From: Flavobacteriales bacterium
GTDB taxonomy: Bacteria > Bacteroidota > Bacteroidia > UBA10329
Assembly (NCBI GenBank): GCA_020635535.1
Contig: JACJZP010000011.1
Coordinates: 6,780-70,779, forward strand
Direction: 5' to 3'
DNA: 64,000 nt
Of this stretch, positions 1 to 64,000 are shown in pieces. Position 1 is the stretch's first letter, and the number at the start of each line of letters is the position of its first letter. Under the pieces are notes generated by a model. It did not search any database. It had not been told where the DNA came from and saw only the letters and a list, made by a program, of their open reading frames with translations. The translations under genes were made by a program, and so were the position numbers.

Positions 1-80
1 ACCAGAAGCTGGTTTCAAGCGAAACCGAGATAATGGAACAAGACGAAATTGCGGTGCTGCCGCCTTTTGCCGGAGGATGA
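1..80 (+). CDS. moaD: MoaD/ThiS-like sulfur-carrier protein, 3' end only (gene begins upstream of window)
   Basis: Frame ending at 80 reads ...EIAVLPPFAGG*. The C-terminal Gly-Gly is the hallmark of MoaD/ThiS. TGA overlaps the ATG of the next gene (ATGA at 77-80). Confidence 0.5.
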   Translation, partial: QKLVSSETEIMEQDEIAVLPPFAGG

Positions 81-838
81 GATACGACAAGCAAATAGCG
101 TTGCCCGAAGTGGGAGAAACCGGTCAACAGAAGTTGGCTGAGGCCAAGATTCTGGTGGTCGGTGCTGGCGGATTGGGTTGTCCTGCACTTCAGTATTTAG
201 CCGCTGCTGGAGTTGGAAACATCGGGATTGTTGATGGAGATGTGGTGAACGAAACGAATCTGCACAGACAAGTGCTTTACACCAATTCCGATGTTGGGAA
301 GCCTAAAGTTGAAGTTGCGGCTGAGCGATTGAAACAGCTCAATCCAGAAGTGGAAATCCACACATTTTCCGAGTTTCTTACTGCTGGAAATGCCATGGAT
401 ATTGTTTCGAATTACGACCTGATTGTGGATGCTACAGACAATTTCGCAGCGCGTTATCGCATCAACGATGTCTGCCTGAAATTGGACAAGCCGTTCGTTT
501 ATGGAGCCATTCATCGGTTTGAGGGACAGGTTTCGGTGTTCAATTACAAAGGCGGCCCAACGTACCGCTGCTTGTTTCCAGATAAGCCTGCCGAAAACCA
601 GATTCCCAATTGCAATGAAACGGGTGTTCTGGGTGTGCTTCCCGGAATAATTGGCACATATCAAGCGACCGAAGTTTTGAAAATCATTCTCGGAATCGGA
701 GAGGTGCTGTCAGGAAAACTGATGACGCTGAATCTTCTCACAAATTCTACCCGAACGTTTGAGGTTTCTCGAAATGACGAACAGGTTCAGAAAGCGAAAG
801 AAAAAGGCCTTGCCGCACGCGAAAAACATACACTATGA
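77..838 (+). CDS. moeB: MoeB/ThiF-family adenylyltransferase (molybdopterin-synthase adenylyltransferase)
   Basis: Rossmann motif KILVVGAGGLGCPALQYLAAAGVGNIGIVDGDVV and a CxxC pair near the C-terminus. Sits in the Moco operon context. Confidence 0.85.
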   Translation: MRYDKQIALPEVGETGQQKLAEAKILVVGAGGLGCPALQYLAAAGVGNIGIVDGDVVNETNLHRQVLYTNSDVGKPKVEVAAERLKQLNPEVEIHTFSEFLTAGNAMDIVSNYDLIVDATDNFAARYRINDVCLKLDKPFVYGAIHRFEGQVSVFNYKGGPTYRCLFPDKPAENQIPNCNETGVLGVLPGIIGTYQATEVLKIILGIGEVLSGKLMTLNLLTNSTRTFEVSRNDEQVQKAKEKGLAAREKHTL

Positions 839-1281
839 CCAAAGAACGAAAACCGAAAAACGTATTTGTGGAAGGGGCAATTCCGCCCGAAAAGATTGCG
901 ACTTCCATTGCGCATCATCAGGTAAAAACCAATATCGGTGCGCACGACATTTTCCTTGGACAAATACGTGCTGATGAGATTGATGGTAAGATAGTTACAG
1001 CCATCGAATACTCGGCTTATGAAGACATGGCAAGTCAGGCAATCCATGAAATCCGGGAAGCAGCTTTCGAGAAGTTCGATTTGACCTGCATGCATATTTA
1101 CCACAGTTTGGGACGAGTGAAGGCTGGCGAGATCTGTCTGTTTGTCTTCACTTCATCGGCTCATCGCAAGGAATGCTTTGAAGCAACACGCTTCATTGTA
1201 GAAGAGATAAAATCGAAGGCGCCCATTTTCGGGAAAGAGGTTTTTGAGGACGAAACGCATGTTTGGAAAGAGAACAGATGA
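835..1281 (+). CDS. moaE: molybdopterin synthase catalytic subunit MoaE
   Basis: 148 aa, the size expected for MoaE. ATGA-coupled to moeB and to the downstream gene. Lies between moeB and moaC. Confidence 0.65.
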   Translation: MTKERKPKNVFVEGAIPPEKIATSIAHHQVKTNIGAHDIFLGQIRADEIDGKIVTAIEYSAYEDMASQAIHEIREAAFEKFDLTCMHIYHSLGRVKAGEICLFVFTSSAHRKECFEATRFIVEEIKSKAPIFGKEVFEDETHVWKENR

Positions 1282-2189
1282 TTGACATTACGCACAAATC
1301 GAGCACGCTGAGAAGCGCCACGGCACAAGCGGTGGTCAAGGTCAGCAAGCCTGAAACCATCGAAGCTATTCAGAACCGAACCGTTCCAAAAGGCGATGTG
1401 TTGGAAATGGCAAAAGCCGCAGGATTATTAGGCGTGAAGAAAACTCCTGATCTGCTGCCCGATTGCCATCCGTTGCCCATCGAACACGCGAGTATTGAAT
1501 ACAAGATCGATGGGCTGGAAGTGACCATTCTGATGCACGTGAAAACCATCTACAAAACGGGTGTTGAAGTGGAGGCGATGCATGGCGCTTCGGTGGTGGC
1601 GCTCACTATGTATGACATGCTTAAGCCGATTGATAAAGGAGTTGAGATCCACCACATCAAACTGCTGGAAAAGAAAGGCGGAAAATCAGATTTCAACAAC
1701 CGTTTCAGGGAAGACCTGCGAGCAGCTGTGGTTGTGTGTTCGGATACGATTTCGAAAGGTCAGAAAGAAGATAAGGCTGGAAAGGTCATCGTCTCCAAAC
1801 TGGAAGATTGTGGCGTGAAATCAGAACGATATGTGGTCATTCCTGATGAGGTTGAGGCTATTCAGAATGAGGTTAAGAATGCCGTTGATTCTCAGATGGA
1901 CCTCATAATTTTTACAGGCGGAACGGGACTTTCCAAACGGGATGTAACACCCGAGGCGATTGTCCCCATGTTGGAAAGAGATATTCCAGGAATTGCCGAA
2001 GCAGTGAGAAACTACGGACAGGAACGAACGCCTTATTCCATGCTTTCGAGAACGCTTTCAGGAGTGATCGGAGAAACGCTGATTTTGGCGCTTCCAGGTT
2101 CAACCAATGGAGCAAGAGAAAGCATGGACGCACTATTTCCGCCCTTGCTGCACATTTTCGGTGTACTGAAAGGAGCACGACACGATTGA
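1278..2189 (+). CDS. moaC: bifunctional MoaC (cyclic pyranopterin monophosphate synthase) / MogA-MoaB-like molybdopterin adenylyltransferase fusion
   Basis: N-terminal half carries MoaC motifs (HASIEYK...EVEAMHGASVVALTMYDM). C-terminal half carries MogA/MoaB motifs (VVVCSDTISKG...IFTGGTGLSKRDVTPEA...LPGSTNG). Likely start at ATG 1278, coupled to the moaE stop. Confidence 0.8.
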   Translation: MIDITHKSSTLRSATAQAVVKVSKPETIEAIQNRTVPKGDVLEMAKAAGLLGVKKTPDLLPDCHPLPIEHASIEYKIDGLEVTILMHVKTIYKTGVEVEAMHGASVVALTMYDMLKPIDKGVEIHHIKLLEKKGGKSDFNNRFREDLRAAVVVCSDTISKGQKEDKAGKVIVSKLEDCGVKSERYVVIPDEVEAIQNEVKNAVDSQMDLIIFTGGTGLSKRDVTPEAIVPMLERDIPGIAEAVRNYGQERTPYSMLSRTLSGVIGETLILALPGSTNGARESMDALFPPLLHIFGVLKGARHD

Positions 2190-3193
2190 GCGAAACCGCG
2201 AACATATTGACCGATCAGTTCGGGCGTAAGCACGATTACCTGCGCATCTCGCTCACGGAACGTTGCAATCTGCGCTGCACCTATTGCATGCCAGCTGAAG
2301 GAATTCAGCTTCGGCCACGCGATGAGTTCATGCGAACGGAAGAGGTGGTTTCCATAGCCAAGACATTCGTTGATTTGGGAGTTAAAAAGATTCGACTTAC
2401 GGGTGGTGAACCGTTTGTGCGGAAGGACGCAGGAGCGGTCATTGAGGCACTTTCTGAATTACCAGTTGAGCTGAGTGTTACCACTAATGGAATTCTCGTT
2501 GACCAGCACATCGAGCGGTTGAAAGCCTGCGGAGTGAAATCCGTGAATGTGAGTTTGGATTCGCTGAAAGCAAAACGGAACACGGCCATCACCAGACGAA
2601 ATTATTCCGACCGCATAATGGCGAACATTAACCTGCTTGTTGAAGAAGGTTTTGATGTGAAGGTCAACTGTGTGGTGATGAAAGGCGTGAACGATGATGA
2701 GGTGGTCGACTTCATCGCATGGACAAAAGACGCGCCTGTTCACGTTCGTTTCATAGAGTTTATGCCGTTTGATGGCAACAACTGGGATTGGAGCAATGGA
2801 GTTTCGCTCAACGAAATGCTTGAACGCACAACCAAAGCATTCGGTCCGTTCGGTTTTGAACGGATAATCGACCGTCCGAATGATACTTCAAAGAACTATC
2901 GCCTCAAAGATGCTGTTGGAACCTTTGCTATTATCAGCACAGTGACCAACCCGTTCTGTGACACCTGTAACCGCATTCGCATAACGGCAGATGGTAAGTT
3001 GAAGAACTGCCTTTTCTCCACTTCAGAAACGGATCTGCTTTCTGCCCTTAGGAATGGAGAAGACATCATTCCACTGATCACTTCATCAGTTCAAAACAAG
3101 AAGGCTGTCCGTGCCGGAATGGAATCGCATGAAGATTTCTCAAATACCGATGAGCATGCTTCCAACCGGCAGATGGTGGCGATTGGTGGCTAA
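2186..3193 (+). CDS. moaA: GTP 3',8-cyclase MoaA (radical SAM)
   Basis: CNLRCTYCMP radical-SAM cluster motif, GGEP, and a C-terminal second cluster (CDTCNRIR). Confidence 0.9.
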   Translation: MSETANILTDQFGRKHDYLRISLTERCNLRCTYCMPAEGIQLRPRDEFMRTEEVVSIAKTFVDLGVKKIRLTGGEPFVRKDAGAVIEALSELPVELSVTTNGILVDQHIERLKACGVKSVNVSLDSLKAKRNTAITRRNYSDRIMANINLLVEEGFDVKVNCVVMKGVNDDEVVDFIAWTKDAPVHVRFIEFMPFDGNNWDWSNGVSLNEMLERTTKAFGPFGFERIIDRPNDTSKNYRLKDAVGTFAIISTVTNPFCDTCNRIRITADGKLKNCLFSTSETDLLSALRNGEDIIPLITSSVQNKKAVRAGMESHEDFSNTDEHASNRQMVAIGG

Positions 3194-3298
3194 AAACCAC
3201 TGAATTTTCGACCAACAGTACTGAACAATGCCACAAATACGGTGTTCCGCGTAGTCTAAACACCTAAAAACCACGAACTTCGCGTTCCAATTTCAAAC

Positions 3299-5749
3299 AT
3301 GAGAAGATCTCTATCCCCATTTCTTCTACTGTTGTTGCCGTTGTTTGCCTTTTCGCAAACGCAGTCCATTCGTGGTACCGTTACCGATCTTGAAAGCAAG
3401 ATTCCGATCATTGGGGCTGCCGTGGTTGTTCTTGGAAGCGATCCGATCATTGGAACTACAACCGACATTGACGGAAACTTCAAACTTGACAAGGTTGAGG
3501 TAGGTAGGGTTGATGTTCAGGTTACCTATCTGGGCTATTCTCCAAGAACCTTTTCAGGACTGGTCTTGCAAAGTGGCAAAGAGCTCGTGCTCAATGTACA
3601 GATGCAAGAAATGGTGATGAAGAAGGAAGAGGTTGTAGTAAAAGCCACCCGAAAGAAAGATGAGGTTCTAAATACCATGACCACTGTTTCTGCCCGAGTG
3701 TTCTCCACTGAAGAAGCATCGCGCTATGCGGGTACTCGAAATGACGTATCCCGAATGGCGACCAACTTCGCGGGGGTTCGTGGTGCGAATGATGCCACCA
3801 ATGATATCGTCATACGTGGTAACTCGCCAACGGGTCTGTTGTGGCGGTTGGAGGAAATAGACATTCCAAATCCTAACCACTTCGGTAATCTTGGGTCAAC
3901 AGGTGGTCCTGTGAGCATGCTCAATGCAAACGTACTTTCCAATTCAGACTTCCTTACGGGAGCGTTTCCATCTGAATACGGCAACGGGGTTTCTGGTGTT
4001 TTTGACCTGAAAATGCGCCATGGGAACAATGAGAAACATGAGTTCTTAGGACAGATCGGTTTCAATGGAGTAGAACTTGGTGCAGAAGGCCCATTCTCCA
4101 AGAAAAGTGGAGCTTCTTATCTGATCAATTTCCGCTACTCTACGCTGGCGTTGTTTGCGCTTGGCGGAGTGGATTTTGGTACGGGCGATGCCATCCCAGA
4201 ATACTCAGACGTCAGTTTCAAAGTGCGAATTCCTACCAAACATGCCGGAATCTTTGAAGCTTTCGGAATGGGAGGCATTAGCAGCATCGAGTTTCTGGCC
4301 AGCCAATCTGAAGATGACGCAAGCAATTTCTACACCCAAGGTGGCATTGATGTGTATGACAGGACGATGACAGGTGTTGCCGGTCTATCGCACACCTACC
4401 TTTTCAAGAACAACAGCTATTTGAAAACGGTAATTGCTGGAAGTACACAGCTTAATCAGGATGTGATCGATAGTGTAGATCTTAACAAGCATCCGTTCGA
4501 CTGGTACAAGCAGAATTTTCAAGACCATCGGTTTCAAGGGCTGATGTATTACAAGAAGAAGTTCAATGCCAAGCACAATCTTAAGGTCGGTAATAGAACC
4601 ACGGTCTTCTACTCCATTCTGCAAGACAGTGCTTTTATTCCCGATTGGAACGACTACCAAACGCTGACCGATTTTGATGGCGTAACGGCTCTGATCCAAC
4701 CTTTTGCCCAGTGGCAATGGCGATGGAACGACTCATGGACAATGAACACCGGTTTGCACGCACAGGTGTTGACATTGAATGGTTCGTACACCATTGAACC
4801 ACGCTGGGGATTGCGTTGGGCAGTTAACCCGCGTCATAAACTCTCGCTTGCTTATGGTCTGCACAGCCAGATGGTAGCCTTGGACAAGTACTTCCTTGTA
4901 ATGGAAGACTCCATTGGAAATCGTGAAATGCCCAACAAGAACCTCGACTTTGTGAAGAGCCATCATGTGGTTTTGGGCTATGATTGGAGCCTACCGTTCG
5001 ATATGCGATTGAAGCTGGAGGCTTACTACCAGTACATCTACGATGCTGGAATTGACAGTGACAGTTCATCATTCTCCACACTTAACATTGGAAGCTTCTC
5101 TCAAGACGGCCCCGATAATATTGTCAACGGAGGAGTGGGCACCAACTATGGTCTTGAACTTACATTCGAAAAGTTCCTCTCAAAAGGTTACTACTGGCTG
5201 CTTACAGCTTCTTTGTACGACTCAAAATACCGTGGGAGCGATGGTGTTTGGCGGAACACCGTCTTCAACGGTAATTATGTTGTGAATGTGCTTGGTGGAT
5301 ACGAATTGAACCTCAAGCGAAAGAACTTCAAGGTGAAAACACCACCTCCGCGTATTGAGCAGAAGGATAAGCGTTTGGCCCGCTGGAACAAGAAGCAGGA
5401 CAGAAAAAAGAACTCTCAGTATTCGTTGAAGTTCGATGCGAAATTCACCTTGGCAGGAGGCTCACGTTACACACCTATTGATATCAACGCATCGGCACTT
5501 GTCAAACGAGCAGTTTATGTAGATGAATCTGCCTATTCAAAGCAGTTTGAGCCTTACTATCGTTTAGACCTTAGCATGACTTTCAGAATGAGTAGTGGCC
5601 GAATTACGCAAGAATTCATGGCTTCTTGCCAGAATGTTACCGACAAGAAGAACCCGTTGTACAATCAGTACAACCCAGACCAGAACCGACTTGTTAACGT
5701 GAATCAGCTGGGAATTTACCCGCTTTTGCAGTACCGGATACTTTTCTGA
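3299..5749 (+). CDS. TonB-dependent outer-membrane receptor (CarboxypepD_reg-like N-domain + plug + barrel)
   Basis: Signal peptide, IRGTVTD CarbopepD_reg motif, plug motif NDIVIRGNSPTGLLWRLEEIDIPNPNHF, and C-terminal aromatic residue. Paralogue of the gene at 39913-42283. Confidence 0.8.
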   Translation: MRRSLSPFLLLLLPLFAFSQTQSIRGTVTDLESKIPIIGAAVVVLGSDPIIGTTTDIDGNFKLDKVEVGRVDVQVTYLGYSPRTFSGLVLQSGKELVLNVQMQEMVMKKEEVVVKATRKKDEVLNTMTTVSARVFSTEEASRYAGTRNDVSRMATNFAGVRGANDATNDIVIRGNSPTGLLWRLEEIDIPNPNHFGNLGSTGGPVSMLNANVLSNSDFLTGAFPSEYGNGVSGVFDLKMRHGNNEKHEFLGQIGFNGVELGAEGPFSKKSGASYLINFRYSTLALFALGGVDFGTGDAIPEYSDVSFKVRIPTKHAGIFEAFGMGGISSIEFLASQSEDDASNFYTQGGIDVYDRTMTGVAGLSHTYLFKNNSYLKTVIAGSTQLNQDVIDSVDLNKHPFDWYKQNFQDHRFQGLMYYKKKFNAKHNLKVGNRTTVFYSILQDSAFIPDWNDYQTLTDFDGVTALIQPFAQWQWRWNDSWTMNTGLHAQVLTLNGSYTIEPRWGLRWAVNPRHKLSLAYGLHSQMVALDKYFLVMEDSIGNREMPNKNLDFVKSHHVVLGYDWSLPFDMRLKLEAYYQYIYDAGIDSDSSSFSTLNIGSFSQDGPDNIVNGGVGTNYGLELTFEKFLSKGYYWLLTASLYDSKYRGSDGVWRNTVFNGNYVVNVLGGYELNLKRKNFKVKTPPPRIEQKDKRLARWNKKQDRKKNSQYSLKFDAKFTLAGGSRYTPIDINASALVKRAVYVDESAYSKQFEPYYRLDLSMTFRMSSGRITQEFMASCQNVTDKKNPLYNQYNPDQNRLVNVNQLGIYPLLQYRILF

Positions 5750-5758
5750 TTTCCTGTT

Positions 5759-6265
5759 TTACCTTGGATAGAGGCAGAAATCAGTAATCCTGATGTATCC
5801 CTCAATCTTGATCCAACCAACAAATTCTCGATTATCCGAGTCTATCTTGACTGTTATGTAATCCTCCAAATGACTAAGTGCTATTACTCCACCGTCAAAT
5901 TCTGAATCAAACGCAATCTCCGCACCATAATCATAGGTTTGAGTTACACCATCAACGGAACCTAAACTAGAGATGCCCGTTACCCTTATTGCATGAGATC
6001 CGTAATAGCTTCCGCCTGGACTGACTCCCCAACAATTTGAAACATTTAGAATATTGCCTTCAATTGGCGCAGACCCAATTAAACTGACCGCATAAGAGCC
6101 ACCATCGTAGCAATTTACACTTGGCATTTCTATCGGATCTGTCTTCATTGAAATCCCCCCGTCCTGATGCTCACCGACAATGAATGTGTTGAACGGCCTG
6201 TCTTTCTTACATGAGCCGAAACCACAGGCAAGAACCAATAGAAAAAAAGCAACTGATCTATTCAT
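5759..6265 (-). CDS. hypothetical lipoprotein
   Basis: Lipoprotein signal peptide LVLACGFGSC. Last gene of the RR-HK operon on the minus strand. Confidence 0.45.
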   Translation of the reverse strand: MNRSVAFFLLVLACGFGSCKKDRPFNTFIVGEHQDGGISMKTDPIEMPSVNCYDGGSYAVSLIGSAPIEGNILNVSNCWGVSPGGSYYGSHAIRVTGISSLGSVDGVTQTYDYGAEIAFDSEFDGGVIALSHLEDYITVKIDSDNREFVGWIKIEGYIRITDFCLYPR

Positions 6266-6268
6266 TGT

Positions 6269-6901
6269 TTAATCTCTTACCACACCCATCTTCAAGGCGT
6301 ATTTCACCAGGCCCACCACGTTTTTCACCTCCAGTTTCTTGATCAGATTCCGTTTGTGGGTGTCTACTGTGCGAATACCGCATCCTACTTTTTCAGCAAT
6401 CTCCTGATTTGTGTACTCCTGCGCGATCAGCTTCAACACCTCCGATTCCTTTTTGGTAAGCATTGGCGCTTTTTTGGTGTTTACCTGCGCAAACTCACTC
6501 GAGATCTTGGAAAGTACATCAGCACCGAAATGCTGTCGGTCACTGGCCACTTCACGGATTGCCCGCAGTATCTCATCCTTGGTTGAATGCTTCAGAATAT
6601 AACCCGAAGCCCCAGCCGCAATCAACTCTTTGATGAATCTGGGCTCATCATTGATGGTTACTGCAAGTACTTTCGTTTCAGGTCGTTTCTCCTTGATCAG
6701 GCGCGTGGCCTCAACCCCGTTCATCTCTGGCATCATAATGTCCATCAACGCTACGTCCACATCACGTTTTTCACAAAGCTCCACTGCTTGCTTGCCGTTC
6801 TCGGCCGTTTCCACCACGTGAATATCACTTTCGCCACGTATGAGAGATAGTAATCCGTTTCGGATCATCTCGTGGTCATCAGCTATCAGAACTCTTATCA
6901 T
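6269..6901 (-). CDS. response regulator, NarL/LuxR family (REC + HTH_LuxR)
   Basis: IADDH...D-box receiver domain and C-terminal LuxR HTH (ESEVLKLIAQEYTNQEIAEKVGCGIRTVDTHKRNLIKKL). Confidence 0.85.
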   Translation of the reverse strand: MIRVLIADDHEMIRNGLLSLIRGESDIHVVETAENGKQAVELCEKRDVDVALMDIMMPEMNGVEATRLIKEKRPETKVLAVTINDEPRFIKELIAAGASGYILKHSTKDEILRAIREVASDRQHFGADVLSKISSEFAQVNTKKAPMLTKKESEVLKLIAQEYTNQEIAEKVGCGIRTVDTHKRNLIKKLEVKNVVGLVKYALKMGVVRD

Positions 6902-9143
6902 GGTCGGTGTTGCTGCTCAAAGGTATTTCAATTGTGGTAACTGTGCCCTGCCCAGCGGCAGAGTCTATTTCTACCGTGCCCGCAAACACTTGCGCGCGAG
7001 AAATGATGTTCTTAAGCCCGAAGCCTTTCGTCCTTTCTGAGGTATCGAAACCAACCCCATCGTCTTCAACCGAAAGAACAAGAGAGGTTCCGTGGTTAAT
7101 GAACTGAACATAGATGTTGGAGCATTGTGCGTGGCGTGCCGAATTATTGATCAACTCTTGGCAAATGCGAAAAAGTGCTTTCTCAAGATCGTTCGAGAAC
7201 CGCTGATCCATATCTACCATTTCAAGCAGTATGCGAACTTCAGAAGTTGAATTCCACTTGTCTACAAGGTCTTCAACCGCAGGTTTCAAACCGAACTGCC
7301 TGAGCACATCCGGCATCAGGTTTCGGGATATGTTCCGAACCTCATCAAAGGCAATTCCGATGTTCGATTCGAGCTGGTTCATACCTTCAACCAGCCCCCC
7401 ATCCAAACACTCTCCCATGTTACTTCTTATCTGTTGCAGGTTGAGCTTAATAGCCGTAAAGAGCTGCCCCAAGCCGTCATGCAGCTCTTGCGATACGCGC
7501 ATACGCTCGTTCTCCTGGCCCTCGATCAATGCTTCTTTGGTCTGATTCTCAAGCCGCTTCATCTCGGTAATGTCGCGGGCAATGCAGATAATGGAGATAA
7601 CCCTTTTTCCGTGAAGAATGGGAGACATGGCAAGCCCGAACATGGTCTTCCTACCATCTCCGTTCAGGTCAATATCTATCTCTGTCTTTATTGGCGCTGC
7701 ATTCACAGCTACAGCATTCAAGAGTTCTCTGACGGCAATTGCATCATCCTTCGGAAGCACTTCCTCTATGGTTCTGCCAGCAAATCGTTTATCCTTGGGT
7801 AGCCCTTGAAAATCGTTTATCGAAAGGATGTACCCATCGGTATTTACAGTGAGAATAAGGTCATCAGCATGTTCGAACACTGAGCGCCAGCGGGCTTCCG
7901 ATGCAGCCAAGGCTTCCTGCGCGATCTTCCGAGCCGTTACATCCGTGCCTACTGCCTGATAGCCAAGCAATACTCCCGAAGTCCCGAAAAAGGAGGTTAT
8001 TGACCACTCTTGCCAAACCAAGGTACCGGTGGCATCATAATTCCTGAGTTCCAGGATGACCTGAGGTTCTGATGCGGAAAGTCGATTCAGTTCGCGCTCA
8101 CATTTTTCAAGTTCATCTGGTGGAAAAAGACTCACAAACCTTACACCTTCTCCTTTATCCTTGAACCCGAAAAATCGGGTAAACGCCACGTTCCTGAACA
8201 GTATCTTCCCCTTTGGCCCTACTCTACAGATCATTTCATTCTGAGCTTCCACAATGCTCTGATACCGATGCTTCATTCTGGAGAGCTCGTGCTCCATCTT
8301 TTTGGCGTGCGTCACATCAACCACTGAAACTAACACGAGAGAAAGGGTTTCCTCATGGCCGGGTAAGACATTAAGATTGAACAGCACGTCCAATACCTCC
8401 CCTTTCAAGTTGAAAATGGATGCTTCTGATCGGAACGAGGTCTTTCCTTCTGCCAAGGCAATGAACTCCTCAAGGAACACGTTCTCAGAATCCTTGGTAA
8501 AGTTCTTTCTCACCTGAGATATGATCTCATTCTTGTCGGCCGCTCGGGTCATTTCCACCGTTGCCCGATTGACGTTCAGCACCCGAATTAGCTGGATACA
8601 CTCATCCAATGACTCAGGGTGGGTCATGAAATGTCTTCTAAAATCTAAAACTCCTTTCTCTTTGAGTGCATCTAAATAGGCCTTGACCGCGCTGAAATCC
8701 TCCTCCCAAAAAGCAATGGGTGCATTATCGAAAATGAACTGATACTTGTCTTCGGCCAATTTGGCCTCGGTTATGTCTCTAGAAACTCCAATAAGTCCAA
8801 TGATCTTTCCTTGTGTATCGTACAAAGGCGATTTACTGGTAGAGAAGATGCGCGGTGGTGTTCCTCTTGCGCTTTGAGTTTCATAAACGAGAGATTCTCC
8901 GGTTTTGTAGAGGTTTTCGTCCCGCTCCATGTATTTCCATCCCTCCTCCCCCAGAAGTTCGTTATCCGTCTTACCTATCACCTCATCAACCGAAAGGCCT
9001 AGATAACTGGCGCCAGCCTCGTTAATGGTAATGTATCTTCCATCAACATCTTTAGCATATATGGAATCCGAAGCGCCTTGAATGATGCTGTTCAGCAGCT
9101 CATTCTCCCGCTCAAGGAATTTTATTCTGTCTTCGGGTTTCAT
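6879..9143 (-). CDS. multi-PAS sensor histidine kinase (HisKA_3 + HATPase_c)
   Basis: Several PAS/PAC-like blocks, H-box ELHDGLGQ, and HATPase N/G boxes. Probable start is Met20 of the ORF (ATG at 9143), in a TGATG overlap with the upstream ALDH stop. Confidence 0.8.
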   Translation of the reverse strand: MKPEDRIKFLERENELLNSIIQGASDSIYAKDVDGRYITINEAGASYLGLSVDEVIGKTDNELLGEEGWKYMERDENLYKTGESLVYETQSARGTPPRIFSTSKSPLYDTQGKIIGLIGVSRDITEAKLAEDKYQFIFDNAPIAFWEEDFSAVKAYLDALKEKGVLDFRRHFMTHPESLDECIQLIRVLNVNRATVEMTRAADKNEIISQVRKNFTKDSENVFLEEFIALAEGKTSFRSEASIFNLKGEVLDVLFNLNVLPGHEETLSLVLVSVVDVTHAKKMEHELSRMKHRYQSIVEAQNEMICRVGPKGKILFRNVAFTRFFGFKDKGEGVRFVSLFPPDELEKCERELNRLSASEPQVILELRNYDATGTLVWQEWSITSFFGTSGVLLGYQAVGTDVTARKIAQEALAASEARWRSVFEHADDLILTVNTDGYILSINDFQGLPKDKRFAGRTIEEVLPKDDAIAVRELLNAVAVNAAPIKTEIDIDLNGDGRKTMFGLAMSPILHGKRVISIICIARDITEMKRLENQTKEALIEGQENERMRVSQELHDGLGQLFTAIKLNLQQIRSNMGECLDGGLVEGMNQLESNIGIAFDEVRNISRNLMPDVLRQFGLKPAVEDLVDKWNSTSEVRILLEMVDMDQRFSNDLEKALFRICQELINNSARHAQCSNIYVQFINHGTSLVLSVEDDGVGFDTSERTKGFGLKNIISRAQVFAGTVEIDSAAGQGTVTTIEIPLSSNTDHDKSSDS

Positions 9144-10579
9144 CAGCTCAGAGGAATACAGACATTCTTTGGTTCGGTGAAGAAACGTAATGCTTCCCAT
9201 CCTCCCTCGCGACCAACGCCCGAATTCTTAACCCCTCCAAAAGGCGTTCTTAGATCGCGGACCAACCAGCAATTGACCCAAACAATTCCTGTGTGAAGGT
9301 GCGCGGCAATGCGATGTGCTTTGGTGAGATCGTTGGTCCAAACCGTAGAGGCAAGACCATACTTGGTGCCGTTGGCATAGGCCAAAACTTCTTCTTCCGT
9401 ATCAAACGGCTGTAACGTAACAACCGGCCCGAATATCTCTTCCTGATTGGTTCTACAGGTTTCAGTAAGCCCTTCGATAACGGTTGGTTCAATGAACCAA
9501 CCGTTCATGCCTGCTTCTACAGGTTTTCCCCCACAGAGAACCGTTCCCCCTTCTTCTTTAGCCAACTCAATGTATGATAGGATCTTCTCAAAATGAGGCT
9601 TGGAGACCACTGCTCCCAGCTTAACATCGGGAGATTGAGGATTGCCCACTTTCATCCTTTTTACCTCCTCCACAAACCGCGTTTTGAATTCATTATAAAT
9701 ACCACGTTGGATGTACATTCTTGAACCGCATAGGCAGATCTGGCCTTGATTGGCGAAACTGGAATTGAGCGAGGTTTTGAGCGCATTCTCCATGTCGCAG
9801 TCATCAAAAATGATGTTAGGATTCTTGCCTCCGAGCTCTAAGGAGAGCTTTTTGAACATTGGAGCCGCAGTGCGCGCAATGGTCTTTCCGGTTTCTGTTC
9901 CTCCAGTGAACGAAATGATCGGAACCTCAGGATGCTCTGTGATGGCCGAACCGACCTTTGCTCCCAAACCATGAACAATATTCAGAACGCCTTTCGGAAA
10001 CCCGACCTCATCACAGATCTGCGACAGTAGATAGGCTGACATTGGCGTTATCTCCGATGGTTTTGCCACCACCGTATTTCCTGAGGCCAGCGCGGGTGCG
10101 ATCTTCCAAGTGAATAGATACAGCGGTAAATTCCATGGTGAAATGCAACCCGCCACACCTATTGGCTGACGCAACGTATAATTCAAGTAAAGGCCGTCCG
10201 TGTCATGCAGTTCTGAGCTATCGTGGAGTATGGCGGTGGCGAAGAATTTGAAATTGTCTGTTGCTCGTGGAATGTCCACTTTCTTGGCCAGCCAAAGTGG
10301 TTTGCCGTTGTCGGTGCTCTCGGCCTCTGCCAATTCATCCAGCCGCTCAGAGATTCTTTTTGCCACGTTGAGCATGTGCTGCGAACGTTCCTCACGCGAT
10401 AGCGAACTCCAGCTGGGAAACGCTGCTTTTGCGGCCTGTACCGCAAGAGCAACATCTGCAGCATCCGAATCTGGGATCAGAGAATAAACCTCACCCGTAG
10501 CGGGGTTGTAATTATCCAGATATGCTCGAGACTCGGGTTCTGTGAATTGTCCGTTGATGTAGTTCAGAATTCGCTGCAT
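9143..10579 (-). CDS. NAD-dependent aldehyde dehydrogenase (2-aminomuconate/2-hydroxymuconate semialdehyde dehydrogenase-like)
   Basis: ALDH motifs: LELGGKNPNIIFDDCD, catalytic Cys in FANQGQICLCGSR, and EEIFGPV. It is a neighbour of the 3-hydroxyanthranilate dioxygenase gene. Confidence 0.85.
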   Translation of the reverse strand: MQRILNYINGQFTEPESRAYLDNYNPATGEVYSLIPDSDAADVALAVQAAKAAFPSWSSLSREERSQHMLNVAKRISERLDELAEAESTDNGKPLWLAKKVDIPRATDNFKFFATAILHDSSELHDTDGLYLNYTLRQPIGVAGCISPWNLPLYLFTWKIAPALASGNTVVAKPSEITPMSAYLLSQICDEVGFPKGVLNIVHGLGAKVGSAITEHPEVPIISFTGGTETGKTIARTAAPMFKKLSLELGGKNPNIIFDDCDMENALKTSLNSSFANQGQICLCGSRMYIQRGIYNEFKTRFVEEVKRMKVGNPQSPDVKLGAVVSKPHFEKILSYIELAKEEGGTVLCGGKPVEAGMNGWFIEPTVIEGLTETCRTNQEEIFGPVVTLQPFDTEEEVLAYANGTKYGLASTVWTNDLTKAHRIAAHLHTGIVWVNCWLVRDLRTPFGGVKNSGVGREGGWEALRFFTEPKNVCIPLS

Positions 10580-10661
10580 TTGCCGCTTTTTCGGTAAAAA
10601 TAGGCATCGTTAAAATGTGTTAAGTGCATAATAGCACCCCTACACCACTCGTACCTTTGAC

Positions 10662-12392
10662 GTGTTGGGACAGAATACCATAAAAGCAACCGTTATCCTT
10701 ATGTCCGTGGCCTTGGTTGGGCTGATCGGTATACAGGTGTATTGGATCAATAACGCGGTTAAACTGCGACAACAGAAGTTCCAATCTACCGTAAATGAGG
10801 CTCTCGGAAATGTGGTCTATCAGTACGAAAAACTGAAAACGGCCGAAAGTCTTGCCCTGAAAATGGATCTGCGCGAAAAGCGGCAACGCCTCATCTGGCA
10901 AATGGATTCCATCAATAACGCCATCATGCGCACGCAGGATAGTTTGAACCTGTTGCAGCGTTCAAAGTACAATGGCAAAAACGGCATTGCTCCAGCAGAC
11001 AAGCGGGCAGGGCTCGGACAGAACGCGTATTTCTCTCCGAATGATGAGTTTTCGCAATTCTTTGCAAACGATCCCAACAGCCATTTTCAGATAAGTGTGT
11101 ACGAGGAGTTTCTGGTAGATTCTGCAGGAACCTTTGTAAAACGGACACGGCAAAAGCACTTTGAGTCGCCCAATTATGGACCAATAAGAAAGCCCGTACT
11201 ACCAGAGTCAGAAGATGAAGCGGCCTATTACTTGGATTCTTTGAAACAGGCCCAAACCATGAACCTGCACTGGTTAGAGAAACGGGCCGATATGGTGAAC
11301 GAGATCTTTGAGGAGATCGTGAGTGTTGACCTCTACGACCGTGCAGACCAGATAGACACCGTTGCGTTAGACTCACTGCTACAGCAACAGCTGAAAGACA
11401 AGGGCATTGGTGCAGATTACGTTTACGGCATCTTCGACCCATTCATGAACGCATATCATGTGGTAGGCTCACGCGAAGATTACAATGGCATTCTGGCCTC
11501 TCCACATAAGGTCAATCTCACTCCTGGAAACGTGTTCAGCCAACCTAAATTCCTGAGCATCTTCTTCCCAAACCAGAACAAGTACCTACTGCGTACCATG
11601 TGGCTGTTGCTTACCATATCGGCCATGTTCATTCTGGTCATCATCTTCTCATTCTCATTCACTGTTTCAACCATCATCAGGCAGAAGAAAGTGTCAGAGA
11701 TCAAGAACGATTTCATCAATAATATGACCCATGAGCTGAAAACACCGATCAGCACCATTTCATTGGCATGCCAGGCGCTCAGCGACCCAGACATAAAGAA
11801 CCGCGAGGGGATTGTGGACAACTACATTAACGTGATTGCCGATGAGAACAAACGCCTTGCAATGGTGGTGGAAAATGTGCTACGCACCGCAGTTATGGAC
11901 AAGGGCGAACTCAAACTGAAGATCGTTGACCTTGATATGAACGAAATGGTCAGTCAAGTACTTCAGAACATGAAGATCCAACTAGAGCAGAGAGGCGGTC
12001 AGTTCATAACCGATCTACAGGCAACGGAAACTATGGTTCAGGCCGACAGAATTCACCTTACAAATGTGATCTTCAATCTCGTTGACAATGCTTTGAAATA
12101 CACAGAAAAGATTCCGTTGATCAAGGTTGGAACACGAAACGAGAAGAATGGAATTGTGATCTACGTTGAGGACAACGGAATAGGAATTTCCAAAGAGAAC
12201 CAGAGCAAGGTGTTCGATAAGCTTTACCGCGTACCGACCGGAAACATCCACAACGTGAAGGGTTTTGGCCTTGGCCTGAGCTACGTGAAAGCCATTGTTG
12301 ACAAGCATAACGGTTGGATAAACCTCCGTAGCGAACTCAACAAGGGCAGCCGATTTGAAATATTCATCCCCCATAAATACAACCAATTATGA
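10662..12392 (+). CDS. sensor histidine kinase (HisKA + HATPase_c), membrane-anchored
   Basis: TM segments, H-box NMTHELKTPIST, and N/G boxes DNALKYT...GFGLGLSYVK. Confidence 0.8.
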   Translation: MLGQNTIKATVILMSVALVGLIGIQVYWINNAVKLRQQKFQSTVNEALGNVVYQYEKLKTAESLALKMDLREKRQRLIWQMDSINNAIMRTQDSLNLLQRSKYNGKNGIAPADKRAGLGQNAYFSPNDEFSQFFANDPNSHFQISVYEEFLVDSAGTFVKRTRQKHFESPNYGPIRKPVLPESEDEAAYYLDSLKQAQTMNLHWLEKRADMVNEIFEEIVSVDLYDRADQIDTVALDSLLQQQLKDKGIGADYVYGIFDPFMNAYHVVGSREDYNGILASPHKVNLTPGNVFSQPKFLSIFFPNQNKYLLRTMWLLLTISAMFILVIIFSFSFTVSTIIRQKKVSEIKNDFINNMTHELKTPISTISLACQALSDPDIKNREGIVDNYINVIADENKRLAMVVENVLRTAVMDKGELKLKIVDLDMNEMVSQVLQNMKIQLEQRGGQFITDLQATETMVQADRIHLTNVIFNLVDNALKYTEKIPLIKVGTRNEKNGIVIYVEDNGIGISKENQSKVFDKLYRVPTGNIHNVKGFGLGLSYVKAIVDKHNGWINLRSELNKGSRFEIFIPHKYNQL

Positions 12393-13090
12393 GCGCAGAG
12401 AAAATAAACGTACTGTTGGCAGAAGACGACCCGAATCTGGGCATGCTGCTTAGAGAATACCTGAATGCTAAAGGCTACGAAACAGCTTTGGCTGAAAACG
12501 GAAAGGTTGCTTATGAGATGTTCATGCAAGGTGGATTCGACCTCTGTATTTTGGATGTGATGATGCCGATAAAGGACGGTTTCACGCTTGCGGAAGACAT
12601 CCGCCAGACAGACAAGCATGTTCCGATCATTTTCCTGACGGCCAAGAGCATGAAGGATGATAAAATGAAAGGGTTCCAATCTGGTGCAGACGATTACATA
12701 ACCAAGCCATTCAGTATGGATGAACTGCTTATGCGTATGCAGGCCATTCTTCGAAGAACAATTCCTGAGGTTGGTAAGGCCAAGAAGAAGGATACCATAA
12801 AAGTGGGCAGCTTCGATTTTGATTTTGACAAGCAGCTTCTTATTCTGGACGGCAAAGAACAACGGCTTACCACTAAAGAAGCCAACCTGTTATTGATGTT
12901 CTGCGAAAACCGATATGATGTACTAGACAGAAACTATGCGCTGAACAAGGTTTGGGGTGATGACAATTACTACAACTCCCGCAGTATGGACGTTTACATT
13001 GCCAAGCTGAGAAAATACCTTTCCCTTGACCCGGATGTGGAGTTGGTGAACGTGCACGGAAAAGGATTCAAGCTTTTAGCTAAGGAATAG
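12389..13090 (+). CDS. response regulator, OmpR/PhoB family (REC + winged-helix)
   Basis: LLAEDD...ILDVMMP receiver domain and C-terminal trans_reg_C-like domain. ATGA-coupled to the kinase. Confidence 0.85.
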   Translation: MSAEKINVLLAEDDPNLGMLLREYLNAKGYETALAENGKVAYEMFMQGGFDLCILDVMMPIKDGFTLAEDIRQTDKHVPIIFLTAKSMKDDKMKGFQSGADDYITKPFSMDELLMRMQAILRRTIPEVGKAKKKDTIKVGSFDFDFDKQLLILDGKEQRLTTKEANLLLMFCENRYDVLDRNYALNKVWGDDNYYNSRSMDVYIAKLRKYLSLDPDVELVNVHGKGFKLLAKE

Positions 13091-13151
13091 GCTAACCTCT
13101 GTCAGCTTTGTGGCGTAGGAATTCTGTACATTCAGATATTCCATTGCGCTG

Positions 13152-13463
13152 ATGCATTATATCATGTTCTCAAGGGGGCTCAAACCTGACCAACCAAGTT
13201 CACTTCTTGAGATTTCGGCAATTCCTGAACTGAAACTGATACACTTTGGTGACTATGACAGGCTCACTCAGTTGTATGTATTGGAAGGTCCTTTCAGACC
13301 TGTTGTGAGCGAATTTGAACACATCAAGGATAGAGAGGGGCCCTCTTGCGTATATGTTGGCGAAGGAGATGTTCCGTTCGACCTGGAAGATGCTCACACT
13401 TGGGTTTGGAAAGAGTTCATCAAGCAAACAGGCATGACCTACATCCCAACTGTTTCACTATAA
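13152..13463 (+). CDS. hypothetical protein
   Basis: ORF only. No recognisable motif. Confidence 0.3.
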   Translation: MHYIMFSRGLKPDQPSSLLEISAIPELKLIHFGDYDRLTQLYVLEGPFRPVVSEFEHIKDREGPSCVYVGEGDVPFDLEDAHTWVWKEFIKQTGMTYIPTVSL

Positions 13464-14246
13464 GCAGCCCGTTCTTCCACCATCAACCGGAACATTGATG
13501 CCGTTAATGTAACCAGCCAATGGCGATGCAAGGAACGTGGCTGCGGCAGCCACTTCCCACGGTTGAGCAAATCGCGCAGCAGGAACTTGGGCACGCATGG
13601 CGTTGGCAACCTCCTCTTCTGATTTACCTGTTTTAGATGCCTTATTGCTGATAATACTTGTAAGCCGTTCTGTTTCTGTGGCTCCAGGTAGTACGTTATT
13701 CACGGTAATGCCGAATTGGCCCAACTCGTTTGCCAATGTTTTGCTCCAATTGGCCACGGCACCTCGAATGGTATTCGAAACTCCCAATCCAGTCAACGGA
13801 ATCTTTACTGAAGTGGAAATAATGTTTATGATACGTCCATAACCCTCTGCTTTCATTCCGCCAACCACTGCCTGCACCAATATGTGATTGCACATCAAGT
13901 GCGAACGGAACGCACGTTCGAACTCATCCAACTCCGCATCAATGGCCAACCCTCCCGGAGGGCCGCCTGTATTGTTCAGAAGAATATGATAAGGATTGGC
14001 TGATTTCATATGATTCTCCACCACGATCTTCAGCGCTTCGGGTTTACTGAAATCCGCTACAAGGTAATCGTGGGTCTGGCCCGCACTTGAATCCAACTGG
14101 CTACAGACCCCTTTCAACTTCTCTTCATTCCTGGCAAGCAGCGTTACGGTAGCTCCGGCTTCAGCCAATTGCATGGCTACGGCTTTGCCAATTCCAGCTG
14201 TACTTCCGCTTACCAGCGCGCGCTTTCCTGTTAGATCGATCTTCAT
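13458..14246 (-). CDS. SDR-family oxidoreductase
   Basis: TGxxxGIG motif (VSGSTAGIGKAV), NNTGG, and catalytic YxxxK region. Confidence 0.85.
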   Translation of the reverse strand: MKIDLTGKRALVSGSTAGIGKAVAMQLAEAGATVTLLARNEEKLKGVCSQLDSSAGQTHDYLVADFSKPEALKIVVENHMKSANPYHILLNNTGGPPGGLAIDAELDEFERAFRSHLMCNHILVQAVVGGMKAEGYGRIINIISTSVKIPLTGLGVSNTIRGAVANWSKTLANELGQFGITVNNVLPGATETERLTSIISNKASKTGKSEEEVANAMRAQVPAARFAQPWEVAAAATFLASPLAGYINGINVPVDGGRTGCL

Positions 14247-14269
14247 CTTCGGGCTTTGGTCAAAGCTAC

Positions 14270-14836
14270 TTGAATTTCCTTACTTTGACCGAAACGAAAC
14301 CTATCATGGCAATACGCAGACCTTTCAATCTTAAACAGTGGATAGACGACAACCGCGACCTACTGAAACCACCCGTTTCCAACAAAAATCTATATACAGA
14401 GGCAGGAGATTACATTGTAATGATAGTTGGCGGCCCGAATGCCCGAAAGGACTATCATTACAACGAAACGGAGGAACTTTTCTACCAACTGGAAGGCGAT
14501 ATCAATGTTCGGATACAGGAAGATGGAAAGGCGGTGGATGTTCCGATCAAGGAAGGTGAAATGTTCCTGCTTCCGGCCAAGGTTCCGCATTCTCCAGGCA
14601 GAAGCGAGGGTTCAGTTGGTTTGGTCATTGAACGAGTGCGCATCGGTACCGAAATGAAAGACGGTTTGATGTGGTTTTGCGATAAATGCAACAACAAATT
14701 GCACGAAACCTATTTCCCGCTTACCAATATTGAGAAGGATTTTCTGCCGCGTTTCCGCGAGTTCTATGGATCGGAAAAACTTCGAACCTGTTCTAACTGC
14801 GGACACGTAATGGAAACCGACCCTCGCTTCGTTTAG
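14270..14836 (+). CDS. nbaC: 3-hydroxyanthranilate 3,4-dioxygenase
   Basis: Cupin core with iron-ligand His/Glu positions (MIVGGPN...YHYNETEELFYQLEGD...PHSPGR). C-terminal rubredoxin-like CDKC...CSNC Zn site. Confidence 0.85.
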   Translation: MNFLTLTETKPIMAIRRPFNLKQWIDDNRDLLKPPVSNKNLYTEAGDYIVMIVGGPNARKDYHYNETEELFYQLEGDINVRIQEDGKAVDVPIKEGEMFLLPAKVPHSPGRSEGSVGLVIERVRIGTEMKDGLMWFCDKCNNKLHETYFPLTNIEKDFLPRFREFYGSEKLRTCSNCGHVMETDPRFV

Positions 14837-14854
14837 AAATGGTGATAAAAAAGA

Positions 14855-14880
14855 AAGGCTCCCAAATTGGGAGCCTTTTT
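14855..14880. terminator. bidirectional rho-independent terminator
   Basis: GGCTCCC-aaatt-GGGAGCC hairpin followed by TTTTT, between convergent genes. Confidence 0.6.
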
Positions 14881-14900
14881 CATTTCAATCGCATGATCAA

Positions 14901-16058
14901 TTATTTGATCACGCTCAATCTTGAAGTGTGCGCAACCTTCCCTGCTTCGTCTACCATTTGGAAAACGTAAAGTCCGGTTGAAAGTCCATTAAGGCTCACT
15001 GATTGACCGTCAATGGTCAACAACTCTGTAACGAGCAGTTTTCCGGTCATGTCATATACATTGAACTCATAGATGTCTCCTCCTGTTCTAACACGAATAA
15101 AATCGGTGGTAGGATTAGGATAGATGACATTCTGACCAGCAGCAACGATTTCTTCAACACCTGTACAACACTGGCTCTGACCAGATTTGTGGGTTGCCGA
15201 GATCGGAGTTCCATTGGCTTCTGTAGTAATATCGGCCACATAATAACCCAATTCCTTACTCACAAAACGTGTTCTGTAAACAGTTACATTGCTTGGAACC
15301 CCAATCAGACCTTCAACGAATGAAGGAGGTCTTTCCCATCCGTTGGAAGCGGTCCAGCCCCAAAGTGTATCTATGCTGGTTTCTACCACTTCCATTTTCA
15401 AAACATTATGCGTTCCACCAAGTGCATCGGTCAAGGTGCCATCGCCAACAATTTCAGCTTCGTAATAGACAATCCGCTTCACTTGAACTGAGTCTGGGTC
15501 CCAGAAACTCGCAAACTGAGCAGGAACCAGACCGTCAGAGAAGAATTTTCCTTCAAAATGTGCAGTATCCATTAGAACAGGAGAGTTAACTGATGCTGGA
15601 AATTCAAAAAGTGTCCAAGGGTCTTGCGCAACAAGTGCAACCTCTATTGGAATTGGACTTCCCAACTGACCAGCGAAATCGCCACCAAGGCCGATTACCT
15701 CCACAGAACCCGCGCCTACTGATGTGAAAGCATAGATTCCGCCAATTTGATCCACCGCTACGTCAGCTGTTGGGAATGAAGACCCCCCCTGAACTGTTGA
15801 TGGGTCGTAAAAACCGACATCAAAAAGATCGTCTGTTTCCAATGTAGAGCAGTCAAATGTCTGACCTGATCCTGTAGAGCCCATGTCAAATGTCAGCGTA
15901 TCATCTGAAATGTCTGCATCATCACCAAACGTGATCACATCTCCCACGCCTGCAAAGTCAGCCTGGTCGATAACAACCTGGGCATTGGCCGAGGCAATTG
16001 TTCCAAGAACAAAAAATGGTATTAGTTTTTTCATAGTTGTGTTATTGTTGAGCATCAA
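14901..16058 (-). CDS. secreted protein with T9SS (Por) type-A C-terminal sorting domain
   Basis: Signal peptide. C-terminus ...IYPNPTTDFIRV...GKLL...LSTGLYVFQMVD...RLSVIK is a typical T9SS CTD. Confidence 0.7.
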   Translation of the reverse strand: MMLNNNTTMKKLIPFFVLGTIASANAQVVIDQADFAGVGDVITFGDDADISDDTLTFDMGSTGSGQTFDCSTLETDDLFDVGFYDPSTVQGGSSFPTADVAVDQIGGIYAFTSVGAGSVEVIGLGGDFAGQLGSPIPIEVALVAQDPWTLFEFPASVNSPVLMDTAHFEGKFFSDGLVPAQFASFWDPDSVQVKRIVYYEAEIVGDGTLTDALGGTHNVLKMEVVETSIDTLWGWTASNGWERPPSFVEGLIGVPSNVTVYRTRFVSKELGYYVADITTEANGTPISATHKSGQSQCCTGVEEIVAAGQNVIYPNPTTDFIRVRTGGDIYEFNVYDMTGKLLVTELLTIDGQSVSLNGLSTGLYVFQMVDEAGKVAHTSRLSVIK

Positions 16059-16090
16059 ATGTACACAATGCGCCCGTTTATATTTGTACT

Positions 16091-17905
16091 GTGAGCGTCA
16101 ATCAGGCACCCGAGCATATTCAGACCCTTCTGAAGACGATTCCCGAGTCTCCGGGGGTCTATCAGTATTTCGATGCTGACGGAACCATCATCTACGTTGG
16201 GAAGGCCAAGAATCTGAAGAAACGCGTGTCGTCCTACTTCACGAAAGACCGATACGATAGCCGCAAAACGGCCATTCTGGTCAGGCAGATTCGCGACATC
16301 AAGTTCATTGTAGTGAACTCTGAGTTGGATGCGCTGCTCTTGGAGAACAATCTGATCAAGCAGCATCAGCCCAAGTACAACGTGATGCTGAAGGACGATA
16401 AGACCTATCCGTGGATCTGCATCAAGAAAGAGCCATACCCGCGTGTTTTCCCAACGAGGAGAGTGGTGCGCGATGGCTCGCAGTACTTCGGGCCGTACGC
16501 CAATGTGAAGATGATGCACACGCTTTTGGAACTGGTGCGGCAGTTGTACCCGTTGCGCACATGCAACTTGAAACTCACGCAAGAGAATATTGAGGCTGAG
16601 AAATTCAAAGTGTGTTTGGAATTCCACATCGGCAACTGCAAAGGGCCGTGCGTGGGCAAACAGACGGAGGAAGATTACGACCTCGCCATTCAGAATGTGA
16701 AGAAGATCATCCGAGGCAACATCCGCGAAGTGCGCGAACACCTTCAAACCCTCATGACCGAATTTGCCGAGAAACTGGAGTTTGAGGAAGCGCAACTCGT
16801 CAAGGAGAAACTCGAAATACTGGAGAAATTCCAAAGCAAATCGGCTGTGGTAAGCCCCGTGGTATCGGATGCCGATGTGTTCTCCATCGTTTCAGACGTG
16901 AAATCGGCCTACGTCAATTACATGCGGGTCATTGAAGGTGCTATCGTGCAGGCACACACCATCGAACTGAAAAAGAAACTGGACGAAACCGATGAGGAAC
17001 TGCTGGAAATGGCGGTCATCGAGCTTTCGCAACGCTTCCAGTCGGATGCCAAGGAATACATCCTCCCGTTCGAACTAAACCTCGAAATTCCGAACGTGAA
17101 AATCACCGTTCCGCAGCGGGGCGACCGCAGCACGCTGCTCAAACTTTCGCAACGCAATGCCCTCACGTACAAGCGCGACAAGGACAAACAGACCGAGATC
17201 CTCGACCCCGAACGCAACGTAACGCGCATCATGGAGCAGATGCAGAAAGACCTACGCATGAAGGAGCAGCCGCGCCACATTGAGTGTTTCGACAACTCCA
17301 ACATACAGGGCAATTACCCCGTGGCGGCCATGGTGTGTTTCCGCAACGGCAAGCCGTACAAGAGCGACTACCGCCATTTCAACATCAAAACCGTGGAGGG
17401 CCCAGACGATTTCGCCTCCATGGAAGAAGTGGTCTACAGGCGCTACAAACGCATGTTGGATGAGGGCATTCCGCTGCCGCAGCTCATCGTTATCGATGGC
17501 GGCAAGGGCCAACTGAGCAGCGCGGTAAAGAGCCTCGACAAACTGGGGCTGCGCGGCAAGATCACCATCATCGGCATTGCCAAAAAGCTGGAAGAGATCT
17601 ATTTCCCAGGCGATTCGGTGCCGCTGTACATCGACAAGCGTTCGGAAACGCTCAAGATCATACAGCATGCGCGCAACGAGGCGCACCGTTTCGGCATTAC
17701 GCACCACCGTAACAAGCGCGCCAAGGCCACGGTCAAGTCAGAGCTTACCGACATCAAAGGCATCAGCTACAAGAGTTCGCAGCAGTTGCTATGGAAATTC
17801 CGTTCGGTAAAGAAGATCAAAGAAGCCACCGAGGCCGAACTGGCCGAAGCCGTTGGCAAGGCCAAAGCGAAGATTGTTTTTGAGCATTTCCACCAAGAAG
17901 GGTAA
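16091..17905 (+). CDS. uvrC: excinuclease ABC subunit C
   Basis: GIY-YIG motif (GVYQYFD...IYVGKAKNLKKRVSSYF), UvrBC-interaction region, RNase H-like endonuclease region, and C-terminal HhH. Confidence 0.9.
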   Translation: MSVNQAPEHIQTLLKTIPESPGVYQYFDADGTIIYVGKAKNLKKRVSSYFTKDRYDSRKTAILVRQIRDIKFIVVNSELDALLLENNLIKQHQPKYNVMLKDDKTYPWICIKKEPYPRVFPTRRVVRDGSQYFGPYANVKMMHTLLELVRQLYPLRTCNLKLTQENIEAEKFKVCLEFHIGNCKGPCVGKQTEEDYDLAIQNVKKIIRGNIREVREHLQTLMTEFAEKLEFEEAQLVKEKLEILEKFQSKSAVVSPVVSDADVFSIVSDVKSAYVNYMRVIEGAIVQAHTIELKKKLDETDEELLEMAVIELSQRFQSDAKEYILPFELNLEIPNVKITVPQRGDRSTLLKLSQRNALTYKRDKDKQTEILDPERNVTRIMEQMQKDLRMKEQPRHIECFDNSNIQGNYPVAAMVCFRNGKPYKSDYRHFNIKTVEGPDDFASMEEVVYRRYKRMLDEGIPLPQLIVIDGGKGQLSSAVKSLDKLGLRGKITIIGIAKKLEEIYFPGDSVPLYIDKRSETLKIIQHARNEAHRFGITHHRNKRAKATVKSELTDIKGISYKSSQQLLWKFRSVKKIKEATEAELAEAVGKAKAKIVFEHFHQEG

Positions 17906-17955
17906 AACGGGAAAAAGGAAATTCGGGAAAAGGTTATTGAATGTGTTGAAAATGA

Positions 17956-17987
17956 AGAAAGCCCGACCAGTTGGTCGGGCTTTCTTC
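17956..17987. terminator. bidirectional terminator hairpin
   Basis: AGCCCGACC-agtt-GGTCGGGCT with flanking A/T runs, between uvrC and a convergent gene. Confidence 0.55.
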
Positions 17988-18008
17988 TGCCAAAATTTAT
18001 GAGGAATA

Positions 18009-18983
18009 TTAATCTATTCCGAAGCAATAGACGAAATCAGGCGTACTTAAGGCATATTCACCTGAACGAAGCGGTTGATCAACCGCAATTAAATAATATC
18101 CATTAGCCAACTTTTTGTAAGACAGGGCAAGCCCCACCATATTTGTTCCTGTCACTCCAATCGTTGCTTTTCCCATAATGTATTCCCTATTTCCCCGTCT
18201 CTCGTTCTTCTGGAACTCAAGAAGTGTAAACAAACTTGATGGGTCACTCCCTTCAGGGTCAACCTTAACAACAACTAAAATTTTGGATCCATTCTTGAAG
18301 CGAACATTAGACTTTATCCCTGGTGCAAATGCAAGTGCTTCAGCCGAGAATAAACCTGTGGACCTACCCATGGTTTGAAGCTTTGTCTTCTCAAAAGACT
18401 TAACTAGCGAACAGGCCTCTCCGTCAATCCAATATGGTTGATTCGCAAAGTCTGGACGAAGCGCGGAGCATTTTTCAGATGGCGAAAGTTCAAACTGAAA
18501 ACCATAAACTTCATCTGATGAAAAAGCACCACCTCCATCGCTGGATGACATTGCCTTCTTTAACACCTCAATTAGCTTTGAGGCCGCTTCACTTGATGCA
18601 ACTGCAATTTTCACGTTTGGGACCCCTCCTTTTGCCTCACCCTTTCGCATCTTCACTAGTTGCTGTTCCGGATTTGAAACTGTAACCAAAACATACATTG
18701 AAGGCCCTTCCGTGACCTCTTTAAGGTCAGAGGTGATTATACCAGACAAATCCAAACGATAACTATAATTCATCTCCATGCCTCTATCGGTTGTTTTCTT
18801 AATGTCGAGATTGATAGTCGTGCCAATGTCCGGTGTTGCGTTCTGAACGAAGGTGAAATCCTTGTTACTCACATTGGAGATATGTTCATTGATTCGCGCA
18901 CAAACTTTTGTCAAATCAATTTGGGCAGTAGCGGACCCACTAATCAGACAAAATGCCAACAGCAATCCAAAAGCAGTCTTCAT
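18009..18983 (-). CDS. hypothetical secreted protein
   Basis: Signal peptide MKTAFGLLLAFCLISGSATAQ. No recognisable domain. Confidence 0.45.
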   Translation of the reverse strand: MKTAFGLLLAFCLISGSATAQIDLTKVCARINEHISNVSNKDFTFVQNATPDIGTTINLDIKKTTDRGMEMNYSYRLDLSGIITSDLKEVTEGPSMYVLVTVSNPEQQLVKMRKGEAKGGVPNVKIAVASSEAASKLIEVLKKAMSSSDGGGAFSSDEVYGFQFELSPSEKCSALRPDFANQPYWIDGEACSLVKSFEKTKLQTMGRSTGLFSAEALAFAPGIKSNVRFKNGSKILVVVKVDPEGSDPSSLFTLLEFQKNERRGNREYIMGKATIGVTGTNMVGLALSYKKLANGYYLIAVDQPLRSGEYALSTPDFVYCFGID

Positions 18984-19069
18984 AATTTTTAGTTTTAAGG
19001 GTTGTCTTTATCGATGAAAAATACACTTTGGTCGAAAGTATTAAAAATTCTTTGTTGACGTTCTTATAT

Positions 19070-19162
19070 GATACAAATGGCAATCCGCCCAGCGGCATCT
19101 ATCTGGTAGAGGTGTTTACACAGAACGGCCAGCGCTCGGTGCAGAAGGTGGTGGTGGAGTAA
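19070..19162 (+). pseudogene. remnant of a T9SS C-terminal sorting domain (gene fragment without start)
   Basis: Frame reads ...YDTNGNPPSGIYLVEVFTQNGQRSVQKVVVE*, a typical T9SS CTD tail. No Met start upstream and an in-frame stop about 25 codons before it. Confidence 0.4.
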
Positions 19163-19368
19163 TAAAAAACCTCCCCCAGCCCCTCCTTTCCAGGAGGGGA
19201 GCTGTCTCTTCGTTCAAACGTTGGATCAGCGCGCCAATTCTCCCCCTTCGAAAGGGGGAGTGGCCGCAGGCCGAGGGGGTCAATTATCAAAACTTCCTTG
19301 TGTAATACTCTTGTCTCTCTTTCCGTTAGTGGCATACTATTCGCTCTACCTTCGGAAAAACTCAAGCC

Positions 19369-19905
19369 ATGTCACGTCTTACAATACCTTTTCTCTTTTT
19401 CTCTTTTTTCCTCTTCACTTCAGCGCAAGCACAGCACACCGTCATTATGAAAGATGGCTCGCAGAAGAAGGGCGAAGTGAAGTCCATGCAGGGCCCAACC
19501 CTTACCATGATGCACAATGGAAGACCCGTTGAAATGCTGATCTCCGACATTCGAACGGTTCACTTTTATGATGAGGAAAAAGCCGCTTCGGCATCATCCA
19601 CCAACCTCCGCAAGAAGTTCAAAGAAGGCTTCAAGGAATACGAATACGAGATGGAAGGCCGCAAAATGATCAGCTTCCCGAAGATCGGCCTTGGCACCAA
19701 GGATGAGGGCGTGGTGGTGGTCGAAGTGACCATTGACAAATATGGAAACGTGCTTCGTGCCGAACCAGGAGCACCTGGCACCAAAACAACAGACGATAAG
19801 TACCTGTTCGCGAAAGCGAAATCTGCCTGTCAGCAGGCCAAATTCGATAGCGACCCGACCGCACCGCTTTCCACCACGGGCAAGATCTACGTTACGTTTC
19901 CGTAA
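19369..19905 (+). CDS. secreted protein with TonB C-terminal-like domain
   Basis: Signal peptide. C-terminal GVVVVEVTIDKYGNVLRAEPGAPGT...AKFDSDP...GKIYVTF resembles the energy-transducer TonB C-domain fold. Confidence 0.45.
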   Translation: MSRLTIPFLFFSFFLFTSAQAQHTVIMKDGSQKKGEVKSMQGPTLTMMHNGRPVEMLISDIRTVHFYDEEKAASASSTNLRKKFKEGFKEYEYEMEGRKMISFPKIGLGTKDEGVVVVEVTIDKYGNVLRAEPGAPGTKTTDDKYLFAKAKSACQQAKFDSDPTAPLSTTGKIYVTFP

Positions 19906-19991
19906 AGGCGTATGGCCATACGCCCTTACTCGTAAACATCCTTGCGATGTCCGAGTTCAATAACATCCACGAGTAGAATCTCATCTTCATT

Positions 19992-21484
19992 TTGCGGTTA
20001 GTCCCATTATGGATAATCCATAACTTATGCATCCTGAAGAAAAACCGAGCAAATGAGGTTATTTCCCCTCCTTTTATTGACCCTTTTTCCGCCTTTGCTT
20101 TGGCGCAGAACTATGATGAATGGTGGCAGAAAGAAGAAGAAGACCAATACACCGAAACGGCCGCGCCGAAATCTGCGCTCGAAGTGGTGCAGAAGATCCA
20201 CGACCGCGCTGTGGAAGAGGGTAACAGTCCGCAGTTGGTGAAAGCCGTGATCCACGAGATCAAGTTCCAGTCTGAGTTTGAGGAGGAAAGTCTGGTGGCG
20301 AGCATCATCCGACTGGAAGATGAGGCCAAAACCGCGCCCGAACCCACCAAGCAGATCCTGCATTCGCTGCTGGCCGAAATGCACTGGGGCTACTACCAGA
20401 ACAACAGTTGGCAGATACACAACCGCACCGCCACCGAAGCCGCAGGAGACAACATTCTGACATGGGATTTCAAGCGCATTGCCGAAGAGGCCGACAAGCA
20501 TTACAGACTTTCGTTAGAGAACCGGGAAGTGTTGAAATCCGCTGCGCTGAAGGATTATGAGGCGATTCTGACCGGTTCGGACAAGTACCGTGAACTGCGG
20601 CCATCGCTCTATCATTTGCTGCTATCGCGGGCATTGGACTTCTACAGCTCGGAAGAGCGCGAGCTCATCAACTTCGACCCATCGGGCATTTACAACGACC
20701 CGAAACTGTTGGGTTCTGTGGATGAGTTCCTAACATGGGAAGCCCCAAAGAAAACCGGACTGCAACCCGCGGCCTACAGCATTCATCTTTATCAGGGATT
20801 GCTTCGCGAAGCCAAGAAACTCGGAACAGAAGCCTTGGTCTCCGAAGACCTGAAACGCTTGAATTTCATCTACGGCCGTTCGCAGGCGCAGGCGGCCCAC
20901 AAGGACTACACACACAGACTCCAATCGTTGGTGCAGGAACATGCTGCGGATGCCGTCTCGGGCGAGGCTGCCTACTATCTGGCGCTGCTTTACCACGACC
21001 AAGGAAGTGCTGCCTCTGACCCTTCGCATCCCGCGCGTTGGAACTGGAAAACAGCCGATTCCATCTGTCAGGTTTACATTGAGAAATTCCCGAATTCGTT
21101 GGGTGCGAGGAATTGCCAATCGCTTTCCGAACGCATCCGCATGAAGGAATGGAGTGTGGCAGCCGAGCAGCACACGCTTGCCGAAAAGCCGTTCCGATTC
21201 CTGTTCCGCTACCGCAACATTGGCGAAGCTGATGCCGCCAATTGGAAGGTTTACACGCAAGTGGCCAAACTCGACCCCATCGAATACCGCGAGAATGCCC
21301 GCAGCAACTATGGCGAAAAGCTCATCAATTGGCTGAAATCGCATTCGCAGACCGTTTCGAAAAGACCTTCGAAGTTCCCAATCCAAAAGATTTCCGCGAG
21401 CACAGCATTGAACTTCCGTTGGAAGGATTGCCCATTGGCACCTACGTCATCTTCACACGGGTTCCGATGCCAAACTTTCCATGA
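19992..21484 (+). CDS. N-terminal alpha-helical segment, probably of the alpha-2-macroglobulin-family protein (frame-broken); otherwise a separate coupled hypothetical gene
   Basis: Coding-like frame of about 480 aa. A signal peptide MRLFPLLLLTLF(S)AFALAQ is recovered if the T5 run at 20084-88 is read as T6. There is a second -1 break near 21325. An ATGA junction at 21481 leads into the MG-domain ORF. Confidence 0.5.
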
Positions 21485-23688
21485 ACAAGGATGTGGTGTC
21501 GTATGCCATCGTCACGGTCACCGATCTGGCACTTATCACCCGTTCCATCAACGATGGCGAAACGGTGCTGAAGGTCGTTTCGCGCGATAGCGGAAAACCC
21601 ATCGCGCAAGCACGCATTGAACTGCTGAGTCTGGTGTACAACCGCAATTCGCGCAGCAACGATTACAAGCTGGAGCAAACGCTGACCACCGACCAGAACG
21701 GGGTGGCAGTTTGGAAAGGTCAGGCGCAGAATTACCGTGGTTACATGGTGGATGTGTACCATGGCGAGGATAAGCTGATCGGAGCCGATAATGTTTACGG
21801 CTACAGCAACCGCGAGGACATCCGCTGGAACGACCAGACGCATTTCTTCCTCGACCGTGCCATTTACCGCCCAGGGCAGACCATCCATTTCAAGGGCATC
21901 ATGCTTTCGAGCAATGGCAAGGAGGTGAAAACGCTGACCGAAAAGAACACGACCGTAAAACTCTTTGACGCCAACGGGCAGGAAGTGAGTTCACTTGATC
22001 TGAAATCGAATGGTTTCGGGACGTTTTCGGGAACGTTCATTGCGCCAACTGGCGGACTGAACGGCTACATCCGCATTGGCAATGAGAGCGGTTCGCATTC
22101 GTTCCGCATGGAAGAATACAAGCGGCCGAAGTTTGAGGTGAAGGTTGACCAGCCAAAGGAGCAATACCGCGTGAACGACACGGTATCGGTTTCGGGAACG
22201 GCCATTTCCTATTCAGGCGTTCCGTTGGATGGTGCGGAAGTGAAATACCGCGTCACGCGCACCGCCCGTTTCCCGTATCCGTGGTTGTGCTGGGGTTGGT
22301 TCCCGCAATCGCAGCCCAAGCAAGTGGCTTTCGGAACGGCAACGACTGATGCTTCAGGTGTGTTCCAAATGGAATTCGAAGCGCAGCCCGACCCGCTAAT
22401 CAAGGCCACGTACAAGCCTGTTTTCAACTACCAGATCGAAGTGGATGTGACCGACCAAAGTGGCGAAATGCAGACGGGGAACACGAGCGTTTCGGTGGGT
22501 TACCACGCGCTGAACATCGACATTGATATTCCTTCGGTCATCGAGCGGTATGACCTAGGCCGTTATAACGTTTCGGCCACCAATCCTTCTGGCGAGCCAC
22601 AAGCAGCAGAGGTTTCGGTAGATGTTTGGAAGCTCAAGCCGAATGACCGCATACTTCGCAAGCGCATCTGGCAAACGCCCGATCAGTTCTACCTATCGGA
22701 GGCCGACCACAAGCGCATGTTCCGCAACGAACCGTACAAGAATGAGGGCGATCATCAAACATGGGAGCGCGACCGGAATATGTTCCATGCCGTGCTGCAA
22801 ACCGCCACCGATAAGGATGTGAGTTTTGCTCCGCTCAACGGCCTCGGGCAGGGTTATTACATGGTGGAACTGACCGCCAAGGACGCGTTCGGCACCGAAG
22901 TGGTGCAAAAGGCGTATTACTGCCTGACAGAGAAGGACGCGAAACTGCCACCGTACTTCACCACGGCTTGGTTCCACTCCCTCCAAGACAAATATGAGCC
23001 AGGAGAAACACTCGAACTGCTGATCGGTTCGTCTTACGCTTTTGTGGATTTCAAGATTGAAATTGAGGTCAAGGACAAAGGATTCCAGACCAACAAGATC
23101 ATTTACACCAAGGAAATCTCCTGCACGGGAACGCAGCAAAAGCTGGAGATTCCAGTAACCGAAGAATGGCGTGGAAATGCGCAGATTCATATCACTGCTG
23201 TGCGGAACAACGAACTGCTGAGTTGGTCGAAAACCATTTCGGTACCGTACACCAACAAGCAGTTGGATGTGAAGCTCGAAACCTTCCGCAAGGAAATGGC
23301 ACCCGATGATGCCGAAGAATGGACGGTCAGCATCAAAGACAAGAACGGAAAAGCCGCCAAGGCCGAATTCCTGACCACGATGTATGATGCCTCATTGGAT
23401 GTGCTGGCCGCCAACAACTGGGGGCTTTCGCCTTACCATTTCCTGAACGCGCGCTACAACTGGAATTCCAATTCATTCGGCCAAGCCCAAACCCAGATAT
23501 GGAATCGTAATTGGATGAAATATCCGAGTTCGGCCATTGCGAGGGAATTTGAAAAAATCGATTGGTTCGGATACTATTTCGGTAGTGGGAATTTCTACGC
23601 GTTGGAGAGCGTTGCGATTCGCAGTGGTGGTGCAAGAGGAACAGCTGATGATGATATGATGGCGGTTGAAGAAAGTGAGATCAAATGA
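21481..23688 (+). CDS. alpha-2-macroglobulin family protein, MG-domain portion
   Basis: MG2-type motifs HFFLDRAIYRPGQTIHFKGIM and SFRMEEYKRPKFEV, plus repeated beta-sandwich modules. Confidence 0.8.
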   Translation: MNKDVVSYAIVTVTDLALITRSINDGETVLKVVSRDSGKPIAQARIELLSLVYNRNSRSNDYKLEQTLTTDQNGVAVWKGQAQNYRGYMVDVYHGEDKLIGADNVYGYSNREDIRWNDQTHFFLDRAIYRPGQTIHFKGIMLSSNGKEVKTLTEKNTTVKLFDANGQEVSSLDLKSNGFGTFSGTFIAPTGGLNGYIRIGNESGSHSFRMEEYKRPKFEVKVDQPKEQYRVNDTVSVSGTAISYSGVPLDGAEVKYRVTRTARFPYPWLCWGWFPQSQPKQVAFGTATTDASGVFQMEFEAQPDPLIKATYKPVFNYQIEVDVTDQSGEMQTGNTSVSVGYHALNIDIDIPSVIERYDLGRYNVSATNPSGEPQAAEVSVDVWKLKPNDRILRKRIWQTPDQFYLSEADHKRMFRNEPYKNEGDHQTWERDRNMFHAVLQTATDKDVSFAPLNGLGQGYYMVELTAKDAFGTEVVQKAYYCLTEKDAKLPPYFTTAWFHSLQDKYEPGETLELLIGSSYAFVDFKIEIEVKDKGFQTNKIIYTKEISCTGTQQKLEIPVTEEWRGNAQIHITAVRNNELLSWSKTISVPYTNKQLDVKLETFRKEMAPDDAEEWTVSIKDKNGKAAKAEFLTTMYDASLDVLAANNWGLSPYHFLNARYNWNSNSFGQAQTQIWNRNWMKYPSSAIAREFEKIDWFGYYFGSGNFYALESVAIRSGGARGTADDDMMAVEESEIK

Positions 23689-23749
23689 TGATGAAGTTCA
23701 GGTTCAAAAAGCGCCCCAGCAATTATGATGATGATGCATCAGCGGACTG

Positions 23750-26146
23750 ATGGCTAAGAATGCAGAAGATGACGATCAATCTGCTCCACCTAAAGACATC
23801 AAAATGCGTTCAGATTTCTCTGAAACGGTGTTCTTCCATCCGCATTTGGTGAGCGATGAAAAGGGAAATGTCAGCTTCAAATTCAATGCACCACAATCAC
23901 TCACGCGATGGAAGTTCATGGGTCTCGCTACCACCGAAGACCTGAAGATCGGAACCATCACGGAAGAGGTCGTTACCCGCAAACAGTTGATGATAACGCC
24001 CAACTATCCGCGTTTCGTGCGGGAAGGCGATAAACTCATTTTCCAAGTAAAAGTGAACGTGTTGGATAGCTTGGTCAAGAGCGCTTCTGCTTCATTGGAA
24101 TTGACAGACGGATTAACTGGTGAGGCCATTGAATCTCAAATCGTTAATCGTCAATTGTTATTCGCTAATAATCAAGCGGTAGCTTCTTGGGAAATCGATA
24201 TTCCCGAAGGAATTTCCGCCATCAAGTTCACTACCAAAGCATGGTCAGACAAGCATTCGGATGGAGAGGAAAAAACCATTCCTGTGCTTCCGAACCGCAT
24301 GTTGGTGACTGAAAGCATGCCGCTTCCAGTCAGAGGAAAAGGCACGCACACCTTCAGTTTCGATAAGCTGTTAGGGCTTGATGCATCAAGACACAGCCAA
24401 ACGCTGCGTACACAATCGTTAACGTTGGAATTCACACCCAATCCGATCTGGCTGGCCGTGCTTTCGCTGCCGTACATGATGGAATACCCGTACGAATGTT
24501 CTGAGCAGATTTTCAGTCGCTACTACGCCAATGCCATCGGTACCCATCTGGCCAATTCCGACCCGAAGATCAAAGCGGTTTTCGAGCAATGGAAGCACGA
24601 TGCGCAGAACGGAAACGGGGATGCATTCCAATCTGAATTGGACAAGAATCCAGAACTGAAACAGGCTTTGCTGACTGAAACACCGTGGGTTCGAGATGCG
24701 CAGAACGAAACAGAACAACGCAGACGGATTGGTGAACTGTTCGATACCGACCGCATGGAAACCGAACTGCAAACGGCTCTCAAAAAACTGAAGCAGAACC
24801 AACAGCCCGATGGCGGTTGGGGCTGGTTCAACGGGCTGCGCTCCGATATGTACATCACACGTTACATCGTTTCAGGATTTGGCAAAATGCGCAAGATGGG
24901 CGTTTGGCAAATGGATGATGAAACCGAATCCATGCTTCGCGAAGCAATCGTTTTCCTCGATGAGGAAATGGTGAAATTCTACGCCCGCAGAGACCTGAAA
25001 GACAAGGATTACGTACCGAGTTGGACGGATTTGCATATGACCTACGCGCGGTCGTTCTGGTTGGATGATTTTGCGCTGAACGGCAAGGCGAAAACCACTT
25101 ACAACCTCATTGTAAAGAACATCCGCGATAAGTGGACGAAATTGGATGCTTCACAGAAAGGATTGGCGGCCGTGGTTCTGAAGCGTTCTGGATTTGAGGA
25201 TGACGCGAAAAAGGTCATCGTCTCGCTGCGCGAAACGGCACTAACAAGCGAGGAATTCGGCACGTATTGGGCCATGGACAAGGGCTATTACTGGTATCAG
25301 GCACCAATTGAAAACCACGTGATGATCTTGGAGGCGTTTGATGAGGTGGCCAATGATGCGGAAATGGTCCGCGAGATGAACATCTGGTTGCTCAAACAGA
25401 AACAGACGCAAAGTTGGGAAACCACCAAGGCCACGGCCGAAGCGTGCTACGCGCTGATCTCAACTGGCAACACCGACTTTGAAACTGAAGCGAAAGTTTC
25501 CATCAAGTTGGGTAATGAAACCATTGACCCACGCAAAGACCCAGACCTTAAGACCGAAGCCGGAACGGGTTACTTCAAGACCAATTGGACGAAGAATTCC
25601 GTGTACTCCGATATGGGAAATGTCACCGTGACCAAAGACAACGATGGCGTAGCATGGGGCGCGGTTTACTGGCAGTATTTCGAGGACTTGGATAAGATCA
25701 CAGGCGCTACCGACAATCCGATAAAAATGCAGCGGGAAGTCATGCTGTTGGAAGACACGGAGAACGGCCCTGTGATGAAACCGTTGGGAGAGAACACCTC
25801 ACTTTCTGTTGGCGACAGAGTTCGCGTTCGCATCGTTCTGGAAACCGACCGCCACATGGAATATGTGCATCTGAAAGACATGCGCGCTGCCAGTTTCGAA
25901 CCACGCAAGCAACTTTCTGGGGTAGAATTCCAAGAAGGGTTGAGCTACTACCGTTCGACTACTGATGCGGCCATGAACTTCTTCTTCAGCTACCTGCCCA
26001 AAGGCACGTTCGTGTTTGAGTACGACCTGAACGTAACCCAATCAGGCACCTTCAGCAACGGTATTTCCCAACTGCAATGCATGTACGTGCCTGAGTTTAC
26101 AACGCACTCTGAGGGAGTGAGGTTGGAGGTCAGAAGGAAACAATGA
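23750..26146 (+). CDS. alpha-2-macroglobulin family protein, bait/thioester-like/receptor-binding portion
   Basis: RSDFSETVFFHP...LTRWKF motif (A2M bait-region boundary). YPYECSEQ, the thioester-motif position with Ser in place of Gly. C-terminal A2M_recep-like region. Separated from the previous ORF by a frame break inside a GATGAT-repeat stretch. Confidence 0.8.
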   Translation: MAKNAEDDDQSAPPKDIKMRSDFSETVFFHPHLVSDEKGNVSFKFNAPQSLTRWKFMGLATTEDLKIGTITEEVVTRKQLMITPNYPRFVREGDKLIFQVKVNVLDSLVKSASASLELTDGLTGEAIESQIVNRQLLFANNQAVASWEIDIPEGISAIKFTTKAWSDKHSDGEEKTIPVLPNRMLVTESMPLPVRGKGTHTFSFDKLLGLDASRHSQTLRTQSLTLEFTPNPIWLAVLSLPYMMEYPYECSEQIFSRYYANAIGTHLANSDPKIKAVFEQWKHDAQNGNGDAFQSELDKNPELKQALLTETPWVRDAQNETEQRRRIGELFDTDRMETELQTALKKLKQNQQPDGGWGWFNGLRSDMYITRYIVSGFGKMRKMGVWQMDDETESMLREAIVFLDEEMVKFYARRDLKDKDYVPSWTDLHMTYARSFWLDDFALNGKAKTTYNLIVKNIRDKWTKLDASQKGLAAVVLKRSGFEDDAKKVIVSLRETALTSEEFGTYWAMDKGYYWYQAPIENHVMILEAFDEVANDAEMVREMNIWLLKQKQTQSWETTKATAEACYALISTGNTDFETEAKVSIKLGNETIDPRKDPDLKTEAGTGYFKTNWTKNSVYSDMGNVTVTKDNDGVAWGAVYWQYFEDLDKITGATDNPIKMQREVMLLEDTENGPVMKPLGENTSLSVGDRVRVRIVLETDRHMEYVHLKDMRAASFEPRKQLSGVEFQEGLSYYRSTTDAAMNFFFSYLPKGTFVFEYDLNVTQSGTFSNGISQLQCMYVPEFTTHSEGVRLEVRRKQ

Positions 26147-26198
26147 AAATGACGGAGAATCGTAAATTGACAATCGACTTCCACATATCCCGACTCAT

Positions 26199-26206
26199 TA
26201 AATTTG
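26199..26206 (+). promoter_or_regulatory. candidate Bacteroidota -7 promoter element (TAnnTTTG) for the lytS-lytTR operon
   Basis: TAAATTTG lies 26 nt upstream of the ATG at 26232. Confidence 0.3.
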
Positions 26207-26231
26207 TTTGAATTAACAAGTCAATTCAAAA

Positions 26232-26948
26232 ATGGATTTTCAGAACGTTGACCATCTACAGATCCTTTTGGTATTAGCGTTTGCACTTGCTGTTTGGTCT
26301 TATTTCAGCATGAAGAAGGAGCGAAAAAAAAGCGCGCGTCTACATGACGAAAACGCGCAGCTTTTAGCTCAAAACGCTATTCTCGAAGCTGAGCAATTGA
26401 AATTCCAGCTGCAACCACACACCCTGAATAATATTCTTGCTAATCTGAAGGCTGTTGCTTCGAAACTACACAGAGGAATGGATGCTCTCTCAGAAACACT
26501 CGAATACATCATTTATAAAGGCAAGGGACATTTGGTAACTGTTGAGGACGAACTTGTTTTTATACAGAGATACCTCATTTTGAACGAGCTGTTCTTAACT
26601 CACATGGACTCCATCAAATTAGACGACACACGGGTGAATGCGAACAGCGAATTTTACCGAAAACCATGTCTGCCTCACCTTGTCACGGGCTATCTCCTTG
26701 AGAACGCATTCAAACATGGTGATACACGTGACCCAAATTTCTTGTCGATTAGTGTGTGTCTAAGCGACCGGGTTTTTGAGCTTCAGGTCTCGAATAAAGT
26801 ACGGTCGGGGCACAGTAATCGCAACGGTGGTATTGGACTACAGAACATGAGAAAGCGATTAGACCTACTTGCCTCTGGCAGCTACGAGCTAAATCACCAA
26901 CAGACCGATTCGGAATACATTTCGACCCTGACAGTGAAATTGAAATGA
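26232..26948 (+). CDS. LytS/YehU-type sensor histidine kinase (His_kinase PF06580-like + HATPase), single TM helix, no extracytoplasmic domain
   Basis: QLQPHTLNNILANL H-box typical of LytS-family kinases, N/G boxes LENAFKHG...NGGIGLQNMRKRLDL, and one N-terminal TM segment. Confidence 0.8.
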   Translation: MDFQNVDHLQILLVLAFALAVWSYFSMKKERKKSARLHDENAQLLAQNAILEAEQLKFQLQPHTLNNILANLKAVASKLHRGMDALSETLEYIIYKGKGHLVTVEDELVFIQRYLILNELFLTHMDSIKLDDTRVNANSEFYRKPCLPHLVTGYLLENAFKHGDTRDPNFLSISVCLSDRVFELQVSNKVRSGHSNRNGGIGLQNMRKRLDLLASGSYELNHQQTDSEYISTLTVKLK

Positions 26949-27703
26949 GCAAATTGAAAGTTGCCGTTCTGGAAGATAGCCCGCTTCTACTTGAAGAGTT
27001 GCGGTATATGCTACGTGATACAAACCTTGTTGATGTAGTAGTTTGTAGTCAGAGTTGCGAGGAATTCATTCAGAAGGTTAAACAGACCAAGGTTGACGCG
27101 CTGATATTGGACATAGACATTGCGGGCGACAACATGAGCGGAATGGATGTAGCCTATCACTTAAAGTTACCTGTACTTTTCGCAAGCGGTAAGACCAAGG
27201 ACAATCTGGAAGGTATTGAAGATTTGACCTTAGAGGAATGGAGCATTGTTGAACACCTTACCAAACCAATAAAGAAGGAAAAACTCGAACGAATGCTTCC
27301 ACAGTTCATTGAACAAGTGCAAGCCAAGGCTCGTAAAAGTGTTGTCAGTCTGAGTCTGAAAGATGGCCGAACATTCGTTGTTCCGATGAATAGTGTTGCA
27401 TACATCTGCTCTTGCACAGGAAGTGACGGTCGGTCCTTGAATAAAGAAATTCATTTTGTAGACAGAAAACCTGGAATATTGGTTGATGTTTCCTTTCCTA
27501 AACTGGAATCTATCGGCTTCACCAGCACCCAGTTTATACGTCCTCATCAATCATACCGCGTGAACGTAGACCACGTGATGGAATACAATCGCCTCTATCA
27601 TAAACTTATTGTCTCTTCATTAAGCTCAGAAGGAAAGACTGTGCAATCCGAAATAGATGTTTCAGAAAACTACCGCTCAGAAATTAAGCAGAAGTTCAGG
27701 TAG
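26945..27703 (+). CDS. LytTR-family response regulator (REC + LytTR DNA-binding domain)
   Basis: VAVLEDS...ILDIDI receiver domain. C-terminal FIRPHQSYRVNVDHV is the LytTR signature (cf. FIRIHRSYIVN). ATGA-coupled to the kinase. Confidence 0.85.
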   Translation: MSKLKVAVLEDSPLLLEELRYMLRDTNLVDVVVCSQSCEEFIQKVKQTKVDALILDIDIAGDNMSGMDVAYHLKLPVLFASGKTKDNLEGIEDLTLEEWSIVEHLTKPIKKEKLERMLPQFIEQVQAKARKSVVSLSLKDGRTFVVPMNSVAYICSCTGSDGRSLNKEIHFVDRKPGILVDVSFPKLESIGFTSTQFIRPHQSYRVNVDHVMEYNRLYHKLIVSSLSSEGKTVQSEIDVSENYRSEIKQKFR

Positions 27704-27757
27704 GCACTTGTCACTCAAAACAAGGCACTTGTCACTCTGATGGGGATGATGTCACCC
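27702..27757 (+). promoter_or_regulatory. three direct repeats (AGGCACTTGTCACTC x2 plus degenerate ATGTCACCC) at 21/20-bp phasing; candidate LytTR operator upstream of the viperin gene
   Basis: Perfect 15-nt repeat at 27702-16 and 27723-37, with a third half-site at 27749-57. The 21-bp periodicity matches LytTR/AgrA-type direct-repeat sites. Confidence 0.4.
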
Positions 27758-27813
27758 GCAATTAGGTAACCTTTACCGACACTGGGACATTCGTTGAAAC
27801 AAAACTCAACGAT

Positions 27814-29205
27814 ATGATTCCATCAGTCAATTTTCACCTCTGGCAGCCCTGCAACATGGCCTGCAAATTCTGCTTCGCTCGCTTTGAGGATGTAAAGCGT
27901 AAGTTCAACCTTCCGAAAGGTCACCTCCCTGAGGAGGACGCCTTGGCCGTGGTCGATGAGCTGGCCGACATCGGCTTCGAGAAAATCACGTTCGCAGGCG
28001 GTGAACCAACGCTCTGCCCGTGGTTGGACAAGCTGATCGTCCGTGCAAAGGAGCGTGGCATGACCACCATGATTGTAACGAACGGGAGCCGTTTGGACGA
28101 ATCTACGCTACTCCAGTTCAAACCCCATCTCGATTGGATAGCCCTCAGCATCGACAGTCTTGATGCAGAGACAAATGCCCAATCTGGCCGAGTACTGAAA
28201 AGTTCGGGCGGCTCTCCCGATTACTTCAAGCTTGTGGATGCTATCAAGGCACATGGCTTTGGGCTGAAGATCAACACGGTCGTCCATAGCCTCAACATGG
28301 ACGAGTCCATGCACGAATTCATTCGACATGCGCGGCCAAAGCGATGGAAGCTGTTCCAAGTGCTTCCCATCGATGGGCAGAACAATGGAGCTGTCGAGCC
28401 GCTGCTCATCTCGTCAGAGCAATTTCTGGGGTTTGTTGACCGCCATGCCGACCTCAACGGAGTGACGGAGGTGATTCCGGAGACCAATGATGACATGCGT
28501 GGTTCCTATGCGATGGTGGATCCCTCCGGACGATTCTATGATAATGTGGATGGCCACCACCACTACAGCCGCCCAATCCTTGAACTCGGGGCCAGACTTG
28601 CTATTCAACAGATGCGCTATGATTTCAAGAAGTTCCTTGGAAGAAAGGGGCAATATGACTGGGTCATTGACCGCAGGGTGCCGGCTCGCATCACTCTGTC
28701 GGGCGAGGTGGCCTCGGGCAAGAGCAGTGTCGGCAGAAAACTGGCAGAGCGGCTAAAGTATCAGTTCTTTTCCATCGGAGACAAAACGAGGGAGTTGGCC
28801 GCAAAGGAGGGAATGAACATCGTTGAGTTCCAGCGGAGATGCCAATTGGATCCCTCGATGGACAGACAGATCGATTCCAAATTTTCAGAGGACTGCAATA
28901 GTCGCAATGGCCTGGTAGTGGATTACCGTCTTGGATTCCGATTCGTCCGCAATGCCTTCCATGTGTTCCTAAAAGTCTCACAGGAAAAGGCCATTGAAAG
29001 GCTGAACGGGGCCAAACGTGCCGGTGAGACGAGTGCTACCGTGAAGGAACGTAACGACTCTTTCAAGTGTCAGTTCATCAATGCCTATGGCGTAGACTAC
29101 ACAGCAGAGAAACACTATAATCTTGTACTCGATGCGGATGACTCCACTGTGGATGAACTCGTGAATCGGATACTTGAACAATTTAACCCAATTCCTAATC
29201 AATAA
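27814..29205 (+). CDS. prokaryotic viperin (radical-SAM, ddhNTP synthase-like) fused to a C-terminal cytidylate-kinase-like P-loop NMP kinase domain
   Basis: N-terminal NFHLWQPCNMACKFCF (CxxxCxxC), GGEPTL, and viperin-specific blocks (LSIDSLDAETN, GLKINTVVHSLNMDESMHEFIRHARPKRWKLFQVLPIDGQN, IPETNDDMRGSYAMVD, FLGRKGQYDW) that track human viperin. The last ~175 aa, RITLSGEVASGKSSVGRKLAERLKYQFFSIGD..., resemble Cmk/cytidylate_kin2. Confidence 0.85.
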   Translation: MIPSVNFHLWQPCNMACKFCFARFEDVKRKFNLPKGHLPEEDALAVVDELADIGFEKITFAGGEPTLCPWLDKLIVRAKERGMTTMIVTNGSRLDESTLLQFKPHLDWIALSIDSLDAETNAQSGRVLKSSGGSPDYFKLVDAIKAHGFGLKINTVVHSLNMDESMHEFIRHARPKRWKLFQVLPIDGQNNGAVEPLLISSEQFLGFVDRHADLNGVTEVIPETNDDMRGSYAMVDPSGRFYDNVDGHHHYSRPILELGARLAIQQMRYDFKKFLGRKGQYDWVIDRRVPARITLSGEVASGKSSVGRKLAERLKYQFFSIGDKTRELAAKEGMNIVEFQRRCQLDPSMDRQIDSKFSEDCNSRNGLVVDYRLGFRFVRNAFHVFLKVSQEKAIERLNGAKRAGETSATVKERNDSFKCQFINAYGVDYTAEKHYNLVLDADDSTVDELVNRILEQFNPIPNQ

Positions 29206-29221
29206 CCGACAAACACTCATC

Positions 29222-29947
29222 ATGAAAACACGAACCTTCTCAAATCGAACCATGAAATACGGAAATCGCCCTACGATTACTCCAGACCCATTGCTTGTTA
29301 GTAAAGCACTTGCCGTTTCGAATCGGCCAACTGGAATTAACAACTTCGTTGTCATTGCACGCTACAAATGGTTGGTAGCAAATGGGGCGATCTACCCCAA
29401 GCGCATGGAAAAGCCCAACCTATTCATAACCATAAATGATGGTATGGTGGAAGATTGTAAGTTCAGCTGTGTGTTTGGAAGAACGCTCCAAAAGCAGAGC
29501 TTCCATATTGAGGTTCTCAATGGTCCGTCAGAGACAAGTAGCGCGACTAAAGAAAATCTTATCCTTAGTAGAGACCTAGGACTGGCCAACCTATGCAACA
29601 TGGCTCTTGATGAATTCCGTGAAAGGGACATCATCCAACCTGTGTTCCCTCTGGATTTCAACACTTACGCTGATGACAGCTGCAACCTAAGTCTGAAGAC
29701 CCGTCCTTCAGACAAGGCTGTTCTGGAAATTCTTCGAGAAGCAGATGTGAACCATTGGGACAAGAACCTCATCATCATCGCCAGACAACGCTGGTTGAAG
29801 GAACAAGGGATTAAGATTCCGACTCAAACTGGAAACCTGAATCTGTTGGTCAAGATTGTCAACGGCCATTTGACCAGCTGCTTCTACAGTCCTGATATGA
29901 TGAACATCATAAGAAAACAGAACTACTTCATTCAAATCCTGAATTGA
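29222..29947 (+). CDS. hypothetical protein with two tandem homologous ~110-aa repeats (unknown function)
   Basis: Starts 16 nt after the viperin-kinase stop. The internal duplication is visible by eye (NNFVVIARYKWLVANG...LFITINDGMVEDCKFS versus KNLIIIARQRWLKEQG...LLVKIVNGHLTSCFYS). Confidence 0.5.
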   Translation: MKTRTFSNRTMKYGNRPTITPDPLLVSKALAVSNRPTGINNFVVIARYKWLVANGAIYPKRMEKPNLFITINDGMVEDCKFSCVFGRTLQKQSFHIEVLNGPSETSSATKENLILSRDLGLANLCNMALDEFRERDIIQPVFPLDFNTYADDSCNLSLKTRPSDKAVLEILREADVNHWDKNLIIIARQRWLKEQGIKIPTQTGNLNLLVKIVNGHLTSCFYSPDMMNIIRKQNYFIQILN

Positions 29948-30027
29948 CTTATTGGGCGAGGAGACCCAAAAACGCGGTAGCCAAAAAGCGTGCAACGAGT
30001 AGGCATAAACCCCAAAATCTTACAGCG

Positions 30028-30159
30028 ATGTCAAAAGGCAAATCTGGAAGTAGCAAAGGATTCCCTGGATGGCCAAGTACAACCGGGAAGCCATCCGGGT
30101 CTGGTAGGGCAAATGGCACTCCGACACCGAAACCCGCTTCTTCTACATCGAAGAAGTGA
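30028..30159 (+). CDS. 43-aa Gly/Ser/Lys/Pro/Thr-rich small ORF (predicted disordered, basic)
   Basis: MSKGKSGSSKGFPGWPSTTGKPSGSGRANGTPTPKPASSTSKK, followed 10 nt later by a strong terminator hairpin. Confidence 0.3.
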   Translation: MSKGKSGSSKGFPGWPSTTGKPSGSGRANGTPTPKPASSTSKK

Positions 30160-30168
30160 TGTACTGTT

Positions 30169-30199
30169 GAGGGGAGGACATCATGTCACTCCCCTTTTT
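30169..30199. terminator. rho-independent terminator, bidirectional (small ORF / thiolase)
   Basis: GAGGGGAGGACAT-ca-ATGTCACTCCCC hairpin followed by TTTTT. Confidence 0.6.
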
Positions 30200-30241
30200 G
30201 CTGTCCATGAACCCGGAAGGCGAGAAGTTGGAAATCGGTCG

Positions 30242-31444
30242 TTAAACCCGCTCAATAATGGTGGCAATACCCATTCCGCCACCAACGCAAAGGGTTACAA
30301 GACCTGTTTGCTTGTCCTGACGTTCTAGTTCATCGATGAGTGTTCCTATAAGCATGGCGCCTGTGGCTCCAAGCGGGTGACCCATTGCAATGGCGCCACC
30401 ATTCACGTTGACCTTGCTTTCGTCAATGTTCAGGTCTTCGAGAAAGCGAAGAACAACCGATGCAAATGCCTCGTTTACCTCAATCAGGTCGATGTCACCT
30501 ATTTCCATTCCTGCCTTTTTCAACGCTTTGCGTGTAACAGGCGCTGGTCCGAGCAGCATGATGGTAGGTTCGGTTCCTGTCAACGCCATGGAACGGATGC
30601 GAGCACGTGGTTTCAATCCTTGAGCTTCGCCAGCTTCTTTTGTTCCGATGAGGGTGAGCGCAGCGCCATCTACAATGGCACTTGAGTTACCTGCATGATG
30701 TACGTGATTGATGGTTCCAACCTCTGGGTATTTCTGTAGCGCGAGTTGGTCAAATCCCATATCGCCCAGTTTCTGGAAGGCTGGGTTCAACTTCAACAAT
30801 CCTTCTGCGGTTGTTCCAGGACGGATCATCTGGTCTCTATCAAGCAGCGAATTTCCATCAGCATCTTTCACAGGAATAATTGACTTGGCAAATCGATTCG
30901 CATTCCATGCAGCATCAGCTTTGGCGTGTGATCGCGAAGCAAATTCATCCAACTGCGTGCGGTTGTAACCGAATTTAGAAGCAATGAGATCTGCAGAAAT
31001 TCCCTGTGGAACAAGCGCATGTTTGGTAATGAAATCACGGTCGTCATACATTGGGCCGCCATCGGATGCGATCGGCACACGACTCATGCTTTCCAAACCG
31101 CCAGCTACAAGCAAGTCAGCATTTCCGCTTCCCACATAAGCAGCTGCCATGTTGATGGCTTCCAAACCTGAAGCGCAGAAACGATTCACCTGCACACCGG
31201 CCGTGGTTTCGGCATAACCCGCCTCAATGGCCGCGGCCTTGGCAATGTTCGCGCCTTGCTCCTTCACGGGGCTCACACAACCGATAATGGCATCTTCCAC
31301 CAGATCGGTGTTGAGGTTATTCCGTTCTCGGATGGCCTTGAAGGTCAAAGCCAAAAGATCAACGGGTTTTACCGAAGCCAAAGCCCCGTCTAGTTTTCCC
31401 TTTCCGCGCGGTGTGCGCACCGCATCATATATATAAGCGCTCAT
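30242..31444 (-). CDS. acetyl-CoA C-acyltransferase (thiolase)
   Basis: N-terminal DAVRTPRGK, active-site Cys region VNRFCASGLEA, and C-terminal NVNGGAIAMGHPLGATG...CVGGGMG. Confidence 0.9.
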   Translation of the reverse strand: MSAYIYDAVRTPRGKGKLDGALASVKPVDLLALTFKAIRERNNLNTDLVEDAIIGCVSPVKEQGANIAKAAAIEAGYAETTAGVQVNRFCASGLEAINMAAAYVGSGNADLLVAGGLESMSRVPIASDGGPMYDDRDFITKHALVPQGISADLIASKFGYNRTQLDEFASRSHAKADAAWNANRFAKSIIPVKDADGNSLLDRDQMIRPGTTAEGLLKLNPAFQKLGDMGFDQLALQKYPEVGTINHVHHAGNSSAIVDGAALTLIGTKEAGEAQGLKPRARIRSMALTGTEPTIMLLGPAPVTRKALKKAGMEIGDIDLIEVNEAFASVVLRFLEDLNIDESKVNVNGGAIAMGHPLGATGAMLIGTLIDELERQDKQTGLVTLCVGGGMGIATIIERV

Positions 31445-31528
31445 TTTCTGTGATTTTGGACAAGTTTAGGTAATGAAATTGACGCATGGAAATGCAACAA
31501 AATTCACAGCGTAAAAAACTCTAAGAGT

Positions 31529-31536
31529 TACATTTG
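31529..31536 (+). promoter_or_regulatory. candidate -7 promoter element (TACATTTG) for the Rrf2-family gene
   Basis: TAnnTTTG-type motif 16 nt upstream of the ATG at 31552. Confidence 0.3.
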
Positions 31537-31959
31537 TGGCAAAATTCCGCCATGCAGATCGATTCAACTTTCACCAACGCCATCCACATTTGTGTTTACC
31601 TCGACCGCACCGACAAGCACTTGGTGAACAGCACGGAATTGGGTGAAAGTATCGGCACCAACCCCGTTGTTGTGCGTAGGATCGTGGGGCGATTGAAGGA
31701 GTTCGGCCTCATCAAAGTGAAGCAGGGAATAGGTGGTGGTTACTTCTTGGGCCGTCCAGCAGCAAGCATCTCACTTTGGGATATTTATCTGGCCATGAAG
31801 AAGGATAATCCGTTCCGCTGCAAGGTTGGAAACGAGGAAGACACCGTTTCTCTCAACCTTCCTGAAGCATTGGAAGACACCTTCGCGAAAGCTGAATATG
31901 CTTTGAAAACTCCGCTGGCCAATGTCACGGTCAAGCAGGTTTCGCAGCGAATTGATTAG
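31534..31959 (+). CDS. Rrf2-family transcriptional regulator (probable true start 31552)
   Basis: HTH region LGESIGTNPVVVRRIVGRLKEFGLIKVKQGIGGGYFLGRPAASISLWDI matches the Rrf2 consensus (...GGGYRLARPAEEISL.DV). Confidence 0.7.
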   Translation: MWQNSAMQIDSTFTNAIHICVYLDRTDKHLVNSTELGESIGTNPVVVRRIVGRLKEFGLIKVKQGIGGGYFLGRPAASISLWDIYLAMKKDNPFRCKVGNEEDTVSLNLPEALEDTFAKAEYALKTPLANVTVKQVSQRID

Positions 31960-33152
31960 TACAACAGCTTATCGAACGGATAACGCGTGATGTGAACCGC
32001 TTTCACGCGCTCGTAAAGCAATTCGCGTAGTTCGTCAATGTTCTGCTTTTTGGCCGCTGAGATGAATATGCAATCATCGCCCATTTTGCTCATCCAGCTG
32101 CTTTTCAGGTCGTCCAAACTCCAGTTTTCCCGGGTTGCCTCTGTCAGGTCATCCTCATCCTTCTTCACGTACGTGTAAGCATCTATCTTATTGAAAACCA
32201 GAATGGTCTGCTTGTCGCGCGCCCCGATCTCGGCCAGCGTTTCGTTCACCACATTGATGTGATCTTCAAACTCAGGATGCGAAATATCCACCACATGAAG
32301 CAGAATATCAGCTTCGCGAACTTCATCCAACGTTGATTTGAAACTCTCCACCAACTGGTGAGGAAGTTTTCGGATGAATCCAACCGTGTCTGACATCAGG
32401 AAAGGCAGGTTACCGAGCACCACTTTACGGACCGTGGTATCGAGCGTAGCGAAAAGCTTGTTTTCGGCAAGCACTTCCGATTTGCTCATCAGGTTCATGA
32501 TGGTGGATTTACCCACATTGGTATAACCGACCAGCGCCACTCGGATCAGTTGCCCGCGGTTCTTACGCTGCTGCTCCATCTGCTTGTCAATATCCTTCAG
32601 TTGCTTCTTGAGCAACGAGATACGATCGCGGATGATCCGCTTATCGGTTTCAATCTCCTTTTCACCAGCACCACCACGCGTTCCGGTGCCACCGCGTTGG
32701 CGCTCCAAGTGCGTCCACATACGTGTCAATCGCGGAAGCAGGTATTGATACCGTGCCAGTTCCACTTGCGTTTTGGCCTGCGCGGTTTGAGCTCTTGCCT
32801 GAAAGATATCGAGGATAAGAAGGCTACGGTCGTAGATCTTCACCTTGAAAACGTTCTCCAAGTTCCGAAGCTGCGATGGGCTGAGGTCATCATCAAAAAC
32901 CACCACATCGATCTTATGCTCCTTAACGTATGCATCGATCTCTTCTACCTTTCCGGAACCAACAAACGTGCGCGGGTCGGGCTTCTTCAGTTTCTGGGTG
33001 AACTGCTTTTTAGTCTCCAACCCAGCCGTCATGGAAAGGAACTCGAGTTCATCCATGTACTCGGCCACTTTCTCCTCCGTATCGTTGCCCTGTATGAGCC
33101 CGACCAGAACGGCCGTTTCCTGTACAGGCGCTGTATCAAAGTGCTTTCCCAA
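31956..33152 (-). CDS. hflX: GTPase HflX
   Basis: HflX N-terminal domain followed by G1 box LVGYTNVGKST, DTVGFI, and NKID. Confidence 0.9.
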   Translation of the reverse strand: MGKHFDTAPVQETAVLVGLIQGNDTEEKVAEYMDELEFLSMTAGLETKKQFTQKLKKPDPRTFVGSGKVEEIDAYVKEHKIDVVVFDDDLSPSQLRNLENVFKVKIYDRSLLILDIFQARAQTAQAKTQVELARYQYLLPRLTRMWTHLERQRGGTGTRGGAGEKEIETDKRIIRDRISLLKKQLKDIDKQMEQQRKNRGQLIRVALVGYTNVGKSTIMNLMSKSEVLAENKLFATLDTTVRKVVLGNLPFLMSDTVGFIRKLPHQLVESFKSTLDEVREADILLHVVDISHPEFEDHINVVNETLAEIGARDKQTILVFNKIDAYTYVKKDEDDLTEATRENWSLDDLKSSWMSKMGDDCIFISAAKKQNIDELRELLYERVKAVHITRYPFDKLLY

Positions 33153-33155
33153 ATC

Positions 33156-33464
33156 TCAATTCTGTTCTTTCAGTTGTTCCAAATAACCGGCCACAGCTTG
33201 AATCTGCTCTTCACTCAGAACCTCAGCAAATGCCGGCATCATGCTGCCACCTTTTCGGATGTTCTCCACCCGTTCTTCCATGCTCATTTTTGAAACGCTC
33301 AGGTTGGGCGCATCATTAAGCATCAACTTACCGTCCGGTCCATGACAAGCAACACAGTATGTCTTGTAAACCTGCTTCCCGAGATCGGTTCCATCACTTT
33401 GAGAACCGAAACTTCCGCACGAAAGCAGAACAATCGACACCAAGCCTATGAAAAGTGATTGCAT
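33156..33464 (-). CDS. c-type cytochrome (class I), lipoprotein signal
   Basis: CVACH haem-binding motif and LLSCGS lipobox. Probable start is Met67 of the ORF, in a TGATG overlap with the upstream gene. Confidence 0.65.
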   Translation of the reverse strand: MQSLFIGLVSIVLLSCGSFGSQSDGTDLGKQVYKTYCVACHGPDGKLMLNDAPNLSVSKMSMEERVENIRKGGSMMPAFAEVLSEEQIQAVAGYLEQLKEQN

Positions 33465-33919
33465 CAGAACCAACCTCGGCCCGCCCCTGAAGGCAAAAAC
33501 GGCCATGGAATGGTGGCCAAAATGATCAGCAAACCAATGCTGAAATAAAACAGCACTTTTTTGAACTTGGCTTGATCCGTAGCAGCCTTTTTGGACGCGA
33601 TGCGACCAATGGTGATCAATGCAATGGCCACTACCATTCCGAAGATGTGCTCTACCGCCCAAAACCGAATACCGCTTTCCTTCATGGCGGTTGAGGGGTC
33701 ATCCAGAATGATGCTTACCCAACCTCGACCCATGTAGAGAACCAACCCGAGCACGAGTTGTAAATGACTGAAAATGAGCGCAAAGAGACTCAACTTGTTG
33801 TCCAGTGAATCATAGGCTTTGCCCGATGACAGTGACATGGCGCTTTTCACGATGGCCCCTACAATGGCGGCAAGGACCAACCATCGTAATCCTGAGTGCG
33901 AACGAAGTAATATTTCCAT
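33464..33919 (-). CDS. hypothetical 4-TM membrane protein, coupled to cytochrome c
   Basis: Four hydrophobic segments. Start-stop overlap with the cytochrome gene. Confidence 0.45.
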   Translation of the reverse strand: MEILLRSHSGLRWLVLAAIVGAIVKSAMSLSSGKAYDSLDNKLSLFALIFSHLQLVLGLVLYMGRGWVSIILDDPSTAMKESGIRFWAVEHIFGMVVAIALITIGRIASKKAATDQAKFKKVLFYFSIGLLIILATIPWPFLPSGAGRGWF

Positions 33920-34028
33920 CTGATCTGAGATTGAACAACAAAGCTAAGCATTTCGCTTCCTGCAATGTTGCCGACACCCGTTCAGAATTCGAATTGAGTA
34001 GCTTTGCGCCCCTTATTAACTGATTGAA

Positions 34029-35585
34029 ATGAAGAGCATTGTTTTCTCGTTGTTGATGTTTGCGGGTCTATCCATTTCCCTAACTCAAGCACAGACAACT
34101 TTCCCTATTAACGGTGTGCAGGACAAGGACGCAGCCGTTTATGCTTTCACGCACGCCACGGTTCATGTGGATGCACAAACGATTTATGAAGATGCCACGC
34201 TGCTCGTAAAAGAAGGCCGAATTATTGGTGTCGGAACAGATGTTTCGGTTCCGAAAGGTGCCATCGTTACCGACCTGAAAGGCAAGCACATCTATCCTTC
34301 ATTGATCGATGCGTTTTCCACATACGGAGTGGAGCAGCCGAAAAAAGAGGGAAAAGACAGTCCTGGACCGGTTTACGATTCCGAAAAGAAAGGTGCCTAT
34401 GCTTGGAACGATGCATTGAACCCGGAAGCAAGTGCTGCCGAGAAATTCACGCCCGATGCCAAGAAAGCTGAGGAACTACGAAAGGCTGGTTTTGGAGCCA
34501 CCGTTTCGTTGATCCGGGATGGCATCGCCAGAGGAACTTCAGCGTTTGTGCTCACAGGTGATGGCTCGGCCAACGAGAACCTGTTGCAACCGAATGTCGC
34601 GGCCAATTATTCGTTCTCGAAAGGCACTTCCAACCAGAATTATCCGAGTTCGCAGATGGGTGCCATTGCGCTATTGCGACAAACGTATTTGGATGCGGGC
34701 TGGTACGCCAACCTGAACGACAACACCAAGGAAATGAACCTCGGGTTGGAAGCTTGGAATGGCATTCAGCAATTGCCGCAGGTTTTCGATGCACCAGACC
34801 TGTTGAGCATTTTCCGTGCAGATAAGGTCGGAGATGAATTCGGAAAGCAGTATGTTTTCCTCGGTAACGGAACAGAATATCGCAGAATTGATGCGGTGAA
34901 AAAGACGGGCGGTTCGTTCATTGTTCCGCTCAAATTCCCGGATGCGTTGGATGTAGAAGACCCGTTCGATGCACAATTGGCGAGCTACACCGAACTGTTG
35001 CATTGGGAATTGGCTCCGACCAACCCGAAAGCGTTGAAAGATGCGGGCGTTCCATTCGCTTTGACGATGGAAGGTTTGGAAAAGGAGGCTGAATTCTGGC
35101 CAGCACTTCGCAAAGCCATGGAAAACGGTTTGGACTCAGTCACAGCTTTAGAGGCGTTGACAACCGTTCCTGCCAAAATGCTGGGGCTGAAAGAGGTGGG
35201 AACCTTACATAAAGGCAACTTGGCCAACTTCCTGATCACTTCCGAAGATCTTTTCAATGAGAAAAACACCATTCTGGAGCATTGGCTCAAAGGCAAGCAG
35301 TACAAGATCAGCGAAGCGGCTGGCGATTCCATCAACGCCTATTATTCCCTCAAAATGGGAGGCAAATCTTGGCCGTTTGAACTTACTGGAACTTCCGACA
35401 AGCCAAGTGCGAAACTCGCTAAGAATGACACCACCAAATTGGATGTTTCTTTCAATCTGAAAGATGAATTAGTGACCATCTCATTTGCGGAAGAAAAGGA
35501 CGCGAAAGGCAAGTATCGCCTCACAGGAAGAAAGGACGGCAAGAACTTCAAGGAAAAGGCCAAACACCTGATGGCACGTGGGTAG
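34029..35585 (+). CDS. amidohydrolase-family module with degenerate metal-binding site (N-terminal half of a ~1000-aa two-module protein)
   Basis: Signal peptide. Amidohydrolase-like N-terminus but PSLIDAFSTYGV replaces the HxH motif. Ends in a K/E-rich low-complexity linker where the frame is lost. Confidence 0.6.
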   Translation: MKSIVFSLLMFAGLSISLTQAQTTFPINGVQDKDAAVYAFTHATVHVDAQTIYEDATLLVKEGRIIGVGTDVSVPKGAIVTDLKGKHIYPSLIDAFSTYGVEQPKKEGKDSPGPVYDSEKKGAYAWNDALNPEASAAEKFTPDAKKAEELRKAGFGATVSLIRDGIARGTSAFVLTGDGSANENLLQPNVAANYSFSKGTSNQNYPSSQMGAIALLRQTYLDAGWYANLNDNTKEMNLGLEAWNGIQQLPQVFDAPDLLSIFRADKVGDEFGKQYVFLGNGTEYRRIDAVKKTGGSFIVPLKFPDALDVEDPFDAQLASYTELLHWELAPTNPKALKDAGVPFALTMEGLEKEAEFWPALRKAMENGLDSVTALEALTTVPAKMLGLKEVGTLHKGNLANFLITSEDLFNEKNTILEHWLKGKQYKISEAAGDSINAYYSLKMGGKSWPFELTGTSDKPSAKLAKNDTTKLDVSFNLKDELVTISFAEEKDAKGKYRLTGRKDGKNFKEKAKHLMARG

Positions 35586-35793
35586 GATTGGACATTGACC
35601 TATTTCTGAACTCAGAAAGACGAGAAAAGGAAAAAGGAGAAAAGGAGAAAAGGAAGAGACGAAGAAAGACACCGTTCTTGGAGATGTGGTTTATCCGTTC
35701 ATGGCGTTCGGTTATACCGAAGCTCCGAAACAGGAAGCGGTTGTGATTCGCAACGCAACGGTTTGGACCAACGAAAAGATGGCATTCTAGAAG

Positions 35794-37047
35794 ATGCAGA
35801 TGTCTATTTCGAGAACGGAAATCAAGCCATGGCAAAGACCTTCGGTTCCAAGTGGTGTGAAAGAAATTGACGGAACAGGCAAACATGTCACTTCGGGCAT
35901 CATTGATGAGCATTCGCACATTGCCATCAGCAAGGGCGTAAACGAAGGCACGCAATCGGTAACGGCCGAGGTGAGCATTGGCGATGTGGTCAATTCAGAA
36001 GACATCAACATTTACCGTCAGCTGGCCGGTGGCGTTACCGCTTCGCAACTGCTACACGGCTCGGCCAATCCGATCGGTGGTCAGAGCGGCATCATCAAAC
36101 TCCGTTGGGGAAGATTGCCAGAGGAAATGAAGATCGCAGATGCGGCTGGGCACATCAAATTCGCGCTTGGCGAGAACGTGAAGCAATCGAACTGGGGTGA
36201 ATATTACACTTCGCGCTACCCACAGACCCGAATGGGCGTGGAGCAGGTCTTCTACGATGCGTTCTATCGTGCCAAAGCGTACAAGGCGGAATGGGCAACT
36301 TACAACGGACTTGCCAAAAAGGAAAAGGCTTCCGCCACTGCACCAAGGCGCGACCTTGAGCTGGAAACACTGGTCGAGATACTCGACAGCAAGCGCTTCG
36401 TGACGTGCCACAGCTACGTTCAGCAGGAGATCAACATGCTGATGCACGTGGCAGATAGCATGGGTTTTACGCTCAACACGTTCACGCACATTCTGGAGGG
36501 CTACAAAGTGGCCGACAAGATGAAGGAGCACGGGGCAAACGGTTCCACGTTCTCCGATTGGTGGGCGTACAAGTTTGAGGTGAACGATGCCATTCCGTAC
36601 AACGCTGCGCTGATGCACGATGCGGGCGTGAATGTGGGCATCAATTCGGATGACGCGGAGATGGGAAGACGCCTTAACCAAGAGGCCGCGAAAGGCGTGA
36701 AATACGGTGGTATGAGTCAGGAAGAAGCATGGAAAATGGTAACGCTCAATCCTGCCAAAATGCTGAAAATGGACGGCCAAACAGGAAGCCTGAAGGCTGG
36801 TAAAGATGCCGATGTGGTGGTATGGTCGGCCAATCCGCTTTCCATTTACGCGAGAGCCGAACAGACCTACGTGGATGGCATTCTGTACTACTCCATCGAG
36901 AAAGATGCAGCCGCGCAAGAGGCATTGAACAAAGACCGTAATCGCATCATTCAGAAGATGATAGCAGCTAAGAAAGGCGGTGCGAAAACCGACAAACCAA
37001 GTAAGAAAGAACACCTGTTGTATCACTGCGATACGATGGAAAACTAA
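35794..37047 (+). CDS. amidohydrolase-family catalytic module (C-terminal half; true N-terminus lies upstream in other frames)
   Basis: GIIDEHSHIAIS (HxH), the downstream His/Asp ligand region, and C-terminal DADVVVWSANPL. ...VVIRNATVWTNEK / DGILEDADVYFENG is encoded just upstream in two other frames. Confidence 0.7.
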   Translation: MQMSISRTEIKPWQRPSVPSGVKEIDGTGKHVTSGIIDEHSHIAISKGVNEGTQSVTAEVSIGDVVNSEDINIYRQLAGGVTASQLLHGSANPIGGQSGIIKLRWGRLPEEMKIADAAGHIKFALGENVKQSNWGEYYTSRYPQTRMGVEQVFYDAFYRAKAYKAEWATYNGLAKKEKASATAPRRDLELETLVEILDSKRFVTCHSYVQQEINMLMHVADSMGFTLNTFTHILEGYKVADKMKEHGANGSTFSDWWAYKFEVNDAIPYNAALMHDAGVNVGINSDDAEMGRRLNQEAAKGVKYGGMSQEEAWKMVTLNPAKMLKMDGQTGSLKAGKDADVVVWSANPLSIYARAEQTYVDGILYYSIEKDAAAQEALNKDRNRIIQKMIAAKKGGAKTDKPSKKEHLLYHCDTMEN

Positions 37048-37088
37048 GCCTGAATGAATCAGTTTAACTTTGTAAGAAACAACAGATC

Positions 37089-37295
37089 ATGTCGATAGAA
37101 CGCTCAAAGGACAACAAACTGGTTATCACACTACCCGAAAATCTGGACAGCGAAGTGGTGCAACGGGTTATTGATTTCTTCCGATACTTCGAACTTGCCA
37201 GTGGCAGTAAGGCCACTCAGGAGGATGCCGACCGTTTGGCTGAAGAAAGCAATGCGGCCTGGCTCAAAAATCGTAAGAAGAACGAGCGACCATGA
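37089..37295 (+). CDS. putative type II antitoxin (small acidic protein)
   Basis: 68 aa. ATGA-coupled to the downstream PIN-domain ORF. Confidence 0.45.
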   Translation: MSIERSKDNKLVITLPENLDSEVVQRVIDFFRYFELASGSKATQEDADRLAEESNAAWLKNRKKNERP

Positions 37296-37661
37296 GAATT
37301 GTGGTGGATGCCAATATCGTATTCAGCGCCATTCTTAACAAGCAGAATTCACTTTGAACCTTGCAGATGTCAGTTGCTCCGATACTTTCCATGAGATACC
37401 ACATTCAATCTTCTTGCTTCGTGTATGGATATCAACACATCTTCCATACTATTCATTTCAGAAGCTCAAATCCCACTCGATATGTTGGAAAGAGCTGAAA
37501 AGTTGGTTTCAGACATTGATCCGAAAGATGCCCTTTATGTAGCATTGAGTGATTTTTTTCATTGTCCCATCTGGTCTGGAGACCTCAAACTGAAAGACGG
37601 TCTGACCAATAAAGGGTTTGACAGATTCATCGCTATTGAAGAACTTCTACGTAGCAAATAA
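37292..37661 (+). pseudogene. PIN-domain toxin (VapC-like), interrupted by at least 2 frame breaks
   Basis: MRIVVDANIVFSAIL (PIN N-terminal Asp motif) in one frame, stop at 37355. C-terminal DIDPKDALYVALSDFFHCPIWSGDLKLKDGL in the frame of ORF 37425-37661. Confidence 0.55.
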
Positions 37662-37665
37662 TGCC

Positions 37666-38989
37666 ATGAACAAACAGGAAACGGCCTTTTCATCATTTCA
37701 TTTTTTACCAACACTCATCCTTTGGATGATGCTCGGACTCCCTTCTATGGCCCAGATCCCCTCACCCGGTGAAATGCCCGAGAAAGCAATCATCCTGACG
37801 GGCGGAATTGCCCACATCGGCAACGGACAAGTGCTAGAAAATGCCGCCATTGGAATGGAAAACGGCAAGATCACTTTCGTGAAACCGATGGGTTCGGTGA
37901 AGCTGAATCCTGAGGAAGCTGACATTATCGACATCACAGGAAAACACGTTTATCCTGGATTCATCAGTCCGAACAACACGCTTGGCCTGACGGAAATTGA
38001 GGCTGTTCGCGCCACAAACGATTATGCCGAAACAGGTGCTTTCAATCCTGAAGTTAGAGCGTTGACTTCATTCAACACCGACAGCAAGATCTCTACAACG
38101 GTTCGTTCCAACGGTGTTTTGATCGCGCAGGCAACGCCACGTTCTGGTCGCATTTGCGGAACAAGTTCTGTGATGCATTTGGATGGCTGGAACTGGGAAG
38201 ATGCGGTGCTCGAGCAGATGATGGCGTTCATATCAACTGGCCGAACCGTTTCCAGCACACGGGCTGGTGGGCAGAACCGGACCGACCAAACCGAACGAGA
38301 ACTACGGCAAGCAGGTTGATGAACTAAGAGCATTTCTGACATCGCGCGAAAGCCTATTCGGAAAATCCGAATGCGGAATTCAACCAGAAACTGGCGGCAT
38401 GCAAGGATTGTTTGATGGAAGTCAGAATCTCTATTGCATGTTGATGATGCCAAAGGAATCATGGAATCGGTGCTGTTTGCCGAAGCTGCTGGCGCGAAAA
38501 AACCTGTGGTTGTTGGTGCCAATGAAGCTTGGCTGGTTGCCGATTTCCTCAGCGCGAAGAACATTCCGTGATCTGGAAAGAACACATTCACTACCAACAG
38601 ATAGCGACACGGATATTGACCAACCGTTCAAAACCGCCAAGACACTTTTCGACAATAAGATCCTTTTCTGCTTCAGCTACGCTGGCGATATGGAAGCGAT
38701 GGGTTCGCGCAACCTTCCTTTCTCTGCTGGAACAGCTGTTGCTTATGGACTGAAGTACGAAGAGGCGGTAAAAGCACTGACTCTCAATACAGCCAAAATC
38801 CTTGGGGTTGATGCTTCCTGCGGCACCCTGGAATCAGGAAAAGATGCAACCCTTTTCGTCTCTTCAGGCGATGCGTTGGACATGATGACCAATGATGTGA
38901 TCTATGCTTGGATCGCAGGCAGAACCGTTGATCTGGACAATCCGCAGAAGTATCTGTACAGGAAATTTAAGGGGAAAGCAGAGAATTGA
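37666..38989 (+). pseudogene. amidohydrolase-family protein with degenerate metal site, interrupted by at least 5 frame breaks (38215-38600)
   Basis: Signal peptide. GFISPNNTLGL replaces HxH. Recognisable segments lie in three frames (DGVHINWPNRF, KAYSENPNAEFNQKLAA, VDDAKGIMESVLFAEAAGAKKPVVVGANEAWLVADFL). The C-terminal 130 aa are intact (SYAGDMEAM...GKDATLFVSSGDALD). Confidence 0.6.
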
Positions 38990-39906
38990 AAGCCAAACCT
39001 TGGTCTGAATGGTTTTTAGGAGCCGGTTTGGTCCTGCTTTCCATAAGTCATTGGTTTCCTCTAGGAATCAACCCGCTTGAATTGCTGGGAGCATTTGCGC
39101 ATTTTACGCTGCTTCTGTCAATCGCTGTAGTTGCGATTTCCGCGGTTTTTCGATCTCGGATTCTGGGGCTTTCGGCACTCACCGCGTCTGTAATAAGCGG
39201 AGCCTTAGTAATACCTCATTTTCTTCCAACTGATTATTCGGGAGACGCTGTTCTGACTGTGGGCCACTTCAACCTATATCACAATAATCCTACTTCAGCC
39301 TTGGCCATCAATTCTATTGTTGAATCCGCTCCTGATATTTTCACTATTCAGGAACTGAATGAAGAATGGTCAACCATAACGGATTCTGTTTTTTCATCGT
39401 CACACCCCTATATGGTTGAAGCGCCCATGGAATCCTGCTGTTACGGAATTGGGCTTTACTCCAAGTTTCCGCTCGTTTCCTACAAAGTGTTGGAAATAGA
39501 GCGCACTCCTGTTATTACCGCTCAGGTCTTGGTCCAAGAACGAATAATCACCGTTGTTTCTTTGCATACTCTACCACCTGCATTTCCGAATGAAACCCAA
39601 GAACGTGATCTGCAACTACAGACCGTGGCAAGCATTGCTGCTACCGGAGAAACAGACTGTTTGGTAATCGGTGATTTTAACGTTGTTCCATGGGATGACG
39701 CATTCAGCTTTTTTCTAAAGTCTGGAAAATTGCATGCCGCCAGAAACGGCTTTCAAGCAACCTTCCCAACGGATTTCGGAATTCCTCTCATTCCCATCGA
39801 CCACATCACCTATTCTGACAACTTGATTCCAGTTTCTAGTGATGTAGTGACCATTATTGGCTCTGACCACCGAGGATTGGTGGCAGGATTCGCATTTGCG
39901 GATTGA
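38986..39906 (+). CDS. endonuclease/exonuclease/phosphatase (EEP) family protein, membrane-anchored
   Basis: N-terminal TM helices and EEP motifs (VGHFNL, VIGDFNVVPWD, IDHITYS, GSDHRGL). Confidence 0.75.
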   Translation: MKAKPWSEWFLGAGLVLLSISHWFPLGINPLELLGAFAHFTLLLSIAVVAISAVFRSRILGLSALTASVISGALVIPHFLPTDYSGDAVLTVGHFNLYHNNPTSALAINSIVESAPDIFTIQELNEEWSTITDSVFSSSHPYMVEAPMESCCYGIGLYSKFPLVSYKVLEIERTPVITAQVLVQERIITVVSLHTLPPAFPNETQERDLQLQTVASIAATGETDCLVIGDFNVVPWDDAFSFFLKSGKLHAARNGFQATFPTDFGIPLIPIDHITYSDNLIPVSSDVVTIIGSDHRGLVAGFAFAD

Positions 39907-39912
39907 TCAACT

Positions 39913-42283
39913 TTGCAGACCATGTTCCGGATAGCTGTATTTCTTCCGATGATTCTGGGTTCGCTTTTAGCTCAGGGCCAGATCACGCAAACCATCCGCG
40001 GAAAAGTGGTTGATGCTGTTTCGCAGCGACCATTGCCAGAGCAAGCGTGGTGGTTACAGACTCAACCAAATTCCAAGGATCGCAGCGGACTTTGATGGCA
40101 ATTTCCATTTGGAGAATGTTCCCATTGGGAGGGTTTCGTTGAAGGTGAGCTTCATCGGTTACGAAGACCAATTCTTGCAGAACCTTGTGCTGAACCCTTC
40201 CAAACAGCTGGTACTGAACATTCAGTTGCAGGAGAAGATCAATAAGGTGGATGAAGTGGTGGTGAAAGCCGAACGCGAGAAAGGTGAGCCACTGAACGAA
40301 ATGGCGGTGATCAGTGCACGGGCATTTTCGGTGGAAGAAACCAGACGCTTTGCCGGTTCGTGGCAAGATCCAGCGAGTGCTGCAGCTGCCTACGCGGGGG
40401 TTTCGGGTGGATCGGATGAACGGAACGACATCATCATCCGTGGTAACTCGCCAACCGCTGTGCTGTGGCGATTGGAGGACATCAACATTCCCAATCCCAA
40501 CCATTTGAGTTTTTCGGGGAGCACGGGCGGCCCGGTCAGCATCCTCAACAATAACATGTTGGCCAATAGCGATTTCTTCACAGGCGCTTTTCCTTCCGAA
40601 TACGGAAATGCCAATGCAGGTGCGTTCGACCTGAACCTGAGGCGAGGAAACAACGAGAAACGTGAATACTATTTCCAACTTGGGTTGAACGGTTTGGAGT
40701 TCGGTTTGGAAGGGCCATTTACCAAGAAACATCCTGCCTCCTACCTTGCTTCTTACCGCTATTCTACCATGGCACTTATTAGTCTGATGGGAATCAACAT
40801 CGGGATTTCTGCTGTGCCGCTTTATCAGGATCTAACGTTCGTCATTGACGTTCCGACCAAGAAAAAGGCGGGGCGTTTCACCCTTTGGGGAATCGGTGGT
40901 TTGAGTTCCATTCATATTGAGGACAACCCCGGTTTCAATGGTGGCGCAGAAGAAAAACGCGACCAAGACCTTGGCTCCGACATGGGTGCCGCGGGTCTTA
41001 CGCACCTCATCTTCTTGGGTGAGAAGACAAGTCTGAAAACCACCGTGGCGGCCACGGTGCTGCATCAATGGCAGGAGAAACTGGTGTTTCAGGAAACGGA
41101 TTCAACCTCCACGACCATCTTGGAGAACTTCAACAAGAATGTGAGTATCGGGGCCAGCATCCATTCGCAGTTGAACACGAAACTGAGCGCCAAGAGCAGC
41201 ATCCGAACGGGCATCATCTACGACCACAAATTCATCTCGTTCATCGATAGCATGTATGTGTACGAAACGGCATCGCACTATGTGAATCTCAATCTGAAAG
41301 ACAACTACGGACTGGCGCAGCTCTACTCGCAGTTCCATCATCGCTTTAGCGAAAAAACCTCAGGAACGGTGGGCGTTCACGCTCAGATGAGTACACTCAA
41401 CACTTCGTTTGCCGTTGAGCCGCGCATTGGTTTTAAATGGCAACCGCACCGCAGGCATGCGCTTTCTGTGGGTGCTGGTATGCACAGCCAGCTGCTACCA
41501 TCGCTCACGTATTTCTATCAGACGTACCTGCCAACAGAAAACCGCTACATCCGCACCAATGGCGATGTCGGTTTCACGCGAAGCGTACATGCCATTCTGG
41601 GTTACGATTGGAGCATTATTCCCAAGCTGCGCATGAAGGTGGAGGCCTACTACCAGTACCTGTACGATGTGCCTGTGGAGCCTACGGCCAGCTACTTCAG
41701 CATGGTGAATGCAGGTGAAAGCATTGGCGATGTGGCCGTTCGCGACAGCTTGGTAAACGATGGAATTGGGCAGAACTACGGACTGGAACTGACCTTGGAG
41801 AAATTCTTCGACCGTGGCTATTATTTCCTACTTACAGGTTCGTTGTACAACAGCACCTACCGTGGCAGTGATGGCATTTGGCGGAATTCGGCCTTCAACG
41901 GCAATTACAATCTGAGTGCATTGGGCGGTTACGAGTTCAAGATCAGCAAGAAGAATACGTTGGCCTTCGACAGTAAGATCACATGGACGGGCGGTGCGCG
42001 ATACGTGCCTATCGACCTCGATTCATCTGCAGTAGCAGGAGAGACTGTGCGTGATTATTCAAGAGCCTACGAACCGAAGTACAAGGATTACTTCCGAATG
42101 GACATCAAGGCCACCATTACCTTCAATGGTAAACGTGCATCGCACAGTTTGGCGCTCGATTTCCAGAATGTGTTCAACACCAAGAATGTGTTCGCTCAGA
42201 ATTATAACCCAGAGACCAACTCCGTGGAAACGAAGTACCAATTGGGTTTCCTGCCGCTGGTGTACTACAGGGTGGAGTTCTGA
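39913..42283 (+). CDS. TonB-dependent outer-membrane receptor (paralogue of 3299-5749), 2 frame breaks near 40050-40075
   Basis: Signal peptide and IRGKVVD in the frame of ORF 39913, the remainder in ORF 40010. Plug motif NDIIIRGNSPTAVLWRLEDINIPNPNHL. C-terminal ...YYRVEF. Confidence 0.75.
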
Positions 42284-42366
42284 AATGCAAACTTTCCGTT
42301 AAGAACGTCAGCTCAAGACCAACTATTCTTAGCACGATTGTAACTTGCGGTGTTTAAGCAATAATC

Positions 42367-43746
42367 ATGCGAAGTAGAAGAGACTTTATCCGCACAAGCG
42401 GTTACATCGGAATCGGATTTGTTGGATTGAAACTTTATGCCTGCGGTAATGCGGGTGGTGGAGCTGGAGAGGCCGCGGCAGATGCTGCTTTCGATTATGG
42501 TGCATTGGTATCAGATCCGGCTGGCATTCTTGACCTCCCAGAAGGATTCTCTTACAAGATAATCTCTCGCCAAGGCGATGCCATGGATGATGGATTGGTT
42601 GTTCCTGGTAAGCAGGACGGCATGGCCACTTTCCCATCGGAAGACGGTAAGGTCATCATTGTACGAAATCACGAGATCGTTCCTACGGACAAAGACCTGG
42701 GAGCTTTCGGACCTGATAACGCAAATTTGGGGGCAATTCCAAAAGAAGACCTGTACGAATTCGGTAAAGGAGAATTTCCCGGTCTTGGTGGAACCACAAC
42801 CTTGGTTTTCAATGAAGAAACACAAGAAGTAGAAAAGCAGTTCCTCAGTTTAGCTGGAACCTACCGAAACTGTGCGGGTGGCCCAATGCCATGGGGCAGC
42901 TGGCTTACTTGCGAAGAAGACGTGACCAAAGCGGGCGAATACGAGGGCAACGTGGAGAAAGAGCACGGTTTTGTGTTTGAGGTGCCGGCCACCACCGAGG
43001 TAATGCGAGCCGCCCCGAAACCCATCAAGGAAATGGGCAGATTCAACCACGAAGCTGTAGCCTACGACCCAGAAGCAGGGATGCTGTATATGACCGAAGA
43101 CCGCCACGATGGACTTTTGTATCGTTTCATCCCGAACAAGAAGAATGACCTCCATTCTGGCGGAAAACTTCAGGCTCTTGCCATAAAAGGTGAACCAAAA
43201 ATGGATACCCGAAACTGGCCCGAGACCGTTGGCCCTGATATTCTAACAGGGATTCCACTTAAGCTGGAATGGATTGACCTTGATAATGTTGAAGCACCCG
43301 AAGATGACCTACGAATACGTGGGCATGAGGCCGGTGCGGCCGTTTTTGCTCGTGGCGAAGGCATGTGGTATGATGAGGGCGTGATCTACTTTGCCTGCAC
43401 AAGCGGTGGTGACCTCCGCAAAGGTCAGGTGTTCAAACTTACACCAGCGGCAGATGGCGGTGTTCTTGAGCTTTTTATTGAGCCCAATAATGTTGACATC
43501 ATGAAGTATTGTGACAACCTGACGGTTGCTCCATGGGGAGATGTGATGATCTGCGAAGATGACGAAGATGCGTACTTGAGAGGCGTTACGCCTGACGGCA
43601 AGATCTTCACGTTCGGGCATTCCGTTCAGAAAGTTGGGGAGTTCACCGGTATCTGTTTTTCGCCTACAGGCAAAACCATGTTTGTCAATCTTCAGCACGA
43701 AGGGTTAACGTTTGCCATTACAGGCCCTTGGAAAACCCGAGCTTAA
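42367..43746 (+). CDS. phoX: PhoX-family (DUF839) phosphatase, Tat-secreted
   Basis: Twin-arginine signal MRSRRDFIRTSG. Conserved YRNCAGGPMPWGSWLTCEE block of PhoX/DUF839. Confidence 0.6.
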   Translation: MRSRRDFIRTSGYIGIGFVGLKLYACGNAGGGAGEAAADAAFDYGALVSDPAGILDLPEGFSYKIISRQGDAMDDGLVVPGKQDGMATFPSEDGKVIIVRNHEIVPTDKDLGAFGPDNANLGAIPKEDLYEFGKGEFPGLGGTTTLVFNEETQEVEKQFLSLAGTYRNCAGGPMPWGSWLTCEEDVTKAGEYEGNVEKEHGFVFEVPATTEVMRAAPKPIKEMGRFNHEAVAYDPEAGMLYMTEDRHDGLLYRFIPNKKNDLHSGGKLQALAIKGEPKMDTRNWPETVGPDILTGIPLKLEWIDLDNVEAPEDDLRIRGHEAGAAVFARGEGMWYDEGVIYFACTSGGDLRKGQVFKLTPAADGGVLELFIEPNNVDIMKYCDNLTVAPWGDVMICEDDEDAYLRGVTPDGKIFTFGHSVQKVGEFTGICFSPTGKTMFVNLQHEGLTFAITGPWKTRA

Positions 43747-45247
43747 GCTGATGAATCGGGCCATTGTTGTCCTGTTCCTTCTTCTTTCTGTACTCACTGC
43801 AAAGGGTCAATTCATAACGCACGGACCGGTTGTTGGCGCGGTTACCGATACCTCCGCCAGGATATTTCTACGCACCACGGTTGCAGAGGCCACCATCACC
43901 TTACAGGTAGATGACAATCCTATTTACCATCATCCGCAGGAAATAAAGGGTCGGCCTATTTTTCAAAACGATAGCTCAATCATCCTGAACATCGGCATGC
44001 TTCAGCCCAATACCTTGTACCATTATCGTGTTTACGTGAATGAGCGGTTGGATACAACGGATGGTTTGTTCCGAACTTTTCCGTCAATTGGACAGAAAGG
44101 CGATTTCACGTTTGTAACCGGCTCCTGCCAGGAAACGGAAAACATGAAGGTTTTTGACGTGATGCCATTGCACGAACCGTATTTCTTGATGCACACGGGA
44201 GACTACACGTATCCTGATTATCAGATAGCGCCAGATTATTCGTCTACCTGGAATGGAATGGCCTACAGCTACCGCAGAAGATATGATGAGAAGGAGATGA
44301 AGTACATGCTGCGCTCCATTCCCATCGATTACGTGTATGACGATAACGATTATGTGGGCGGAAGTGGCGGCCGATACTGCAAGAACGATATGCGCTCTTA
44401 CAAGGAGAACGGACACACGGTAAACGAAATGATGGCGCCCGAATTTCCAGCATTCTGGAGAAGGAACACCATTAAAGGCTATGATGAACTTTTTCCCCAC
44501 TATCCGTTGGTAGATACCAGCGAGGGCATCTACCACTCATTCAAATTCGGAAACGCGGAGTTCTTTGTCATAGACCGCAACAGCGCCAAAGACAGACCGA
44601 ACATGGACGGCTTTGTTTGGAACGAGAAGAAAAAGAAATGGCAATGGAACCCGCCTGAAGGGTACGCCCTATTTGGTAAAAAGCAGATGGATTGGCTTAA
44701 AGAAAGTATCAAAGCATCTGATGCTGATTGGAAATTCATTGTGAGTGGTGTGCCGCTGAATGGCGCGTGCGAGAAACTGATCCGTGCCGGGGTAAAGATT
44801 CAGAACATGAGCATGAAGGGTTTCTATGGCTTTCACATGGCTTGGGGTTTCAGTCAGTATTGGGCCGGTTTCCCAGAAGAGCGCAATGATTTCATGCAAT
44901 TCTTGGAGGATAATGACATCAAAGATGTGATCGTGATCAGTGGAGACACACATCACAACGTTATGGATGATGGTAAGAATGCAGGATTACCAGAGCTTAA
45001 CGCGAGCGGCCTGAGCGTGACAGGAACTGAATTGGCCTATTACCTTAAACTCATTGGAACCTTCACGTTCCAATACCGCATGAAGAAAATCTGGAACCAA
45101 GGAGGTAACGGTCTTGGCAATAAGAACCTGAAAAACGCTTTCGGAAAGGTCAGAATCGTTTCAGACGACTACGTTGAACTGAGCATCATTGATGAAGACA
45201 ATGACATTATCAGCAGTTTCCGGGTGCCACACTCTTCTAAAAAGTAG
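43712..45247 (+). CDS. PhoD-like alkaline phosphatase / metallophosphoesterase (probable start 43751)
   Basis: Signal peptide MNRAIVVLFLLLSVLTAKGQ, PhoD N-domain (ITHGPVVGAVTDTSARIF), and metallophos motifs (GDYTY, GDTHHN). Confidence 0.6.
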   Translation: MPLQALGKPELKLMNRAIVVLFLLLSVLTAKGQFITHGPVVGAVTDTSARIFLRTTVAEATITLQVDDNPIYHHPQEIKGRPIFQNDSSIILNIGMLQPNTLYHYRVYVNERLDTTDGLFRTFPSIGQKGDFTFVTGSCQETENMKVFDVMPLHEPYFLMHTGDYTYPDYQIAPDYSSTWNGMAYSYRRRYDEKEMKYMLRSIPIDYVYDDNDYVGGSGGRYCKNDMRSYKENGHTVNEMMAPEFPAFWRRNTIKGYDELFPHYPLVDTSEGIYHSFKFGNAEFFVIDRNSAKDRPNMDGFVWNEKKKKWQWNPPEGYALFGKKQMDWLKESIKASDADWKFIVSGVPLNGACEKLIRAGVKIQNMSMKGFYGFHMAWGFSQYWAGFPEERNDFMQFLEDNDIKDVIVISGDTHHNVMDDGKNAGLPELNASGLSVTGTELAYYLKLIGTFTFQYRMKKIWNQGGNGLGNKNLKNAFGKVRIVSDDYVELSIIDEDNDIISSFRVPHSSKK

Positions 45248-47657
45248 CCTTAAGCTGCAATGTAAAATTGCGCAAAGGCTCAGCTTTACTTGGCCTGAAG
45301 GAATACAGACGATTGGAAACGTTATTAACAATGAAGGACACCTTGAGTTGCTCAAGCACCTGATATGAAGCTCTGATATTGGCAACAAAGTCGCCTTTTT
45401 CATGCGCCTTGCTGTACCGCGCTGTTGCTCCAAACTCTCCCGAAATAAAGTCAACAGCTGTGGTTTCGGTCTGCGGAATATTCTCTGGGTAGCTTCCGTA
45501 AACAATGGTAACACCTGCGGAGGCCTTCTTATAATCGAGTTGGATGTCTCCTTTGACCAAATGGCGTGGGCGCAGCTTCAGTAGCTTCTGCGTATCTGGA
45601 TTGTCTGATTCCATTCGATTGGTCATGTACTTGAAAAACTCCTTCAAATACTGGTCTGCCCCATAACTTTTAGCAGAATCGAGATTAACCGGATAGTTGT
45701 ACGTGTAGCCTATCAGCGCTGTAACTCCAACAGGTCCTATTGACCCACGACTTGCCAAGCCGAATTCATAACCCGTTACAAGAGCATTACTCACGTTCTG
45801 CGGATAAAGACCAATGATATAGCTTGGAGGAAGCCCTTGAAATAGATCCGGTCTTGTGGTCTGAGAAACAAATCCATACTCAACCAGATTCTTGTATTGC
45901 TGATAGAAATATGCGAAGTCGATGTAGGCTTTCCACTTACTTACCGCAACCAGCTGCTTAAGTCCAAGTTCGGCACTCATTCCTTTTTCAGCCACAAGAT
46001 CTTTGTTAGGTATGATCTTGACCTGTGGATTCAGGTCATCATCCAAATATCGCTCTGCAACTGTTGGTATACGATATGATTGACCAAAGGAGACTCTTAA
46101 GAACGTTCCTGCTCCAAAGCGGTAATTGATGCCCGAACGGAAAACCGGTGTGCTTGTTTCCGTAAAGTCGTTTATTCCAATGATCTCATAGCGAAGACCG
46201 GCCACCGCGCTCAAACGCTCTGTTTTGAATTCGCCCTGAGCATAAACCGCGCCTGAGTAGGAAACCCTGAGTCCCGAGTAAAGGTTACTGGTTGAAAGGC
46301 CGACATTGACCGGAAGGCCTGTTGTGATCGACCATTTTTTCCACAGTTTTTGGAACTGGTAGTTCACCATGATCTGGTGCGATTTGGCATGAGGTGTTGT
46401 TTTGGGGCTTGTTGAAATACGCATGATGTACATGTATCTGGACATCAATGAGTGCTTATAACCCTTATCGTTCGTAGAGTGGAAATGTGGGTCGAGGTTT
46501 GACCTTAGATATCTGTCATTACTCGGCACTGCTGATCTCAGAGCTCCTTCATTAGGGTTCACCGCAAGGAAAAATCGCCCTGAATGCTCATAGACAATGT
46601 TTCCATTGATCCCGTAGTTCATTCCTGGGTGTTTCTTGTCATGTATACGGGTCTTGAAATTCAGACCGCCACGCAGTTCATCTGCATATTCAAGATAACT
46701 TCTGTCGTGCAGGAACATGCCACCGATAACAAGGTCAAGTTTCTTGATCTTCTGCTGAAAATTGAAGTTTACGCCAGCGGCACCTCTAACTGTACCGTTG
46801 TCCCACCATTTCAACGTGTCTTTGGGGTAGTGAATAATGGTATCGACCATAATTCCTGCGGAATCAACCTTTCGTGTGTAGGTCTGGTCGCTGTAAAGGT
46901 CTGGTGGGTTATCGTAGATCTTAGAAAAAACCGTTACTGTGGTACTTGGTTTGGTGTTCTTGGGCCAGCCCGTTATCACATTGACAACACCATTGAGAGC
47001 TGAGCTACCGTAAACCACACTCGAAGCTCCTTTAATAACCTCAATCTGTTCCACGTTCTGCATGGGTGCTTGGCGCAACTGCGGCTCACCAAGGTCTGCG
47101 CTCATCAGCGACATTCCGTCTTGCATTACTGCGGTTCGCGTACCCACACCGTAAGACCAACTACTACCGCCCCTTATGCTCACCTGGCTGTCCTGTATTG
47201 TAACTCCGGGGGTTTTGTTAATGGCCTCGCCAAGATCAGTAGCATTCGTGTTTTGAATCAACTTAGCGCTGACCACTTCCATCGAAACCGTTTCCTGTGC
47301 AATGCTCTTCTGATACTGGCTTGCAGAGACCACTACAATATCCAGTTGTTCCGATTTCATTTCGAGCTTAACATTCTTAGTAGCGGGTGCTCCAGAACTG
47401 AGGTCGATCTCCTTGATCTTAGGCTCGTACCCAATGAAGGAATACTGAACCTTGTGCATTGCCTTAGACAGCTTCAGAGAATATTTACCATCAAGATCGG
47501 TGGTTACTCCTTTGCCGTCAGGGGTTACAACACTCGCCCCAACCAACGGTTCTCCAGATTCGGCATCGGTCACAATGCCACTTAATGTCACCTCCTGCGC
47601 CAGTGCACTCACAGAGACAAAAAGCGTAATGATTACAGCTCGTAAAACTTTACTCAT
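45237..47657 (-). CDS. TonB-dependent outer-membrane receptor (CarboxypepD_reg-like + plug + barrel)
   Basis: Signal peptide, LSGIVTDAESGEPLVGASVV, plug domain, and terminal aromatic residue. Confidence 0.8.
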   Translation of the reverse strand: MSKVLRAVIITLFVSVSALAQEVTLSGIVTDAESGEPLVGASVVTPDGKGVTTDLDGKYSLKLSKAMHKVQYSFIGYEPKIKEIDLSSGAPATKNVKLEMKSEQLDIVVVSASQYQKSIAQETVSMEVVSAKLIQNTNATDLGEAINKTPGVTIQDSQVSIRGGSSWSYGVGTRTAVMQDGMSLMSADLGEPQLRQAPMQNVEQIEVIKGASSVVYGSSALNGVVNVITGWPKNTKPSTTVTVFSKIYDNPPDLYSDQTYTRKVDSAGIMVDTIIHYPKDTLKWWDNGTVRGAAGVNFNFQQKIKKLDLVIGGMFLHDRSYLEYADELRGGLNFKTRIHDKKHPGMNYGINGNIVYEHSGRFFLAVNPNEGALRSAVPSNDRYLRSNLDPHFHSTNDKGYKHSLMSRYMYIMRISTSPKTTPHAKSHQIMVNYQFQKLWKKWSITTGLPVNVGLSTSNLYSGLRVSYSGAVYAQGEFKTERLSAVAGLRYEIIGINDFTETSTPVFRSGINYRFGAGTFLRVSFGQSYRIPTVAERYLDDDLNPQVKIIPNKDLVAEKGMSAELGLKQLVAVSKWKAYIDFAYFYQQYKNLVEYGFVSQTTRPDLFQGLPPSYIIGLYPQNVSNALVTGYEFGLASRGSIGPVGVTALIGYTYNYPVNLDSAKSYGADQYLKEFFKYMTNRMESDNPDTQKLLKLRPRHLVKGDIQLDYKKASAGVTIVYGSYPENIPQTETTAVDFISGEFGATARYSKAHEKGDFVANIRASYQVLEQLKVSFIVNNVSNRLYSFRPSKAEPLRNFTLQLKATF

Positions 47658-47696
47658 ACAGGTAGGTTGATGTGCAAGGCGCTAAAAATATGAAAG

Positions 47697-48686
47697 TTGA
47701 CCATCTTTGGTTACCCGTTCATGACCACTGTAAGACACTTACTTAAAATGTATCATTTCCTGACCTGTTTAGGCTTGAGCACATTTTTGGCGTTGGCCGT
47801 AAGCGGCCAGCCACTACCAGATGGAGAGGAAACGCTTGCCATTGAGGCCCAGAATCTGGCTATCACCGTTCCTGATAAGGAAGCGTTTGAGGGCGGACAT
47901 CTTCAAGGAGTTCAGTTATTCAATGGCACTTTGATTGTTTCTGGCAGCTCTCAGGAATTCGGCTATTTGGCCATTTTCCAGTTCATTGGGGGTGAGTTCC
48001 GTTTTATTGCCACCAAGAAACTGGCCGCTGCTCCATTTGACCACGCAGGTGGTTTTCAGGTGGCCGAGAATTGGCTGGCGGTGGGTGTTGAAGACCCCAC
48101 CGGCAAACGGAGTTCCATTGTTCAATTAATTGATGTTTCAAGCTTTGGGAATCTTTCCAAACCTCCCGTCTATAGCTTGAAACGGCAAGGCGAATACAAA
48201 CGCAGCACAGCGGGAGCTGTGGCCTTGCTTAAGCGTGATGGACATTTTCTTTTGGCCGTTGGTTCTTGGGACAGTGCCATCATCGATTTCTACACGTCCA
48301 ATCATACCGACCCATATGCGGAGGATTTCAAATTTGAAGCTTGGACAAGTTGGGACAGTCGGGAAGCGAAACGTAAAGATTGGGTTAACCGCGATTATAA
48401 TAGCTACCAAAGTCTTCAACTGACTGAGGATTCAACTGGCGTTTATCTTACAGGCTTTGCCAAACGCGGTAACAGCAACCTTGCCGATGTGTTCAAGCTA
48501 AGAACAGATGCGGACCCTTACACACTGATACAAAAAGTGTCCACCTATTCTGTCCAGTGCAAAGGCGATGTCACTTTCAGGAACGGAGCGGGGTTATCAA
48601 CCTTCCTAGATCAACCTTCCATTGTGGCTGTTGGCCACAAGCTTACACCAACCACCAACATCCAGATCTTTCCCGTTAAGCGATAA
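47697..48686 (+). CDS. hypothetical secreted protein
   Basis: Probable start MYHFLTCLGLSTFLALAVSG (47748). No known motif. Confidence 0.4.
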   Translation: MTIFGYPFMTTVRHLLKMYHFLTCLGLSTFLALAVSGQPLPDGEETLAIEAQNLAITVPDKEAFEGGHLQGVQLFNGTLIVSGSSQEFGYLAIFQFIGGEFRFIATKKLAAAPFDHAGGFQVAENWLAVGVEDPTGKRSSIVQLIDVSSFGNLSKPPVYSLKRQGEYKRSTAGAVALLKRDGHFLLAVGSWDSAIIDFYTSNHTDPYAEDFKFEAWTSWDSREAKRKDWVNRDYNSYQSLQLTEDSTGVYLTGFAKRGNSNLADVFKLRTDADPYTLIQKVSTYSVQCKGDVTFRNGAGLSTFLDQPSIVAVGHKLTPTTNIQIFPVKR

Positions 48687-49336
48687 TGGCTAAATTCGAT
48701 GTTATGAAATCGATTTCTCCCAGTGGTCCACTTCTCACCCTGATCATTAAACCGCTTGGTGCCTCCAATACCAACGACCTCCTTGCAAGGTTCCACCCGA
48801 TTATGAAATCCATGGGTTACGGAAACTTTGAGATGGAAGAAAACGGACTTTATCAGGCGAGCAAAAATGCCGAGACACTGCTGGGAGCACCGCTTTTTGT
48901 ATTTGCAGAGAAAGATGGCGGCTCTCTGGTCATCAATATTGACGGACACTCGATATTTGGTCTGAAAGGCGTTGAAGAGCAGCTCAAAAAAATCAGATCT
49001 GAATACGAAAAGAGCATAGACTGTTCAACCGATTTGTTAGGGCCGAATTATGTCAGTGCACTTGTTGGAAACCTACTTTACACCGCACTGCCAATCTACC
49101 TGAGCGCAACGCTGATTGCAGTTATGTTCTACTTCATTGAATACGACCGCCAGATCATTTTCAACACGTACATGTACGCTACACTGGGAATTATCGGAGC
49201 GAAAACCCGATTCTGGGTCAATCAGAGAAGGAAACAACGGCCTGTTTGGCAGAGCATCCTGCTACTGGTTGTAGGAGCTCCCATCATTTTAGGTGTTGTG
49301 GTTGCATTGGTCTACGGAATAACCCGACTTACCTAA
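48686..49336 (+). CDS. hypothetical protein with C-terminal TM helices
   Basis: ORF coupled to the upstream gene. Two hydrophobic segments at the C-terminus. Confidence 0.4.
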   Translation: MAKFDVMKSISPSGPLLTLIIKPLGASNTNDLLARFHPIMKSMGYGNFEMEENGLYQASKNAETLLGAPLFVFAEKDGGSLVINIDGHSIFGLKGVEEQLKKIRSEYEKSIDCSTDLLGPNYVSALVGNLLYTALPIYLSATLIAVMFYFIEYDRQIIFNTYMYATLGIIGAKTRFWVNQRRKQRPVWQSILLLVVGAPIILGVVVALVYGITRLT

Positions 49337-50190
49337 AGGCTGTTCAACAACGAACGGAACCAATTTTCGTCTTCTGAAGCTTCCAGCTTTTTTATACGCA
49401 TTTTGGTGATGTCCAACTCCAGTTGCAGCTCAACCCGGTTGCGCACTTCCCAAAGCGTTTCTTCGTCCGTTTTACCCTCATACTCCTTGGTTGAAATACG
49501 ATTTCCGAACGCGTAGAACTGCTTTTCCGGTCGTGGGATCATGGTCGGACCGATTCCTCGAGCCAGCGGGAAAACCGTTTCGCCATCCTTCAGATACTTC
49601 TCCGCAATACCTTTTTCACGAAGCCAGTCTCCGAACTTACTGTCCATGATCTCGTCTCCGTCCATCACAATATCGAACGCATCTTCCTGTCCTACCTGTG
49701 CCACTGTAACAATATCGTAGCCGTTATCAATGGCCATTCGGGCAAAACCTGTTCGTTTTTTCCAGGTGAGGGTGTACTTCTCCCCTTTGCGCTTGCAGGT
49801 TTCCCTTCCTCCACCAGGATAGACCATGATGTGCTCTCCATGCTGCATCATTGCTTCGCAGTTCTCTCGAGTACCACGAACAAAGCCGAGTTTTGGGGCA
49901 AGGTCGCGCCAACCTGGCATCATGTAATGCAGATTGTCTACCAACGAACGCATGAAAATGTCCTTTTCAATATAAAGTTGGGCAGCCCAAAGCGTTCCGT
50001 CCAGCGCGCCCAGAACCGAATGGTTGGTAACGTACATGGCAGGCCTGTCTTTACTTACGTTTTCCATACCATAGAATTCTGGCTGGAAATAGGCGCGGCC
50101 CAAAGCCGTAACGCGTTCTACAAATTCTTTCGATGGTGGGTCAAAATCGGGAGTGTATTCTCCGAGTTGGGGGTCAAGGGATTCGCTCAT
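49333..50190 (-). CDS. lysophospholipid acyltransferase (PlsC-like) family protein
   Basis: Acyltransferase HX4D-like block NHSVLGALD and PGGGRE motif. Confidence 0.65.
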   Translation of the reverse strand: MSESLDPQLGEYTPDFDPPSKEFVERVTALGRAYFQPEFYGMENVSKDRPAMYVTNHSVLGALDGTLWAAQLYIEKDIFMRSLVDNLHYMMPGWRDLAPKLGFVRGTRENCEAMMQHGEHIMVYPGGGRETCKRKGEKYTLTWKKRTGFARMAIDNGYDIVTVAQVGQEDAFDIVMDGDEIMDSKFGDWLREKGIAEKYLKDGETVFPLARGIGPTMIPRPEKQFYAFGNRISTKEYEGKTDEETLWEVRNRVELQLELDITKMRIKKLEASEDENWFRSLLNSL

Positions 50191-50220
50191 GCCGCAAAGA
50201 TACGACCGAGAAAGTGTTCG

Positions 50221-50862
50221 CTAATAAATGACTGTTACCGTTGTGGTATCAAATGCTTGCACGTATGCTGTTTCGGCAATTTGATGCACTCCTCCGTTTT
50301 CGTCCACATAGTTGCCGGCAACGCTTATCTGCTGCTCACCGTAAACGGGACAGATGAATACGCTATCAACGTTAGCCCCTTGCACAATGGTGTTGCCGCC
50401 TGAGCAGCATTCTGTGCAGTTTCCGTTGTTGGCCACCACAGCAAACGTGGCTGTTTGCGACATGTTCTGGTTGATGAGGTGTGTGGCAATCCAAGCCTTG
50501 GGGTCGATGACAAACGTTTCCGAATATGCCGTGCTAAAGGGAACATCATCAGGATTAATGCTGAAACTTTCGTTAAAGTGGGTTGGGTGCGAAACATCCA
50601 CTCGGTATGCGTAGAACACGCCTTTTTCCACTTCAATGTAAAATCGGCCACTGGCATCGGTTGTGGCCGAACCCACTATCTCAAAATTCGGGTTGAACCC
50701 GCCATCCGCCCTTTGAACCAGCATCGTTACGCTGGCTCCAGAAACTGCGGCATCAACCCGCTCATCATAAACGGTGCAATCGAACATGAAGACATCCGAT
50801 TTCTTTTTACAGCCGACCATTGTGGTCAACACTAACATTACAGTAACGAGTAGAGTTCTCAT
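50221..50862 (-). CDS. hypothetical lipoprotein
   Basis: Lipobox LTTMVGCKK. Start trimmed to Met28 of the ORF. Confidence 0.4.
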   Translation of the reverse strand: MRTLLVTVMLVLTTMVGCKKKSDVFMFDCTVYDERVDAAVSGASVTMLVQRADGGFNPNFEIVGSATTDASGRFYIEVEKGVFYAYRVDVSHPTHFNESFSINPDDVPFSTAYSETFVIDPKAWIATHLINQNMSQTATFAVVANNGNCTECCSGGNTIVQGANVDSVFICPVYGEQQISVAGNYVDENGGVHQIAETAYVQAFDTTTVTVIY

Positions 50863-51461
50863 TGACCCGAAAAATAGAGCTTTCCTGTGATGTCTGATTC
50901 GGCAACTCCCAAAACTCTGAACACATAAACACCGGCCGGCCAAGTGGTCGGTTCAATCAAAAAATCGTTAGCTATTCGCGAATCTTGGTACATGATCTTG
51001 CCGGTAATATCAAAAACCTGTATGGTAGCTTCACGATTCCTGTCATTGCTGAAAAGCACCCGGTAGGTGTTCCGCTCAGCATCCGTAAGCAACAGATAAT
51101 TCTTTGAACCAAAGTCTTCAAAAAAAGCGGTCACGGTATCTGAAAAACCTTGATAACCCAACTCCAATCGGTAGTGATTGTAGGCGTTTGGAACCGGAAC
51201 GGTGTCGAAAAATGTATAGGTCTCATCATCCGTAAAACTTCCGCAAACACCAGGAATGTGGTTTATCTGTTCGAACATGAAAGAGTCATCTGCCCGATGA
51301 ACCTTGGTTCCTTGACACTGTTGCCCGCCTTTGATAACCCACTTAAGCAAAACACCATTCGTCTGTTTCACGGCCGAAAAGGAACGCAGAATGGGGTGCG
51401 GACCTTGCGCCATTCCGAAAAACGGGAGTGCGAGAAAAAAGATGATGGTGATGTTTCGCAT
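50859..51461 (-). CDS. hypothetical secreted protein
   Basis: Signal peptide MRNITIIFFLALPFFGMAQG. Confidence 0.4.
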   Translation of the reverse strand: MRNITIIFFLALPFFGMAQGPHPILRSFSAVKQTNGVLLKWVIKGGQQCQGTKVHRADDSFMFEQINHIPGVCGSFTDDETYTFFDTVPVPNAYNHYRLELGYQGFSDTVTAFFEDFGSKNYLLLTDAERNTYRVLFSNDRNREATIQVFDITGKIMYQDSRIANDFLIEPTTWPAGVYVFRVLGVAESDITGKLYFSGQ

Positions 51462-51542
51462 CAGTGAAATCGAACACCAAAATAACCATGGGTTTGCTCA
51501 GATGTTGTTGCCCTGCATACATTTTGCTTCCAATTCCTACGT

Positions 51543-51953
51543 TTGCAGCCAATGCGTAAAGACATTCATATACCAAAGGTGATTGACGTTTCAATGGCCG
51601 TGGTACGCGAAACGGAAGGCCCAGATGCTGAATGGGGCGTTTACCTCATCAATCAGAAAGATGTGGCGTTGAAGAACATCATTGTGGCCTCGAAGGGATA
51701 TGGTACGCTCAACGAGCAGGAGGTCAAAACCTCCACACTTCGGCACTTTTTTGATGATCTGGGGGCAAAATCGTTCACAAAAGTGGAAAAGATCATGCCT
51801 GATGTTTTTGGCCTCAATAACGAGTATATGCTCACGTTTTACATCGACCAGATGATCTATGACCGCAAATACATCTTTGTGCCCGACAGTATTGTGGAAG
51901 AAAACCTGATTCAGATACCTTTGATAGACAAGCCAGGAATTTTAATCAAGTAG
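51543..51953 (+). CDS. hypothetical protein
   Basis: ORF only. Confidence 0.35.
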   Translation: MQPMRKDIHIPKVIDVSMAVVRETEGPDAEWGVYLINQKDVALKNIIVASKGYGTLNEQEVKTSTLRHFFDDLGAKSFTKVEKIMPDVFGLNNEYMLTFYIDQMIYDRKYIFVPDSIVEENLIQIPLIDKPGILIK

Positions 51954-52026
51954 TTAATGGTTATTTGTTATTAAACAGCTAAAACGAATAACCCAATAAC
52001 GAGTAACCAATAACCGCCCAGCGAAA

Positions 52027-52746
52027 ATGCTTAATAACCTCGACCTCACCAAAATTCTGTTTCTCGATATTGAGACGGTGCCTCAGGTGAGTTCGTATGA
52101 TAGTTTGGATGAGGAAACCGCCAAGCTTTGGGACGACAAGGCCAATAAGCTTTCTCGGAGCGAGATGACTGGTGAGGAAATGTTTGAACGTGCTGGGATC
52201 TATGCTGAATTTGGAAAGATCATCTGCATTTCAGTGGGTTATTTTGTGCTTCGCGAGGGTGGAAAACGCGAATTCAGAATGCGGTCTTTCTATGGCGATG
52301 AGGAGAAATTGCTGCTTCGCGAATTTGCCGATCTGCTGAATAATCATTTCAGTTCGCCAACACAACTTTTGTGCGCTCACAATGGCAAGGAGTTCGACTT
52401 TCCATACATTGCCCGAAGACTGGTGGTGAATCGCATTCCGATTCCTGCCATTTTGAATTCGGTGGGTAAAAAGCCATGGGAAGTTCAGCATCTCGACACC
52501 ATGGAAATGTGGAAATTCGGTGATTGGAAGAGTTTCACTTCGTTGAAATTGCTCACGCACATTCTCGACATTCCAACACCCAAAACGGACATTGACGGAA
52601 GCGATGTAGCACGGGTTTATTATGAGGAGAACGACCTTGACCGAATTGAACGATATTGCAAACGTGATACATTGGCGGTGGCGCAATTGCTTTTGCGTTT
52701 CCGAGGCGAAGACATACTAACCGATGAGCAAGTGGTAGAAGCATGA
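52027..52746 (+). CDS. RNase H-like 3'-5' exonuclease family protein (PolB-exonuclease-like)
   Basis: ILFLDIETVP Exo I motif, with later acidic motifs (CAHNGKEFDFPYI, YCKRDT). Confidence 0.55.
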   Translation: MLNNLDLTKILFLDIETVPQVSSYDSLDEETAKLWDDKANKLSRSEMTGEEMFERAGIYAEFGKIICISVGYFVLREGGKREFRMRSFYGDEEKLLLREFADLLNNHFSSPTQLLCAHNGKEFDFPYIARRLVVNRIPIPAILNSVGKKPWEVQHLDTMEMWKFGDWKSFTSLKLLTHILDIPTPKTDIDGSDVARVYYEENDLDRIERYCKRDTLAVAQLLLRFRGEDILTDEQVVEA

Positions 52747-53213
52747 AAAAGTTGGTTTACATCATAGTTGCAATTGCGCTGGTTTCCTGCGGTGAGCAGA
52801 AAAGTACGGTAACAGATGTGATCGGAAGCGGACATTTCCGTGGAAACGAGATCGGTGACAAGCGTGAAAAAGTGGAAAAGCATGCGGCAGTAGACAACAT
52901 CGTTAACCGAACCGAGGCTTCCATAAACTGCGAACTGACCGTTGACGATATTGAGCTATTGGCACGCTACGATTTCGACCAAGAAGCGCTCTACTCCATT
53001 CAAGCAGACATGTTCTTTCCTGACACTTCAGAGATGAACGCATTTCAAGGTCAACTTATTAAACATTACAACGCCAAGTACGGAGAAGTAAATATGGATG
53101 GAGGCTTCCTGGTGTGGCAGGAAGAAGGAAAGGTGGAGTTCACCTTGGCGGATGAGAGCATTGAATTCGGACAGCCGAAACTCTCCCTCACAATCTATAA
53201 TTTTGACTACTGA
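52743..53213 (+). CDS. hypothetical lipoprotein
   Basis: Lipobox ALVSCGEQ. Confidence 0.4.
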   Translation: MKKLVYIIVAIALVSCGEQKSTVTDVIGSGHFRGNEIGDKREKVEKHAAVDNIVNRTEASINCELTVDDIELLARYDFDQEALYSIQADMFFPDTSEMNAFQGQLIKHYNAKYGEVNMDGGFLVWQEEGKVEFTLADESIEFGQPKLSLTIYNFDY

Positions 53214-53225
53214 TCAAACAAGCAC

Positions 53226-55043
53226 ATGGCTGAGAACAAATTGCTGGAGATAAAGAACCTCGTTACCGAGTTTCGAACGGATGGAGAAGTAGTGAAGGCG
53301 GTAAACGATGTGAGCTTCACATTGAATCGCGGAGAGACAATCGGAATTGTGGGCGAGTCCGGTTCTGGAAAGTCCGTTACATCACTTTCAGTAATGCGTT
53401 TGATTCCAAACCCTCCAGGGAAAATTGCCGGAGGCGAGATCATTTTCCATAAGAATGATGGTTCTACAACCGACCTGACCAAGATCAGCGAGAAGGAAAT
53501 GCGCGCTATTCGCGGCAATGACATTGCAATGATCTTCCAAGAGCCAATGACCTCGCTGAACCCCGTTTTCACCTGTGGAGATCAAGTAATGGAGGCTATT
53601 CTGCTGCATCAGAAGGTTAGCAAGAAAGAAGCGAAAGCCCTAACAATTGAGCTCTTCAAGGAAGTACAACTTCCAAGGCCAGAAGCCATTTTTGATCAGT
53701 ATCCGCATCAGATCTCTGGTGGACAGAAGCAACGGGTTATGATCGCCATGGCCATGAGTTGCAATCCGAGTATTCTGATTGCAGATGAGCCGACCACTGC
53801 GTTGGATGTAACGGTTCAGCAAACCATTCTCGACCTGATGCTGAAACTGCAGCGCGAGCACGATATGGGCATCATGTTCATTACACACGACCTTGGTGTC
53901 ATTGCCGAGTTGGCAGACAAGGTTGTTGTTATGTACAAAGGCAAGATCGTTGAGCAAGGACCCGTTCTGGAGATTTTCTCCAATCCGCAACATCCGTATA
54001 CAAAAGGGTTATTGGCCTGTCGTCCGCCATTGGATGTTCGTTTGAAGCGTTTGCCAATTGTTTCCGACTTCATGAAGGTCGATGATCAAGGTAACATTCA
54101 GGAAATTGAGCAAAGCGTAACGGAAGCCACCGAGAAAGAAATCCAAACGGAAGCAGAACGCACAAAGGACCACGAGGAAATGTACGCCAAGGAACCCGTG
54201 CTCAAGATCAAGAACCTAAAAACATACTTCCCCCTCAAGAAGAATTTCTTCGGAAAAGTGACCGAGGAAGTGAAGGCGGTTGATGATGTGACCTTTGACG
54301 TTTATCCGGGAGAAACACTCGGACTTGTTGGGGAATCTGGCTGCGGCAAGACCACTCTTGGAAGAACCGTTCTACGCTTGGTTGACCCAACAGATGGCGA
54401 GGTCATTTTCAAGGGAAAGCCGCTGCATTCCATGAGCACCGAAGAGCTTCGTGAGGTTCGGAAAGACATCCAGATCATTTTCCAGGATCCCTATTCATCG
54501 CTCAACCCGCGTATTACGGTTGGCGATGCCATTATGGAGCCCATGAAAGTGCATAAGCTTTATTCAAACGACAAAGAGCGCAAGGAAAAAGTGATGGAAC
54601 TGCTGGAGCGGGTTGGTCTATTGCCCGTCCATTTTTACCGCTATCCGCATGAATTCTCTGGTGGTCAGCGCCAGCGTATATGTATTGCCCGGGCATTGGC
54701 TTTACGCCCGCAGTTCATCATTTGCGATGAATCTGTTTCTGCATTGGACGTTTCCGTGCAGGCTCAGGTTTTGAACCTGCTGAACGAGTTGAAGCGTGAC
54801 TTCGATTTCACGTACATTTTCATCTCACACGACCTTTCTGTTGTGAAGTTCATGAGCGACCGCATGGTGGTAATGAACAAAGGTGTGGTTGAGGAAATGG
54901 GCGATGCCGACCAGATCTACTCCAATCCACAAACGGAGTACACCAAAAAGCTGATTGCAGCCATTCCGAAAGGACGGTTGGAAGACATTGAGGCTTCGAT
55001 CAAAGAGAAGGAGGAGTGGCGCTCTGGTGTTGCCGCCAGTTGA
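53226..55043 (+). CDS. ABC transporter ATP-binding protein with duplicated ATPase domains (peptide/microcin-type, YejF/DppDF-like)
   Basis: Two Walker A motifs (GESGSGKS, GESGCGKT), two LSGGQ signatures, and oligopeptide-type C-terminal extensions. Confidence 0.9.
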   Translation: MAENKLLEIKNLVTEFRTDGEVVKAVNDVSFTLNRGETIGIVGESGSGKSVTSLSVMRLIPNPPGKIAGGEIIFHKNDGSTTDLTKISEKEMRAIRGNDIAMIFQEPMTSLNPVFTCGDQVMEAILLHQKVSKKEAKALTIELFKEVQLPRPEAIFDQYPHQISGGQKQRVMIAMAMSCNPSILIADEPTTALDVTVQQTILDLMLKLQREHDMGIMFITHDLGVIAELADKVVVMYKGKIVEQGPVLEIFSNPQHPYTKGLLACRPPLDVRLKRLPIVSDFMKVDDQGNIQEIEQSVTEATEKEIQTEAERTKDHEEMYAKEPVLKIKNLKTYFPLKKNFFGKVTEEVKAVDDVTFDVYPGETLGLVGESGCGKTTLGRTVLRLVDPTDGEVIFKGKPLHSMSTEELREVRKDIQIIFQDPYSSLNPRITVGDAIMEPMKVHKLYSNDKERKEKVMELLERVGLLPVHFYRYPHEFSGGQRQRICIARALALRPQFIICDESVSALDVSVQAQVLNLLNELKRDFDFTYIFISHDLSVVKFMSDRMVVMNKGVVEEMGDADQIYSNPQTEYTKKLIAAIPKGRLEDIEASIKEKEEWRSGVAAS

Positions 55044-55093
55044 GTTATCAATTTTTAACGTCCATTCGTTAACATTTCACCCAAACCCGTGTT

Positions 55094-55999
55094 GTGGAGA
55101 AGAAGTGCGCATATAATTTTGCGCGCAAATTCCGTTACAGAAACATGAGACATTACATCATACTTGCCCTGACAGCCGTGTTGTTCACATCATGCGTGTC
55201 AACCAAAAAGCATAATGCTCTTAGCGATGAATACGTTGGGCTGAAAAACATCCACGAGAAGAACCTTTCTGACCTTGCCCGTGCACAACATGAACTGGTT
55301 TCGCTGAAAAAACAGGTGCAACGAGACAGCTTGGAATTGGCCCGTCTTCGTGCTCAGAACGACCGCTTGGTAAGCAACATGGGCGAGATGGCCACCCTCT
55401 CCAAGAAAGAAGCTGAAAACTTGGAGAAATCGTTGGAAAAGATCAACGAGAAAGACATGCACATTAAGCGTTTGCAAGACGCAATTGACCGTAAGGATTC
55501 GGTAACGTTTGCCCTGGTAACCAGCATCAAAGGAGCCATTGGCGACCTGAATGATGAGGATATTCAGATTCAGGTAGATAAAGGAGCTGTGTTCGTTTCC
55601 ATCTCTGACAAGTTCCTTTTTAAAAGCGGCAGCTACAACCTGAACAGCAGCGCTAAGACGATCATTTCTAAAGTGGCCAAGATCCTTGAATCGAAACCGG
55701 ATTTTGAAGTGATGGTTGAGGGACACACCGACAATGTTTCTTACCGCAAAGGCGAACTGTTGGACAACTGGGACCTGAGTACTAAACGTGCTACTTCCAT
55801 TGTGCGTGTGCTTCAGGAAGACTTCAAGATCGACCCTGCGCGTATGACTGCTGCCGGTCGTTCAGAATATGTTCCATTGACCGAGAACGAAACACCGGAA
55901 GGCCGTGCTGCCAACCGAAGAACACGCATCATTATCCTTCCAAAATTGGATCAGTTCTATGGAATGATCGAAGAAGGTTTGAAAGAGGCTGAGGAGTAA
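55094..55999 (+). CDS. OmpA/MotB-family protein with coiled-coil region
   Basis: C-terminal OmpA-like motif (TDNVS...NWDLSTKRATSIVRVL...GRAANRRTRIIILP). Lipoprotein-like start LTAVLFTSC. Confidence 0.8.
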   Translation: MEKKCAYNFARKFRYRNMRHYIILALTAVLFTSCVSTKKHNALSDEYVGLKNIHEKNLSDLARAQHELVSLKKQVQRDSLELARLRAQNDRLVSNMGEMATLSKKEAENLEKSLEKINEKDMHIKRLQDAIDRKDSVTFALVTSIKGAIGDLNDEDIQIQVDKGAVFVSISDKFLFKSGSYNLNSSAKTIISKVAKILESKPDFEVMVEGHTDNVSYRKGELLDNWDLSTKRATSIVRVLQEDFKIDPARMTAAGRSEYVPLTENETPEGRAANRRTRIIILPKLDQFYGMIEEGLKEAEE

Positions 56000-56023
56000 A
56001 TGAACGAGTACATATTTGCATAG

Positions 56024-56049
56024 AGCGGGGTTAGAAGCCCCGCTTTTTA
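56024..56049 (+). terminator. rho-independent terminator
   Basis: AGCGGGG-ttagaa-GCCCCGCT hairpin followed by TTTTT. Confidence 0.6.
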
Positions 56050-56050
56050 T

Positions 56051-57295
56051 TTGCTACCACCAACAAAACTGTTCCGTTCGGGTTACGGTTGTAATGCCCA
56101 CCTTTGCGGCCATCCATCCATGACCAAACAACTTTCCTACTTGCTGGCGTTTGTCAAGTTCACGCACATCATGGATTTCATGATCATGATGCCGCTTGGC
56201 CCACAGCTTGAGCGTATTTGGGAAATCACCGCCCAGGAATTCGGGCTGTTGGTTGCCGCATACACGTTCAGTGCTGGTATAGTTGGGTTGCTCGGTTCGT
56301 TCTTTATGGACCGCTTCGACCGTAAGCATGCGCTGTTGTTTCTGTACACGGGTTTCCTGATCGGGACGTTTGCCTGCGCCATTTCCAATACATACGAGAT
56401 GCTGCTCATTGCGCGCTGTGGAACTGGGGCTTTCGGTGGCCTGCTTGGTGCCACGGTACTTTCCATTGTTGGCGACCTGACACCGCTTGAAAAACGCTCC
56501 GAGACCATGGGGGTAATCATGGCGGCTTTCTCTGCGGCTTCTGTTTTCGGTGTTCCGTTCGGGTTGTTCTTGGCCAATCAGTTCGGCTGGCAATCCCCAT
56601 TCATTTTCTTAGGCGTGGTAGGCATTCCAGTATTGTTTACCAGCATTAAGATGATGCCGAACGTACAGGGTCATATTTCCAAGGCGCAGCAAAACCCAAT
56701 GATGCTGTTCTCGGAAATGATCGTTAAGCGCAACGCACTGACCGCGCACGTTTTCATTGTTCTGTTGATGTTGGGCCAGTTCAGTGTCATCACATTCATT
56801 GCGCCCTACATGGTTTCCAATGTCGGTTTTACCGAAGGTGAGCTGGCCTACATTTATTTGGCCGGTGGTTTTGTGACCTTCTTCTCATCGCCTTGGTTCG
56901 GAAAGTTGGCCGACAAGCACGGGCAATTCAAATTCTTTGTGGCTGTAACGCTATTGTCGTTGATTCCGCTTTGGATCATCACCAATTTGCCCAAGATGAA
57001 TCTTTACGCGGTTATTGTCATCACAAGTTTCATGTTCATTCTAATCTCTGGTAGGATTATTCCGGCAATGACCATGATTACCTCAAGTGTGCGACCAGAA
57101 AGGCGCGGTGGGTTTATGAGCATCAATTCTGCCATTCAACAGTTAGGTGCTGGAACTGCAAGTTATGTGGCGGGAGTAATTGTGGTGAAAACGGCCTCTG
57201 GCGAGTATCAGGACTATGACCTTGTCGGATACTTGGCCATTACCGCTTCAATTATTGCCATACTGATTGCCAGCAGGTTGCGCGCGGTTTCTTAA
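56051..57295 (+). CDS. MFS transporter (probable start 56123)
   Basis: 12 hydrophobic segments. MFS loop motif DRFDRKHALL (D-R-x-x-R-K-like) between TM2 and TM3. Confidence 0.75.
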   Translation: MLPPTKLFRSGYGCNAHLCGHPSMTKQLSYLLAFVKFTHIMDFMIMMPLGPQLERIWEITAQEFGLLVAAYTFSAGIVGLLGSFFMDRFDRKHALLFLYTGFLIGTFACAISNTYEMLLIARCGTGAFGGLLGATVLSIVGDLTPLEKRSETMGVIMAAFSAASVFGVPFGLFLANQFGWQSPFIFLGVVGIPVLFTSIKMMPNVQGHISKAQQNPMMLFSEMIVKRNALTAHVFIVLLMLGQFSVITFIAPYMVSNVGFTEGELAYIYLAGGFVTFFSSPWFGKLADKHGQFKFFVAVTLLSLIPLWIITNLPKMNLYAVIVITSFMFILISGRIIPAMTMITSSVRPERRGGFMSINSAIQQLGAGTASYVAGVIVVKTASGEYQDYDLVGYLAITASIIAILIASRLRAVS

Positions 57296-57963
57296 GCGTA
57301 ACGCTGATCAATGGCGAATTTCTCAGGGTGCTTGGGCGCAATGTCTTTGTAAAATGCCATGATCTTTCTGAGATCGGCATCCATATCGCCAGAAGGATGA
57401 ATGATCGGTCCTACGCCAGCGTGTTTGCGCTTGTAATCCAAATAGCCCAATGCAATTGGAACACCAGCCCCAACCGCTACATGATAAAAGCCGGTTTTCC
57501 ATTCGGTTCTTAACGAACGCGTTCCCTCAGGCGTAACCATCATGGCCAGCGTTTGATGTTCATCAAACAACTCGATCATAGCTTCGGTCATGCTTTTGCG
57601 AGGTTCGCCCGGTTGCTTCGGACTGCGGTCAATTCCCAAACCGCCCATTGCTTTAACCAACCAACCGAAAGGCGGACGCAACCATTCTTTCTTGATGGTG
57701 AACCGCAACGGAATTCCCATCAGGTAAAAAGCGGCTCGTGCGTAAACCAGGTCCCAGTTACTCGTATGAGGAGAGGCTATGATAACACAGCGTTGAACTT
57801 CAGGAGGAATGTTTTGATTGTCATCCTTGGTCCAGCCGCTGAGGAAAAAGATGAGTTTAGAAATAATGGTTCCCATGCGGCCAAATGTAGTAACCGTGTG
57901 GTTTTGACAATTGATGTTACTCCAAAAGCAACTGCGTAACAAATCTGTCGGTCTCTTCCACAA
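57292..57963 (-). CDS. 1-acyl-sn-glycerol-3-phosphate acyltransferase-like protein
   Basis: HTSNWD (HX4D) and PEGTR motifs. Confidence 0.7.
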   Translation of the reverse strand: MWKRPTDLLRSCFWSNINCQNHTVTTFGRMGTIISKLIFFLSGWTKDDNQNIPPEVQRCVIIASPHTSNWDLVYARAAFYLMGIPLRFTIKKEWLRPPFGWLVKAMGGLGIDRSPKQPGEPRKSMTEAMIELFDEHQTLAMMVTPEGTRSLRTEWKTGFYHVAVGAGVPIALGYLDYKRKHAGVGPIIHPSGDMDADLRKIMAFYKDIAPKHPEKFAIDQRYA

Positions 57964-59146
57964 ACTCGCTATAGTACTCGCCTGTTCCAGGGCCAGAAAA
58001 GCCTGTATGAATTCGCCTTACCTTTCCTTTCCTATCAATGAAAATTGCTGTTGGAAACGATAGCACATGGTTGAGCATAGGCAGTTTTTCAGAGGCTTCT
58101 TGCTTACTTGCCTTTCCTGCAAGCAGAAGCTCGTATGGAATACTGAAATGATCTTTCAACCGCTGTAGGGAATGCAGGTTGGTTTCCTTGTTGTCACTTT
58201 TTTCAAAAGCCAGAGAGATGATCTCCAATCCTTGCGGATTAAGCTTTTGATATAGGGATACCAGATAGGCGGTTTCGTCCATGCAGTTCGGACACCAGCT
58301 TCCCATCAACTGCACTATAACGACCTTATCTTGATACTGGGAATCACTGAGAGCTATGGTCTTCCCTTCCATATTCTCAAAAGCAAACTCCAGATTCTGA
58401 TAACCACTTTTCAAATAAGTGACCGCATTCGGATCAGGCAGTTCAAAATTCTCATCCCGTTCTCCGGTCCAGTTTTCCTGCCAATGAGTTCCAGACCAGA
58501 AGTCTCCGTAGATCCTGTCTCCATCGATCTTCGCCTTGAACAGAAAAACATGCGAACCATCAAAACACGAGAGAAACAGACTATCCCCTACAACATTTCC
58601 CTCCAAATAGCGGTAATCGCCCGTGGTAGTTAAAAACGTGCCTGTTGCATCATTGCCCTTTTGTTGGAAGTCACCGATGGCCATATAGGCATTATCGCTA
58701 TCAGGGCTGAATTGGACCCGCCACTTACCCACCACGCTAACTTCAGCTGGTTCGGGTGCACTGAATCTGGTTTGAAATTCACGTGAGGCCAAGAATGGTA
58801 TCTGATAATCTCCATTACGTGAATAATCGAAATAGCTTCCTTCAATGCCACCATCCTTAAACTTGCCAATAAGGGCAGTATTGAAAATGGGTAATCGAAT
58901 AAAAATACTGTCTCCCTTAATCTCAAAGACATCCGCACGGATACGTTCTTCACCGTTGATTGCAAAGAACTGCAGCTTACCCTCATTCTGAACTATTTCC
59001 GCATTGAACGGAAGGGTTTCTGCATGTATTTGGAACCTGAAAAGCCAGTTACCGACCAATTCTTCGGTAAGATTCCTTTGCGAGCAACCAGAGAAACACA
59101 GTAATGCCAGGCCAGCCCAAACAGCCCTAACTTTCAATGAACTCAC
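57917..59146 (-). CDS. TlpA-like thiol-disulfide oxidoreductase (redoxin/AhpC-TSA fold) lipoprotein
   Basis: C-terminal thioredoxin fold with WCPNC active site. N-terminal lipobox LCFSGC. Confidence 0.75.
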   Translation of the reverse strand: MSSLKVRAVWAGLALLCFSGCSQRNLTEELVGNWLFRFQIHAETLPFNAEIVQNEGKLQFFAINGEERIRADVFEIKGDSIFIRLPIFNTALIGKFKDGGIEGSYFDYSRNGDYQIPFLASREFQTRFSAPEPAEVSVVGKWRVQFSPDSDNAYMAIGDFQQKGNDATGTFLTTTGDYRYLEGNVVGDSLFLSCFDGSHVFLFKAKIDGDRIYGDFWSGTHWQENWTGERDENFELPDPNAVTYLKSGYQNLEFAFENMEGKTIALSDSQYQDKVVIVQLMGSWCPNCMDETAYLVSLYQKLNPQGLEIISLAFEKSDNKETNLHSLQRLKDHFSIPYELLLAGKASKQEASEKLPMLNHVLSFPTAIFIDRKGKVRRIHTGFSGPGTGEYYSEFVEETDRFVTQLLLE

Positions 59147-59681
59147 TTTCTATGGAGTATTCGGAATCGAACAGATAGCTCACCGAGAGTTTGCCTTTCA
59201 TCATGTAGCCCTCGCCCGTTGTGAAATAGAGACTTTGGTCTGATTGATAAAGGAAGTTCTTAGACCTGCGGTCCACTGTTACTTTCAAACACTGACGGGT
59301 GTCTTTGTCAATGGTTATGACCACATTTTTTACCGGAATCTGCTTGTTCTCTGTTTTGAACGTAATAACATATTCCCGTTCCAGGTCAATTGTGTCAACC
59401 CTGAACTCACCCCTCCAAGCAGGTCGGTTAATGTCTGATTCAATAAAAAGGTCGAGCTCTTCCTCCCAATCAACGTCTCCACGCTCAATAATGTGCTCAT
59501 GGCCATCTTTTGTTACATGCTTTCTTACCCACTGACCCTTGCTGCTCAGGCTCTGAATCTGCCGGTTAATGAATGAAGGAAGGTCGTAATAGTAACGGTC
59601 ATTCGCATAGTACACCTCGGTTGGATCCTTCTTACAGGAAACGAACATGCAAAGGAGTGATATGTAAACGATACGATTCAA
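59127..59681 (-). CDS. hypothetical lipoprotein
   Basis: Lipobox LCMFVSCKK. Confidence 0.4.
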   Translation of the reverse strand: MNRIVYISLLCMFVSCKKDPTEVYYANDRYYYDLPSFINRQIQSLSSKGQWVRKHVTKDGHEHIIERGDVDWEEELDLFIESDINRPAWRGEFRVDTIDLEREYVITFKTENKQIPVKNVVITIDKDTRQCLKVTVDRRSKNFLYQSDQSLYFTTGEGYMMKGKLSVSYLFDSEYSIESEFIES

Positions 59682-59687
59682 ATACTA

Positions 59688-61247
59688 TCAGATATCGAAT
59701 TTGATTCCTTGTGCCAATGGCAATTCGGTACTGTAATTTATGGTATTTGTTTGTCTTCTCATGTAAACTTTCCAAGCATCAGAGCCAGATTCTCTTCCAC
59801 CGCCAGTTTCCTTCTCTCCTCCAAAAGCTCCTCCGATCTCAGCTCCAGATGTTCCAATGTTCACATTTGCAATGCCGCAATCCGATCCCGAATAAGACAG
59901 GAATAACTCTGCTTGGCGCAAGTTTGTTGTCATTATAGCAGATGAAAGTCCTTGGTCAACTCCGTTCTGAATGGCAATCGCCTCCTCAATGGTACTGTAC
60001 TTCAACAGATACAAGATAGGTGCAAAGGTTTCCTGCTGTACGATCTTGAAATGATTCTGAGCCTCGGCAATGGCTGGTTTTACGTAGCAGCCGCTTTCGT
60101 AACCCTCTCCTGTTAGCACACCACCATCAACCAGCATTTTTCCTCCTTCGGCTTTTACTTGCTCAATGGCGTTGAGGTAGGCTTCAACGGCCTGACGGTC
60201 AATCAACGGGCCAACATGGTTGTTCTGATCCAATGGGTCGCCAATGCGCAGTTGGCCATAGGCTTTGACCAGGCTGTTCTTCACATCCTCGTAAATGCTG
60301 TCATGAATAATGAGTCTTCTCGTACTCGTGCATCGCTGTCCGCATGTGCCCACCGCTCCGAAGAGCGAACCGACAATGGCAATGTTCAGATCTGCATTTT
60401 CGGTAATGATAACCGCATTGTTTCCACCTAATTCAAGCAGCGTTTTACCCAAGCGAGATCCAACGGCTGCGGCAACTTTTTTGCCCATTCTAATAGAACC
60501 TGTAGCCGAGATCAATGGAACACGCTTGTCAGCCGTCATCATTTCACCAACCGTGTAATCGCCTTGAATGATGCAGCTTACGCCTTCTGGAACATCATTT
60601 TTCTTGAACACTTCTTTGATGATATTCTGACACGCAATGGCAGAAACAGGAGACTTCTCTGAAGGCTTCCACACACAAACATCTCCACAAACCCAGGCCA
60701 ACATGGTATTCCAACTCCATACTGCTACTGGGAAATTGAATGCTGAGATGATGCCAACAATACCCAGCGGATGGTATTGCTCATACATTCGGTGCAATGG
60801 TCGCTCCGAATGCATGGTCAGGCCATAAAGTTGGCGCGAGAGTCCAACGGCAAAGTCGCAGATATCGATCATTTCCTGCACTTCGCCCAAGCCTTCCTGA
60901 AGACTCTTGCCCATCTCAAAAGACACCAGTTTACCAAGGGGCTCTTTCTTCTCACGAAGGGCTTCACCGATCTGGCGCACAACCTCACCACGCTTCGGGG
61001 CTGGCCATTTACGCCATTCCTCAAAGGCTTTTTCAGCAGTTGCAATAACCGTGTTGTAATCTTCTTGTCCGCAAGAACCTACTGAAGCCACAAGGCTGGC
61101 ATCTACTGGAGAATAGGATCCGATTGGTTCTCCGCTTCCTTTGCCCTCTTTGGCTCCGGTCGAAAATCCAAAATTCAATTCTTTGATGTTAAGTGCTTTG
61201 AGAACCTCCTCAATTCCTGTTCCCGTGTTCGACAATACCTCTGGCAT
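59688..61247 (-). CDS. aldehyde dehydrogenase, ALDH7 (alpha-aminoadipic semialdehyde / piperideine-6-carboxylate dehydrogenase-like) family
   Basis: Blocks PAPKRGEVVRQIGEALREK and EVQEMIDICDFAVGLSRQ...GIISAFNFPVAV match the ALDH7A1 family closely. Catalytic Cys region GTCGQRCTS. Confidence 0.85.
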   Translation of the reverse strand: MPEVLSNTGTGIEEVLKALNIKELNFGFSTGAKEGKGSGEPIGSYSPVDASLVASVGSCGQEDYNTVIATAEKAFEEWRKWPAPKRGEVVRQIGEALREKKEPLGKLVSFEMGKSLQEGLGEVQEMIDICDFAVGLSRQLYGLTMHSERPLHRMYEQYHPLGIVGIISAFNFPVAVWSWNTMLAWVCGDVCVWKPSEKSPVSAIACQNIIKEVFKKNDVPEGVSCIIQGDYTVGEMMTADKRVPLISATGSIRMGKKVAAAVGSRLGKTLLELGGNNAVIITENADLNIAIVGSLFGAVGTCGQRCTSTRRLIIHDSIYEDVKNSLVKAYGQLRIGDPLDQNNHVGPLIDRQAVEAYLNAIEQVKAEGGKMLVDGGVLTGEGYESGCYVKPAIAEAQNHFKIVQQETFAPILYLLKYSTIEEAIAIQNGVDQGLSSAIMTTNLRQAELFLSYSGSDCGIANVNIGTSGAEIGGAFGGEKETGGGRESGSDAWKVYMRRQTNTINYSTELPLAQGIKFDI

Positions 61248-61293
61248 ACCATTGATTTTAAGTGATGTGGCAAAGGTAGCAATTCGGGCTGCT

Positions 61294-61341
61294 GGAAATG
61301 TCGGGAAACAAATACCCCCACCGAGTCAGCCGAAGCATCAT
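61294..61341 (-). terminator. hairpin + U-tract on the minus strand between the PAS-protein gene and the ALDH7 gene
   Basis: Minus-strand RNA CCCCCAUCG-[19 nt incl. GCUUCGGC]-CGGUGGGGG followed by UAUUUGUUU. Confidence 0.4.
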
Positions 61342-61441
61342 GCGATGGGGGTGAAACCAGGAATTGGAACTGTCCTTCAAAGTTAGAACATCAATTCGAA
61401 CTTTCACGATTTATTTTCACTTTTTTTCGATGAATGGGCAA

Positions 61442-61843
61442 TTACGACCTTTCAAAGGTTAAAACGAGTATAAACTCGAGCCCACTGGGGTCTTTTACCT
61501 GTCTACTGAAACTGGTTACCTCTTTGAACTTTCCATTGGGCATTTTTAGACGATAATCGACCATATCAATATCTGGGCGAACGGTCACTTTAGCATGAGA
61601 TTTCAGGATGGTCTGAAAATCATCCGGATGGAAATAGTCGTAAGGCGAATTGCCAATAAGATCCTTTGGTTTATAACCGATCAGTGTTTCACAGGTTTTG
61701 GAAACGGCATTATATATCCCGTTAGGGTCATGTGTTGAGACCATGGCATTTTCTGCACCACACGAAGCAATGAACTCATCGGCCTCTGCTCGGCTTTTAA
61801 TTTGAAAAAAGCGCTCTTCGAGTTTCTTAAGATCTGTAATCAT
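61442..61843 (-). CDS. PAS-domain protein (single-domain sensor)
   Basis: PAS-fold length and motifs (IGYKPKDLIGNSPYDYFHPDD). Confidence 0.55.
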   Translation of the reverse strand: MITDLKKLEERFFQIKSRAEADEFIASCGAENAMVSTHDPNGIYNAVSKTCETLIGYKPKDLIGNSPYDYFHPDDFQTILKSHAKVTVRPDIDMVDYRLKMPNGKFKEVTSFSRQVKDPSGLEFILVLTFERS

Positions 61844-61962
61844 GCTTTAGCTGATTGTAAAACTACTCCACAATTCCGTGTTGAAAAAAACGGCTTTAGA
61901 ACAAAGTTATAACCTGACATCCGAGGTTCAAAACAGTACATTTCGAATAGATTCAAAACTGC

Positions 61963-63297
61963 ATGGCCAAAAAGAAAGAGGAGCGCAAGATATTTGTGTT
62001 AGATACATCGGTGATCATTTACGATCATAACGCGATCAACGAATTTGATGAACATGATGTAGCCATTCCGATAACGGTTCTTGAAGAGCTCGACAACTTC
62101 AAGAAAGGGAATGACACCAAGAATTTCGCGGCACGCCAATTTATCCGACTATTGGATGATATGGCTGGAACCAAGACGCTTCAGCAATGGATTCCGTTGA
62201 AGGGAACAAAAAAGGGCTCTTTCAAGGTGATCATGAACGGAATTGGAAAAGTTGATGCAACCAAGGTATTTGCTGATGATAAGGCAGATCATAAGATCCT
62301 GAACTCTGCATTGGCGCTACAGGCTGAATTCACCGACAGGAAGGTGGTGCTTGTAAGTAAGGACATCAACCTGCGACTGAAGGCCAAGTCACTTAACATA
62401 TTCGCTGAAGACTACGAGACAGGAAAGATCAAGGATGTGGATGCCATTTACAAAGGCGAAAGCACCGTTGAAGGAATCAGTTCGTCCGTTATCAACGACC
62501 TGTATCAAGATGGCACCTGTGATCCGAATGATGTTGGATTGAAAGATGCTCCGCTCAATCATTACTACATTCTCAAAAACGGGAAAAAGTCGGCATTGGT
62601 GCATAATAACCCAGAGACCGGCCTGTTGCATCGGATCGAGAAAACCACTGCTTACGGAATACGCCCTTTGAATGCTGAACAGGTTTTTGCCCTGCACGCC
62701 ATACTCGACCCGAATGTGAAGTTGGTGACGCTACAAGGTGTGGCCGGAACGGGAAAGACACTTCTTGCCCTGGCCGGAGCCATGGAACAGAAACGGGATT
62801 ACCGCCAGATCTTCCTCGCGCGGCCAATCGTTCCGCTGAGCAACAAAGACATAGGCTATTTGCCCGGTGACATTAAGAGTAAGATCAACCCCTACATGGA
62901 ACCGCTTTGGGATAACCTGAAATTCATTCAGAACCAGTTTCCAGAAAAAGGCAAAGAGGCCAAACAGATTCAGCAAATGGTGGAGCAGGAAAAACTGCTG
63001 ATCACTCCGCTTGCATACATCCGTGGGCGCAGTCTGTCCAATATCTTCTTCATAATTGATGAGGCGCAGAACCTGACACCGCATGAAGTGAAGACCATCA
63101 TTACACGCGCTGGAGAGAACACCAAGATCGTCTTTACGGGAGATATCTTCCAGATCGATACGCCTTACCTCGATACGCAGAGTAACGGTCTATCGTACTT
63201 GATCGAGAAGGTGAAAGGAAACAAGCTTTGTGCTCATGTAACCCTTGAAAAGGGTGAGCGCTCTGAGTTGGCCAATTTGGCAAACGAGCTTCTATAA
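61963..63297 (+). CDS. PhoH2: PIN-domain + PhoH-like P-loop ATPase
   Basis: N-terminal PIN (VLDTSVII...LEELD). Walker A GVAGTGKT. C-terminal PhoH block (FIIDEAQN, GDIFQID). Confidence 0.85.
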   Translation: MAKKKEERKIFVLDTSVIIYDHNAINEFDEHDVAIPITVLEELDNFKKGNDTKNFAARQFIRLLDDMAGTKTLQQWIPLKGTKKGSFKVIMNGIGKVDATKVFADDKADHKILNSALALQAEFTDRKVVLVSKDINLRLKAKSLNIFAEDYETGKIKDVDAIYKGESTVEGISSSVINDLYQDGTCDPNDVGLKDAPLNHYYILKNGKKSALVHNNPETGLLHRIEKTTAYGIRPLNAEQVFALHAILDPNVKLVTLQGVAGTGKTLLALAGAMEQKRDYRQIFLARPIVPLSNKDIGYLPGDIKSKINPYMEPLWDNLKFIQNQFPEKGKEAKQIQQMVEQEKLLITPLAYIRGRSLSNIFFIIDEAQNLTPHEVKTIITRAGENTKIVFTGDIFQIDTPYLDTQSNGLSYLIEKVKGNKLCAHVTLEKGERSELANLANELL

Positions 63298-64000
63298 TCT
63301 ACCGCCAAGCACAGTGGAAAGCTTGTGAACGGCCTTGTCACCGTTTTCGCTGAACGCTTCAAATAAAATAATGTACGCTCCAATGCGAGCTTTCTCGCCC
63401 TTATCGGTTGTGCCATCCCATGTGTAGGTTCCTTCTGTAGCTAAAAGTTCATTCGTGGCCAGTTGTCGGGTTGGCCGTCCGTTTGAATCATAGATTCTGA
63501 TGGTTCCGACAAACCCCGGGCCTGAAAAACTGTAATTGATGTTCAGCACATCGTTGTATCCGTCCTGATCAGGTGAGAAAATTTCTGGTTCCAAACTCAC
63601 TTCGCCTACTGCCTCGCCAGTGGGGAAATACTGCGAGTTTTCCAGGCCCGGTGTTCCGAATCCGACCGTTTGAGCGGCAGAATGCCAATTGCCCATATCG
63701 TTTACCGGTCGATTTACATCCAGACGTTCAAGCGACACGCCATCCACATCATCCAGCAATGGGAAATGCATGTCTTCTGTGTAAGAGAATGATTCCGTTA
63801 CGATTGAATCCATATTCAGAAGATACACCGTGCCTGAATCATTGTTGTAGGACGGAAGATCGGCCTCAATGAAATTGTTGATGCCGTGCTGGATGTAGTT
63901 CATCATTACATCCGAAGTGTCTTCTGTAATCAACACATATCCACTGGCTGCAACTGAATAATTTGTGGTAATGATGGTTCGCAGGCTGCTAATACCATCT
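63292..64000 (-). CDS. C-terminal part of a large protein with T9SS type-B (CHU_C-like) sorting domain; N-terminus lies beyond window end
   Basis: FSPDQDGYNDVLNINYSF...IRIYDSNGRPT...GTYTWDGTTDKGEKARIGAYIILFEAF matches the gliding-motility/T9SS type-B CTD. The reading frame stays open to position 64000. Confidence 0.6.
   Translation of the reverse strand, partial: DGISSLRTIITTNYSVAASGYVLITEDTSDVMMNYIQHGINNFIEADLPSYNNDSGTVYLLNMDSIVTESFSYTEDMHFPLLDDVDGVSLERLDVNRPVNDMGNWHSAAQTVGFGTPGLENSQYFPTGEAVGEVSLEPEIFSPDQDGYNDVLNINYSFSGPGFVGTIRIYDSNGRPTRQLATNELLATEGTYTWDGTTDKGEKARIGAYIILFEAFSENGDKAVHKLSTVLGGRL

Follow-up and report, generated by a model that had tools for sequence, protein, structure and literature searches.

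Bernheim and colleagues are said to have described pVip and pVip-kinase defence in 2021, and the usual view of prokaryotic viperins is of enzymes that act alone or, in some cases, with a kinase. In PspF-PspA and HrpS-HrpV, sensor-less sigma-54 activators are controlled in trans by a small protein from the operon that they activate. RtcR is a CARF-AAA+-HTH activator of an RNA-repair operon, and regulators of the AgrA/LytTR type follow a direct-repeat operator logic. The HicA toxin has a dsRBD-like alpha-beta-beta-beta-alpha fold and a conserved catalytic histidine, and the PqqD/RRE fold is a winged helix with a three-stranded sheet. The partnership between viperin and its kinase is well described (bioRxiv 10.1101/2023.09.13.557418). 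HicA genes have been reported on either side of pVip genes, upstream or downstream, and RelE genes beside pVips (Gerdes, mBio 2024, classes 9 and 10, PMC10865869).

The window analysed here, a 64,000-nt stretch of a Flavobacteriales contig, encodes a viperin-kinase fusion followed by a protein (XX) that carries two copies of a previously undescribed alpha/beta domain of ~88 residues (88-90 aa), which we call X (Table 1). X is the sole protein common to a family of switched, effector-swapping defence-like cassettes in Bacteroidota. It is not specific to viperin. Because X spans cassettes with unrelated effectors, mostly without viperin, it is part of the frame that these cassettes conserve and not of viperin chemistry. 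Our main reading, to which we give a probability of roughly 0.4, is that X acts without catalysis, as a dimeric and basic subunit for binding or regulation.

Table 1. Coordinates of the viperin-kinase cassette within the window
Feature	Position	Strand	Details
Histidine kinase	26232-26948	+	238 aa; Pfam His_kinase PF06580 E 1.5e-9
Response regulator, REC + LytTR	26945-27703	+	252 aa; Response_reg E 5.5e-10, LytTR E 3.4e-6
Candidate LytTR operator	27704-27757	+	13-bp direct repeats GCACTTGTCACTC
Hairpin / inverted repeat TCGTTGA-N8-TCAACGA	27791-27812	+	ends 2 nt before the viperin-kinase ATG
Viperin (radical SAM) + CMP-kinase-like fusion	27814-29205	+	463 aa; swappable effector
XX protein gene	29222-29947	+	ATG start; 241 aa; two X domains
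X domain 1	29252-29521	+	aa 11-100; profile domain E 1.2e-30; dN/dS 0.13
Acidic linker	29522-29662	+	aa 101-147 (~47 aa); pI 4.3; partly helical in model
X domain 2	29663-29944	+	aa 148-241; profile domain E 1.4e-36; dN/dS 0.13
Rfam DUF805b (RF02914) cis-regulatory motif match	29971-30005	+	between X and Y
Small ORF Y	30028-30159	+	43 aa MSKGKSGSSKGFPGWPSTTGKPSGSGRANGTPTPKPASSTSKK

The neighbour of XX is a bona fide viperin-kinase fusion. It matches the PADLOC models pVip-kinase (E 6.8e-169) and VakA (E 3.4e-28), NCBIfam viperin_w_prok (E 4.5e-91; 304.9 bits against a cutoff of 180) and Pfam Radical_SAM and Cytidylate_kin2, so that an NMP kinase part is recognised beside a radical SAM part whose CxxxCxxC core is present as CNMACKFC. 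XX starts 16 nt after the viperin-kinase stop on the same strand, as first annotated, and a scan of the interval found no terminator-like site. The pair is kept in all three closely related loci (the window, L001 and L002). With the tight spacing, this conservation makes co-transcription of the two genes likely, which is what the initial annotation had proposed.

The same annotation had described XX as two homologous halves of ~110 aa. The homology stands, and the unit is smaller: it spans 88-90 aa, with the acidic linker between the copies. Residues 41-100 align with residues 182-241 without gaps at 32% identity (BLASTP E 7e-11), and the half-against-half Smith-Waterman score of 96 was equalled by none of 500 shuffles (26 +/- 4; z ~16). 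The X family profile (90 positions) covers 88-89 positions in each half, and the single-domain X of L007 matches both halves at E ~1e-16 to 1e-17. By comparison of half with half, and of each half with single-copy homologues, XX is a tandem duplication of one domain. Domain 1 retains the family-invariant R, W, P, N, G and K and the terminal N, and domain 2 includes an N-terminal F-x-x-DDSC tail motif. Between the window and L001, dN/dS is 0.18 for XX overall, 0.13 for either domain and 0.33 for the linker, where constraint is weaker; XX is a real gene, and both of its halves are under purifying selection. In the AlphaFold model, linker helices at residues 110-126 and 129-134 are of low confidence, with pLDDT below 50 over residues 102-132. 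A signal peptide or transmembrane segment had been discounted from the start, and the highest Kyte-Doolittle mean over 19 residues is indeed only 0.88, with no hydrophobic stretch visible at the N terminus of the sequence.

X is usually free-standing, very basic and ~100 aa long (pI ~10). Single-domain members have pI values of 9.6-10.6, and XX proteins range from 5.8 to 9.3. The family is small, with 62 unique domains, all in Bacteroidota, and searches of phage, plasmid and IMG/VR collections gave no match. Near-invariant residues are R37, W40, N56, K81, Q82, Y84 and the C-terminal N90. In many loci the X gene overlaps or abuts the next gene, consistent with translational coupling, and in three of ~41 loci (L035, L036 and L052) it is frameshifted. 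L028 has a possible second X-like ORF (E 0.02). A 108-aa ORF that follows the pVip gene in L048 was considered as a second, divergent X and set aside at E 3.1 against the X profile.

XX had been assigned to no recognised family, and this agrees with our searches of Pfam, NCBIfam, PADLOC and PHROGs with XX and its homologues, which returned nothing meaningful. The Pfam scans covered the window protein and eight homologues at E <= 1, and an alignment (A4) of 21 sequences, comprising both window halves and 19 single-domain homologues, at E <= 10. Two matches were noise: a PHROG at E 0.33 and a HAD-like NCBIfam model at 16 bits, where the cutoff is 152. None of the PADLOC models matches X, which is not a listed component of the pVip system. 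The single-domain model (domain 2; pLDDT 82, pTM 0.72) predicts the order helix-strand-helix-strand-strand-(short helix)-strand; the full-length model has a pLDDT of 68. The Foldseek comparison suggested at the outset found no fold match at E < 0.01 with a sensible TM-score, either against PDB (full-length and single-domain models) or against BFVD (single-domain model). Weak Foldseek matches to FtsA, MreB and PPX raised an ASKHA fold and were rejected at TM-scores <= 0.38, and a PDB profile search gave chance-level matches only (PRMT8, E 0.016 over 28 residues). In these searches the repeat resembled no known domain, and the gene is present in homologous pVip loci, so that neither outcome named at the outset as refuting the annotation was observed.

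Alternatively, X could be a small toxin-like effector, such as a metal-independent RNase or a translation blocker, co-induced to arrest the infected cell. X does lie beside pVips in the positions reported for HicA and RelE (downstream in the window, upstream in L048); it is a small basic domain that conserves R, K, K, Q, Y, N and, in most members, H, and its gene sits within the induced operon and is sometimes frameshifted. The report of HicA beside pVips, together with an alignment by eye to E. coli HicA, led us to consider HicA identity (PF07927) outright; the idea finds no support in the profiles, in the fold search or in the His, which is not conserved. L001 itself carries a HicA that is divergent in sequence. 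None of the 21 aligned family members matches HicA_toxin, RelE or ParE even at E <= 10, and HicA and RelE structures are absent among the 50 Foldseek matches listed. The sole His column of X is less than 80% conserved, and in the halves of XX it holds Asn or Arg, so that the residue was lost from both despite purifying selection. It is not evident what a small RNase would gain from being duplicated in tandem, and fusion to nuclease or toxin domains, as seen for X, is commoner for a sensor or targeting domain than for another toxin. We regard a toxin as rather unlikely, though a live rival to the main reading. The fusions comprise a putative PD-(D/E)xK-like domain in P0020, with a motif recognised by eye where family searches gave no match, and DUF4258-like domains in P0019 and L049, which Pfam recognises weakly (E 5e-4; 20.7 bits, below the cutoff of 25) and only in a separate C-terminal extension outside X.

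The wider distribution of X separates it from viperin. X occurs in ~41 distinct loci of two architectures, and ~34 of these lack viperin. Type I loci run in the order sensor-less histidine kinase, LytTR regulator, effector or effectors, X, and then a DUF805b motif and Y. Their effector sets are the pVip-kinase of the window, NYN with an MkoA-like helicase, or TauD with a GRDP-like protein. In type II loci, a divergent RtcR/PspF-like sigma-54 activator faces X and, downstream of it, a GT4-radical-SAM-SPASM operon; some loci have Y, and some a nuclease, between the two. Translational coupling of X to the radical SAM enzyme is frequent, and in other type II loci X adjoins an NYN or a DNA_pol_A_exo1-type 3'-5' exonuclease domain. 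Altogether X is found with at least four unrelated effector sets, and a dedicated activator always adjoins it where the flank suffices. No description of the cassette is given in the conflict-systems paper of Aravind (2020). Synonymous divergence between the window and L001 is mosaic. Their viperin-kinases are 93% identical, with a dS of 0.28, and are thus much closer than the frame genes on either side: dS is 0.76 for XX and saturated for kinase and regulator. This is the pattern that swapping of effectors into an older frame would be expected to produce.

These loci bear directly on the first proposal for XX, an accessory role such as a pyrophosphatase, an immunity factor against ddhNTPs or a nucleotide-binding helper. 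In its favour are the tight operon link to the viperin-kinase and the recurrence of X beside viperin in two gene orders, that of the window, L001 and L002 and, separately, X-Y-pVip in L048, whose pVip domain shares 53% identity with that of the window. The GT4-radical-SAM-SPASM partner is also a radical SAM enzyme. Yet most X loci are without viperin, X also stands beside NYN and the MkoA-like helicase or TauD and the GRDP-like protein, and it has neither a phosphohydrolase or nucleotide-binding motif nor a family match. The frame is associated with X and the regulators and is not tied to viperin. A viperin-specific nucleotide-handling function is thus highly improbable; what survives of the first proposal is regulation or generic binding. 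The neighbourhood comparison called for at that stage bears out the first interpretation in part: the pair is kept in three closely related loci and X is present in a separate pVip locus, and viperin is missing from most loci that have X.

The upstream genes of the window form a plausible switch. The histidine kinase has one N-terminal TM helix and no sensor domain, and its homologues (79% identical in L001, 51% in L035 and 26% in L007, the last at E ~1e-33) all lie in cassettes that end with X; regulators homologous to that of the window precede X cassettes in L001, L007, L032 and L035. Exact copies of GCACTTGTCACTC at 27704-27716 and 27725-27737 start 21 bp apart and occur nowhere else within the window, and a degenerate third copy lies at 27745-27757. 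The same three-repeat layout directly 3' of the regulator gene is seen in L001, L032 and L035, despite differing effector genes. By the direct-repeat logic of AgrA/LytTR regulators, we infer that these repeats are LytTR binding boxes. REC and LytTR matches above cutoffs, a PF06580 kinase and candidate boxes about two helical turns apart point to a LytTR two-component system. Kinase and regulator would then drive the effector-X-Y operon of type I loci, as the conserved direct-repeat boxes suggest. In L035, the kinase and box layout are retained and the effector is TauD with the GRDP-like protein instead of viperin. The hairpin just upstream of the viperin-kinase gene has a predicted RNA folding energy of -17.1 kcal/mol (z = -3.7). 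Its stem is kept in L001 by a two-sided change (CGTTGA/TCAACG to CGTTGG/CCAACG), and L035 has a 10-bp stem at the same position.

In type II loci, the divergent sigma-54 activator would drive the operon that runs from X to the GT4-radical-SAM-SPASM genes. Short activators (299-362 aa) match the AAA-HTH part of the PADLOC RtcR_PspF1 model and are divergent from an operon whose first gene is X. Long activators carry a CARF-like sensor region and match RtcR best (NCBIfam NF038308, E 5e-43; PADLOC RtcR_PspF1, 6e-73), although a score of 148 bits compares with an RtcR equivalog cutoff of 650. The activator of L028 has a GAFTGA loop, and TGGCAC-N5-TTGA-type promoters precede X in type II loci.

Most X genes have a DUF805b motif and a Y gene behind them. 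Downstream of XX, the DUF805b match is the sole Rfam match in the whole window; it is full length and falls just short of the gathering score (34.6 against 35.6 bits; E 3.3e-7). DUF805b occupies the equivalent place in 10 related loci, in three of them above the gathering score (L035, 44.7; L051, 38.5; L002, 37.2) and in the other seven at 28.8-34.7 bits. A literature search for the term returned one paper, an RNA-alignment benchmark, and the term is absent from the text in which the motif was first described (Weinberg 2017). The small ORF Y encodes a basic peptide rich in Gly, Pro, Ser and Asn. It is protein-coding: its core shows 552 synonymous against 217 non-synonymous codon changes across 13 loci, and the differences at the three codon positions number 158/172/705. 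The Y family is widespread (1192 clusters, including Betaproteobacteria and an archaeal MAG) and shares the core PS(K/T)TG(N/K)PSGGGRGNNPP, which appeared in no paper of our literature search; Y has no match in Pfam or NCBIfam.

The proximity of Y suggests a further explanation, in which X is a peptide-binding chaperone, with a role like that of PqqD in RiPP pathways, that presents Y to the radical SAM-SPASM enzyme, GT4 or TauD-type dioxygenase. The logic of the mycofactocin and PQQ pathways is established, and the gene set here (a peptide, a ~90-aa protein, a radical SAM-SPASM enzyme, a glycosyltransferase and a methyltransferase) may recall it. Y directly follows X in 25 loci of both architectures and is found nowhere else in the ~600 kb of fetched loci; in type II loci it lies between X and the GT4-radical-SAM-SPASM enzyme, to which X is frequently coupled in translation. 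However, ~20 type II loci have X with no Y nearby, for which reason we rejected Y as an obligatory radical SAM substrate. The distributions also differ, with Y spread over broad taxa and X restricted to ~62 unique domains of Bacteroidota. Moreover, viperin and the NYN/helicase effectors are not peptide-modifying enzymes, and X has no Pfam PqqD or RRE match and no such structure among the Foldseek PDB matches listed. We consider a chaperone role improbable.

The reading of X as a binding or regulatory subunit is drawn from features of the family as a whole. Binding is favoured over catalysis because single-domain X has a high pI and the sole His is replaced in both constrained halves of XX. A dimer is suggested because tandem XX arose or was retained both in the viperin cassettes and in L052, a locus of the second architecture (type II). 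Sensing or targeting is suggested because X is fused to, or stands beside, nuclease-type domains (the putative PD-(D/E)xK-like, DUF4258-like, NYN and exonuclease domains). X would thus normally be a homodimer, and the XX fusion of the window an intramolecular pseudo-dimer. It may bind a nucleic-acid-like ligand (RNA or DNA) or a phage-derived cue, and would belong to the control layer of the cassette, where it could feed back on induction, or license or target the effector beside it after the operon has been induced, without acting on ddhNTP chemistry. Some points weigh against a control role. One regulator for two unrelated types of activator (kinase/LytTR and AAA+ EBP) is awkward unless they share a signal or target. 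In type II loci with long activators, X is not needed as a sensor, since a CARF-like region is already there. The position of X inside the induced operon fits a co-induced effector equally well. Finally, small proteins of AT-rich Bacteroidota often have a high pI, and the XX proteins themselves have lower values (5.8 to 9.3).

A broader proposal, which we think rather unlikely, is that X together with DUF805b-Y marks an unrecognised class of Bacteroidota immune cassettes, in which switch and X are conserved, effectors are cargo, and X is a new fold that reads a signal of infection or damage and gates the response. Cargo under this proposal would include the viperin-kinase, the Mokosh-like helicase with NYN, the TauD-type dioxygenase, and the large GT4-radical-SAM-SPASM small-molecule pathway under an RtcR-like RNA-damage sensor. 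If X does gate or target the response, this would explain how a potentially self-toxic factory of chain terminators is kept off until needed, and X, the LytTR boxes and DUF805b-Y would offer a handle in the search for additional effectors in Bacteroidota, a phylum whose defence has had little study.

The viperin-kinase of the window appears to be inducible cargo of a conserved frame in which the sole constant other than the regulators is X. A widespread GT4-radical-SAM-SPASM operon under RtcR/PspF-like control and the very widely conserved family of Y-type small peptides also seem to be undescribed.

Each known system resembles these cassettes in part. As in PspF-PspA and HrpS-HrpV, short type II activators face a divergent operon that starts with a small protein. 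X is unrelated in sequence to PspA and HrpV, and it also occurs with kinase/LytTR pairs and with long CARF-bearing activators. RtcR is the best match of the long activators, but they score far below the equivalog level, and the target of RtcR is rtcBA whereas the type II target is X with GT4-radical-SAM-SPASM; the likeness does not apply to the window, which uses kinase/LytTR. Part of the type II loci resemble RRE/PqqD systems in that a ~90-aa protein neighbours both a radical SAM-SPASM enzyme and the gene of a small peptide. X gave no sequence or fold match to such proteins, half of those type II loci lack the peptide, and the enzyme of the window is a nucleotide-modifying viperin. HicA and RelE beside pVips are, like X, small, basic, ~60-100 aa, on the same strand, adjoining pVip and without an obvious antitoxin, and they are proposed to cooperate with viperin, as X is. 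X differs in having no conserved catalytic His; no likeness to HicA or RelE in sequence or fold was detected, X occurs here as a tandem pair, and it also accompanies effectors other than viperin under dedicated activators. Set against pVip defence, for which the literature that we searched reports no kinase/LytTR switch and no partner of the X or Y kind, the viperin of the window appears to be one cargo effector among several in a regulatory frame.

The viperin-kinase ORF of this window matches the PADLOC model pVip-kinase (pVip, prokaryotic viperin; E 6.8e-169) and NCBIfam viperin_w_prok (305 bits; cutoff 180), and it contains the Pfam domains Radical_SAM and Cytidylate_kin2. The gene for XX, the protein with two copies of the domain we call X, starts 16 nt downstream, as the initial annotation had claimed. 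That annotation also described two homologous halves of ~110 aa; the duplication is real, but the unit is ~88-90 aa. Residues 41-100 and 182-241 are 32% identical without gaps (BLASTP E 7e-11), the half-versus-half alignment scores 16 sd over shuffles (n=500), and a family profile places the copies at residues 11-100 (domain E 1e-30) and 148-241 (1e-36). The acidic linker between them (~47 aa) is partly helical in a structural model, with low confidence there. Because the maximum Kyte-Doolittle 19-mer value is only 0.88, XX has no TM segment, again as first described. Relative to its orthologue in L001, a close relative of the window cassette, the XX gene is under purifying selection (dN/dS 0.18 overall, 0.13 in each domain, 0.33 in the linker).

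Features of the viperin-XX cassette in the window
Feature	Position	Strand	Remarks
Candidate LytTR repeats GCACTTGTCACTC	27704 and 27725	+	exact, 13-mers, starts 21 bp apart
Three-repeat array	27704-27757	+	two exact copies plus degenerate third
Hairpin	27791-27812	+	ends 2 nt before viperin-kinase ATG; z = -3.7
Viperin-kinase fusion	27814-29205	+	PADLOC, NCBIfam, Pfam matches
XX gene	29222-29947	+	ORF, 241 aa
Rfam DUF805b (RF02914) match	29971-30005	+	between X and Y; 34.6 bits, gathering score 35.6
Y	30028-30159	+	small ORF downstream of X

X belongs to none of the families tested. Like the initial annotation, which recognised no family, searches of Pfam, NCBIfam, PADLOC and PHROGs returned no family for XX or eight homologues; 21 X-family sequences likewise had no match even at E <= 10, and the family profile matched PDB sequences at chance level only. 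An AlphaFold model of full XX has a pLDDT of 68, and one of the C-terminal domain with 20 homologues reaches pLDDT 82 and pTM 0.72, with the order helix-strand-helix-strand-strand-(short helix)-strand. Structure comparison with Foldseek, which had been suggested for a model of one repeat, yielded no credible relative in PDB (best E 0.37, TM <= 0.45) or BFVD (best E 0.011, rmsd 16 A).

Searched exhaustively with phmmer, 1.8 billion cluster representatives yielded 16 proteins at E <= 0.001, of which P0015 is probably spurious. A profile search of a word-indexed collection recovered 19, and a further 29 loci came from scanning GTDB genomes and JGI metagenomes; together these hold 62 unique domains. 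Among them R37 never varies, and conservation reaches at least 95% at I35, N56, P49, L57, K81, the C-terminal N90, P11 and W40. For the only His it is <80%, and both window halves carry another residue there. With few exceptions X is the sole domain of a protein of 100-140 aa with a pI of 9.6-10.6, and it always lies at the C-terminal end, typically ...KKQNYxIQILN. Most loci come from MAG or metagenome contigs. All 14 taxonomically named genome matches are Bacteroidota MAGs (a 15th is labelled just 'bacterium'), and no X was found in phage, plasmid and IMG/VR collections. Tandem XX occurs in viperin cassettes (window, L001, L002, P0002, P0004) and, frameshifted, in the type II locus L052. X genes are frameshift-split at L035 7701-8032, L036 5665-6011 and L052 7789-8480, which could reflect MAG assembly errors or genuine pseudogenes. 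At L028 9591-9893 (+), a 100-aa ORF between activator and X has a weak match to the X profile (E 0.02, 77/90 positions) and may represent a second copy of X, strongly diverged and in a gene of its own.

X occurs in two main architectures, with 9 type I and 29 type II loci in a census that favours type II, since type II sequences supplied the search patterns; L050 and L051 were too short to classify. Type I cassettes encode, in order, a histidine kinase (PF06580, one TM helix, no sensor domain), a REC-LytTR regulator, the effector or effectors, X and the small ORF Y. Three effector sets fill the middle position: pVip-kinase (window, L001, L002); NYN with an MkoA-like SF1 helicase (PADLOC 1e-78) and a 307-aa unknown protein (L007, L030, L039); and a TauD-type dioxygenase with a GRDP-like protein (L012, L032, L035, P0034 locus). 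A third arrangement, L048 201-2222, has X (120 aa), then Y, a kinase-less pVip (302 aa) and a 108-aa protein, and is a second, independent link of X to viperin. The 108-aa protein has no Pfam or PADLOC match; its HxxxRxxxR-like N-terminus and size recall small toxins.

In type II loci, X opens an operon divergently transcribed from a sigma-54-type AAA+ activator. Alongside X, the operon encodes a radical SAM-SPASM enzyme with a GT4 glycosyltransferase, either fused to it or next to it, as well as a phosphatase (His_Phos_1, or Pol-beta NTase with Y_phosphatase3), a WG-repeat protein and often a methyltransferase and/or carbamoyltransferase. The operon resembles an inducible pathway for a small molecule (glycoside-type), and PADLOC system models gave nothing for its enzymes past generic radical-SAM similarity. 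Long activators (~600 aa) match PADLOC RtcR_PspF1--CARF_AAA_HTH at 6e-73 and short ones (299-362 aa) at 1.4e-20; the long form matches NCBIfam RtcR at 5e-43, far under the equivalog cutoff and covering part of the CARF region. The GAFTGA loop of the L028 activator is canonical, and promoters resembling TGGCAC-N5-TTGA lie upstream of X in L009 and L014. Some loci carry an extra nuclease adjoining or fused to X: L041 has NYN, L014 and L026 a DNA_pol_A_exo1-type exonuclease, P0020 a putative PD-(D/E)xK-like N-terminal domain (motif by eye, no family match), and P0019 and L049 a C-terminal domain that is weakly DUF4258-like. Type II-style operons recur in Bacteroidota (L003 6865-11890, L009, L016, L019, L023-L047, L052), and RT, TerD, integrase, TOTE and McrBC genes lie nearby, as in defence islands.

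Within type I, the regulatory frame is conserved while its cargo changes. L035 shares 51% (kinase) and 38% (regulator) identity with the window and encodes TauD and the GRDP-like protein as effector. Three phased direct repeats lie immediately 3' of the regulator gene in the window, L001, L032 and L035, whose effectors differ; exact GCACTTGTCACTC copies are unique to this site in the 64-kb window. Direct-repeat logic is established for LytTR regulators of the AgrA type, and by analogy the window repeats would be bound by the cassette's own LytTR regulator. The hairpin at the first effector's start codon keeps its position in L001, L032 and L035; the L001 copy is preserved by a compensatory change, and the stem in L035 is 10 bp long. 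Between window 26232-29947 and L001 4992-8738, dS is 0.28 for pVip-kinase, 0.76 for XX and saturated for kinase and regulator, and protein identities are 93%, 75%, 79% and 68%, respectively. The cassette is therefore a mosaic, with the viperin gene its most recently shared part, which suggests that the effector gene was recently exchanged inside a regulatory frame of greater age. The window's kinase, regulator and X genes have a G+C of ~0.42-0.46, and its viperin gene ~0.53. The window cassette is flanked by alpha-2-macroglobulin and thiolase genes. In L001, a HicA-HicB pair (4304-4890, -), absent from the window, lies directly upstream of the cassette and echoes the reported HicA-viperin association.

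Y (29-46 aa) lies 3' of X in 25 loci of both architectures; outside the window it follows X at L002 2264, L007 8396, L028 10386, L048 653 and elsewhere. It is basic and rich in Gly, Pro, Asn and Ser, with a core PS(K/T)TG(N/K)PSGGGRGNNPP and two sequence types, Y1 (...NAPSTTGKPSGGGRGNNPPKPKK) and Y2 (...NHQADIKNxNKG...NQGNRGKQLNPNQKGK). Because core changes across 13 loci are mostly synonymous (552 versus 217 non-synonymous codon changes) and at third positions (705/1035 base differences), Y is protein-coding. No Pfam or NCBIfam model covers Y, and its sequence was not found in the literature searched. The DUF805b match is the sole Rfam match in the 64-kb window; this cis-regulatory motif occupies the equivalent place in 10 related loci (3/10 over gathering score), including L035 8045-8077, L051 683-715, L002 2207-2241 and seven others. 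It precedes both Y1 and Y2, and may be a leader or promoter element of Y rather than of DUF805 genes. Y travels with X in Bacteroidota; Y1-like peptides are far more widespread than X (1192 clusters, including Lautropia and Acidovorax in Betaproteobacteria and a euryarchaeal MAG; some contain two tandem units), which makes Y a small protein in its own right with wide conservation. That X serves as a chaperone for Y is improbable: the two co-occur, but Y is absent in ~20 type II loci and spreads far beyond X.

Cassettes with at least four unrelated effector sets have X as their only shared non-regulator protein, which excludes a function bound to viperin chemistry. X does lie beside pVip in the window, L001, L002 and L048, but most X loci have other partners, and the viperin-linked enzyme or immunity factor first proposed is highly improbable. 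From genomic context we infer, at a probability of roughly 40%, that X acts without catalysis as a binding subunit in the cassette's control layer. Binding without catalysis is argued by the very basic single-domain proteins and by retention of R, N, K, Q, Y and the terminal N, with loss of His, in both window halves. The tandem fusion is most simply explained as a covalent pseudo-dimer of a domain that would normally homodimerise. Sensor and targeting domains in defence proteins are commonly fused or adjacent to nuclease domains; X is likewise fused or adjacent to putative nuclease domains and is often translationally coupled to its adjoining gene, and both points fit this reading. Candidate ligands are RNA, DNA, a phage product or a cassette protein, and X would feed back on induction or license the effector.

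HicA and RelE genes flank pVips (PMC10865869), and, as the main alternative, X could by analogy be a co-induced small toxin. X is like these genes in position and size, but it has no sequence match to them, no HicA or RelE structure is among its Foldseek matches listed, and its His is not conserved; we consider a toxin unlikely. The sources searched, which include papers on viperins and the 2020 conflict-systems paper, describe neither a viperin operon under kinase/LytTR control that ends in XX, DUF805b and Y nor X as the common core of effector-swapping cassettes; both may appear in other literature. The viperin-kinase is an already known protein, and the LytTR and RtcR/PspF-like regulators come from established families; new here is the X domain, at the centre of a putative inducible modular cassette whose context points to a role in defence.
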